Part shown: positions 1-64,000 of the stretch, in pieces | Layout of the letters: every line of letters begins with the position of its first letter | Numbering within the stretch: position 1 is the stretch's first letter | Origin: Octopus vulgaris | Taxonomy: Eukaryota | Direction: 5' to 3' | Assembly: GCA_951406725.2 (NCBI GenBank) | Contig: OX597817.1 | Location: 153,884,001-153,948,000, forward strand | DNA: 64,000 nucleotides | Notes under the pieces: model-generated | Database searches by the model: none | Told to the model about the DNA's origin: nothing | Seen by the model: only the letters and a program-made list of their open reading frames with translations | Program-made: the position numbers and the translations under genes

Positions 1-19
1 GTGTGTGTGTGTGTGTGTA

Positions 20-73
<54 letters not shown>

Positions 74-90
74 GTGTATATGCGTGTGTG
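1..90. repeat. (GT)n microsatellite
   Basis: Near-pure GT dinucleotide run. Confidence 0.95.
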
Positions 91-1827
91 TTAATTCAAT
101 TTCATGCAACCACTTGAACTGGAAAAGAGAGCACTTTCACAAATAAAACAAATTTTGCCTCCTCAAGTGCACTTATTGAAAGCATTATGTGCCAAGACGC
201 CATTTTTTTCTTTGGTTAGTAATGTTTTAAAGATTTGAAACTGGAGTCTTGTTGTTGCAGTGGCAAATGAAACTGTCTCTCTCATTCTCTCTCATTTATG
301 CAGGAAGGTGTGAGTGTGCAGCTGAGTGCAAAGACATTAACGAGGAGCTGTTCGCAATGCAATTTTCTCTATGTCAGACAACGCTGTCAGTCATGAGAAA
401 TGACACACACACGCACATGCGTGTGGGTGTAAATCTGTGTGTGTGTGTGTGTGTGTGTGCTTGTGTCACGAGTACATGTTGGTGTATATAACTGCATCTG
501 CATGTGGTTGTTACTGTGTGACATTATAAGTTCCTCTGTGCGCGTATGTGTCTCTTTACACATGTGTGTGTGCCTGAGTCTGTGAGCGCACAATTGCCTG
601 TGATAATTTTGACGCCAGTTGCAGCGAATATTAATAGAAAAATTTTAAATACATGTATTATTTGTTGGGAATCATTAGCATGAACCGCCTACTGTAAGAT
701 ATATTTGAATAAATCACATGCAATCTTTCTACAAGTATTACATACAAAGCTGAGACGAATGTCTCTTGAGGTTTAATTCTTAATATAAATCACTTGAATT
801 GTAGGCTTAGCTTTTACAACTAGAATGCACTTTCTCGTTAAGTACATTGTTCTCATTGGTTAAATAAAAAAAAAAGGACAAATTAATTGTATATGATATA
901 CGCATGCATTAATATTAATATAATATTGTGAATAGAGTTCATGGAAATATCGAGCCTAATGCTTACGGTATTAACTTTATACGTCGTAAAAGGCGTCAGT
1001 GGTGGTAATGGCAGTGGCTGGTGGTTGCGATAATGAATAGAATGTCACATTAGACGTTTCGCTGTAACTTCTAGCATTTGACCTATCCTCAACTCAGTAT
1101 TCTGGTTTGAAAATCCCATACCGGGATCTACCACTTCTCTCGTATCACTGCGTGAGTGAAGTGTGTGTGTGTGTGAGAGAGGGACATACATTAAACATAA
1201 ATAATATTAGAAACGTCACTATATACACCTCCACTTTTAAAGATGATAACATTAAACCTTATCAGAAAGAACCCCGTGTCAACTTCCAAACACCGTTTTT
1301 CAAAGCACTCATGTATGTATGCATGTACGTACGTATGTATGTATGTTTGTGTGTATGTGTGAGGTGTATGTATATGTGCATTAATAAAGTAATAACATAA
1401 GTGAATAATACAATAATTGACAATATAAAAATAATAATAATGATGTTAATGTTTTACGGTAATATAATTGTTATTGATATTAATTATTCGGTTATTCATA
1501 TATATTTAGCATAAATTAAATATCAAAGTTTTTCTATGAAGAAAACATAAAATAAACAGGAATGACACTCTATATTATTCAATGCCATTGCGCACAAGTA
1601 AAGACCCTTATCTATCTATTTATCTTTCTATCTACGCGCGCACGCTCACACGCACACACATACACACAAACACACACACACATAATATCAGATAAATAAT
1701 TTTAAAAACACTCACACTGTCAACGTATTCATTATTTATCGAAATGGATAACCAACATTTTTTTAAGTACTGAGTGGTTTTTCTTTGATTGCTACAAACA
1801 CTGTTAGCCTAAAAGCTGACTAATACA

Positions 1828-2146
1828 TTTTTTTATTTATGGGCCCATTTTCAAGCCTAGCCAGGCTCATGGACCCGGTTTCCCGGTTTCTGTGGCGTAT
1901 GTGTTTCCCCCAGCTGGACGGGACGCCACTCCATCACAGCGTTACTCAAAAAACAGGAAGAGTGAGAGAAAGTTGTGGCGAAAGAGTACAACAAGGGTCG
2001 CCACCACCCCCTGTCGGAGCTTCGTGGAGCTTTAGGTGTTTTCGCTCAATAAACAATAAACACATACAACGCCCGGTCTGGGAATCGAGACCGCGATCCT
2101 CCGACCGCGAGTCCGCTGCCCTAGCCACTGAACCATTGCGCCTCCA
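1828..2146 (-). mobile_element. tRNA-derived SINE, family C (tail type 1)
   Basis: On - strand: head GGAGGCGCAATGG..GTGGCTAGGGCAGCGGACTC..GGTCTCGATTCCC (A/B-box-like) and an A-rich tail. Imperfect TSD ctgactaata/ctgactgata. Similar to 36962-37260. Confidence 0.85.
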
Positions 2147-2865
2147 CTGACTGATATATAATTACCTGAAACTTATCTTCACATATTTGAATTCTATCTC
2201 TTCGGGGCTCTAGTCACGTACTTCAGTTGATATAAACGCCAATTCCCTTTCTTCAACTTTCAGGGCTTGTACTTCTATTAAAACCAATTATTTTACACAA
2301 AAGCTCTCGCGCTGTTATACATGTGTGCACGTGTGTCAGGTCACTGTTAGTGCTACTAGTAACATGTAAGCTGATACAATTTGTTGCATGGTTGGACCAT
2401 CGGCGAGTGAACTGGCAACCATATCAAGCTTGCTGGGTAAGAATAGTAAAGATGGTAGTTTTCATTGGACACCATGCAGGACGAAATACAAAATCATGTC
2501 AAAGGATGGATGAACTCAGTAGAGTCAACGGCCATCCAACGGCTAAGAAGCAGAGACGCTAGTCTTTATTTAGATATCTCTCCTGGAGAGGGAATATACG
2601 AAATAACTTCCACTTCATTGCGAATAAGGGGATCTTGTTACTGGTAGTTTCTCAGCTACTTGCCGTCGTATGTTTTAGTAGTTTTACCAATGTTGTGCAG
2701 ACTGTTATTGACTTTAAATTTCAGTGCGGCCATTGTTGACAGCGATTGTCCTTAACATTTAGGATAAGATAATTTGTCACCGATAAGCATACTCGTCTAC
2801 GAGACTAGAGGCACTATGTATGCATGTATGTGTATGTTAATGTATATGTGTGTGGGGGGTGTATA

Positions 2866-2903
<38 letters not shown>

Positions 2904-3296
2904 CATATATGTATATATATATACATATCATACATACATAATTACATACATACTTACACACATAAACACGCAAACGCACACACACATACAGATGAATACA
3001 TGCGCGTGTATTTATGTATGCATTTTTGTATTTACATATTAAATTTCAATGGATATTGTTTTTATTTCTTCTCTCTATTATTTTAAATGGAGCCTGTGAA
3101 TTTAACCTTTTCCTTTATTTTTTATCTGTGACCACAACTTTACATGGATGTAGACTCGTAATAAATACTACGGTAATACATTCATAAAGTATAGGAATAC
3201 TCTTGTATGTATATACGTATGTATATACATGTATACATATATACACACACACATATATTTATATATATATATATATATATATTGTGTGTGTGTGTG

Positions 3297-3379
<83 letters not shown>

Positions 3380-3446
3380 TTATATACATACATGTACGTG
3401 TGCTCATGTATGTTTATGCATGTAACAGTGTCTTGGTGTGTGTCTA

Positions 3447-3635
3447 GGCGGTGAGCTAGCAGTATCGTTAGCACGCCGGGCGAAATACTTAGCGGTATTT
3501 CGTCTGTCTTTACGTTCTGAGTTCATATTCCGCCAAGGTTGACTTTGCCTTTCAATCTTTGCGTACTGGGGTCGATCTAATCGACTGGCTGCTTCCTCAA
3601 AATTTTCGGACCTTTTGCTTTGAGTAGAAAAGAAT
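3447..3635 (+). mobile_element. tRNA-derived SINE, family A
   Basis: GGCGGTGAGCTAGCAG..GTTAGCACGCCGGGCGAAAT..GTTCTGAGTTCATATTCC head shared with more than 10 copies in the window. Confidence 0.85.
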
Positions 3636-4303
3636 GTCTGTGTGTGTGTGTGTGGTATGTATGTGTGTGTATGTGTGTATGTAAATATATGTAAGATGTT
3701 CCTATGTATAGACATTTTTATCTTACCATATGTTGCACATGTGTAGCTGATCCTTTATATCATAGAACTTGGAGTCAAATACTAATCTGATATTTTTGTA
3801 TTTATCTCACTTGTAGCCAATATACTATATCATTGCTCTGTTTCTATTATTGTTATCGTTCTATTATTTTTTTCTGTCTTTGACTTTTTCTCAAATATCC
3901 TCTTGCTGTTATACAATGCATGTTGTGCTGTTAGCACCCCAAACCCCAACAGATACACATTTCCGCATTTAAGTGGATGTTGCCCATGTTCTTTTAGTTC
4001 TAATAATGTTATGTTTTATTTAATCTTTTAACTATTCTCCTACCACTTAGCTCAAAAGTATTTTTCATATAAGTTTTATTCTTTTTCTATTGAATACAGA
4101 AACTAACCAAAGTTGTATTAGAAACTTAAACGCTAATGGTACCCCAGTTTTGTATTTCCTCAAATATAAGAGAATGCCCTTATGTAATCAATATATCTAA
4201 CAAAACACTAATTTATTTTGGCAGTAATGTATAAACCTATTTAGAATAGGAATTACCATTGTATAATAATGTACTGTTTGGAATAGCTATACACTTCTTT
4301 TGA

Positions 4304-4535
4304 TATTTCTTTACTGCCCACAAGGGGCTACACACAGAGGGGACAAACAAGGACAGACAAACAGATTAAGTCGATTATATCGACCCCAGTGCGTAACTGG
4401 TACTTACTTAATCGACCCCGAAACGATGAAAGGCAAAGTCGACCTTGGCGGAATTTGAACTAAGAACATAGCGGCAGACGAAATACCACTAAGCATTTCG
4501 TCCAGCGTGCTAACGATTCTGCCAGCTCACTGCCT
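4304..4535 (-). mobile_element. SINE family A, full length
   Basis: Reverse complement of 20563-20794; central GACTTTGCCTTTCATC..GGGGTCGAT block (Nin-domain-like). Confidence 0.9.
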
Positions 4536-5676
4536 TATAGCTATATACTTCTTTTGTGAAATCGGTCTACATCCGAAAATCATATCGTTACATCATTATT
4601 GCCATAGAAATGCGGATCATGAATGCTTTATTCAAATTCACCGGCATCTTCCAGACATTAACACGATGCAGAAGTCTAGCTATTTACTTTGTCCTATTTA
4701 CATTTCTGTCTTGCGTTTCACACAACTTGGTACTAGTCCTCATTACGTTGGCGCTATTGTGTGTGTGTGTTTAGTGAATCAGTAAGGATATACATAAATT
4801 ATAGGCAGGATATATTCTACAAGACATGACATGTTCTCAGATCGTGGTTCAAAGATGTGAAATATGTGCCAACAACAACCAGCAGCCTCATCATATCGCT
4901 TCTAACTTTGGCCAAAAATTGAAGCGCATCGTACACCACCATCACAAGGAATGACAGTCTGGATGACCCTGATGTCTACAATATATTCGAAGTTTTCTTT
5001 TGTTCGTTATGTTGTAATTGCACTCTCCACTTCAGTGAAGTAGCTTGGTGTCAATATCTCGATAGTCTTTTCTAATCTAGCGGGTACAAAACAAACTTAC
5101 ACTGGTGAACAAGCGCTGACACTAAAACGATGGTATACACACGTATACACCTGTGCACACAAACGCACATATATGTATATATAACAGGCTTCCGCACAGT
5201 CTCCGACTATCGACTATATTGAAAGTTATTGGTCGGCTTGGGGCTATATCAGGAGACAATTGCCGCTGCATCGCGCGAAGTAAACACTTTAACGACCCAA
5301 TAATATACATAATATGCATATATATATGTGTGTATGCATGTGTGTATGTATATATATATATTCGTTGTTTTTCCGTCTTCATAGCATGTAATTCATTTTT
5401 GTGATTATTCATGTTTCACTCATATATATACTCACATACATGTCTGTCTAATAAGCATGCTGCATATCATTTTCATATATCAAAATCAAACACATTCATT
5501 TAATAATCTTCACTGTTTTTATAATTGTTATGTTTATATACCAAAATCCGAATATAATTTTCATTGTATCTATGCATGTTAATAAAAATGTGATATATAA
5601 ATTGGCTGAAGTGTGCATACGAAGGTTGTGTTAGAATACTGAATGTATATAACACGTGTATTCGGGAAAATATGAA

Positions 5677-6036
5677 CAGGCATACCTCAACTTAGGTCGG
5701 TAATTAGTTCCAAGACATATAACTCAAGTCGAAAAACGACGTGACCTAAATATTAAAATATTAATTTTTTAAATAACTTATTTGTTTATATATATTTTAA
5801 TAAATGGTTTGTACCTATTTTCACATATATTTTATTTGATTTCCCCCCTTCAGCATTGGCCTTTAGGTGCTTTTTTTTTTATTAAATTTTTATACGTTTG
5901 AATACGTTTGCGCAGACATGTAAAATCGGATAATCAACTGATGTTGAGGTTTATTCCTATAAAGAAAAATAAAACAAAACATTATGTAATGTGGAAAAAG
6001 TTGTAACTCAAAACGACTCAAGTTGAAGTATACCTG
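5677..6036. mobile_element. pogo/Tigger-type MITE
   Basis: Imperfect TIRs CAGGCATACCTCAACTTAG / CTCAAGTTGAAGTATACCTG, with TA on the right flank and an AT-rich non-coding interior. Confidence 0.6.
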
Positions 6037-6808
6037 TATTTGACTTCTGATACTTGTCTTTTTTATAATTAGTGTCACTGATGAAGAAAACTCTCAGGTA
6101 AAGTACATAATGAACTTATATTTTTTGAAGATGTTTCTTAACGTAGGGATATTGAAATATCACAGAGTTATTAGATAAACCGATATTCAAAAGGTTAAAC
6201 ATTATTTTGAGTGTAATACGTGTTGTATCTTTTATTGTTCTTTATTTCTGTAACTGTTTCAATGGTTTAAACCAGGAGTCGCCAAACTTTTTCGACTATC
6301 AAGTCCCTTTAGCCTCTTCTCCTTCTACATCGAGCCCTTTTAGTTACTTCTTCCGCTCCTTTTGCATCAACCACTCTCCTAATTCAAAATATCTTAATAG
6401 CTTACCCTTCTGTACCATATCTTAAATGCGTACCAGGTACTAATGCTGGCAATGTTAGCTAAAATATACATGCACGACAAAATTCAGAAATTCTATTGAA
6501 GATGACTCACTTTTTATATTTAAAATTACGTGTACGAGGATACAGTATTAAACTTTCAATTTTTATGAAATTGTTTTCACGGTTAGAAAATGTGGAAAAC
6601 GCATCATATTGCTGGAATATTATTTATTGAAATTGACGTCAGTGTGTGGTATGAGCATGGTGATCCTGGATCAAGGCATTGATATCAAGCTGAATGTTGA
6701 TCAATTTCAGTCTCAAATCACCTCGTTCCTCCAGGTTCAAGCAATATTGTTTTTAATCAATAATTCTCGAGTCACGATACTGTATTTTCTTAGTATTTAA
6801 CTATACAA

Positions 6809-7029
6809 AGGCGGCGAGCTGGGAGAATCGTTAGCACGCCGGACAAAATGCTTAGCGGTATTTCGTCCGTCTTCATGTTCTGAGCTCAAATTCCGCTGTG
6901 GCCGACTTTTCCTTTCATCCTTTCGAGGTCGATAAAATAAGTACCATTTGATTTCTGGGGTCGATAAAATCGACTTACCCCCTCTCCTGAAATTGCTGGC
7001 CTTGTGCTAAATTTGAAACCAATATTTAA
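6809..7029 (+). mobile_element. SINE family A
   Basis: Family-A head and core; TSD TTAACTATACA at 6797-6807 and 7030-7040. Confidence 0.9.
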
Positions 7030-7418
7030 TTAACTATACATTATTTTTTTTTTGTTCTTTTTCTTTTTCTGGAACAAAAGCTAAGTGGGGCCCACCACCA
7101 TCAACAATTTATGGAATGGTCATCGAGGGTAACTTGTTTCAAAGCAATGCTTCTAAAATAACAATTCCTTACAGAAGAAATAATATTACTTACGTTTCTC
7201 AATTCTAAATATATAAATTCCATTAAAAAATTAAGTCAACTCTAACATTATATTTTATTTTAAATTATTATAATTATTATATTTAAAATATTATAATTAC
7301 TCACTGAAAGTAAACTAAAATGGGTAATGGATGCTGGTAAATTAACCATATTTGAAAACATAAACTGTAATTCTATTAAACTTCAATTAACAGAATAACA
7401 TTTAAATACTATTAACAA

Positions 7419-7420
<2 letters not shown>

Positions 7421-7449
<29 letters not shown>

Positions 7450-7706
7450 CATACATACATACATACATACATACATACATACATACATACATACATACAC
7501 ACACACACATACATACATACATACATACATACATACATACATACATACATACATACATGCATGCATACATACATACATACATACATACATACATACATAC
7601 CTACATACCTACCTACATACATACATACATACATACATACATTCATATATGCATACATACATACATACATACATACATACATACATACATACATACATAC
7701 ATACAT
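7421..7706. repeat. (TACA)n microsatellite
   Basis: Long tetranucleotide array. Confidence 0.95.
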
Positions 7707-7936
7707 CAGTGTATTTGTGTGACGGACGCAACTCTACCAATCAAACAAAACGGGCGTTATATCCGAATGGTAGTTTATACAATCGATAATTTGAGACGGA
7801 TAAAATAACTACCATTTTGATTAAGATCAAAGGTACTATGTTACACTTAGAGCTGTGTGGGCAGTGTCCCTGAAAAATTGCTATGAAACAAATGAAATCA
7901 ATAAAAGCAACAGAAATTTTTTAAAATTAATGTACT

Positions 7937-8347
7937 ACTCTTTTATTCTTTTACTCTTTTACTTGTTTCAGTCATTTGACTGCAGCCATGCTGGAGCACC
8001 GCCTTTAATCGAGCAACTCGACCCCGGGACTTATTCTTTTGTAAGCCCGATTCTATCGGTCACTTTTGCCGAACTGCTAAGTAACGAGGACATAAACACA
8101 CCAGCATCGGTTGTCAAGCAATGCTAGGGGACAAACACAGACACACAAACACACACACACGCATATATATATATACATATATACGACGGGCTTCTTTCAG
8201 TTTCCGTCTACTAAATCCACTCACAAGGCTTTGGTAGGCCCGAGGCTATAGTAGAAGACACTTGCCCAAGGTGCCACGCAGTGGGACTGAACCCGGAACC
8301 ATGTGGTTGGTAGACAAGCTACTTACCACACAGCCACTCCTGCGCCT
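7937..8347 (-). mobile_element. tRNA-derived SINE, family B (CORE-like), full length
   Basis: On - strand: GGCGCAGGAGTGGCTGTGTGGTAAG..GGTTCAGTCCC..GTGGCACCTTGGGCAAGTGTCTT, internal TA/TG microsatellite, tail ..GACTGAAACAAGTAAAAGAG. Confidence 0.9.
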
Positions 8348-8719
8348 ATAATGAATTCTAATGAAATAATAGGTTGCCAGGGTAACTTTTGAAATTGTTT
8401 TGAGAGCTTATCAAAAGATATAAAATGATGAAAATAAGAAATGAATTAAGGCCACAAGCCAGTTTCGTTCAATACCTAATCGTTTTTCAATCTCATTTTT
8501 CCTTTCAATATTTGACATATGTCAGAAACATTAAGTTGTTGGAGGAAGTATCTTGTGGCCATTCCTTTGGTTTGTTACATCTGAGTTCGTATTCCACCGC
8601 GGTCAAATTTGCCTTACATCCTCTGCCCTACATCCATTTCGATGAAATGAAGTAGCAGTGACGTATTCGGATCGATGAAATTGTTTGTCCCACTCCCATT
8701 AAAACTGCCAGTTTTAATA

Positions 8720-8800
8720 AGTTAAGAAAGCAATCGATTGGTTATTAGTTAAGAAAACAATCGATTGGTTATTACTTAAGAAAACAATCGATTAGTTATT
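8720..8800. repeat. 27-bp minisatellite x3
   Basis: Unit AGTTAAGAAAACAATCGATTGGTTATT repeated three times with few mismatches. Confidence 0.9.
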
Positions 8801-9011
8801 AAGTGTCTTTGATCGGATTGTGAAGATTGTAGGTGGCAGGTTTGACTTTATAAACTGTCCACCGAATGGTTAACAGCTCGAATCCTTTCACTTCTGTACA
8901 TTATATCTATGGCTATAGATATAGTTTTGAAATGTTCTAGTCCTCTTAGCATAAAATATTTACCACGACTGCGATAGAGCATTAATCTTAGCAGTGGAAA
9001 TATAACAGCAT

Positions 9012-9409
9012 TACTCTTTTACTCTTTTACTTGTTTCAGTCATTTGACTGCGGCCATGCTGGAGCACCGCCTTTAGTCGAGAAAATCGACCCCGGGACTT
9101 ATTCTTTGTAAGCCCAGTACTTATTCTATCGGTCTCTTTTGCCGAACCGCTAAGTAACGGGGACGTAAACAAACCAGCATCGGTTGTCAAGCAATGCTAG
9201 GGGGACAAACACAGACACAGAAACACACGCATATATACATATATACGACAGGCTTCTTTCAGTTTCCGTCTACCAAATCCACTCACAAGGCATTGGTCGG
9301 CTCAGAGCTATAGCAGAAGACACTTGCCCAAGATGCCACGCAGTAGGACTGAACCCGGAACCATGTGGTTGGTTAGCAAGCTACTTACCACACAGCCACT
9401 CCTGCGCCT
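9012..9409 (-). mobile_element. SINE family B, full length
   Basis: Highly similar to 7937-8347. Confidence 0.9.
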
Positions 9410-9599
9410 ATGTTTTTTATTCTTTCAGGGCTAAGATCAAATCGTGCTTAGACAGTAATTGGATGTATCTAGCTAACACCCTTATACATACATAACATAA
9501 AATAAATCGCCTCGTCCGGCATCATTACTACTTAATGAGAAGTAGGGCTCATTTCCAGTTAAATTAAGTTTGGTAATAGAGTGTGTAAATTATTGAAGT

Positions 9600-10135
9600 A
9601 AACGAAAATGATGGATAAAATAAATGTAGTCGAGCTAACGGTTTCTCACGAAGATAATATGGACGCCGCTCGGGCTCGAAAATTGAACCGTTATGAAAAC
9701 CTCCTCGAGGAATGTGAAGACGCAGGCTGGAAAGCGGAACATTTTCCTATCGAAGTCGGATGTAGAGGGTTTGTAGGACACAGCGTGAGACGACTGTTGT
9801 TATCGCTAGGCCTAACTCATCGTAAAGTCAATACCACCATGACTGATATCCAATCTACAGTGGAGAAGGCTAGCCACTGGATTTGGTTAAAAAGAGACGA
9901 TGGGCGATGGCTAGAAGTATATTGAGTTCTTCATAACCAGCTGATCTAGCAAGCGGGGCCTCATATCAGTGAGGGGGGCCGGTGCGCATTGATGCCGTCG
10001 AGAGGTAGGCCCCGAAACGGCGCGCATTCTCTCCTGATGACCCCATACACTTGCTAGCTTCCGATATACGGAGCTTTTAACTGGTAGCACTTGCATGTGC
10101 AAGTTGTTTGCAAGACATCAGTAATGAAATTAATA
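9600..10135 (+). mobile_element. 5'-truncated non-LTR retrotransposon with restriction-enzyme-like (REL) endonuclease C-terminus, HERO-like, plus 3' UTR
   Basis: ORF 9608-9925: VELTVSHE..ARKLNRYENL..C..GW....PIEVGCRGF..S..LG..EKASHWIWLKR, the C-terminal REL motif set of this LINE group. A GC-rich structured 3' UTR follows. Ends approximate. Confidence 0.8.
9946..10057 (+). ncRNA. Rearranged (non-circularly permuted) hammerhead ribozyme candidate
   Basis: GTC 9997-9999, GAAAC 10014-10018, CTGATGA 10034-10040. Perfect stems GCCGT/ACGGC, GAGAG/CTCTC, GGGGCC/GGCCCC, CTAGCAAG/CTTGCTAG. Confidence 0.65.
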
Positions 10136-10651
10136 TATTTTCGTTTAAAGCTTTAAGGGATATTCCACAAGTAAAGAATTTTAGTGAGAATTTTATCAAG
10201 CTTAAAATAGCGTATGTCGCAATTGGGGAATATTAGACGAATTTAATAAACTATAAAGTTATATGAGAGTGAAATATGAAGTAGCGTTAAGGAACGTAAA
10301 CTAAAATATAGATAAGGAAGGAAGAAACTAAAAATAGCACTCATTCTGACGTATTTAATATGTCAGTCTTACGCAAAACACTATTTTACATCAAATTGAT
10401 GTTATCTGAAATATGGTAGTTGACTTTACTTTTAACGTTTCATTTCTGCCACTTAGAAAGTGAAAGTAAAGCGACCGACTGTCATTATTTCTCTGTTGCT
10501 TGTGTTAACTTTAATTAGCATCAAGTCTTCCTTTCACACATTAGAGAAGGATAGCTCCAAATAGATTATGCTTCAGTATCCACTAGCCATTTCTCCCTGT
10601 AGAAAATTGTTTGCAGTGGGGTTTATTTTAGGCAATAATAACACATCACAA

Positions 10652-10860
10652 GGTGTTGAGTTGCTTGAATCGTTACCGTGCCTGTGTTTCGCCCGTCTTT
10701 ACGTTCTGAGTCAAAATTCTGCCGAGAATTGCTTTGCATATAAACCATCAGGGGGGGGATAGGTAAAAAAAATAAGAACCAGCTACGTAGTGGTGCCGAT
10801 ATGGTCGACATAATCCCTCCTCCGATATTGCTGGCCTTGTGCAAAAATTTGAAACTAATA
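10652..10860 (+). mobile_element. Diverged SINE family A
   Basis: GTCTTTACGTTCTGAGTCAAAATTCTGCCGAG core and GCTGGCCTTGTGCAAAAATTTGAAAC tail. Confidence 0.65.
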
Positions 10861-11407
10861 TTAACACAACAGAATGTGTATGGCTAAAAAGAACCCAGCA
10901 TGCTCAACTACCATTTCAGTGGTGAATCTATCTTATGCTAGGTATTCAAATATACCGTCAATACTCTATGTATTGGAATCCACCGTAGAGAAAGGAGCTT
11001 AAATCTTTAAATGCACATATATATATACATGCATAAATATGCATACACATGTATGCGTGAATGTGTGTGTGTAAATAAGATTATGAACCTGCATTGTATT
11101 TAATAGAACGAAGTTATTGTATTTCGAGAAACTTTTTAAAGAGCTTATATAAATCCTGGTTAGTTGTAAAATACATTAAGAGAATATGTGTGCAAAAGTT
11201 AATCAAACACAGGAAAAAGTATTAGGAACATAATTATATTTAAGTTAATAGAGTTAAGACAAATTCTTTAATCAGTGTCAAAATCAGTGTTTTTAACCTC
11301 TTCACTCTTGGGGAGACCTTAAGATACTCTCTGTATTTCAGGAACACCCTCATAAAATGTGTTATATATCTTTAGTTTTTTTCTTTGTCTTTAATTAAGT
11401 TGGGATG

Positions 11408-11791
11408 GAAGCACTCCATCGGTTACGACGATGAGGGTTCCGGTTGATCCGAATCAACGGAACAGCCTGCTCGTGAAATTAACGTGTAAGTGGCTGAGCA
11501 CTCCACAGACACGTGCACCCTTAACGCAGTTCTCGGGGATATTCAGCGTGACACAGAGAGTGACAAGGCCGGCCCCTTGAAATACAGGTACAACAGAAAC
11601 AGGAAGTAAGAGTGAGAGAAAGTTGTGGTGAAAGAGTACAGTAGAGATCACCACCATCCCCTGCCGGAGCCTCGTGGAGCTTTTAGGTGCTTTCGCTCAA
11701 TAAACACTCACAACGCCCGGTCTGGGAATCGAAACCGCGATCCTACGACCGCGAGTCCGCTGCCCTAACCACTGGGCCATTGCGCCTCCAC
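11408..11791 (-). mobile_element. SINE family C (tail type 2)
   Basis: Family-C head; near-identical reverse complement of 62597-62968. Confidence 0.9.
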
Positions 11792-12012
11792 AGTAATGAT
11801 ATCCAACAATTACAATAAGCAAGGACAGTTATAACTGCCGTTTCTAAAAAGTCTGGAAAGTTCTGGAACGCATCTCGTGTCTAAGCGACTAATTCTATGG
11901 AACGATTTACTAAAATTGAAGTAAATCACGAAACGAGTTATTTTTAACATGTATAAGACAACTGATATTCTTTCCTTATTAAAACTAACCATCCTGGCAA
12001 GTTTCAGTATAT

Positions 12013-12099
<87 letters not shown>

Positions 12100-12102
<3 letters not shown>

Positions 12103-12486
12103 TTATATATAAAAGTGAAGTCGTGTGTCTGTCTCCTACGTTTTAGATTCCTAACTACTCCCACATTTTGCGGTGCAGTTTAACCAATACCGGGTATCTT
12201 ATAGTCGTGATTCATATCGAGCCCTTCTGGGTATTAGCGCGCGTCTACAATTTAAAAAAAAATTTACTATTATTTTTTCCATTTTAATGCATTTGTTTCG
12301 CTATTATATAAGGGAAGTAACTCTCTAAAAATGTCTACGATGAGTCAACGATTTAAAAAAAAATTTACCATCATTTTTTTCCCATTTTTAATGCATTTTT
12401 TGCTATTTTTTTTGCTATAACTCTCTAAAAATGCTTATATAGTCATTTCCCTTACAAACCCGAGCAACGCCGGGCGATACTGCTAG
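12100..12486 (+). mobile_element. Non-autonomous Helitron-like element
   Basis: 5' TC(TTTATATATAAAAG), 3' CTAG, subterminal hairpin CCCGAGCAACGCCGGG, inserted between A and T. Copies at 51299-51694 and 59142-59537. Confidence 0.8.
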
Positions 12487-12551
<65 letters not shown>

Positions 12552-13094
12552 TGGCTTCAATCCGCTCCGTATAATTTCTGCTCGACAAAGTGATCTTGGG
12601 GATACAGAAGAGAAATCCATATTGGATATTTACTGCTTTTCCCAGTTCAAAAATTCTACCTCCCACACCGACAAGAGTATTGTTTTCATACTTTCTTATA
12701 TGCATTTTCTGTTAGAAAAACAGTATTTCCCAACTCTAACCTAATGTACATCTTATCATTTAATGTGAGTCTAAATGTTTCCATGGAAGCTTTTCTTATC
12801 TGTCCTTTCTTCAATCTCTACGAATGCATATTACTTCTTGCGTGAAATAAATAGACAATTTATTATCTACCCCTTCCCTTCTTTTAGCTACCGGTGGTTT
12901 TCATAGCTTTGTTTTAGACGAATAATAATTTGGATAGATAAGAGATTAGATAACCTTATGATAAACAGCGTATTTTTAAGGGCACATATTGTGTGTTATT
13001 TTTAAGCAACGGGAAGAGCAGAATATTAACTGATAGGAATTAATACCTTTGTCTTACATTCCACATTGACAAATGTAATTATATATATATATAT

Positions 13095-13150
<56 letters not shown>

Positions 13151-13345
13151 ATATAAATCAAAGATGAGATCCAGAGATTCTCAATATAGAAGACACTTAG
13201 TAGTGCTCAAATGATTTATCAGACCATCAGTTGCAGGGGCTATAAGAAGGATGAAGTTTAGTAGATATGGAGGCAATTTTGCGGATAAACAATTTATATA
13301 TATTGAATATAACACCTTGTGTATGAAATTCAAAATATGTATATA

Positions 13346-13520
13346 CAGTAATTCCTCGATTATCGCGGGTGTTACGTTCCAAAAATTCCCACAGAAATAA
13401 TTAAAATATAAAAAATATAAATACCTATCGGCCGGAGAAACCCCTGATATATTGAGGAGTCTCCGGTATAAATTCACATATATTAGCCTGGAAAATCCGC
13501 GATGTACTGAGGGATTATTG
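13346..13520. mobile_element. pogo/Tc1-mariner-type MITE
   Basis: TA|CAGTAATTCCTCGATTATCGCGG ... CCGCGATGTACTGAGGGATTATTG|TA: imperfect TIRs with TA TSD. Confidence 0.7.
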
Positions 13521-13847
13521 TATGCATACATGCAAAACGAGTGAAAGCAAAAAGTGGAGACTTTCAGTATAAATATATAGATATTTATATCAATAGATCC
13601 AACTTGTTGATTACAAACGACAGACAAAATTTAAAGGTCTGTGTGAGTATGTATGTGGTGGAGAGGTGTTATAAGTCCAGTACCTGTTTCTGGAGCCTCG
13701 GAGATCCATCATAATGTTGGTAGATGTAGTTCCGCATAATATGAGGCCGTAATGGAAGTAATTAGCATTAAATAAATCGAACCTCCGTTATCAGGATAGA
13801 AAAGATCATACATTTCATATCATAATGCAGAAAAGTTTAAAGCCGGA

Positions 13848-14062
<215 letters not shown>

Positions 14063-14067
14063 GGGTT

Positions 14068-14866
14068 AAATTTGTTGGTGAAAATGCACCTAAATTTGAA
14101 AAACTTGTAATTGTTTTTAAATGAATTTATTTACTCATATACCAAACTAGTTTCAAAAAAATGTTTTCTTTCAACAATATTTTTTGTTTATCAATGGTAA
14201 AAATTTAAAATTATGATTTAGAAAAACATGTACAAGTTCAAATGTTCATAACAGTGAATAATATAAAAAAATGTAGAACATCTTGTTTAAGTACACAAAA
14301 TTCAATAGTGTTAGTAGTGATCGATAAGAAATGTGGATCATCAAAGTTTCCGTCATACAGAGTTAAGAGAGAGAAAAACAAAAGAGAAATGACGATGGTA
14401 AAAAAGGGTTTTGTTTACAGTCTCTGTGATCCTCTGTCTGTCGTGTGCAGGGTCTTTCGATTGTAATGGCGTATTTTTGGAATCCAGTGTATTTATAGAG
14501 AGAATCACAGAAGCTGTAAACAAAATCTTGTTTTTACCATCTTCAATTCTTCCTTGTTTTTCTCTCTCTTAACTCTGTATGACCGAAACTTTGATAATAC
14601 ACATTTCTTATCGATCACTACTAACACTATTGAATTTTGTGTATTTAAACAAGATGATCCACATTTTTTATACTATTGGCTGTTATGAACATTTAAACTT
14701 GTAAACATTGAAATTTTTAAACATGTTTTTCTAATTCATAATTTTAAAGTTTTACCATTGATAAACAAAAAGAGATTTTTGACACTAGTTTGGTATATAT
14801 GTAAATACATTTATTTAAAAACAATTACAAGTTTGTCAAACTTAGATGCTCTCCAACAACAAATTT
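14068..14866. repeat. Long inverted repeat (foldback element), arms about 370 bp
   Basis: 14068-14435 is a diverged reverse complement of 14499-14866, with a spacer of about 60 bp. Confidence 0.85.
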
Positions 14867-14910
14867 GTCTACATTTTTCCTGCGTGGAACTACACCTCCT
14901 CTTTTCTTGC

Positions 14911-15088
<178 letters not shown>

Positions 15089-15575
15089 GAAATAGGTTTC
15101 AATGTAAAAAGACTACACGTGGTATAAATAGGGGAAAAGTAAAAAGAAAACAAAGAAAATGCACATTAGATATAAAAATAAAGGTTTTTTAAAGAAAAGC
15201 AAAGATATATACATACAATTAGATGATTTGAGGTGGAATTATGAAGTATAAAAATAATTATTAGGAATCATTATAGATATTCAAATTCATACCGGTATCG
15301 TCAGAGCTGATCACTGATTTGAATGAACACTGATTTCCAAACGGTGCTGGGTCTAATAGTACCTGAGTGAAAAGATTACATGCAAGGGAGATAATCACCC
15401 GACAACTGATGATACTTGTCTTGTTTTCCAATTGTTTCTTTCGTTGTTCGCAAAAAGCTCATTTTTTCGAATTTCGTATTTCATGTTGTTTACGTTTTAT
15501 GCGGTCCTGTACCCATATATGCATATGTATATACACATATATGTACGGATATGTATGTATATATGTATGTATATA

Positions 15576-15631
<56 letters not shown>

Positions 15632-15653
15632 GTAGCAAAAAAAATCGCAAAAA

Positions 15654-15691
15654 CTGTTACTCAGAGTTTCACGTTCCCGTTCGTCGGACAG
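15654..15691 (-). ncRNA. Minimal type-I hammerhead ribozyme-like motif (Penelope-type)
   Basis: - strand reads CTGT CCGACGA ACG GGAA CGT GAAAC TC T GA GTA ACAG; all three stems pair. Confidence 0.6.
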
Positions 15692-15867
15692 AATTGTTTA
15701 GAATGGAACAAAATAAGGCTATGTGCAAAAATAGTTTGGGATATAACCTTATATGCAAATAACAGTTTTTGTGATATTTTTGCTTCTTTTTGATAAAACA
15801 TATTACTCTACCTCTGGTATTCGAGTACTATTTTTTCCACCTTGTTTCGCATTTATATGCTTACCCT

Positions 15868-15961
<94 letters not shown>

Positions 15962-15984
15962 GAAAAGGAACACACGAGTTGATA

Positions 15985-17262
15985 TATATATGGAAAAAAG
16001 TCAAGGTAGAAAATGCTAAAATAATTTTCTAAAAATCATTTCAGTACCGTTTTCAGTCATTGAGACTTCTTCAACTGTGAGCATGGAAAACAATTAAATT
16101 TCGGAAAAATTAAATGAAAAATTTTTTAAAGTAAGGAAACAGGTGGCGGAGAGGAAGCTTGGATTTTTGGATTTTTGTTATTGGCGCAAATGTCGATGTG
16201 TTGGGGACAACATTTCACAGTGAGAAGCAGCTTCACATGTACTTTGGAGAACCTGATATACGCACTAACCTGCTCTGAGTGTCAAGAGTAATACATAGGC
16301 CAAAAAAAAAAAAACAGTCCACGTCAAAGATCCCAGATCAAAATTCCCCTAAACAGAAAAGTAGCATTCAGCCAACACATCGGCATTTGCGCCAATAACA
16401 AAAATCCAAGCTTCAGAATTTTTCCCCTCTACCAATTCAGGGACGAATTAGTAATGAGACTCTCTTTATTACAAAATACAGACCCCTTTTGAACGCATCT
16501 ACAACAAACGACATATCCACCACGGCCTTAGAATAACACGCACGCAAATATTAAAAGTGATACACTCAAGTGATACCCAAGAATTCATTAAAAACAGTCC
16601 CAATCACCGCTATAATCCACAACGATTCACTTTTAGGTCACTTGACCATTTAACATTCAATTACTATCATACAATCCTGCATTCCCTTATCATTCTCTCT
16701 TCTTCTCTTTCTCCTTCTTCTTATTCATCTTCTTCCTCTCCGCCACCTCCTTACTTTACTGCTACTGCTGTTTAGAATAACACCTACGCAAATATTATAA
16801 ACATTACATTCAAAAGAGATATCTCAAGAATTCAATCACTACTACCATCCACAACAAGTCACTTTCAGAGCACTTGACCATTTAACATCCTACTACTATC
16901 ATGGCACTCCCGCATTCTTCTTCTTCTTCTTCTTCTTCTTCTTCTTCTTCTTCTTCTTCTTCTTCTTCTTCTTCTTCTTCTTCTTCTTCTTTTTCTTCTT
17001 CTTCTTCTTCTTCTTCTTCTTCTTCTTCTTCTTCTTCTCTGCCAAGAATTTACAATGACCTCGAACCCACAAGAGTAAACAAGAGAGACAGAGAAAGGCA
17101 GAAACAAGGGAAATGCTCCTTGTATTTGAATACTATGCAAATATTCTTTAAAAAAATTTCGTTTAATTTTTCCAGTTGAAGAAGTCTCAATGACTGGAAC
17201 CGGTGCTGAAATGTTTTTTTATAAAACTATTTTAGCATTTCCTACCTTGACTTTTCCCATAT
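15985..17262 (+). mobile_element. Penelope-like retroelement remnant (GIY-YIG endonuclease) with inverted pseudo-LTR
   Basis: 16230-16500 translates, with stops and frameshifts, to FTCTLENLIYALTCSECQE*YIGQ ... FSQHIGICANNKNPSFRIFPLYQF. 15985-16205 is an inverted patchwork of 17173-17262 and 16372-16414. Both arms carry a hammerhead-like motif. Confidence 0.75.
16914..17038. repeat. (TTC)n microsatellite
   Basis: Trinucleotide run; source of the poly-S and poly-R ORFs. Confidence 0.95.
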
Positions 17263-17263
17263 A

Positions 17264-17391
<128 letters not shown>

Positions 17392-18795
17392 CGTGTGTGT
17401 GTTGTTACTGCTACGGATTTTATCATTCTTTGATTGTCCAATCAAGTAACAGAAGCAGAGCAACGTTTACATGTCAAATGTTATGGATAAATTATTCGAG
17501 ATGGTGCGGAGGATAGAATATAGTAGGTAGTTTTATTTTAAAAAAACAAACGACAAAAAATTAATATCAATTTCAAAACATATACGCAGTTGTTTCTATG
17601 TAAGTAGGTGTACAATGTGTACGTTTGAGACATCTTTGTCGTATCATTTCTTTATTTCATTTCATATATTATAATATTTCATTCCTTCACATATATAAAT
17701 ACTATCCACTTTGTTCTGACATAGGCAACGCCTGTATCCAGAATATTTACTCTTCACACTGTGCTCTGTTTACAGCCTTCATTAGGTGATCACACATACA
17801 TACATACATACATACATACATACATACATACATACATACATACATACATACATACATACATACATACATACATAAATAAATATAACATACTTACATGCAT
17901 ACATAGGCGCAATGTTCTCGTCTGAATATGTCCCCATCAGTTTAGTAATTTTCTTCTATTGAAACATCTCAAGTCTTAAGTTATTGAAAATTTTGAAAAT
18001 AAGGAAATATTGGCTCATTTGTAAGAAGAATCCTTCTTCTGTATTGTCCTGCTTCTATATCTTCAAATAGAAACATATTTGATTTTATTGAAGGTTTTTC
18101 TTAGAATTGATTTATTAAAAAATAATTAAAAAAAAACATCAATTCACAGCCCACTTGATTTTAGAAGAAAAAATGCGTTCTTTTTTATCTTAGTCACAGT
18201 GTTTTACTGTTCTGATTATCTATTGCAAACATTTTTCCATATTCTTGGGTTCCTACACACACATTCTCATTAATTTCTCGGCTGTTGAGCGCCTTGATGG
18301 TGAATAGACAAAGTAAACATTGTAAAAAGTGAAAAGAAACTTGTACGTAGATATATGCTGGCTTACTGTACGTTAACTAGACACAGTGGGGAGACTAAGT
18401 CACAGCGGGGGGGATGTTAAGAATTAAAGTGGATGAAATAGAGAAGCGGGTGGCGAAATGCGGCGAATGAAAAGAAAAGAAAGAAGTTGAAGTAATTAAG
18501 TGAAACGGGTAAGAGAACGAGATGAGATGAAACGGAAAACGAATTCTACTGAAAACCCCAAAATACAACCACGGTGAAAGATTTTTGATTGAAATTTGTC
18601 ATTTGTATAATTTGATCCGTGATCCCCACCCTTAAACCGGAAAATAAAGAGTCTCGGTGAGGTTAATACAATTAATATTTAGTTTGAAAATGCGAACGTA
18701 TATAGCTGAGAAGAAATATGAGCTGATAGACTTCCAAGAGCGACGGTTTTAGGAAGAAAACGTTGGTCAAAGTTGTTAGTTCAGCGTACATGGCT

Positions 18796-18803
18796 TATAA
18801 AAG
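18796..18803 (+). promoter_or_regulatory. Possible TATA box upstream of the micro-exon array
   Basis: TATAAAAG about 1 kb before the first candidate micro-exon; weak evidence in AT-rich DNA. Confidence 0.15.
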
Positions 18804-19542
18804 AGATTCAGAGCCAAAATCGAGTTTGGAGAAATTTGAAATTATTTTTCTTCGTTTGTGTTTCCTTTGTTGAAAACTGCGCGGAATAAAACTACATTAT
18901 CTATGGGTTTTTCATTTTATTTTTGCTGTCATCTGCACGTTTCATTATTATCTCCCTTGCAACTGTATGCTATTAATTATCGTAAAACTATGAGAATCTG
19001 GAAAATGTCAAAAGTTTCTTGGATTAGATAAGATATACTGCACCCACTTATAGATTACCACAATTTATATTCTGATAAAATACTAAACATACTAATTTGA
19101 GAGTACACTACTCGTAAATTTTCATTCTTATTATTTTCAAAATGGTTTTTCTCGTGTCTTTAAAAGCATCAACATTTTCTCGTATTTTTATTCGTATACT
19201 ATCCATGTTACATTTTATGTACGTTTTTTGCACTTCTTTAATCAGAAAGAGAACTATTAATTTGAAACTTTTCTATAAAATAAATTCAATGAGTGAATAG
19301 AATACAAGTTCCGTAAAAGTATTCTTAATTAGCCTCACAAGTATTATCGTTTGAAAAAGTACTTGTTTGTATTACTTATGATACCTAATCTAAAGAATAA
19401 TAGTTTTTTTCTTCACTACATATTCAGAATTCAAATTGACAAAGAGATCTCCTGTAAACGAACAAAGTTGAATATTTCTCAGATAACTGAAACATAGATA
19501 GATGCCCTCATGTTACTCTGCTTTGATATTAATCTCATTCAA

Positions 19543-19768
19543 GGCGGCAATCTGGCGGAATCATTAGCACACCGGGCGAAATGCTTTGCGGCATTTCGCC
19601 TGTCCTTACGTTCTGACTTCAAATACCGCCAGGGTCAACTTTGTTTTTTTATCCCTTTCGGAAGGTCGATAACAGAAGTGCCAGTTGAGTGCTGGGGTCG
19701 ATGCAATCGACTTAGCCCCTCCCCTCAAAAACTGCTGTCATTGTGCCAAAATTTGAAACCGATATTAA
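19543..19768 (+). mobile_element. SINE family A (diverged)
   Basis: Family-A head and core. Confidence 0.8.
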
Positions 19769-19801
19769 TCACATTCTTTCTTACACATGTATAAACAACA
19801 G

Positions 19802-19843
19802 TCACTACAACTGCTGGACCAGCCATGCATATTGAAGCAAAAG
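19802..19843 (+). CDS. Candidate phase-1 micro-exon of the VWA gene (xTTTAGPAMHIEAK)
   Basis: acaacag| 42 nt open, phase 1-1 |gtaaac. Confidence 0.4.
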
Positions 19844-19892
19844 GTAAACATGCAATGCAGATGATTTTCTTAATAAGAAGTACTGTATTCAA

Positions 19893-20306
19893 AGCGGCGA
19901 GCAGGCAGAAACGTTAGCACGCCGGGCGAAATGCTTAGCGGTATTTCGTCTGCCGCTACGTTCCGAGTTCAAATTCCGCAGAGGTCGACTTTGCCTTTCA
20001 TCCTTTCGGGGTCGATTAAATAAGTACCAGTTACGCACTGGGGTCGATGTAATCGGCTTAATCCGTTTGTCTGTCCTTTTTTGTCCTCTCTGTGTTTAAC
20101 CCCTTGTGGGTAGTAAAGAAATAGGTATTTCGTCTGCCGCTACGTTCTGTGTTCAAATTCCGCAGAGGTCGACTTTGCCTTTCATCCTTTCGGGGTCGAT
20201 TAAATAAGTAACAGTTACGTACTGGGGTCGATACAATCGACTTAATCCGTTTGTCTGTCCTTGTTTGTCCTCTTTGTATGTAGCCCCTTGCGGGCAGTAA
20301 AGAAAT
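19893..20306 (+). mobile_element. SINE family A with internally duplicated body
   Basis: Body repeated from about 20124. TSD AATAAGAAGTACTGTATTCAA at 19872-19892 and 20304-20324. Confidence 0.9.
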
Positions 20307-20562
20307 AAGAAGTACTGTATTCAATCATTGTTGAATGTTAAAAGACATCTATTCAATACTGAAGCAATTATCAGTTGACTTCAAGTTAGTTTGTTAGTTT
20401 GACGTTATCCATAATCAATTTTGATTTTTTCTTAATACATGTAAACCTGTGTGTGTTTGTGTGTGCGAAAATATGTACATATAAAAGCAGCCTCGCTGTC
20501 ATTACTTAGTTTACAGGAATCTGCATTAAATCTGACATGTAGATATACATACGTACATATCA

Positions 20563-20794
20563 AGGCGGCGAGCTGGCAGAAACGTTAGCACACCGGGCGA
20601 AATGCGTAGCCGTATTTCGTCTGCCGTTACTGTCTGAGTTCAAATTCCGCCGAGGTCAACTATGCCTTTCATCCTTTCGGGGTCGATAAATTAAGTACCA
20701 ATTACGCACTGGGATCGATATAATCGACTTAATCCGTTTGTGTGTCCTTGTTTGTCCTCTCCGTGTTTAGCCCCTTGTGGGTAGTAAAGAAATA
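20563..20794 (+). mobile_element. SINE family A, full length
   Basis: Complete head, core and tail. Confidence 0.9.
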
Positions 20795-21222
20795 TATAAT
20801 TACATACAGGCAAGGCACACACACAAACACATACATATGCGTTCACGCACACACACAAAACACATACCTACACACGCACACTCATTATATATTAGTAGTT
20901 GTAGTAATAATTGCAGGAAAGTAATTATTACTCTCATCCACGTAAGTGTCGCAAAAGCAATAATATAAAAAAATATAGTAAAATTTATGCAGTTTAGAGT
21001 CACATTTGAAAAATCACTGTTTTGTTGAATTTTAATTTTATAGTATAACACAGATTTAAGACAAAATGTTTTAGAAAATCATTTTCTTAACATTTATGAT
21101 ATGTATTGCCGCATTGAAAAGGAGAACGAAGCAAAGAATAAATAGCATCGGCGCAAAATACGCTAAGCCAAATTTCTAAAGTACATTCTTTCATATCATT
21201 TTACTTTTTTTCTGTTGAACAG

Positions 21223-21234
21223 TTTCCGGAAGTG
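21223..21234 (+). CDS. Candidate 12-nt phase-1 micro-exon (VSGS)
   Basis: Strong polypyrimidine acceptor ttttttctgttgaacag|TTTCCGGAAGTG|gtaaag; same ttgaacag/gtaaag flanks as exon 37958-38005. Confidence 0.4.
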
Positions 21235-21939
21235 GTAAAGGCCAAAAAACTCCCACAGATACTCGTGGTAATTGATAATATTTTCGCATTTATTATTTCT
21301 GTCCATGCACAACTAAGAAAAAACATGGACATTGCACATAATATCATATTATTTCTTAACCACGAATTTTGATTTTATATTCTATTTTAAATATCACAGC
21401 ACAGTACTACTAATCTCTTTGAAGCACTATTACCGCGTGTAATGAGTCACAAGCATTTGTGAAAACCATAGATCATATTTGTATGAGTATGACTGCGTTT
21501 TTAAACATCGTATATTATACTACACCAGCAGTAGCTATAGCTACAAATGCATGAAACAAAAGATCTGCTTAATGCACCAAGTCAATAGATAAAATCATTA
21601 ATCAAATTATTTTTCGCATTTAAAGTATTTCAACAATCATACAGTATTTACTTCAATGCTACATTTTACGTCCAAACTTGAGGAAAATGTTTTAAATATT
21701 TAAGGATATACGAGTAACTGACATTTAAAGTAATTAAATTTTTGATCATTTAATCAGAAAAAAGTCCCTGTATATATATATATATATATATAAATGGTAA
21801 GACAACAAAAGAAAGAAAGAGATCTCCATATTATGTAAATAGAGGAATTTATCTGTAAATGTAATATGAGGCAATTATTCGGTAGGCATGATAAAACTCC
21901 GAGTTTTATCATGGCTACCGAATACTTGTCTCATATTAC

Positions 21940-21980
<41 letters not shown>

Positions 21981-22053
21981 TCATCACTATATATATATAT
22001 CCAGAAATTTCATAAAATGTTTACTTAATCTTGAATTATCTTCTATCCTACAG

Positions 22054-22092
22054 TTCGAGGACCCAACAAATGGTGGCCTCAACGAAGTGAAG
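22054..22092 (+). CDS. Candidate phase-1 micro-exon (VRGPNKWWPQRSE)
   Basis: ttctatcctacag| 39 nt |gtgagt consensus donor; symmetric and open. Confidence 0.55.
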
Positions 22093-22129
22093 GTGAGTTA
22101 AATGGATTTTATTATTATTTACAATTGGA

Positions 22130-22347
22130 AGGCAACGAGCTGAGAGAATCGTTAACTCGCTGGACGAAATGCTTAGCGCTATTTCGCTCGTTGCTACGTT
22201 CTAAGTTCAAATTCCGCCGAGGTCTACTTTACCTTTCATCCTTTCGAGGTCGATAAAATAAGTACCAGTTGAACACTAGAGTCGATACAATCGACTCATC
22301 CCTCCCCCAAAATTGCTGCCCTTGTGGCAAAATTTGAAACCATTATT
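22130..22347 (+). mobile_element. SINE family A
   Basis: Family-A head and core. Confidence 0.85.
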
Positions 22348-22645
22348 CTTTGCAAATGGAGATGCTGACGATAGTATATAATTTAATTATATTTTGCATC
22401 TTCAAATAATCGTTATTAATAGAAAACATTTTGTTACCTAACATTATTGTCAACTTACATTCTTTACAACAGAAAATATCGCAATGAACCGCACGTCGAT
22501 TTATGCTGTTTTATCTAATGAAAGAGTCCGAAGGAGATATCTTTTGTTTTTCAAGAAAAATACTGTAATTTGCTAATGTTATACATGAAATTAATCGAAT
22601 GCAAAATCTTTCACACTCCCTCCATATCTCTCTGTTTCTTTCTCC

Positions 22646-22682
<37 letters not shown>

Positions 22683-22821
22683 TTACACACACACATATAT
22701 ATATTTATATGTTATGTTTGCATACTTTTATATTCATTATAAATTGTTGAGGAATAATTTTATTAATGTTTATATATGACAATGAATTTGTGCTAATTTA
22801 TACGTAAATGCCCGGAACATA

Positions 22822-23970
22822 TTGGGTCATCACATAAATAATGCGGTTTTTTTAATTACATGAACTAAAAGTCGGAGAGAGACGGAATAAATTACTTGCA
22901 TCAACTTCATATAAAAGCAGGTAGTAATTTTACCTTGTCTTTATCCTTAGTGCAAAGTCTGAAGAGTGCAGTTCAATTTTAACAGTTATTTTTTTCAAAG
23001 CTATAATGGAGTATATTCGGTATATTTCGCTTTGAGTTCAGTAAAGGTAACACTGCAACGTAAAGTGTGAGGAATATAAATGCAGTATATGGGGATCGGA
23101 CAATAAGCGTAAGCCAGTGTCAATTGTGATTCCGGAAATTCCGAGCCGGAATCTACAGCGTAGCAACGAGCGTCGTCCTGGTAGACCTGTTGAGCTAAAC
23201 GGGGACGTCTTTGCTGAAGCAAAATCCCATTGCAACCGTTGAGGAACTAGCAGTGAAGCTTGGATTTGGTCATTAACCATTCATCGACACTTGCGTGCCA
23301 TCGGAAAAGACAGCAAGTTGGGTCAATGGGTTCCTCACAAACTTTCCCACCCTCCTCGCGCGCAGAGAGTAATGTGTGCTCTTCTTTGCTGTCACGTCTC
23401 ACGAATGAACCTGTTTTTGACCGAATAGTGACTGGTGAAGAGAAATGTGTCCTATTTAAAAAATGTCAAGCACCGAAGACAGTGTGGAGGGAAAGGATAT
23501 GTAAGGTCTAGTCCAGTTTGAAAATTTCAACCTAAACCAAACAATAACAAAGGAGATCTACTGCGAGCAGCTTGAGCGTATTGTTTCAAGATGATAGGTG
23601 TTCTCCCATCAGGATAATGCTCAGTCACATTCAGCGAGGATAACATTTCAAAGGCTGGAGTAGATTGAATGGGAGACGATGCCCTACCGACCATATTTGC
23701 CGGATATTGCTCCATCTGATCATCATTTATTCCGCTGTCTTCAAAATAATTTGAACGGAAAAAAGTATAAATTCTGTACACGAGGTAAGAACAGTACTGA
23801 GGGGGTATTTTTCGTCACGGACAAGTGAATTTTGGAAGCGGTGCGTTACAAGTCTACCAGATAAATGGAAAGGCATTGTAGAAAATGACGATTACAAAAG
23901 AATTTTGTTTAACTTCATTTTGATAAATACAAGAAGTATAAAAGAATCCGCATTATTTATGGGATGGATG

Positions 23971-23976
<6 letters not shown>
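22822..23976 (+). mobile_element. Mariner (DD34D) DNA transposon fossil
   Basis: TA-flanked TIRs TTGGGTCATCACATAAATAATGCGG / CCGCATTATTTATGGGATG..ATCCAA. Disrupted transposase motifs RIVTGEEK, HQDNA, PYLPDIAPSDHHLF. Confidence 0.9.
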
Positions 23977-24028
<52 letters not shown>

Positions 24029-24029
<1 letters not shown>

Positions 24030-24340
24030 GTAAAAAGTGAAAAAACTACAGAAGGCTTGTTTTAAAAGGTTAAAAAATATATATTTGAGTCATTATGTCA
24101 GAAGAATGGTATCAATTTTTTTTTCATACAATGACATAGTTTTTGAAGAAATGACCGGTTTCGCGTTCAGCTTTTCAAATTTCTTTATATATTTGAAAAG
24201 CTGAATGCGAAACCGGTCATTTCTTCAAAAACTATGTCATTGTATGAAAAAAAAATTGATACCATTCTTCTGACATAATGACTCAAACATATTTTTTAAC
24301 CTTTTAAAACAAGCCTTCTGTAGTTTTTTCACTTTTTACT
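24029..24340. repeat. Near-perfect palindrome (arms about 152 bp) with hammerhead-like motifs at the centre
   Basis: 24029-24180 is the reverse complement of about 24191-24340. Motif TTGAAAA GC(5)GC GAAAC CG GTC on each strand. Confidence 0.85.
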
Positions 24341-24388
24341 ATTTTCTATATATTCAACCACGTGCTTTCACACCACAAACTTTCTCAC

Positions 24389-24421
<33 letters not shown>

Positions 24422-24511
24422 AACACACACAGATACAGACACACACACACATTAATAACACCTTTGCTGAAACGTGTCCCCCTTGGTTTGTCCTCTTTCT
24501 TTGCTCACTAC

Positions 24512-24558
<47 letters not shown>

Positions 24559-24617
24559 GTAAATGATAATTTTATTAATACATGAGTTTTATTCTCTTTT
24601 TTGTTATACTGTATCAG

Positions 24618-24662
24618 GTTCTGGATCATATTCATCAGATTTCGATTACGAAATCATTGATG
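24618..24662 (+). CDS. Phase-1 micro-exon (GSGSYSSDFDYEIID)
   Basis: tatcag| 45 nt |gtaact; paralogous to 27079-27123. Confidence 0.62.
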
Positions 24663-24776
24663 GTAACTCCTTTTCTCTTTCATCATTTTACCCGTGTAGC
24701 CCTTCACTTAAACCCGCATGGTTTTCTCTAAGCACAATGACTTCTATATTTAACCCAAGTGTTGTATATATATATA

Positions 24777-24843
<67 letters not shown>

Positions 24844-25039
24844 ATATACGTATATCAATATACGTATATATATATACATATATATGTATATGTAAATATG
24901 AATTAGTATATGTTAGTTTATATTTGTATTTTTATTTCACAGGTGGTGTATAATTTTAATTGTTTATGTTTGGTGTGTGTATAAACTGCATCTCTTATAT
25001 CTATATATCTTTTATCTGTCTGCCTCTCAGTACACAAAT

Positions 25040-25165
25040 TCATATGTATGTATGTGTATATATATATATATACATATATATATGTATATATATGTATATA
25101 TATATATGTATATTTATATATGTATATATATATATGTAAATATATATATCGTATATTTATATATG

Positions 25166-25196
<31 letters not shown>

Positions 25197-25550
25197 GTAT
25201 ATATGTATATATGTATGTATATATGTATATGTATATATATATGTATATATGTATATATGTATATATGTATATGTATATATATATGTATATATGTATAGAT
25301 ATGTGTATGTATATGTATATATGTATATATGTATATATGTGTGTATATATTTGTATATATGTATATATATCGAAACGTATGTATATTTACATATACAATA
25401 TATATATATATGTATATATATGTATATATATATATGTAATATACATAAGTATACATATAAAATATACAAATGTATACATATATGGATATATATATATATG
25501 TATACATACATATATATATATATGTATATATATTTACATATTTATATATT
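25040..25550. repeat. Complex (TA)/(TATG) microsatellite
   Basis: Degenerate AT-dinucleotide array. Confidence 0.9.
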
Positions 25551-26928
25551 ATGTAATTATTTAACCCTTTTGTTCTTAAATTGCACTTTTTTTCGATTTA
25601 GATTTATAACTGTTCTTTCATGATTTACTTAAAGTTTGTCCTTAATTTCTTCTTATCTTCAGTGCAGGTAGTACGGTCGGTACATCAGTTAATAGAATAT
25701 AGCGACTGTATCATTGAGGTTATATATAAATATGTGTGTATATGTGTACAAGATACATTTTCTGGATGATCTGGAACACATCATCAGAGATGTAATCTTG
25801 ATTCATTAGGTGTTCCATATCTTTCAATAACAGTCACTCTTGTCCAGGCAACCAGCCCGGACATGATCACACCTACACTTGTTTCTCATCAGCACCAAAT
25901 TATAGAGCAGCCCTCTTAGTATAAAGATACCCAGAGGCAATTTCTGCAGCTTAGCTTGAAGGTTGAATTATCCTCTTCTTTGCCACCCACGAGAAAAACC
26001 ATCTGACAAGTACAGTTTAATTCAACGTGTAACAATAAAATGCTACATGTTGCAGTTGTTTTCGGATTTGGGAAATGGTATCCCGAATATTAGAACGAAA
26101 TGCTTCTGACAGCATTATTTATAGAAACATGACGATGATAATTGCATATCATAGGAAAACAATAACAATAATTTTGAACGTCTTCAAGCATAATCACCTG
26201 TTATTATGCAACACACTTAAGAGTGAAAACCGGTTAAGAGAAACTGTGTGAAAGCTCATAGCATGAAATATCCTCGTCTTTGAGTGACAGGCCCAAAATT
26301 TTGTCATGTTACACGCTTGTATCTCACTATCGGATGCCTCTAGCGCAGTTTACTAGAATGCAAGCATGTAGGCCAGGTCTATTATCTTGGAACAGCCCTG
26401 GCCCTGCAAACCAGCATTGATGCTACACCTCTTCCTTTCATTCAGCCATAAAATCTCATAAAGCCCTATTATGGAAATATAGTGTCATGGAAAATTATGA
26501 TAATCTTTCACAAGATGAATTGTTACTTGCTACGCTTCTAGAGATACACTAGCAACAGGTTTGTATCGAGTGTCAAGATATAAAAAATATTAAGGAGTAT
26601 TTTCAAGGGCACTTTAAAGAAAGAAATTATTATTATAATTATAAAGAAAGAAATTATTATAAAATTCTCAGCATTCCTTCCTGATATTATTGAAATACGT
26701 TTGAAAGGTTTTTAGTTTTACACTAAAACTTTTTTTAAGCTATATATGTATATATAACATGGCATGAGAAAATATATAGATCACATGTGAAATAGTGATA
26801 CGTTCACAATAAAAATATTGATGTATCATTTATTTTCATAAATATTTCATACATCAGCAAAAGTCACACACACACATACATACATATGTATATATGTGCA
26901 TATATAAACATATGTGCATACAGACATA

Positions 26929-26967
<39 letters not shown>

Positions 26968-26990
26968 AATACACATACACACACACACAA

Positions 26991-27025
<35 letters not shown>

Positions 27026-27078
27026 CGATGTACCCAACATTCATTCGTGCAAACATTTCATTCGTCTTTGTTCTACAG

Positions 27079-27123
27079 TGGGTTCTGGATCATCATCAGG
27101 TTTCGATCCCGAAATCATTAATG
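27079..27123 (+). CDS. Phase-1 micro-exon (VGSGSSSGFDPEIIN)
   Basis: tctttgttctacag| 45 nt |gtaact; paralogous to 24618-24662 while the flanking introns are unrelated. Confidence 0.68.
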
Positions 27124-27225
27124 GTAACTTTCATTTCTTCTTTTTTTCTAAGGTAGCAGGCACTATCACCAGCATGATATTTTCGTGCACACAATCAACA
27201 CAGTCTACTATATTTGCTCTCTCTC

Positions 27226-27321
<96 letters not shown>

Positions 27322-27672
27322 TTCGTTATATGCAACAAGAGCAATATCAGATTATAATAGCGACATGTGTATTAAGCTTAGCAAAAATACATTAACAAAA
27401 GGCAAATTAATTCCGGTATTAAGACGGAGATGGTATCTGTTTTGGACGTATTGTATTTAAAATTTTTTAAAATATGGCAGTAAGAGAGGAAAATCGTTCC
27501 AGTGCGAAGGTGAGAATGCTAAAGCGCATTTCTACCTTGTTTTGGATAGTCAGTAGCACTTTTTCACTGCCCACAGCATGTTTGGACAATCTGTCGCTAT
27601 TGACGTTGGAAAACATCGATTGAAGAATAGCTGGTGTTGCAATTAGTAGCACGGTAATAATGTTGCATATCA

Positions 27673-27763
<91 letters not shown>

Positions 27764-27820
27764 TGTATGTATGTGTGTATGTATGTATGTCTGCGTGTGA
27801 ATGTGTACGTGTATTTGTAT

Positions 27821-28002
27821 CTCTTTTACTCTTTTACACTTTTACTTGTTTCAGTCGTTTGACTATGCCCATGCAGGATTTATTCTTTGTAAGCCTAGTA
27901 CTTATTCTATCGGTTTGTTTTTGCTGAACCACTAAGTTACGGGGACGTAAACACACCAGCAATGTTTGTCAACCGATGTTGAAGGGACAAACATATACAC
28001 AG

Positions 28003-28045
<43 letters not shown>

Positions 28046-28198
28046 TACATATGTACGACGGGCGTCTCTCAGTTTCCGTCTACCAAATCCACTCAGAAGG
28101 CTTTGGTCGGTTCGAGGCTATAGTAAAAGACACTTGCCCAAGGTGTCACGTAGTGGGACTGAACGCGGAAGCATGTGGTTCGTATGCAGGCTACGCCC
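27821..28198 (-). mobile_element. SINE family B (internally deleted)
   Basis: Similar to 9012-9409. Confidence 0.85.
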
Positions 28199-28205
28199 AT
28201 ATATA

Positions 28206-28301
<96 letters not shown>

Positions 28302-28484
28302 GAATTAAATTGATCCGCTATTTACTGCTTTTGGTGTGTGTGGGGAGGGGGGGCTGCAATCGCCTATATTATTTGATTCTGTTATTATCATTTTTTAAAA
28401 CAGTTAGTGGATCATAACAGAATTAGTGATATCTTCGCAAATTAATGTTTCGTGAGTTATTTTATACGTGAATTATTTGCTCCT

Positions 28485-28541
<57 letters not shown>

Positions 28542-28856
28542 GGTGCTCCTGCATGGACGCAGTCAGACAACTGTAAGAAATAAAAGTAAAAGAATATATA
28601 TATATGTTATATAAATAGATATACACACACAAACATACAAACATACATGTAGATATACATGTGTATGTGTGTGTTTGTGTGTGTGTGAGTGTGTGAATAT
28701 AATGATTAATTTTATTTTATGCATGTTATATTTCTAATTAATGTGTGTGTTTAGATATAATCCATTGCATTCTTCGTTCGTGTGTGTAAACTGCATCTCT
28801 TTTCCCATACTCATTTTTAAATATATATATATATATATATATATACATACATGTAC

Positions 28857-28903
<47 letters not shown>

Positions 28904-29138
28904 TATATGTATATATATATACATATATATACCTACCTGCTTACCTACCTACATGCATAATTACATACATTCATACATACATGCATACATGCATACGTAC
29001 ATGCATACATACATATATGTATACATAATACATATATGGTACATTTATACGTACACTCACATCCATTATTTACACGTAAATACTTATATAAATACATGTA
29101 TATCATTACCTTTATATGTACCTACTTATTGATCTGCA

Positions 29139-29277
<139 letters not shown>

Positions 29278-29334
29278 GTGTGTGTGTCTGTGTGTGTATA
29301 TATATATATGTATATATAGATATATTCATATATA

Positions 29335-29455
29335 TTCCGGCGAATTCGACTCTGCCTTTCATCCTTTCGGAGTCGATAAATTAAGTACCAGTTTAGTACT
29401 GGGGTCGATGTAACCGACTATCCCTCTTCCCCAGATTCCAGAACTTGTGCCTATT
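29335..29455 (+). mobile_element. SINE family A 3' fragment
   Basis: GACTCTGCCTTTCATCCTTTCGGAGTCGATAAATTAAGTACCAG core. Confidence 0.75.
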
Positions 29456-30330
29456 GCTTGCTTTAACAAATAATATTTTTATCATTATCAAAATTAATTA
29501 AGTGTATAACATGCACCCAGCTTCACACAATACTTGAAATAACCTCTTGTCTATTGTTTTTTGTTGAAGAATTTCTTGAATTCTGAGGTTAAAATTCATT
29601 GATTTATTATCATTTCTAAAATATAACCACGAAACACGTGTCGTTATTCTACCAAATATATACATTTTATTTACTATTTTGCACATTACTTAATCATTGT
29701 TATATATTTTATCTTATATTTAGTCTTTCTATAATATGTAATTTTTCTAAATGGTATAATTTATTTTTTCATTATTGAATTGAAAACAGGTTGTTTTTTC
29801 TAATGTATATATATATATATATATATACGCATACATACACACGCACACACATACAGAGACAATTCACAGATATACATATTTATAGTTTATTTATTTCAGA
29901 AAAAGGTGTATGATTTAGAATATATGCATGGTTTAGAATTAATATTGCATGCACGCTTTTCATTAAATAATCACATCACACATTTTTTTATAAAGTTCTG
30001 AAAAGAAAAAAAATCTACATTCTCTCTTCAACATGTACTTCCGCTTTATCACTTTATTCATATGTATATACGCATATATGTACACAGACACAGACACACA
30101 TACAAACACACACACATTTTGATTCATATTTGATGTTTCTAATGATGGTATCTGCTAATTGATTCCTTCCCTTTTTCTAGTTATATGTACTAATTATCAA
30201 TGCTGCTTTCGTCATATCGCAGAAATTTATCTAGAGAAAAAAACTGGGGAAGTTTTGACGTGAAAATATATTTGACATTCAAAACAACATAATACCAAAA
30301 CAAGGCTCAGCGAGTAGCATTCGTTTATAT

Positions 30331-30439
30331 TTGTATGTATGTATGTATGTATGTATGTATGTATGTATGTATGTATGTATGTATGTATGTATGTATGTAT
30401 GTATGTACGTATGTATGTATGTATGTATGTATGTATGTA

Positions 30440-30470
<31 letters not shown>

Positions 30471-30697
30471 ATGTATGTATGTATGTATGTGTGTGTGTAT
30501 GTATGTGTGTATGTATGTGTGTGTGTGTATGTATGTATGTATACGTAAGTATGCATGTATATATGTATATATATATATATATGTATATGTATATATATGT
30601 ATATGTATATACATATATATATGTATATGTATATATGTATGTATATCTATATAGATATATGTATGTATATATATATATATATATATATAAGTATATG

Positions 30698-30729
<32 letters not shown>

Positions 30730-30955
30730 AATATGTACATACATATGTAATACACATGTATATGTGTGTATATATACATATGCAATACAATTATTTATAT
30801 ATGTATATATAGATATATACATACGTAATGTATCACACATATATATATATATACATTATACACTGGTACATTCAAACACACACACACTCTTCACACAAGC
30901 GCAAGCACACCCAAGAACACACACACACACACACACACATCTATCTATCTCTCTC

Positions 30956-31011
<56 letters not shown>

Positions 31012-31044
31012 GAGATAGATAGATATATAGATAGAAAGATTGAT

Positions 31045-31131
<87 letters not shown>
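30331..31131. repeat. Compound (TATG)n/(TA)n/(CA)n/(GATA)n microsatellite block
   Basis: Directly visible. Confidence 0.9.
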
Positions 31132-31284
31132 CCGATTGATATAATAACAATAATAAAATTCTGTCCTCAACATTTATATAAATACGTCGAATAATAACAA
31201 ATTGTATTATACTGACATATTCGCTATTTAAACTTACATTTGGAGAACAAAATGTGTCAAGATTATTGTTTTATGTTGAACTTA

Positions 31285-31795
31285 TCTTTTCTACTCTAGG
31301 CACAAAGCCCGAAATTTTAGGAAGAGGGCAGTCGATTAGATCGACCTACGTACGCAACTGATACTTAATTTATCGACCCCGAAAGGATGATAGGCAAAGT
31401 CGACCTCGGCGGAATTTGAACTCAGAACGTAGCGGCAGATGAAATGGCTATTTCTTTACAAGGGGCTAAACACAGAGAGGATAAACAAGGACAGACAAAC
31501 GGATTAAGTCGATTATATCGACCCCAGTGCGTAACTGGTACTTATATAATCGACCCCGAAAGGATGAAAGGCAAAGTCGACCTCGGCGGAATTTTAACTT
31601 AGAACGTAACGGCAGACAATTGGTTATACACCATCTCATAAAACTTTGAGGTCTTGTGCGGCAATGTGTGGGTTGATAAAAGGCAGTGGATCGGCAGAAT
31701 CATAGAGAGTCGGAAAAATGCAGATGAAATATCGGCAGATGAAATACCGCTAAGTATTTCGCCCGGCGTGCTAACGTTTCTACCAGTTCGCCACC
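31285..31795 (-). mobile_element. SINE family A with duplicated body and an internal interruption
   Basis: Two core blocks; TSD TTATGTTGAACT at 31271-31282 and 31796-31807. Confidence 0.85.
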
Positions 31796-32647
31796 TTATG
31801 TTGAACTAACGCTTACTGAAGTAACAAAACAAACCATTTAATATATTTTACAATGTTTATTGTCAATCAAACAATATTCCATTCAGCTCACACAAATTTG
31901 GTACGTGGGCAGTGTGATCTTCGTAAATAGAGCTATCATTCAATGTGTAATTATTATATCATATGACGGTTATGCTTTTCCTAACATCATTAATGAATTA
32001 AATGAAGAGAAAGATGTAACGCAAATAGAAATAGAAATAGAAATTGAGCTACGAGTTCTTTTGTAGTGTATGACCTTATAATACACAACAACAGCTTCGT
32101 CAAAATACTTTCGTTACAAGCTACACACCATGAAGAGATGCACAAATAGCTGTTGTGGAACAAAGAAAGAAACAATGACAGATATAAGGAAAGACAGATA
32201 GACGCATATGCGAAAAGAAACAAACAACTCAATCAGTCCACATTAAATAACTTCTACGTTGATAATCAGTGATGTAACCTAATTGAAAACGGGAACCAGC
32301 CATGAAATCTCATTTTATCCCTTTTTCTCGTAAGATGCACAAGAAAACAATAGTTCATTAAGGAGAGTATTCTTTGATTCTTTTATTTGTTTCAGTCATT
32401 TGACTGCAGCCATGATGGAGCACCACTTTTAATCGAACCTATCGACCCCAGGACTTATCCTTTGTAAGCCTAGTACTTACTTTATCGGTGTCTTTTTCCG
32501 AACCACTAAGTTACGGGAGACGTAAACACAGCAGCATCGGTTGTCAATCGATGGTATTGGAACACATACAGATGCACAAATATATACATACATACATACA
32601 TACAAAAATACATACATAGATGCATATATATATATATATGTATATAC

Positions 32648-32678
<31 letters not shown>

Positions 32679-32683
32679 CATAC

Positions 32684-32736
<53 letters not shown>

Positions 32737-32802
32737 GGTCCCGGGTTGATTCGGGGTTAACCACAGTAAATAAGGTACTCAATACATAGCAGAGTAAAAT
32801 TA

Positions 32803-33450
32803 ATTTATTATATAGAAGGAGCTTCTACAGGACTAGAACTGTTTCATTCAAGAGAAATCTTCAGGAAGCTAGTTAACAAGAATTGTATTGGCATTTATAC
32901 ATTTAGGGAGGTTTAAAGGGGTGGTGGTGGGGGACTTTTTGGGGGTAGGCATAGCGCAAAATATCATACTTGGGGGAGTGGTCAAGGAGTCAGTGGTAAA
33001 TTAGATAAAAGAATAAATAAAAGAATAAAAAAATAAAGAATAGAGTTTTAGGTAAATAAGGAGATTCTCACTTATACCTATACACATATGTATACATATA
33101 TACACACACACACACACATATATACATACACACATACATACACACACACACATATACATATATATACACATACACATACATACACATATCTACACATACA
33201 CATATATATATATATATATATATATAGATATATATAATAGATAATGGCCTAGTGGTTAGGGCAGCGGACTTGCGGTCGGATGATCGCGGTTTCGATTCCC
33301 AGACCGGGCGTTGTGTGTGTTTATTGAGCGAAAAAAACACCTAAAAGCTCCACGAGGCTCCGGCAGGAGGTGGTGATCCCTGCTGTACTCTTTCACCACT
33401 CTAAAGGCGGTGCTCCAGCATGGCCGCAGTCAAATGACTGAAACAAGTAC

Positions 33451-33481
<31 letters not shown>

Positions 33482-33916
33482 TATATAGATATATATAATA
33501 GATATATATATATATATATATATGTGTATGTGTAGATATGTGTATGTATGTGTATGTGTATATATATGTATATGTGTGTGTGTGTATGTATGTGTGTATG
33601 TATATATGTGTGTGTGTGTGTGTATATATGTATACATATGTGTATAGGTATAAGTGAGAATCTCCTTATTTACCTAAAACTCTATTCTTTATTTTTTTAT
33701 TCTTTTATTTATTCTTTTATCTAATTTACCACTGACTCCTTGACCACTCCCCCAAGTATGATATTTTGCGCTATGCCTACCCCCAAAAAGTCCCCCACCA
33801 CCACCCCTTTAAACCTGCCTAAATGTATAAATGCCAATACAATTCTTGTTAACTAGCTTCCTGAAGATTTCTCTTGAATGAAACAGTTCTAGTCCTGTAG
33901 AAGCTCCTTCTATATA

Positions 33917-33922
<6 letters not shown>
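32803..33922. repeat. Long near-perfect inverted repeat (arms about 415 bp)
   Basis: 32803-33215 is the reverse complement of about 33505-33922, including the microsatellite portion. CTGAAGA..GAAAC motif at 33861-33884. Confidence 0.9.
33244..33477 (+). mobile_element. Chimeric SINE (family C head + family B tail + poly-A)
   Basis: C head to about 33400, then CTAAAGGCGGTGCTCCAGCATGG..AAACAAGTA and an A27 run. TSD TATATATAGATATATATAATAGATA on both sides. Confidence 0.8.
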
Positions 33923-33960
<38 letters not shown>

Positions 33961-34391
33961 GTAAGACGGGCTTCTTTCAGATACCATCTACGAAATCCAC
34001 TCACAACGCTTTGGTCGGCCCGAGACTATAGTAGAAGACACTTGCCCAAGGTGCTACGCAGTGGGACTGAACCCGGAAGCATGTGGTTGGGAAACAAGCT
34101 TCTTACCACTCATCCACTTGATTGGAGAAAAAGGATAGGCGTTTTAACAACAGCTGAGCTCGGCTTTTACTAGCTGTAAGATATTTTCGGTGCAGAATAT
34201 ATTGAAGATACGGGTAGTTTGTTTCACAAAGCATCTATGCTCCAAATGGTTAAGAAATCGTGATAATGTCTGCTGTTTCTTGCTAATAATAATTGATAAT
34301 TAAAAGACAGGGATGAGTAGTATATTCGAACTTTTAGTGTATTCATTTGAAACAGCTGGTGGATTAATTTTCTCTCTTTCTTTCCTCTCTC

Positions 34392-34437
<46 letters not shown>

Positions 34438-34499
34438 CACACACGCACAGACATCCATACAAAAATACGTACATATATATGAAAGTATTTATGTACATA

Positions 34500-34768
34500 T
34501 GTGTATGTCTATGTATGTATGTATGTATGTATGTATGTATGTATGTGTGTGTGTATGTATGTTTGCATGTATGTATGTATGTATGTATGCATGTATGTAT
34601 GTATGCATGCATGTATGTATGTATGTATGTATGTATGTATGTATGTATGTATGTAGGTATGTATGTATGTATGTATGTAGGTATGTATGTATTTATGTAT
34701 GTATGTATGTATGTATGTATGCATGCATGTATGTATGTATGCATGTATGTATGTATGTATGTATGTAT
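34500..34768. repeat. (TATG)n microsatellite
   Basis: Directly visible. Confidence 0.95.
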
Positions 34769-35220
34769 TGATCAGTTCAATACTTTAATTTTCAATTAAA
34801 GATATCAATAATATATTTAGCATTTATCAGAAATTTCTACCATTCTGATTTTCATATTATTCAGTTTGCTTTATATGCAATCTTTGTTTGAACTGAAAGC
34901 TAATTAACATTCCAGCAAAATATACTCAAGTTTGAAACCATCTCATAAAAAAAAAATGTCGATTAAAAGAATTATAAATACGCAAGTTGTTATTTAATTA
35001 AATATATTTTTTTACCGCTATTAATAACCTTTAATGCTTTTTCAATGACTTACTTATTATTAAACTCTAATGCTTTTGAGATAAACAATAACTGTAGACT
35101 TCATGTCTTGCAATAGGTCAATAAGAACATTCGTTTTGTCAAACCGTTGTTCATATCGCCGTTGACAACAGAACCAGATGGTGACGTGGTAATTGTTTAG
35201 TAGTAATGTTTTATTATGTA

Positions 35221-35615
35221 CTAACTGTATCGCCCGGCGTTGCTCGGGTTTGTTTCGACCATTTAGAATTGGAATTTTTGAAAAGTAAAAATTTTGCATT
35301 ATGTAGCTTGTTATTCTTTTTTAGTGAACTTTTTTTTCTGGTTGAAATACACCGAAAAATGGCGACACAGCAGTCAAAAAATCATAAAAAAAGGGATTTT
35401 CATAGAAAAAGAAAGCACCTTTTTGATGTAAATAATTTTTAGTGTTAACATGGTCCGATTTGAATTTTTTCTTCTACGGACGGAAGAGCAAGCCTTCTTC
35501 TATCATACTCTCAATTTTGGTCAACTTGCACCGCAGGGTCTTGGAGGAGATAGTGTTAGTTGAAGGCTACCAAACCTGCCATACACAGACAACTTCAGCT
35601 TTATATATAGAGAGA
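35221..35615 (-). mobile_element. Non-autonomous Helitron-like element (second subfamily)
   Basis: - strand starts TCTCTCTATATATAAAGCTGAAGTTG and ends CCCGAGCAACGCCGGGCGATACAGTTAG. Confidence 0.7.
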
Positions 35616-36961
35616 TTGTTTCAAGCTAATCCTATCAAACGAAAAGAGGTGCTGTGTAATAATTTACCGTTGCTGCACTTGATGTAGAAGTTATCCGGGC
35701 ACAAAGCCACTGTTGACTTCACGTAACATTGATATATAAATAATTTATTAACGCGCTCAAAACCGAAACAAAAGAAAAACAAGCATATGAAAAGCATTTC
35801 CAATCTTATCGAATTGTCTCAGATTATGTGCAGACAATTCGTGAGGCATACGCACCTACTAGTGATAATTAATAAACATATCACTTGAAGAGTTGTTGTG
35901 TGGAAGCCCCCAGACGATGAAGTAGGCTAGCCCAATACGTAGATATAGAGGGAGAAGCCGAGACATCAAGACTAGCACAGTCGAGTAGCAGACAGAGTAG
36001 ACTAGAACAGAGTAGTAGAGTAGTAGAGGCACCCGAACGTGCGACATAACAAGAGTATAGATGTATTACGCCTGGGTACGATGGCAATGAATAGCAGGGA
36101 AGACTTCAAGTCGATATGGTCTACCTTTTATATACCTACTTACTGGACCCATGCCGTCAAAAATGATGGCCAATTGTAGTATTTTATATGTAAATATGGA
36201 TGGTAAATCAAATTAATACACTTGTCAGTGTTAGCATACATTCACATATGTATACGCACGCACACACACACACACAAACATATACTCAGACAGAGTTGAA
36301 ACGCCGTTTGATTGAAACGCCGTTGAATGTTCACCATCCTACCAGTTTTCCATCACCCCTTCCTTCCTTATTCATCTATCGCCCTTTCTTTTCTCATTCA
36401 TATGTTGTGACGGAGAAAAACACAAGAGTTTTATTATAGTAAATAGAGAAGAGCGCTGAGAATCAAGCGATCAGCCGAAATGCACAAGGAAAACAAAAAT
36501 TGATGGGAAATCTAGGTTATAATCTGAGAAATCTAGGGCTATTCACTGGTACTTCAATAACATTGTCGATATGGTGTACCCCTTTCATGTACCTCTGCAG
36601 AGGAGCACTAAGAATTAAGTGAGCAGCCGAAATATACAAAGAAAACAAAAGTTGATGGTAAATCTAGGGCTACGTACTGGTACGTCAATAAGATTGTCAT
36701 TTAAATATGTTACTCCTATAAATCTATTCATAGGCAGTCGAATTTATGTTATCGACTTGGAAGAATTGAGAGAAGCTAGCAATATACTTATCGTGGCAAG
36801 GGTGGTAAAGTGGCAAAAGCAACAGGATAAATGCCTCTAGTCTTTTAGTTTAAGTACTGCCAAACGAACATTTTCTTTGTCTATACATCTTTCAGTGAGA
36901 TGAATAACAGTAACATATTGCGTCGAATTATACAATTGTAAAAATAGTGAATCTTCTCGTC

Positions 36962-37260
36962 GCCTTTTTTCAAGCCTAGCCAGGCTCAAGGGCTCGGTTT
37001 CCCGGTTTCTGTGGCGTATGTGTTCCCCACCAGCTGGACGGGACACCAGTCCATCGCAGCGTTACTCAAGAAACAGGAAGAGAGAGTGAGAGAAAGTTGT
37101 GGTGAAAGAGTACAACAGGGGTCGCCACCACCCCCTGCCGGAGCCTCGTGAAGCTTTTTAGGTGTTTTTGCTCAATAAACACACACAACGCCCGGTCTGG
37201 GAATCGAAACCACGATCCTTCGACCGAGAGTCCGCTACCCTAACAACTGGGCCATTGGGC
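36962..37260 (-). mobile_element. SINE family C (tail type 1)
   Basis: Similar to 1828-2146. Confidence 0.9.
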
Positions 37261-37576
37261 CCCCGAAAAAAAAAAGTAGTGAATGAACATGTATTATTAA
37301 AGTTAGGGTTTAAAATAAAGGCAAAATACTGGAACCCGTAAATATAACAAACTATCAATTAACTATTGGCTTTTCTATTTGGACATGACAGGTTCTTTAA
37401 TATCGATGAGTGTGTGTGTGTGTGTTACACGCGTATGTAAGCAATGTATGTAAGCATACATGATTATGCATGTATAATGTATAAATATACCTTTTGCATA
37501 TATGTATATATATGCGTATATAAATTTGTCTATATCTATGTATCACTTTATTCATCTGTCTGTCTTTCTGTCTCTC

Positions 37577-37637
<61 letters not shown>

Positions 37638-37957
37638 AATCCAAACGGGAAACAAAAAACAACAACAATGGGACAATTACATTATTATTATTAATAGGCG
37701 CTCAGGAAATGGAAGCAGGGATATATATATACATATACATATATATATACATACATATACACACACATATACATACATACATACATGCATACATACATAC
37801 ATACATACATACATACATACATACATACATACATACATACATACATACATACATACATACATACATACATACATACAAACATACATACATACAGCTCAAT
37901 GTTCCATGTTTGCTGTGTAGATTCTAGATATAATTTTGTTTTGTTTTTATTGAACAG

Positions 37958-38005
37958 TAACTGATGTGAGCGATTACATCGACATGGACGTCAGTGAAGA
38001 ACCGG
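37958..38005 (+). CDS. Phase-1 micro-exon (VTDVSDYIDMDVSEEP)
   Basis: ttgtttttattgaacag| 48 nt open |gtaaag; acidic like the preceding exons; joins in frame to 43871. Confidence 0.62.
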
Positions 38006-39029
38006 GTAAAGCTAATTTATTCTTTATATCTTTCAGAATGATTGCATGGAATGGCCATCAGCAGTCTCTGAAGCGGATATCGAATTATTATCAAACCCAA
38101 GAATTAATTGCAGTTTTACTAAATGTCTCTCATTGTTTACATTTCCCTCCCTGCAATATGAAACCCATATTCCTTCAAAAAACACATCTAATCATTTCTA
38201 TTTACGATTTTGTATTTTATTTAATTTTCATCCTTTACTATTTCATTAATTATTATCCATTCCTTCCTGCCTTCTTTCCATTTTCTCGTCTCTAATTTCC
38301 TTTGCTTTTTCTCTTCTCCTTATGTACATATTACATAGAGATAGCACAGAATGACTAAATGGTTAAATAGTTTGCTTGACAGCCACTAGATCCCGGTTTC
38401 AATATCATTGAGTGGCATATTAGTCAAATGCCATTTTCGTTAGTCCCGACCTATAACTTGTGAGTGAAATTTTGGAGATGGAACTATGTAAAGGCCCATC
38501 GGTTACATTATACTTGTAATTCGAAAATTACAGATTCGTCCTTCGTGTCACATGACACTGATTCTGCTTAGGAATGACGTTTAGGGGACACGCAGTGGAA
38601 TGCTCAGCCATGAATATGTAAATTCAGGAGCGGACACTTCAGATGATTGAGCGACTGGATCTTCAAAACGCAGAGATCCAACACCACTTACAGATGGTAT
38701 TACATTTCTAACAGAAAGCAAAGAATAACTAATATTTGCATTTCTTATAAAGAAATATTGCCAGAAGTGCTTCAATAGCTTATCGTAAATCAAAAAATGT
38801 GTCTTCAAGAGAAGAATCATATAATGCTTTATTTTATAGTAGTAATAGTAATAGCAATAGTAGTCCGGTAAGAAATGAAGAAGATATAGGTAGCATATAC
38901 AATAGTTTGTTCTTAAAAAAACTAAATGATAAATCAAATGCTACAAACAGTTATTGTTTAGATACAGATCAGAATTCATTGAGCAGGAATATATCATTAA
39001 ATTCGCTTCTTTTTTTATATCAGAAACTT

Positions 39030-39225
39030 TCTTAGCTGGTAGAAACATTAGCACGCCGGGCTAAATGCTAAGCGGTATTTTGTCTGTCTTCACGTTCTGA
39101 ATTTGCGTTTCATCCTTTCAGGGTCGATAAATTTAGTACCAGCTGCGTACTGGGGTCGATTTAATCGACTGCTGCCTAAAAAAAGAAAGAAAAAATTTCG
39201 GGCCTTGTGCCTAGAGTAGAAAAGA
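39030..39225 (+). mobile_element. SINE family A
   Basis: Family-A head and core. Confidence 0.8.
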
Positions 39226-41404
39226 AAACATCTTTCCTTATATAAAATAATAGATTGTGATCTGGTGGAGATTCAACTGCTACTTCTTGCAAAGTAATTG
39301 ATAGTGAAGAGCTCCTTCATTAACTTCATCATATGATTTTTTTATTTTATTTTAGTGGAAGATGAATTGACTTTGTTATGATGAACTGACTTTGTTATGA
39401 TTAGCGATTTTTTCGAGAACTAAGGTTGGTAAAAGCGTAAATGCCTAACGAAGATAGTTGTAGAAGAGAATATAAGTTCATATTTTTTATATTTTTATTT
39501 ATCATAAGAGATACTTGGGTAAAAAGATATGAAGGGAGAAATATTATAAAGTAATTTCATCCAAGAATCAAATGAGCTACTTGAGAAGAGAAAAAGTTTT
39601 TCTCCTCTCAAGTGCAGGGAGAAAAAGTTTACTATTTACATTAGTCACATTCTGAATTAGAGCTTTAATAGCCGTAACGGAGTCTGTTGTAAAATGTCAA
39701 TTACTATTTCTGTACTTCATTGAAAATGAGTTTAGGCTTTTTAAAGTTCAAAGTTCAAAGCTCATTTTTTTATAGTTAGGTAATGAAACGCAAATTTTCT
39801 TGAAGCTGCTATGATTACATCAGCCATCAATTAGTCAAAAAAAAAATTTAATAAGTGCGAGTATGTCAATGAAAAGTTATTACGTGTAGCTTGTTTAAAA
39901 CATAGATAAAAAAAGAACAATGAAACTTATTAACCTCTGTAGAAACAATTGGTTTTGTATAAACTATAAGAGTTACAATAACACAGGGAAAATGGCATAA
40001 ACCCAGAATAAATTACAATAGAAAAAATACGGTTTCAGAACGAAAACTATAATTTGAAAAGTTTTTAGTGCAGTTATGTGGAAACAAAAATTTCGAATAA
40101 GACTTTCACAATCTGAATGTTTGATGGTCATTGCTAAATAGAAACAGTTTAGACATAATTTAGACATACTTTAGATACAACTTAGATATAATATAAAGCA
40201 AATGCATCGTAAAAGTATCTGTAGACAATGAGTGAAATATTCTATGTCCCTCTCTTTCTCTCACTTTCTTTCCTTCTCTCTCCCTTTCTCTCTCTTTCTT
40301 TCCCTTAGTCTTGTTATCAGTGTAACGTTAGATTATTTCTACGCAAATTACGTCTTGTAATACATAACAAATAAAGATGCTCGTGGCTTCAAAATATACA
40401 ACTGGCATACATATATTGACAGAAAAGATTAATGCCAGCCAAGTTTCTTTGATATGCACAGTATAAATCCGATTACACTTAACAGAGCATATATTTATGA
40501 TTTTAAAGGCCACACACAAAACAGAAAATATAGATGATAGCATAGATTTATATGTATAGAATTGCAGAAGAAATATAGCACCAGTTGTATAAAATGTTAC
40601 CGAATTATGTTTGCATAAACCAATGTAAATTAATAATGAATTGAGGTAATGTATTCTATAAAAATATTTCAACATTTGTTCTATGGTAGGAACGTAAAGG
40701 CTGACATTAATATTAATAATGTTGTTCCCTCTTATGTTTAGACCTCCGTGGGCAACAAAAAATAAATATTAATAATGCTTATTATGGTAGTTGTATTGGT
40801 ACATAGGATAAATATATCAATAGTCATCGTTTTCTTTTTACTCACACCCAGTTTTTAACTACTACTTAATTAATAAACTTTTAGTAAAAAGGAAACATTA
40901 CTTATCATCCTTAATTGGATGCAATTAATTCATTGCGTGTGGGTGTGATGGTCTCAATGTAACAATTCCCATAAGTTCAGGCTTATATTTTTAATTAAGA
41001 TTAAATGAACTCATTAGGATTTTACTAAGTAAATAGTTTCTCTTTATACTCAAAAAGTTAGTCTAATTAATTCTCATCATATCGAAATAAACCTTGTTGG
41101 TAATATAATACTTTATTTCTTCTTTTTGTCTCTAGAAGCATTACCTGCATATTTCTGTTACTTCCTGCTGATCTCAACTATGTTTCATCCCTTCCATTAA
41201 AATTCCAACGGCGCTCGCTATTGTTCTAAACTTCTGAACTTATAGTTAGTTACTAAATAAACATTGTTAGTACAATAGCTAACGTTCCAGTGTAGGATGC
41301 AAGCTTCCGGAGAACTGAAACTCTAAGAGATTTCCATTTCCGATGTCGACTCATAAATTTTATTTACTATGTTAATGCTATTGCAATAAATAAATAGAAA
41401 TATA

Positions 41405-41632
41405 TATTTCTTTATTACCCACAAGGGGCTAAACATAGAGGGGACAAACAGGGACAGACAAAGGGATTAAGTCGATTACATCGACCCAGTGCGAAACTGG
41501 TACTTTATTTATCGACCCCGAGAGGATGAAAGGCAAAGTCGACCTCGGCGGAATTTGAACTCAGAACGTAGCGACAGACGAAATATCGCTAAGCATTTCA
41601 CCCGGCGCGCTAACGTTTCTGCCAGCTCGCCG
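41405..41632 (-). mobile_element. SINE family A, full length
   Basis: Reverse complement of the family consensus seen in this window. Confidence 0.9.
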
Positions 41633-42621
41633 AAAACGTAACAACTGCCATTTATTCTTCCTTCAATCTCTGTGGCAATGATTACCTATCAGTATATATC
41701 ATTACCTTCAAAGAACAATCAGTTGTTTAGGTCGAATAAAGACATTTTTCTTTTTACTGAGTGTTGTGCTAAAAGAAGAGAGATAACGAAGCATCAGCTC
41801 ATATATCGTATAATCAAGTCCACCGCGAAATATCTGTAGTAGTCGAGCAAGAGAAATTATCTAGGTGGATATTTACTTAATGCTAGAAAACTAGAAGTAC
41901 ATACCTTCCTTCGGACTTCTAAATTTCATGAAAAGGTTTATTTTATCTTTAACGCATGTCGCCACTAAATCTTTACATGCACCAAACCTATTTCATGTTT
42001 TCCTTCTACACCAAAAAGCATGACTAAATTTCTTACCTCTCATATCAATGTTCATCATTCAATATTTACCATATTTCTTATTTTGTCGTGTCGAGCGGTG
42101 TTAAGTGAAAAGTAAAATTCCATCGATACCGTATCATAGTCCAGCTTACATTGTTAATGTCATCGGGAAATTCATGAAACTTAAAGCAACCCTCTTCACC
42201 ACTTTTTAAACTATAAATTTTTTCAGTTTAATCAAAGGATATCAATATTTCAAATTTATGAATAAATGTCACTGGCCATGTTATTTTATGCTGTATTTTT
42301 TATACGACTGTTATATTTTTATGTTTAATAGTGTAAGTATACCGTCAAATATTTCTAATGCACATTCCCTAGATTCAATTTCAATTTCAGATTCTTAACA
42401 CAAATTTGCCTTATAGTTATTTATTTTGACTTTTGCTGATTTTCTGAGTGCTGTGGTTTCCTTAATTTGCATACTTTTATATATATATATTTTTATAAAT
42501 TGCATTACAATATAATATATTTAATCCAATAAAAGGTAAAGATCTCCCTTGGATACTTTCATGGTCCACTTCATTTGATTTCGTAGTTTATCTTCGAGCA
42601 AGAACGACAAAATCGACACCC

Positions 42622-42675
<54 letters not shown>

Positions 42676-43487
42676 ACTAATACAGAAAAATATATGTTTG
42701 TTTTAGTTTGATCATTCCTAGCAAGTATAGAACCTTGTTAAATATGCGAATGGTCTTAAAATGGCTGTTTTCTCGAAGTGTAACAAGTTTCAAAATTCGT
42801 AAATATTTTCTTCAGTTAACATGTATTTATAATGATTTCTGGTCTGTTGGACACTATTTCAAAGCCTGCATATGAGGTAAATAATAAACTCTATGTTGCC
42901 TTAAAGATTTCTTGATACTTGCGGGCTTTATTTCGTAATGCTTTAGACTTTTGTGGTTGAAATCTATAGTTGCATACTTAGTCTTACACACTTCACCTAT
43001 TTTCAACGTCTTCCATTTTAGATATTCTCAAAATAGCCAACGCAATTCATTGAAATGGCTTTTTCCTTTCTTTCAATCTAAATAGTAGACTACATTCTGA
43101 GTTCAAGTCAAGCTGAAGTCATCTTTTTTTTTTGTAATTGCTATCATATATATTAACACAAACTCACTGAATTAAACTTCCGCTGATAAACATTAGCCTT
43201 GTGTCAATACACTTATAAGCATTCTATTTCCTGTATATACTTTTTATTTTCATATTTACTTTCAATTACATTTGAGGTTCATTAACAATGACTTGAGTTT
43301 TACGCAGTACGTTTTGGTGTTTGACAATATACGAGTACAATCTTTTCTGTATACTCTTCAAATTATTTATACTGTTTTTACTTATATTCAGATTTATTTA
43401 TCTATTCATTCGTCTATTTACTTTTGAGCTTATTCATTTAGTTAAGACAATTACATTTGTGTATAATTAAAATTACTGATCACACTA

Positions 43488-43488
<1 letters not shown>

Positions 43489-43518
<30 letters not shown>

Positions 43519-43575
43519 CTTCTTCTTCTTCTTCTTCTTCTTCTTCTTCTTCTTCTTCTTCTTCTTCTTCTTCTT
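43489..43575. repeat. (TTC)n microsatellite
   Basis: Trinucleotide run; source of the poly-E and poly-F ORFs. Confidence 0.95.
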
Positions 43576-43870
43576 CAACATCCCTTTCAGCTTTGAGTTC
43601 AAATCCTTGCATTCCAGCCCTAACCAACCCATTTTTAAGCACTTTCTAATCCTTCGTTCTCTTTGTAATGAAGAGGTTAAACTGCCGTTTAATGAAAATT
43701 TGTGTTATTTGTAGCAGGTTATGTGACTACGCAGAGGCTTTATCATCGGTTCATTTATGCCAATATTGTCGCTTCTGGAGGTACTGTCGCTGTTGTAGTT
43801 GTTCTTGCTTTTCACAAATATGACTAATTCTCATTTTTCTTTTAATTCTCTCTTTAACCACAAAAACTAG

Positions 43871-44467
43871 CTTGCCAGAACAAGAAAGTAGACATTCTGT
43901 TTCTGTTGGACAGTTCTTCCAGTATTCGTGACGTGAACTTGAAGAAGCAAATAAATGTTGTGAGTTTAATGATACGAAGATTTGACGTGGGTCCCCACAA
44001 GACTCAAGTCGGAGTATCAATTTACAGTCACCAATATATCCCTATATTTAAAATAGGGCAATTGAGAACAAAAACGGAAATCCTTTATAACATGAAAAAG
44101 ATCATTTTTATCGGCGGAGGGACAAAGACTGGAAAGGCTCTCGAAAAAGTAAGGACAGAAGCATTTAATATGGGTAGAAAACGCCCTGATGCAGGCAAAA
44201 TCCTTTTTGTATTTACCGATGGACAATCAAGCGATTATGAAAAAACCAGAGAAGAAGCTTATCTATTGAAAAAGTCCGGAGTTAGGATATTCGTAGTCAG
44301 CATTGGTTTGAATATTGATCCGGTTGAAATCAGAGACATTGCGAGTGAACCTTCCAAGGAGTTCATCCATAATGAAGCAACATTTGATGCTGTGATGCAA
44401 AGTACTGAAATTCTAACCCGTAAAACATGTGCAGCTCCGATGCAGATCACTCCAAAAGACCAGACTT
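43871..44467 (+). CDS. VWA-domain exon of a secreted tandem-VWA protein (matrilin / FACIT-collagen-type VWA)
   Basis: actag|CT TGC CAG AAC..; CQNKKVDILFLLDSSSSI (DxSxS), GGGTKTGKAL, VFTDGQS, RIFVVSIG, IASEP, ending RKTC..DQT T|gtaagt; phase 1-1. Confidence 0.92.
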
Positions 44468-45045
44468 GTAAGTTGCTCATTTGTTTGTTTTTCTTTATTG
44501 CTATGAATCTATATGCCATATACTAAGGCTCAACCACTATAAGACATAGGGGTATTGCAGTAAATGCGATGCCTAAATTCGCCCTGGTTATGAACTCCAC
44601 TTAGTCCAAATTTAATTTTCATTTCCCCCGTATCGACGATATAAAATAACATTAAAATACTGAGATCGATATAATTGACAATGTCCATTTTCACAAACAG
44701 GTGAGCTTCAATCCTTTTGAAAAAACGAAATATATTTTAGATGTCTATTTTAAGACATGAGTTCGTAAAGGAATCCAAAGAAAATCCTAGGTGCTTAAAT
44801 AATTAAAAAACTCTTTGTTACTGTTGTTGTTAGCTGTTACAGTACTGCTTCATCGCCGAGATAGTTTGAATACAAAATTGCTTATCCAAAAACAACACTG
44901 GTCAATCACACTTACAGTAGCCAACTGCTCTGATCTGAATGCTATATTTTTAATGATTTGATTACAGTCAATTATCTTTTAACCAATAATTGGAAACTAC
45001 TGCGGTAGGCTTACTAACCAATTCCTCTGAGTGACGGAATGTATT

Positions 45046-45087
45046 AGAGAGAGAGGAGAGAGAGAAAGGAGAGAGAGAGAGAGAAAG

Positions 45088-45122
<35 letters not shown>

Positions 45123-45168
45123 AAGGAGAGAGAGAGAAAGGAGAGAGAGAGAAAGGAGAGAGAGAGAG
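45046..45168. repeat. (GA)-rich microsatellite
   Basis: Directly visible. Confidence 0.9.
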
Positions 45169-47658
45169 TATCTATGTGTGTATCTATATACATGTATACA
45201 ATAATTATATAATGTGTATGCATTATATGTATACGTTGAAAATGCATATATGTATTATGTAAAAGAAATGTATAATATTGTGCCTTTCTGTTACTGTTTC
45301 TGTGTCACTGGAAGCATTTTTGTCATTGACACACGGAGTTATTGGAATTCTTATACAGCTGAGAATGCATCTATTAATTATAGGCCGTGTGCTTGTTTTC
45401 AGAAGCCAATCTAAAAATATTTCAAACAAGTATTTATATTATTAGTTTATTTATAGAATAAAATTATCTTAGTCGAATAGTCGAATATTTTATTAATGAT
45501 CTAGAGTATGAGGAACAAAACTTATGACCTTTGCACAACTTCTCAGACCGGTGACATAGATTACGAATGGTTGTGGAACATCTCGTATAGGAAAGAAATT
45601 ATTGAGGAGCGAATTAAAACAAAAGGGATTAGAGAAAGTAACTAGTGCGGTATCTGAAGGGTAAAACACTTTAGGGATAGCAAGAACAGAAAAGACAAAA
45701 GTGTCGACTATTGGAGAAGGGTTGCAACTAGCAAGCTTACAAGAACAATACTCGATTTAGACAGGACAGAAACCAGAAAATAGGCATGGCAGTGAGTTGG
45801 TTGCATTAGTGAGTGGATTTCTGCCATATAGTCTTTTGGATGAGGCTCCGAATGTTCGTGTATGCAGTAGCTGCACTAGCTGTAGTAATAGCAGCAGAAA
45901 TAGCAGTGGCAGGAGTAGCAACAGCAGCGAGACTGGACCACATAGAGGAACAGTCCTCCAATATATGTATGATCTTTGTTTTGTAGAGGAGAGCAACTGA
46001 TCAGAGCTGAAGTGTTTCCTGTTCTTACAAGGGTTTCCTCGTCTCTCGAGTAAAGATCTGGCAATATTGTATGTGTTAGGATGTCATAAAAAAAGTAAAA
46101 AGAGCACTATGAAACTCTCTCGTTAGAGAAATGACTGCTTGCCGAGCCATGTTGATTGCGAAATGGTGGTTAGAGCATTATTAAATGTTAACAGGAATTC
46201 TTTTAACAACGGACAAATTGGAATATAGGAAAGTCTGTAGTTTGCTGAGTGCACAAAGGTGTATCCTTTGATAACCCGGTTGTTGATTTGCTGAAACGCA
46301 CTGGTGAAGGAGCATCACAAATTCGATAATTATTGGTGAATACATTCAGATATTGTAAACAATGTTATTTTCATGCAGTTTCAACATTAGCTTAATTATA
46401 TTCCAGGGAAAGGTTCCATTCGTTTGAATAACTGTGTGGGAAGGGTAGCAAGTGAATCATCTTTTGCTGCTGGAGCTAATCGTCATAGATCACTTAGTGT
46501 TTGCACTTAGCTGGTGTAATGTATTATCAGGTTAAGTGAATGACAGCTATTTTCTCCATCAATTGTAATATAAAAATGTAAATATTCGAAGATATTTAAT
46601 CGGACATTCTATTGATTCAGTGAATTCAACGTTATTCTAGTTCTCCACCGCCTCACCCTTCTTACTACTACTGCAGTCCCACCACTAGAAATTACTGAAA
46701 TTTTTCAGATTATTTCAAGCAAAATGAATTTCTTGTTCGGTAAAATTTAAGAGCTACGAATTAATTAAGACTCAGCTTATTAGAGAAACGAATGATATCA
46801 AATAGAGACAAAATTAATCACCACATTTAATTCTCAAACTGTTGGGGTACTATCTATGATCTTAAAATCTTGGTTGAATTATACAGAGTTAATTTCTCAT
46901 ATTTTGATTGCAAAAATTTTATTATAAACTACCGGCTTAATAAGCTCGCATCCTCGTGGAATTTAACAAGTATGTATTTATAATTATTGTTAGTAATATT
47001 GAATTGTAGAATAGGAGGGCAGTTATACGAAATGCCTTTTTGCATTTAAGTTCCCTTTAATTCTCATATTCAAAATTCTAATTAATCACTTTCACAGGCC
47101 TTTGTTTCCCATTGACTAATGGTTACCTCCATGTTTAATGGATGAGTAAGAAATCTCTGAATAAAGACACTAATCTGTCGCAGATTGCTCAAACTGCATT
47201 TGGAACTGAACTCAAAACTACAAGGCAATGGATTTACAATCCTCCCGTGTATTTCACTGCAATGATAGATTATATAACATGCTGATATTGAAGTCACTGA
47301 TGCACAACCCGAAAATTTACAGGAAAATTTATGTCGAAAAGAAGTGGGCGGAGATGGTTCTGGCCCAAAAGCTTGTAGTAGAGTGATCTTCAATAAAAAA
47401 TACTCCAATGAGGAGGTGGAGGCGTTTAACATGGCAGGCAGATTAGCCATTAGGACTTTGAAAGCTCATGGTTTTGTCTATGAACAGTTCGTACTACCGG
47501 TAGCAAGAAACAAACCACCAACTCCTTGCTTGGTTGTTGGGTAACAACATTAGATTATCTGACTAGATTATCTGAACTCTCATTTTAATACACGAATAAA
47601 TATTAAAGATGTTATCTTTAATTTGTTTTTTAATCAATTTCTTTTCTTTTATTTTCAG

Positions 47659-48251
47659 TTTGCAATGCCACGCAACCAACAGATGTAATATTTATGATCA
47701 GCAGAAATCGCTTTGGCCAATGGAAAACTAATAAGATTCTCCAAGCAGCTTCTGAGATTATTAAAAGACTTGGTGCTGGGGGCCCTTTCCAAATTGGTAT
47801 TACTTTTGACGAATGTCCTGCAAACCAAGATATATCAGTCGGTTCAATTGATGACACAAATGAACTTATCGAGCGAATGAAGATCGTTCAGTCCAGACCA
47901 TTAAGTAGTATGTTCCGACGAATTCATGAAGATATATTTTCCAGCGGTGGATCATATTCATCAACAGGTGGTGATGCTCGTAAGGTCGCCTTCGTTTTTA
48001 TCGACAGTACTGTAGAATTGCACGAACGTGACCTTTCAGATGAGATAAAAAAAGTTTTATTGGACGGAATTAGTGTCTACGCAGTTGCAATAGGCGAGGA
48101 TATACATATGCCACTTTTATACAGACATATTGCCAAAGGAGATAACGTTATTAAAGTACACTCCTACGACACCCTGGAAGATTCTTTGCCATCGCGTTTT
48201 ACAAGTAGAATCTGTACACGTACCTTCTCTTCAGCTGCCTTTTCATTGTAG
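47659..48251 (+). CDS. Terminal exon: second, MIDAS-less VWA domain
   Basis: ttttattttcag|TT TGC AAT.. in phase with the previous exon; CNATQPTDVIFMI..ARKVAFVFIDS..GISVYAVAIG..RIC; stop TAG 48249-48251. Confidence 0.85.
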
Positions 48252-48786
48252 AATATGTTTCGAAAGTTTTTCAATTGCTTCCACAGACAACTTTCGCACA
48301 AGTATTTTAAACTCCATTTTTGGAGATAAACCATTATTGTTTGAAATTACAATCACAGAAAAGAAAAAGACACAAAAATGACACAACTATAAACAAACAG
48401 CAAAATTGGAAGCTGAAAATTTAGAACTGTTTTTCTTTCGTATGCTTAACATTTCTATGGGATATTTTTTTTATATTTTCATATATACAAAACTATTTGT
48501 ACTTTATTACAATTTGTACTTTGTCGACAATAGTCGTACTTTTTCACCTTCTTCCAAATTATTTTAATACTAAATATGTTCTAAAATAAAAAGAATGGCA
48601 AATCAACGTTTAAGACATGAATAAGGAAGATTGGACAAAAATGCAAGATTTCGATACAACAGTTTGTCAAAGCCACTTGTTAATACTGTAAAGAAATGGG
48701 GCTTGTGAATGTGTCACCTTTATACAAGTTGCTTCAATGGCTTTGTGAATAATTTCCAAGAAACGTGTGTAAGAATTAAACTTTTT

Positions 48787-48792
48787 AATAAA
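48787..48792 (+). promoter_or_regulatory. Candidate polyadenylation signal of the VWA gene (alternative at 48585-48590)
   Basis: AATAAA followed by a GT/T-rich tract, about 540 nt after the stop. Confidence 0.35.
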
Positions 48793-49332
48793 ATGTGTAT
48801 TTTTGTAATGAGGGATTCCATGATTTCTACTGTTGGTTTTGATTTTAAACTATTGCTCTTATCATATGTTGAACGAAAGAATTGCTTATTTTACTGATCA
48901 ACGAATATATTCCCATTTCAGAATATGTTACTATAAACTAGCCTCATTTTTAGATCTACCATATTAATATAAATATAGGCACATTATGTATTTAGAACAA
49001 AACACTTGTTCTAGGCATCCTGAGATACAAATATATCACAACACGAAACCATAATTCATTTCATCAGAGGAATTTTCTTATCTTTCTAGCAAACAGTTGT
49101 TGAAATACAATAGGATGTAGCAACGTTTTGTTAATAATATGGCTCTCGGAAGTGAATATTATAGGAATGGAATCATTAGCAGTTAGACTCTCGTCGCTGA
49201 CACCTGATGAAAGATAATGTGTCTTTCTGCCCACAACCTTCCTAAAGAAAACCGTGCTTATACTGTCTCATTCCTGCATATATATATATATGTGTATGTG
49301 TGTTCGTGTCTGTTGCCCATAAATATTTATAT

Positions 49333-49359
<27 letters not shown>

Positions 49360-49368
<9 letters not shown>

Positions 49369-49491
49369 ACTAATTTCAACGGATTTCGCCCAAATTTGAC
49401 GTCTATATTACTTAGTTTGGTTTGAAATAAAGAACTTGATTAGCTTAATAATCGTAACTTAATCCCGGGCAAGGCCGGGTTATACTGCTAG
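49360..49491 (+). mobile_element. Helitron-like 3' end
   Basis: CCCGGGCAAGGCCGGG hairpin followed by ..TACTGCTAG|T. Confidence 0.55.
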
Positions 49492-50915
49492 TTGTGTATA
49501 AAGGATGCAGAACATTGCATCAAAAACCAACTGGCGGAGAATCTGCCTGGGGTTAAACTAGTAGTAAAATTCACCTGCCTCTTTGATGTGGCATAAAGTC
49601 CCCGCAAAAATTCTTTGTTTTTGATGTATGCAATTTAACTATACTTAACAGAGGTTAGTGATTGTAATTAACATTGGCTGCGATAAGTAGAGGACAAATT
49701 ACCAAAACAGATACTATCAGAACAGACCTTCAACGAGTGAAAAACACATAAACACACGAGAGACAAGTACGGGAAAAATTACCAAAAGAAGCCTAAACTC
49801 TCCTCAGTTGTCAACTGTTAAATACTACCTATTTCAAGCTTTCAATGACAATATAGGAAAACGTCATAAATAGTAGCTTCCAGAAATTTTAAAATATAAG
49901 ATTTCTGGAGAGTTAGAGCTTCGAACGAACAAACAGTAACAGTGTGTACGTACAGAGTAAACAATCAACAAAAAGAAACATTAAGGGCCGTGAGGCCAAA
50001 CCGCAGTGTAATGCGTAACGCCTGGGAGAAATTTTGAAAATATTTAGAATAAATCCAAGAGAAGTAAATAGTAGAAGAGAAAAAAGGTGGGGGGGAAAGG
50101 CGACAGAAAATTACGTCCAGCTAAGAGAGTGAGAGTGTGTATCTAGATATAATATAGATGTAAATCTATATTTACATGTATGTATGTATGTATGTATGTA
50201 TGTATGTATGTATGTATGTATGTATGTATGTATGTATGTATCATTCTATGCATTATGTAATTCGTTTTCTTATTGTTGGTGGGTCGTGACAGTTGATACA
50301 CTCCAGATCCCGCAAAAGGACTTTGTTTTTTATGTATGCAACTTAACTATACATGACAGAGGTTAATGTCTGTAATTAACATTGGCTGTTGTTTGGAATA
50401 TATCGGATGCAGGACCGAAGGCTGCAATTCTGAAGGTCCGGACATTTATAATAGTAGAATTTTCTAACACTGACTAGAGCTATAAATAGATACCTGCCAT
50501 ATTGAACCTTTTAGCTTTATCTTTGTCTGAAATCGTACTCAAGGGTGTGTTCTAAGCGCACGAACCTATATCCTTTTGACAGATGAGTGATAGAGTAGGC
50601 ACGACTAAAGAACTTCTTGTTCCAGTCATAACTAGTATCCCTGAAGGATGTAACTATACTGGAATCTTTACACTATTACACAATTAAAGCAGTATGAAAA
50701 TTTTCTTCAGCTTTTATTATTCTCAATCAAAAAATTGATTCCGTGTGTCTCTCTTGATGATATTGGACAGTTTCTGTATTTAATCTACGCATTCTAACTA
50801 TACATAACAAAGTTTTAAAATTTTTTCTCAAGAATAGTGGTTAGATCAAAATAATTCCACGCTGTAAACAGTCCATCATCTTCCATCTTTCTTTTCCATC
50901 TTTTTCGTCTATTTT

Positions 50916-50956
<41 letters not shown>

Positions 50957-50962
<6 letters not shown>

Positions 50963-51203
50963 AAAAAAACTTCCAAATAGGAAAGAGTTGTGCTGGAAAG
51001 AGCAGTAGAAGTCTCAAAAACCTCAAAAAAAGGATAAATTCACGAAAGGAATGAAAATTAAAAACGTTTACCATCTCAAATAGTTGAGATGGCAAACGTT
51101 TTTAATTTTCATTCCTTTCGTGAATTTATCCTTTTTGTGGTTTTTGAGATTTCTACTGCTCTTTCTAGCACAACGCTTTCCTATTTGGAAGCCTCTTATT
51201 GTA
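50957..51203. repeat. Palindrome (arms about 122 bp, 4-nt loop)
   Basis: Centre CCATCTCAA ATAG TTGAGATGG; the arms are reverse-complementary. Confidence 0.9.
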
Positions 51204-51298
51204 TTTCTATATAAATAATATATAGTCTAATGACTAATTCGTTTTTTGTGCTAGGCCACTGGTAATAATAATCTATTATTACCCTATTTTATTATATA

Positions 51299-51691
51299 CT
51301 AGCAGTATCGCCCGGCGTTGCTCGGGTTTGTAAGGGAAATAACTATAAAGCATTTTTAGAGAGTTGTAGCCAAAAAATAGCAAAAAAATGCATTAAAAAT
51401 GGAAAAAATATGATGGTAAATATTTTTTTAAATCGTTGACTCATCGTAGACATTTTTAGAGTGTTACTTCCCTTATATTTAAAAAAAATATGCATTAAAA
51501 TGGAAAAAAATGATGGTAGATCATTTTTTAAATCGTAGACTCATCGTAAACGCGCGCTAATACCCAGAAGGGCTCGATATGAATCACGACTATAAGATAC
51601 CCGGTTTTGGTTAAACTGCACCGCAAAATGTGGGAGTAGTTAGGAATCTAAATCGGAGTAGACAGACGCACAACCTTACTTTTATATATAA

Positions 51692-51694
<3 letters not shown>
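51299..51694 (-). mobile_element. Non-autonomous Helitron-like element
   Basis: Reverse complement of 12100-12486. Confidence 0.8.
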
Positions 51695-51759
<65 letters not shown>

Positions 51760-52282
51760 ATTGTTAGTCTAAACGCCAAGTATGGTTACCGATGACAAAC
51801 CAATATAAGATAAAATAACTTTTAAAATGACACGCCTTTCTGCTTAGTCACAGAAAGATAATCAAGCACTGTAAGGAACATTGATTCATCAAAGTTATAT
51901 AAAAGATATATGATTATATATATATACTTAAGTAAAATACCACTGATGTAAACAAATGGGCTATTCACTTCTGAAAGACCCAAAGTAATTTTGACTTGAC
52001 AGCTTAGTATACAGTAAATTATGTTGATCTTGCTTTAATCACGAATAACATTTGCTACGGAATAAACTAGTGTTATGTATCTGCTAAATAAAGAAATAGT
52101 ACTAAGAAATGTAAAGTATTGAGATAAATGAATTGAAACAGAGAGACTAACACTAAAGAAATGATCAGGACAAAAAGACATTATTTCTGATATTTCCCTA
52201 AGTTTAATTCACTGACCTATATGTGTATATGTGGTGTGGAGAATGTATGTGTGTGTGTGTCTATATATATATATATGCATAC

Positions 52283-52356
<74 letters not shown>

Positions 52357-52541
52357 TATGTACAAAGGTATGTATGTATAGATGGATTGACAGACAGACA
52401 GACAGAAGGATAGAGACAGACAGGCAGACAGATAGATAATGTGCATTCGGTTTATATCTTTGTGATTTGAATTCTGAGTACAGATATGTTCGTGTGTTCC
52501 CATACAACGTGAAGCTCTATTTTTAATGCTGGAAAGAGAGG

Positions 52542-52579
<38 letters not shown>

Positions 52580-52594
52580 AAAAAAGAAAGAGAG

Positions 52595-52631
<37 letters not shown>

Positions 52632-53606
52632 AAGAAAGAAAGAGAGAGAGATAGAGAATGTAGTGATGCTGATTATGAGTATGAAAAATATAGCTGAGGA
52701 AAAATCAAAAAAGCGGAATGTTCTGCATATTAAGTCCACGTGCTGTTGAGTCTCATATATGTCATAATGTTATGCGGTGTTCTCAAAACTGCCATCACGT
52801 GAAAATATCCAAGCATGTAGCAAATGAAATCTCCACCTAAAGACGTTTTTAAAAACTTAAAAACAGCAACCAAGGGAGATAACAACCTTAAGATCAGTCA
52901 AGCGAAATATTTTAATAATGCAAATTGTAGCCAAGTGGTGAGGAAAGATGGAAATAACAGATACTGATACAAGAAGAAAACGGTAGACTGAAAAAACAGA
53001 TTAATAAATGAGAAAATAGATGAATGGATCAGCTATTATCATCTGTTACATTGTATAAGCGGGAAATAAATTAGTGGAGGTGATAATATTTTTCCATATA
53101 AAGGAATATTCAACACTTGTCAAAATTACTATATTTCATTTGCTACATAATTGTCACAATCACTGCATTTATTTCCAGTTTCCCCCTTCTTCTCGCTATA
53201 TTAAAGACATTCATAAGAATTTTTTTACGCAAGAATATACTAAATGTCTGCCGGAAATAAAATGAAGCTTTTCCTCGGCATATGGTAAACTAAGGAATAC
53301 TAAATCTTTCAACATATGGTAGGTCAAGGAATACTTCAAGTGACATGAATTCCATTTGTGAATAGTCGTGCGTTGATTAAAGGGGTAAGAGATGAGAAAG
53401 AAAGGCTGATGGGAAAGAAAAAAAAATGAATGAATGACTGGTTGTAAAGAATAAGAGAAAGAGACAATGAGGGATTCATACGTAAGCAAACACAAACACA
53501 TCCACCATTTCCCCCCCTCTCTCTCTCTCTCTTAATGTGTATGTGTGTGTGCTGCATTCATACACACGCATACATACACACACACACACAATCAAACACA
53601 CATATA

Positions 53607-54575
53607 TTAGGTCATTCCATAAATAATGCGGTTTGTAATACTTCTTTTATTGTTCAAATTTAAGATAAAGTTACTTTTTAATCTAAAATATACCCTCCTT
53701 TATTTTCTACAATTCTCTTCCATCTATCTGATACACTTGCAAATCACTCTTCCAACATTCACTAGTCCGTGGCGAAAATTACTCCTACAGTACTGTTCTC
53801 ACTTCGTCTACAGAATTCATATTTTTTCCGTCCAAATGATATTGAAGACTGCGGAATAAATGGCAATCAGATGGGGCAATGTCCGGTGGGGCATCGTTTT
53901 TCATTGCAAATGCTCCAGCTTTTGAAATGTCAACCTCGCTGTTTGTGGTCGAGCATTATCTTGATATAAGACCTTTCGTTTTGAGACCAAAGATGGTCAT
54001 TTTCCTTCTAGCGCTGACTTAAGCTACTCGCAGTAGATCTCCTGTGTTATCGTTTGGTTTGGGCTTAAAAATTGAACGTGGACTAAACCTTTCATATCCC
54101 ACCAACCAGATAACAACACCTTACGTGGGTGAAGACATTCTTTAGCCTGGGATGCCAATGTTTCTCCTTTCCCAAACCCACTGCCTTCAGCACTTGACAT
54201 TTTTATAGAGAACCCATTTCTCGTCACCAGTCACTATTCGGTCCAAAAAGGTTCATTCGCGACAGCAAACACGAGCACACATTCAATCTCTGCGCACTAT
54301 TAGACCGGGGAAGTTTCTGAGGAACATATTGACTCAATTTGCTAACTTTTCCGATGGCACATAAGTGTCGATGAATGGTCGAATGGCCAAATCCAAGCTT
54401 CTCTGCTAGTTCCTCAACAGTTGCGATGAGATTTTGTTCCACCAAGGTCCCACCAGGGTTTGCAGGACGTCCTCGTCGAGCTCTACAGATCTCCCAGGAC
54501 GAGGTTCGTCTTCTAGGCTGTAGTTTCCGGCTCGAAATTTCTGGAACCACCGTTGACACTGGCTTACGCATAAAA
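53607..54575 (-). mobile_element. Mariner fossil, 3' part (same family as 22822-23976)
   Basis: TIR TTAGGTCATTCCATAAATAATGCGG; - strand fragments HPRKVLLSGWWDMKG, VEELAEKLGFGHSTIHRHL, IVTGDEKWVLY. Confidence 0.88.
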
Positions 54576-55167
54576 GAAAGAAAGACGACACTTCAAACGG
54601 GCGCTTTTCTTTTTTGGTTGTCGTTCAATTCAAGCGGCACCCATTTCTCAAGTTTTTTGTTTTTCCAATCTCTTTCAAGTGGTTGGAAATTGTCGTACAT
54701 GTTACATCTAATTCAGAAGCAAGCTCTCGAACAGTTGTGCGTGGATTGGCTTCGACTAAGGCTCTTAGTTGATCGTTGTCAACATCCGATGGTCGACCAC
54801 TACACTTATCATCTTTAAGGCTCTCGTCATCGCTACGAAATTTCTTGAACCACCATTGTGTTGTACGTTCATTAGTGGTTCCTGGGCCAAACACATCGTT
54901 GATATCGCGAGCTGTTTCAGCAGCATTTCGGCGTAGCTTGAACTGGAATAAGAAAATTGTGCGAATTTGCTTTTTGTCTATGTTGTATTCAACGTCGCAA
55001 AAATGGCTTAATTATTCAAAAAGAAAAAGAGTACCATGATTAGATAGAGCGAAAAACAGGCTTTAAAGTGATATATAATGTCAAAGTAATTTAACGAAAA
55101 TTAATTTGAAAATACATCATTTAAAACCAAAATTAAAAATTCCGCAAGAACTTTCTTGACAACCTAA
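54576..55167 (-). mobile_element. Mariner fossil, 5' part (Hsmar1/SETMAR-like subfamily)
   Basis: DKKQIRTIFLFQFKL..AAETARDINDVFGPGTTNERTTQWWFKKFRS..SGRPS..VEANPRTTVRELA; TIR TTAGGTTGTCAAGAAAGTTCTTGCGG with TA. Confidence 0.88.
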
Positions 55168-56267
55168 TACATAGGCATAAAAGAGAAAGAAATCTTACGA
55201 GAGGGCTATGTGAGCTGATCAAACCGATAGACACTCAAGCAAACAGGCAGATAGACATTCAAGCAAATATTAAGTAATTCTTCTTATGATGAGTCAATGA
55301 GTATCAAGTTGGAGACTATGATAAAAAAGCAGTCTGTAAAGAATAAAGGATGTAGTGTTGAAAATGTGGCCTGATGGATTCCAAATACTAACAAAGACAG
55401 TTTGTAGTATCTGTTAAAGAATTCATTGAATCTAACTTTTCAAAAGTCTGAAAATATTTACAGAAGAGTGGATTTTAGATTTTCTACGAAAATAAAATTT
55501 AATAAAAATATAAACTCTTGATTTAAAAGTTCGAAATTCGATCAAATATTGATTTTCATTTTTAATATCAGTAGAATTGGAATGGTTGAATGACTACAGC
55601 ACTGGATTTTCATTTCATATTGGCTAACGAAGGGTGAAAATTATTGCTAATTATTCTAACGCTTTTTTCAGTTTTGGTAAAACGATTCCACTCCCTCAAA
55701 AAACAACCACAGATTCCTAAAACCTATGTTTAAGAAAATATAAACATTTTTTATAAGAACGCGAAACAAGAATCATTTTGGAAGTCGGTAAAACAACTTG
55801 TACGCAGTCGCATGTCTTGCTTTGCTAGAAATATCGTAGGGAAACAGCACTCACGTCACATCCAATCATCTTTAGAAAAGGATGAGCACATTGAATAAAG
55901 GATTCCAACAGAAAAGAACTAGAGACATAGCTTGAAAACGTTTATCAAGTGTTCTGTTTCAGTTACCGTGACTTATTAATTGGATTTTTCCAGTAAGAGT
56001 CTCTTGGAATATTAAAGCAATACACTTAATTCGATACGTCATGGTTCACTTTCCTGTTTTGAATTGAACTTTGGTCATCTGGAAATTTACTTGTGACAAA
56101 CTGGCAGCAGAACAGTCATCACTCATCCTTCCAATTCTCTTGATCCTCTGAAACTAGCTAACTATACCCTTGGGGGCTTAGAGACCATCTACCGTATTTG
56201 TTTTTAGTATCAATGGCGTATATATATATATATATAAGTGTGTGTGTGTGTGCAAATGTGTGTATAT

Positions 56268-56342
<75 letters not shown>

Positions 56343-56827
56343 TGTATGTATGTATGTATGTACGTATGTATGTATGTAAGTATGTATGTATGTATGTATC
56401 AAGGGATATAATAGGTTAATCCTTATAACATAAATAAGCGCTGATGTTTATCTTATAAAAGACATTGGAGTGAAATGATAAATGGATGTCGACCTAGTTT
56501 CACATCAGAGTTCTTAGACACAAGACGACTGGTCTATTGCAAACATAAACTGTTCTGTTAGAAATATTATATTCGACTGGTCTGGCAAATAGACTGTTTC
56601 ATTGCAAAAAGACATTGATTATAAGCATAAGATTAATTAATTGGTGTAAGCATTGAATAAATTAACGGGGTGTCATCTTTTATTGTTCGCTTTTCTAATT
56701 TTCTCAATTCTTATACGATTGGGTTTAATTGCTGCCTGTTTGCTTGACTTATAGCCTCTCTCTGTCCCTGATTTTACTCGTAACCGATGAACTGTAGTCC
56801 TCTGAGCACCGTATACAATATGCTCGT

Positions 56828-57035
56828 TGGTAGAATCGTTAGCACGCCGAGCGAAATGCTTAGCGGCACTTCACCCGTCTTCACGTTCTGAGTTCAATTT
56901 CTGGCGAGGTCGACTTTGCCTTTCATCACTTTCAGGGTCAATAATTTAAGTACCAGTTGTGTACTTGAGTCGATGTAATCGACTTGACCTTCCCCCTAAA
57001 TTGTGCCTTTAGTAGAAAGGGTTATTATTATTATT

Positions 57036-57077
<42 letters not shown>

Positions 57078-57300
57078 AAGGCAACGAGCAGGGAGAATTG
57101 TTAGTGCGCTGGACAAAATACTTAACAGCATCTCGTCTGTCTTAAAACCGTTCTGAGTTTAAATTCCACCGAGGTCGACTTTGCCTTTTATCGTATCGGG
57201 TCGATAAATTAAGTACCAGTGAAGCACTGGGGGTCGATGTAATCGACTAGTCTCCTCCCACCAAATTTCAGGCCTTGTGCTTATAGTAGAAAGGATTATT
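56828..57300 (+). mobile_element. Two tandem SINE family A copies (56828-57025, 57079-57300)
   Basis: Two heads and cores separated by an (ATT)n(GTT)n tail. Confidence 0.85.
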
Positions 57301-57541
57301 ATTGTTATTATTATTATTAAATCTTTAGTCGATAGGATATCGGACAACCAGAATTAGGAATCAGCGAATAGCATCCTGTCACCAGTACAAAATCGTATCC
57401 TTAGATACGATACGTAACTACAAATGATCCAGTCTATTTGTTTGTAAGTTATTTCGTCGAAGGGTTAACTAGCCACTGTACACACAAATGAATGTTTTGT
57501 TGGCTTATGTCAGTAATGTTGAATTCTATCTTGAGGATTTA

Positions 57542-58302
57542 TCTCTCTATATATAAAACTGAGAATGTGTGTCTGTCTGTCTGTCTGTCTGTGTGTTTCC
57601 CTAAAACTTGAGAACTACACAACCAATTTCATTCAAATTTTACACATGCTTTACTTAGGGTCCATGTAGTTCAAAAATGTTCAACTTCTTGCCTAGAGCG
57701 AGCCCATAGCAATATCATATCTTCTCCACTATTTCAGTATTACGTGTTAAAAGTGAAACAAAAACATTTCTCTATTTTATGTCAGATGCTTTCACTTTAA
57801 CAATAAAAATAATAATAACAATTGAATTATATGTAGTAAGTAATAATTAAAATCAAACTAAAGTATAATATAATCGTAACATAACAAAAGTAAAAATAGC
57901 AATTGGTATAAAATTGCATCAATGATTTGAACTTGAATAAGTGGTTTCACATGAATGGGAATAAATTTAAAATAAAATTAGTGTGCAGAAATGGATTAGT
58001 CCAGATGGATAGTAAAAAATTAAATTAAAGAAAAGACTATTGTCTATAAAGTATACAATGTAGAGAAAAAAGAAGATTTCAACACCTGGAGGAAATTACA
58101 AGAGACGGGCTAACAATTCCAGTCTGTTATATATTTTGAGTATTGTTATCACTAGCGATATCAAGATATAACTTTGTATTTTGTATGTTATGTGTACATG
58201 TATATATATAGAGAGAGATGTACATGTAATATGTACACATATATATACACATATATACATGCACTAGCACTATGACCCGGCAACGACGGGTCATAATGCT
58301 AA
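57542..58302 (+). mobile_element. Non-autonomous Helitron-like element (longer subfamily)
   Basis: A|TCTCTCTATATATAAAACTGAG start; 3' hairpin TATGACCCG-GCAACGA-CGGGTCATA then CTAA|T. Confidence 0.65.
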
Positions 58303-58430
58303 TATCTTATAATCGTTGATTGTTAACTGAAGTTGAGCACCGATTCTAAGTATTATTGACTAGATCGATAGATATTAGAGTTTTTTTTACAATTAAACAT
58401 AATTTTGGCTGTATTTCTTAAACTTTAATA

Positions 58431-58851
58431 GGTGGTAAGAAGCTTGATTCCCAACTACATAGTTCCAGGTTAAGTCCCACTGCGTGGCATGGCACCTTGG
58501 GTAAGTGTCTTCTACTATAGCCTCGGGCTGACCAAATCCTTGTGAATAGATTTGGTAGACGAAAACTGAAAGAAGTCCGACGTATATATATATATGAAAA
58601 CTGAAAGAAGCCCGACGTATATATATGTATGTATGTATATGTGTATTTATGTGTCTGTGTGTGTCCCTCCACCATCGCTTGACAACCGATGTTGGTGTGT
58701 TTACGTCCCTGTAACTTAGTGGTCTGACTGAAGAGACCGATAGAATAAGTATTAGGCTTACAAAGAATGAGTCCTGGGGTCAGTTTGTTTGACTAAAGGC
58801 GGTGCTCCAGCATGGTGGCAGTCAAATGATTGAAATATGTAAAAGAATAGA
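58431..58851 (+). mobile_element. SINE family B
   Basis: Family-B head, core and tail with a small internal duplication. Confidence 0.88.
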
Positions 58852-59141
58852 GGAATATGCTCACAACATTAAAACCTAGCAGTGAGTCGCTCCTATTCGA
58901 GTTGTTAGATTTCCGGTTTATCGTCCAAATAATCGAAGCTATGTACCAAAATGCCCCCACCGTACCACACTGTATTCCTCCTAGTAAAGATGTTTAAATT
59001 CTAAGAAGTCTTTTGACTATAGAAAGTTACAACTCAGCCCCACCCCCATGAACTCTGTCTCGTTAGCCTTCTATCATTAATCATTAATCATTCCATGGAT
59101 AACTCTAGAAGTGGTTTCTGATTTACTGATTTTTACTGATA

Positions 59142-59537
59142 TCTTTATATATAAAAGTGAAGTTGTGTGTCTGTCTCCTACGATTTAGATTCCTTACTAC
59201 TCCCACATTTTGCGGTGTAGTTTAACCAAAACCGGGTATCTTATAGTCGTGATTCATATCGAGCCCTTCTGGGTATTAACGCGCGTCTACGATGAGTCTA
59301 CTATTTTAAAAATAATTTACCATCATTTTTTCCATTTTAATGCATTTTTTTCGCTATTATATAAGGGAAGTAACTCTCTAAAAATGTCTACGATGAGTCA
59401 ACGATTTAAAAAAAATTTACCATCATTTTTTTCCATTTTTAATGCATTTTTTTGCTATTTTTTAGCTATAACTCTCTAAAAATGCTTATATAGTTATTTC
59501 CCTTACAAACCCGAGCAACGCCGGGCGATACTGCTAG
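59142..59537 (+). mobile_element. Non-autonomous Helitron-like element
   Basis: A|TC...CTAG|T; near-identical to 12100-12486. Confidence 0.8.
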
Positions 59538-60339
59538 TACTATACAAAAATATTTTCAGTCATCTCCCAACACTCACCTAAAGGATTACTGAACGCTGTT
59601 TTGAACACAGCGTTCTCGTTCAAGAAAAATGTAACAGATACAATATACGTACATCCATTGATATTTTTCTCTTTTTCACACTATTATTCATTTATAGTGT
59701 AACGAAAAGTAAGTCGGCAGAACCGAGAGAACGCCATAGAATTCCCTTGAGCTATTTAATTACGTCCTTTTCCTTTTGAGATTAAAATCCTTCCACGATT
59801 GTATTTTCCTTTTATACTTTCGATTCAATAACCTAAGTACCTGCCAAGTCCTGGAAATAATCTAGTCGACTATTTCCTTTCAACACATCTATAGACCTGC
59901 GCTTATATTAGGAAGCATAACAGTTGCGCGGTAAAGAAATTTCCTTCGTACTCATGTAAGTCCGGTCATAATTCCCCGGTTTTAATCCCAGATCTTTAGG
60001 AGAGGAAATTGATAGACGGAAACCGTACTAGAACCTATCGCATTACTTAAAAAGAATAACACACACACACACACACATACATACATAGATATTCATATAT
60101 AGCGGGGCTGGGGGTTAGTTTTTCTTTTAAACATGTATTGATAACATGATTATGTGTATCAGATTCTTATAGTTTGTTTGGAATAATAATGTTCCCTAAT
60201 TAACTTATATCAACGGCTCCATTCATCCAGATTTTGGCTTCTGAGTAGCCCTCTTCACAAAGAACTTATGTTTATACAGACTTTGCACCTAAATTTTACC
60301 ATAAGAGCGTTAAAATTCACATTTATAGTTTTAGATTTG

Positions 60340-61190
60340 ACTGTAAATGTGAAAGTTTCAAACGATATATTTACCATGCAAGATCGACCAGAGCTGTTCG
60401 ATAGGGTTTAGGTCAGGAGAACAGGGAGGCCAAGTCATGAGTGACTGGTCTGTGATTCCCAAAGTTGCGAGGTACGAAATTCTAGACTTGGCTGAATGCG
60501 GAGGAGCATTATCATGCATAAAAATCAATCGCCGTCGACGTGAGAGAGACATCATCTAAGCATGCTGCAAAATACTCCTCCGGAAACGCGGTGTAGGAGT
60601 TGCTGATGAGTTTGATACCTTCTGGCACTCGGTAAGGCCCGACAGGTTCATTTCCTATGATTCCCGCCCAAAAAATGACACTACCACCTAATTGTTAACA
60701 CCAAATGCGATGCGGACGAGAGGCTCCAAGAGGTACCCAAACTTTGGCCCATCCATCGAGGCCATCCGTGAAGAGGATATCTTGGAAATCGATCTTCATA
60801 TATTTTCGTGCCCAGTCAATACGCTTCTCTTTGTGGTTCTTGCTTAGGATGGGTCTAGCGATGCACTTTACACATCTGGTCGTCTCTTTAAGGATCCTAC
60901 ACCGACAAAGGAGCAACCCTGCACCTTCAAATATGGAAGCACTTGTGCTATCGAGGTCTCTTCGTATCTGTCAACCTATTTTTCGGATGTCACGCTGGGA
61001 TACACTTCTTCTCGTACCTTTATCTTGCCTTTATTTTTTAGTGATGGGGTTTTCTACATACTCCTTCAATGTTCTTGTATCCCGACAAAGCCCTTGGGAT
61101 AATTCGTCCACAGGTAACCAACCCTTCTGCGAGACCTAGAACTATCCGTGTCTTCTCTGTAGCTGTCAGACGTCGTTTCAGGGTCATTTT
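60340..61190 (-). mobile_element. Tc1-family (DD34E) transposase fossil
   Basis: IFMHDNAPPH..WPPCSPDLNPIEQLW and RPILSKNHKEKRIDWARKYM..ILFTD; frameshifted; TIRs not located. Confidence 0.85.
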
Positions 61191-61385
61191 CGTACACCTG
61201 CAATAAAGTGTGACACTTTTGAAAGCACTTCAAAATACATAACTCAACATAACTTTGTATTTATCTTATCAATACAATTGAAATGTTCACTGTGCACGTA
61301 CCTACCTAGAATCTTTCAGAGGACCGAGTTTCACGTTTGTACAATGTATAATCAAAATATCAACAGAAATTTTACCTGCAATAAA

Positions 61386-61423
<38 letters not shown>

Positions 61424-61443
61424 CCACTGGGCCATTGCGCCTC

Positions 61444-61484
<41 letters not shown>

Positions 61485-61489
<5 letters not shown>

Positions 61490-61687
61490 TAATCCAAACG
61501 GGAAAACAAAAACAACAACAACACGTGGAACAATTACAGTATTATTATTATTAGGCGCTCAGGAAAATGGAAGAAGGAGGGTATGACGTTTCGAGCGGAG
61601 CTCTTCGTCGGAAACATAGGAGAAAGAAAGATCCCGAGACGGGAGGACAGAGGAAAAAAAATTGCAGGTAGTCTTCACGAGGTCACA

Positions 61688-61690
<3 letters not shown>
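61485..61690 (-). mobile_element. Short Penelope-type element with hammerhead-like motif, within (TA)n
   Basis: - strand CCGACGAAGAGCTCCGCTCGAAACGTC; truncated second copy at about 37636-37720. Confidence 0.55.
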
Positions 61691-61775
<85 letters not shown>

Positions 61776-61780
61776 TGCCT

Positions 61781-61822
<42 letters not shown>

Positions 61823-61825
<3 letters not shown>

Positions 61826-62108
61826 GAGGCGCAATGGTTAGGGCAGCGGACTCGCGGTCGTGGGATCGCGGTTTTGATTCCCAGAGCAGGCGTTGTGAGT
61901 GTTTATTGAGCGAAAACACCCAAAAGCTCCACGAGGCTCCGGCAGGGGGTGGTGATCCCTGCTGTACTCTTTCACCACTCTTTCTTCTGTTGGCCTGCTC
62001 GCTTAGCCAGCGGGGTGGCGTCATTCGAAGGCTAAAACAGTGCGAACGCATTGTGACCAGCGATGTGTAAAACATCTGATGGTCTGGTCGGTCACGTGAT
62101 CACGTGAT
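61823..62108 (+). mobile_element. SINE family C (tail type 3)
   Basis: Family-C head followed by a GGCCTGCTCGCTTAGCCAGCGGGGTGG..GGTCACGTGA tail. Confidence 0.85.
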
Positions 62109-62115
62109 ATATATG

Positions 62116-62192
<77 letters not shown>

Positions 62193-62596
62193 ATGTGTAT
62201 ATATATATATATACTACTACGTGTGTGTCTGTGTTCAGCATATAGCAAAAGTCTAAGGTCCTGGTAGGATTTAAAGTAAGTGTTATTTCCAGAGAAGCAC
62301 TCGACCCAAACACTGGCTAATCAACATTGTCAGGTTCCGGCCCAAAATCCTATAACCCGACAGTGTTTCAGTGTTACCCCAATGTTACAGTACACCTTTG
62401 ATACAAGTCTGATGAAGTGCCTCTCTAATGGCTATAACCACAAACATTACATAAATTTTCACTTCGAATTTTCGTGTAAACTGGCGTTACAGGTAAAGTT
62501 GGTACAGAAACAATTGTAATGAATCATTAAAGATGTATTAAAGAATTTTCTTTGTCTTCTGATCATTTGTATATACATATATATCTTTATCTGTGT

Positions 62597-62968
62597 AGGT
62601 GCAATGGCCCAGTTGTTAGGGCAGCGGACTCGCGGTCATAAGATCGCGGTTTCGATTCCCAGACCGGGCGTTGTGAGTGTTTACTGAGCGAAAACACCTA
62701 AAAGCTCCACGAGGCTCCGGCAGGGGATGGTGGTGATCCCTGCTGTACTCTTTCACCACAACTTTCTCTCACTCTTACTTCCTGTCTCTGTTGTACCTGT
62801 ACTTCAAAGGGCCGGCCTTGTCACTCTCTGTGTCACGCTGAATATCCCCGAGAACTACGTTAAGGGTACACGTGTCTGTGGAGTGCTCAGCCACTTACAC
62901 GTTAATTTCACGAGCAGGCTGTTCCGTTGATCAACCGGAACCCTCATCGTCGTAACCGATAGTGCTTC
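62597..62968 (+). mobile_element. SINE family C (tail type 2)
   Basis: Near-identical to 11408-11791. Confidence 0.9.
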
Positions 62969-63094
62969 TATTCCATCCATATCTTTATCTGTGTATATGT
63001 GTGTATATGTAAATATACATATTTATACACACGCGTATACACAAATACATGTATATTATTTATATGATTTATATGTATATGTATGTATGTTTGT

Positions 63095-63306
63095 GTGTGT
63101 GTATCTGTGTTTGTCCCTAACACCGTTTGTTAGCCGTTGTTGGTGTGCTTACGTCCCCGTAACCTAGCGGTTCTGAAAAAGTGACCGACAGAATAAGTAC
63201 CAGGTTATATAAAAAATAATAATTACCGGTGTCGAGTCGTTCCACTAAGATTTTTCAGGGAGGGACCCCAGTATGACCGCAGTCTAATGACTGAAACAAG
63301 CAAGAG
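63095..63306 (+). mobile_element. SINE family B 3' half (diverged)
   Basis: GGTGTGCTTACGTCCCCGTAACCTAGCGG..ATGACTGAAACAAG. Confidence 0.75.
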
Positions 63307-63402
63307 ATATACATGCATCATATATATATATATATGTACGTACGTATGTATGTATGTCTTTGTGCACACTCTCGCACACACACACATATGTATATATATA
63401 TA

Positions 63403-63573
<171 letters not shown>

Positions 63574-64000
63574 GCGCGCGCACATTTACACGAGCCGTTT
63601 GACAGATATGCATTTTCTAATTAAAACGTAATAAGTTAGTTATTACGCTCTGCTTAATTACGGCTCCAATTATAACGACTAGTACGGCTTAGCCTTAATC
63701 ATTAACTTTAATTTAGAGTTTTACTTTGATATTCTGTATGACGTCAGAGCATTAAGCTATTCAGTTGTAAATATAAGTTTACTGTGAGGCAGTTCTGCTA
63801 TGAATACGGCAAAACAAATTAGCTATTGAAAAGACACGCTTTTGGCGACGTAATGAACGGGTACAGGATGTTTCAGAGTGTTCTTTGCACTGATTGGATG
63901 ATTGCATGGCAATTCTGTTATTCTGCTGCAAAGCAATAATGGCACGAATGAAATGTAAGCATCTGAGATCAAAATGCTGGAGTTTGTGCACTGTCTCTGG

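Follow-up and report, generated by a model that had tools for sequence, protein, structure and literature searches.

The survey of hammerhead ribozymes by Eckert, Friedrich, Weinberg and Weinberg (2023) recognizes six orders of the core blocks and, in its accessible parts, assumes that CUGAnGA and its flanking paired bases are inseparable (PMC10085705). The nearest described relative of the RNA analysed here, type SGC (HRIMA-1 and variants), is reported there from metatranscriptomes only, with none in the genomes of known organisms; these RNAs cleave in vitro at 0.007–0.19 per min and are recognized by a pattern in which CUGAUGA(U)G runs directly into a stem II strand whose partner precedes CGAAA. 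Type I hammerheads occur in retrozymes, non-coding elements of 170–400 nt, and in Penelope-like elements; in the freely available parts of this literature, units lie head to tail with a hammerhead in each and the monomers are circularized (PMC7229834; bioRxiv 10.64898/2026.07.22.740005). Animal retrozyme RNA is circularized from cut to cut, RtcB ligating it far better in vitro than the ribozyme does (PMC7229834). Among non-LTR retrotransposons with a restriction-like endonuclease (RLE), R2 is described, in the sources as far as accessible, as having its RNA freed from a longer transcript by a ribozyme (PMC13580325, PMC7650587). This ribozyme is HDV-like and confined to the 5' end, and the R2 template is linear. 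Elements of the HERO clade encode a single open reading frame (ORF) with an N-terminal zinc finger, reverse transcriptase (RT), CCHC motif and RLE.

We analysed a 64,000-nt stretch of the Octopus vulgaris genome (the window; contig OX597817.1, positions 153,884,001–153,948,000), which holds the end of an element that shares this single-ORF organization at the level of its family. Like R2, the family is an RLE-type non-LTR element whose RNA would be cut from a longer transcript by a ribozyme; unlike R2, it carries its putative ribozyme, a hammerhead, in the 3' UTR, inserts at dispersed sites and leaves copies longer than one unit. In contrast to the retrozymes, it is a 3.7-kb autonomous RT–RLE LINE, its predicted hammerhead is rewired, and even a non-coding family with the same motif (family 3, below) has the rewired core rather than a type I or III hammerhead. 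And where type SGC comes from metatranscriptomes, the window motif comes from animal retrotransposon DNA. The features are as follows.

9621–10119, plus strand: 5'-truncated HERO-like RLE non-LTR retrotransposon, the last 499 nt of a 3,737-nt unit
9621–9925, plus strand: C-terminal end of the ORF with the stop codon, restriction-like endonuclease region, equal to the end of the 1112-aa RT ORF of the full copy L032
9946–9953, plus strand: closing helix, 5' strand, pairing with 10050–10057
9955–9958, plus strand: helix IIb, 5' strand, pairing with 10041–10044, the strand directly after A9
9959–9974, plus strand: hairpin, fourth arm of a predicted four-way junction (13–60 nt in other families)
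9975–9980, plus strand: stem IIa, 5' strand, pairing with 10008–10013; G9975 in the role of G10.1
9981–9987, plus strand: helix P5, 5' strand, pairing with 10022–10028
9994–9999, plus strand: stem III, 5' strand, with the GUC triplet; predicted cut C9999/G10000
10000–10004, plus strand: stem I, 5' strand, pairing with 10029–10033
10008–10021, plus strand: stem IIa, 3' strand; G12 A13 A14 A15.1 (10014–10017); stem III, 3' strand
10022–10033, plus strand: P5, 3' strand, and stem I, 3' strand
10034–10040, plus strand: core C3 U4 G5 A6 U7 G8 A9
10041–10057, plus strand: IIb, 3' strand, and closing helix, 3' strand
10058–10119, plus strand: remainder of the post-cut segment (120 nt in all), containing two small hairpins (placed by folding and by the 3' ends of copies)

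An earlier note on this DNA had proposed a pseudoknotted hammerhead in the 3' UTR of a LINE, with stem II replaced by two helices, and the structure it described was borne out: all seven helices are perfect reverse complements, and the core pieces GTC (9997–9999), GAAAC (10014–10018) and CTGATGA (10034–10040) are all present. Every element of the hammerhead core is found in the window (C3 U4 G5 A6 N7 G8 A9, G12 A13 A14, A15.1–U16.1 and H17). The blocks follow one another as S-G-C and not in the cyclic order C-G-S, which places the motif outside types I, II and III, as the note had said; nor does it have the three-way junction free of pseudoknots of those types. That the rearrangement might be uncatalogued held only in part. 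The S-G-C order is already catalogued as type SGC (PMC10085705, in its accessible parts), but no account of the split stem II was found in the literature searched, mostly outside subscription journals.

The window RNA shares with type SGC the core, the block order and a short linker between stems I and II, as well as a helix linking the far ends of these stems, of which P5 appears by eye to be the counterpart when set beside the SGC-1 oligonucleotides (PMC10085705, as accessible). The difference lies in stem II, which is direct in type SGC, whereas in the window RNA (CUGAUGAC) both strands are C-runs that pair upstream. Because the strand at 9975–9987, which lies upstream of block S here, corresponds to the strand that follows A9 in type SGC, the predicted RNA amounts to the SGC fold with its ends joined and a new opening between A9 and G10.1. 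IIb and the hairpin are predicted to shut the break as a four-way junction with zero unpaired bases, and we infer coaxial stacking of the core on IIa and of the hairpin on IIb.

A strict descriptor of this wiring (IIb-hairpin-IIa-P5-III-NUH-I-IIa'-GAAA-III'-P5'-I'-YUGANGA-IIb') had a single match in the whole window, searched on both strands, with the cut after 9999. Across 61 related loci (190,925 bases) it matched 15 times, always on the sense strand, compared with 5 matches in 65.4 Mb of dinucleotide shuffles of the same loci; chance origin of the wiring is excluded. Rfam, which the earlier note had proposed to search, returned no ribozyme match in window positions 5000–15000 or in the L032 junction (E ≤ 5, E ≤ 10). 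The minimum free energy fold was no better than that of shuffles (z −0.34) and did not reproduce the core, which is expected of a doubly pseudoknotted RNA and counts as no support.

The window copy is 98% identical to unit positions 3239–3737 of a natural full copy, L032. Its open frame (9602–9925) ends 20 nt before the motif begins, and a Pfam search of this 107-aa frame gave no match. The 1112-aa frame of L032 matched RVT_1 (E 5e-19) and, weakly, an N-terminal zinc finger (zf-C2H2), with CCHC and RLE (PD..E) motifs identified by eye, so that a single ORF carries the RT, CCHC and restriction-like endonuclease of the HERO clade. The nearest solved relatives of the protein are R2 proteins; by eye against the supplement of PMC7650587, as far as accessible, its RT shares distinctive motifs with HERO-1_BF and HEROTn, and on these motifs, compared by eye, we call the window element HERO-like. 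Literature on HERO elements, searched mostly outside subscription journals, yielded no ribozyme, hammerhead or circular intermediate. The genome holds 2333 candidates for the element's 3' end, of which 40 were scored; the 30 fetched among these are 96–100% alike at the 3' end, as in a young repeat. In contigs of four sequencing runs, the structured part is common to subfamilies that differ just upstream. Two further families in the genome carry the wiring: a second RLE LINE (family 2) and a non-coding repeat of ~0.8 kb (family 3). Two element copies (L035 and L036) lie within a segmental duplication that contains a tandem repeat of ~278 nt. Two similar copies of another short repeat, possibly a SINE, flank the region at 7950–8330 and 9010–9410 of the window.

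Relatives are encoded at 60 metagenome loci, 27 of which, chosen for the presence of the ORF end or an earlier match, were examined with a relaxed descriptor. It matched the sense strand in 23 of these 27 contigs and the opposite strand in none. Among the four that had no match with this descriptor (L071, L080, L105 and L108), L071 shows a core that is recognizable by eye, together with a poor hairpin, and L108 extends only ~100 nt beyond the ORF. In the shuffle control, 475 of 184,343 400-nt pieces had any match and one scored at least 25. The motif lies ~1.6 kb past an ORF end, or upstream of the next ORF, at L081:5042 and L082:586. Among viral contigs, 110 pattern matches included no relative, and a contig of a Bacteroidota MAG (L127) gave one 62-aa HERO-like RT match that is likely eukaryotic contamination.

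For covariation, 16 representatives were picked by hand, one per distinct sequence; a MAFFT alignment of 14 motifs misaligned the helices, and pairs were therefore counted outwards from the core by script. The helix cells were paired in 315 of 320 cases, against a mean of 178 and a maximum of 206 with shuffled partners, counts that include pairing selected by the descriptor and are uncorrected for relatedness. At least two Watson–Crick pair types occur at 19 of the 20 helix positions, and stems I and III, on either side of the core, covary across the 16 families, so the covariation sought by the earlier note is strong, on script counts with relatedness uncorrected. P5, which the descriptor demands, has at least four of its five pairs in every family, and the first IIb pair is held in all 16 with five pair types. 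Two observations are independent of the descriptor. All 16 families have G-C as their first IIa pair, matching the G10.1–C11.1 pair that closes stem II in hammerheads, but with G10.1 supplied by a separate upstream strand; and the base after CUGANGA varies, pairing with the base before GAAA in only one of the 16.

The core itself also covaries. Its 3–8 pair is CG in 14 families, UA in one and UG in one, with U-A in L087, L089 and L090 and U-G in L096 and L097; UUGACAA occurs in three contigs of two distinct sequences, the core pattern having been widened after its discovery. One of the 16 families has a decayed G12. A change from C3-G8 to U3-A8 has been reported in active hammerheads by Perreault et al. 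(PMC3088659, as accessible). The pattern of conservation, including the 3–8 swap, is that of selection on the predicted tertiary catalytic core, and the split-stem-II hammerhead is very probably a working ribozyme, with its cut likely between C9999 and G10000.

The 5' ends of genomic copies gather at this phosphate. Thirteen distinct copies start exactly at 10000 (L221–L230, L236, L246 and L247). The 21-mer starting at 10000 occurs in 696 copies, nine of which differ at all three preceding bases, and all nine begin at 10000. A design covering positions −16 to 0 gave 36 matches (22 fetched; 14 classed by eye as internal deletions or an inversion), 17 of them internal and 19 true 5' ends; 10 of the 19 lay exactly at the cut (P 2.8e-8), the other nine being spread over 16 positions. 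With an anchor downstream of the cut, four of six ends were at 0, two of them new and two shared with the first set. By our own arithmetic, ~3% of the copies that reach the site stop at it. In a control interval, family 1 (the family of the window copy) showed a smaller cluster of its own, ~5 ends by eye at 10024 among 1469 copies, indicating that structure alone can stop the enzyme. The pile-up is weak in family 2 (2–3 of ~9 ends at the cut) and displaced in family 3, with ~4 ends at the cut, ~20 at +7/+8 and more at +12 and +19/20 (both by eye). In 12 of the 13 at-cut copies, T stands directly upstream, perhaps as an untemplated base or through target preference; ends at other positions, too, are often preceded by T.

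The earlier note had assigned the putative ribozyme a role in processing the retrotransposon's 3' end, and this part of its reading did not survive: copies retain an intact site and run on for about 120 nt beyond the cut, to ~10119, ruling out the cut as maker of the element's 3' end and suggesting that it marks a 5' end or a rejoining point. The 3' ends of copies tend to read on into the next unit: T is added at 23 of 43 (P 0.005), A at 15 of 23 (P 0.0015) and 6 nt at one, and AT-rich target choice may contribute to these counts. Because the DNA 3' ends are variable and continue into the following unit above chance, the unit 'end' is likely no RNA end. Reverse transcription likely starts near 10117–10122.

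Forty loci with a 5' UTR were scored, from 75 candidates, against the 3,737-nt unit. As many as 32 of them extend upstream into a 3' UTR, by 7 to 1,975 nt; 24 pass the cut and 20 hold a complete second ribozyme motif. The other eight begin inside the 5' UTR, and neither unit position 1 nor the cut is the start of any of the 40. All 24 captured unit junctions are identical in length, without an indel (L174 and L177 are probably one duplicated insertion). No family 1 copy among the 40 exceeds ~1.5 turns, and no target-site duplications were evident in 12 loci. A linear RNA starting at unit position 1 is ruled out by the lack of 5' ends there and by the exact junction, and an assembly artefact by the hundreds of copies and by contigs of other species: two metagenome contigs are terminally redundant (L072 and L089) and four carry the motif upstream of an ORF (L075, L082, L090 and L102), which extends the head-to-tail form to other species. 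Twelve of the 40 loci are internally deleted (L166, L168, L170, L173, L176, L178, L179, L185, L187, L190, L193 and L195), mostly joining unit ~680–850 to ~3100–3440, each with its own breakpoints.

Several copies carry variants in both of their repeats that are absent from the other loci of the 22 compared (seven in L164, seven in L169, six in L034 and four in L158), privacy that holds among these 22 loci only. These shared variants rule out jumps between unrelated RNAs as the main source of the repeats. A nearest-repeat test was mixed. A copy's own 3' repeat was the nearest to its 5' repeat in three of 12 cases (L161, tied; L164; L171), and other loci were nearer in nine, by a wide margin in the old copies L168 and L172, a comparison that decay after insertion confounds. 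In three young copies (L032, L162 and L163), a one-G deletion is confined to the 5' repeat; it falls in a G-run that is an indel hot spot, and read-through of a tandem master would also yield it.

An endless template, nicked in a minority of molecules at one bond, with one molecule copied twice, fits an RNA ring running from cut to cut, as in animal retrozymes. We therefore propose that the RNA is likely cut after C9999 and that the probable template of the element is a covalent circle, formed when the cut-to-cut RNA is rejoined, a reading to which we give a probability of roughly 0.58. A two-ribozyme copy, the form of 20 of the 40 full-length loci, would be transcribed, possibly by host read-through, and cutting at both sites would release the 3,737-nt unit. 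The ~28 bp between the two halves of the fold would hold the ends together until they are ligated, whether by the ribozyme itself or by an RtcB-type ligase of the host. The element's protein would then use target DNA to prime inside the ring, 120 nt beyond the joint, and would copy round it; most copies would stop early, a few would exceed one full turn and so rebuild the two-ribozyme form, and templates that were still nicked would give the 120-nt copies that start at the cut.

The ring need not be closed covalently. R2 enzymes jump from end to end, and were the template a nicked ring held together by the fold, the RT would copy the 120-nt piece, run off its 5' end and jump to the 3' end of the same RNA, a strong stop followed by transfer. 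Such a jump would account for every genomic pattern that the circle does and for the 120-nt copies directly; one of the 10 at-cut ends (L227) indeed joins the exact cut to a site inside the ORF, and the T upstream of 12 of the 13 at-cut copies is what an untemplated base would give. That T, however, is common at other end positions too, and copies that read through are nearly scarless at the cut, with one to three small adjacent indels by eye among 26 shifted matches compared with 696 copies of the post-cut 21-mer. We regard this route as the strongest competitor of the covalent circle, though a rather unlikely one.

A lesser role for the cut is less probable again. If only a minority of transcripts were cut, be it to release a 5' end from host RNA or to promote translation without a cap, the bulk of templates would be uncut read-through from tandem masters, as the many copies that pass the site intact and the three with the deletion in the 5' repeat would lead one to expect; hammerhead cleavage aids cap-independent translation in RNA viruses (PMC13725137, as accessible). 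Read-through alone, however, only shortens the 5' repeat and cannot place new variants in both repeats, and linear RNA from an upstream cut would give 5' ends at the cut, of which there are zero in the 24 second-round copies that reach it. Least probable of all, and improbable on any count, is a fold that does not cut and serves the element's protein as a handle, with 5' ends gathering at 10000 through stalling of the enzyme on the structure. The 3' UTRs of R2 elements bind their protein, and the further clusters of stops speak for stalling, but a binding site would have no reason to keep NUH, the full catalytic core, G10.1–C11.1 and the tertiary 3–8 pair across proteins that are 40–60% identical, nor would it explain a peak at the one predicted phosphate. 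Taken together, the conserved wiring and the 5' ends at the predicted cut make it likely that the RNA is cleaved at that bond and probable that it is then closed into a ring on which copying goes beyond a single turn. The motif is a real, conserved hammerhead variant, probably active, and the circular-RNA route is plausible.

If so, the motif would add a hammerhead topology beyond the six block orders by breaking the core block that Eckert et al. took as indivisible, and it would place a non-circularly permuted hammerhead, missed by standard searches such as Rfam, in animal genomes. It may also explain how an RLE LINE with dispersed insertions, which lacks rDNA co-transcription, obtains an RNA with defined ends, and it points to a circular, internally primed template in a class for which linear R2 RNA is the model. 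RLE proteins are in development for gene insertion, which would give practical value to an enzyme able to prime within a circular RNA. The wider proposal is an even bet: that HERO LINEs are autonomous retrotransposons replicating via ribozyme-made circular RNA, in which the reopened hammerhead would excise the unit from any host transcript, the RNA would be rejoined and reverse transcription would roll from an internal priming site, the same ribozyme serving retrozyme-like non-coding satellites.

Family 3 may be one of these. It has 1976 candidates (L153 on the minus strand; L196–L220) with a fixed 3' end beside (TA)n; two copies are over-unit with two ribozyme motifs (L211 and L217), and inversions occur in L208 and L215. 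We describe it as retrozyme-like, a non-coding element in the style of the non-LTR retrozymes of PMC7229834, as far as accessible. Near its copy in L211, an open frame on the minus strand (63–977) resembles by eye a Penelope-type GIY-YIG endonuclease. Family 2 (L292–L321) includes a head-to-tail pair with a common private insertion (L303/L304). In this family the motif is conserved except in the short G/C-run formed by the 3' strand of the hairpin and the 5' strand of IIa, which is different in almost every copy, and the counterpart G-run of family 1 (9973–9980) is likewise an indel hot spot; the enzyme likely slips at the four-way junction, causing this variation.

The 5' UTR has a feature of its own. 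Five short hairpins, all on the loop G-GAAAGA-C, lie at L032:4938–5035 (unit 28–128); similar motifs occur twice in L089 and once at the start of the 5' UTR of family 2. Their common purine loop makes them a possible candidate for an array that binds protein or ribosomes.
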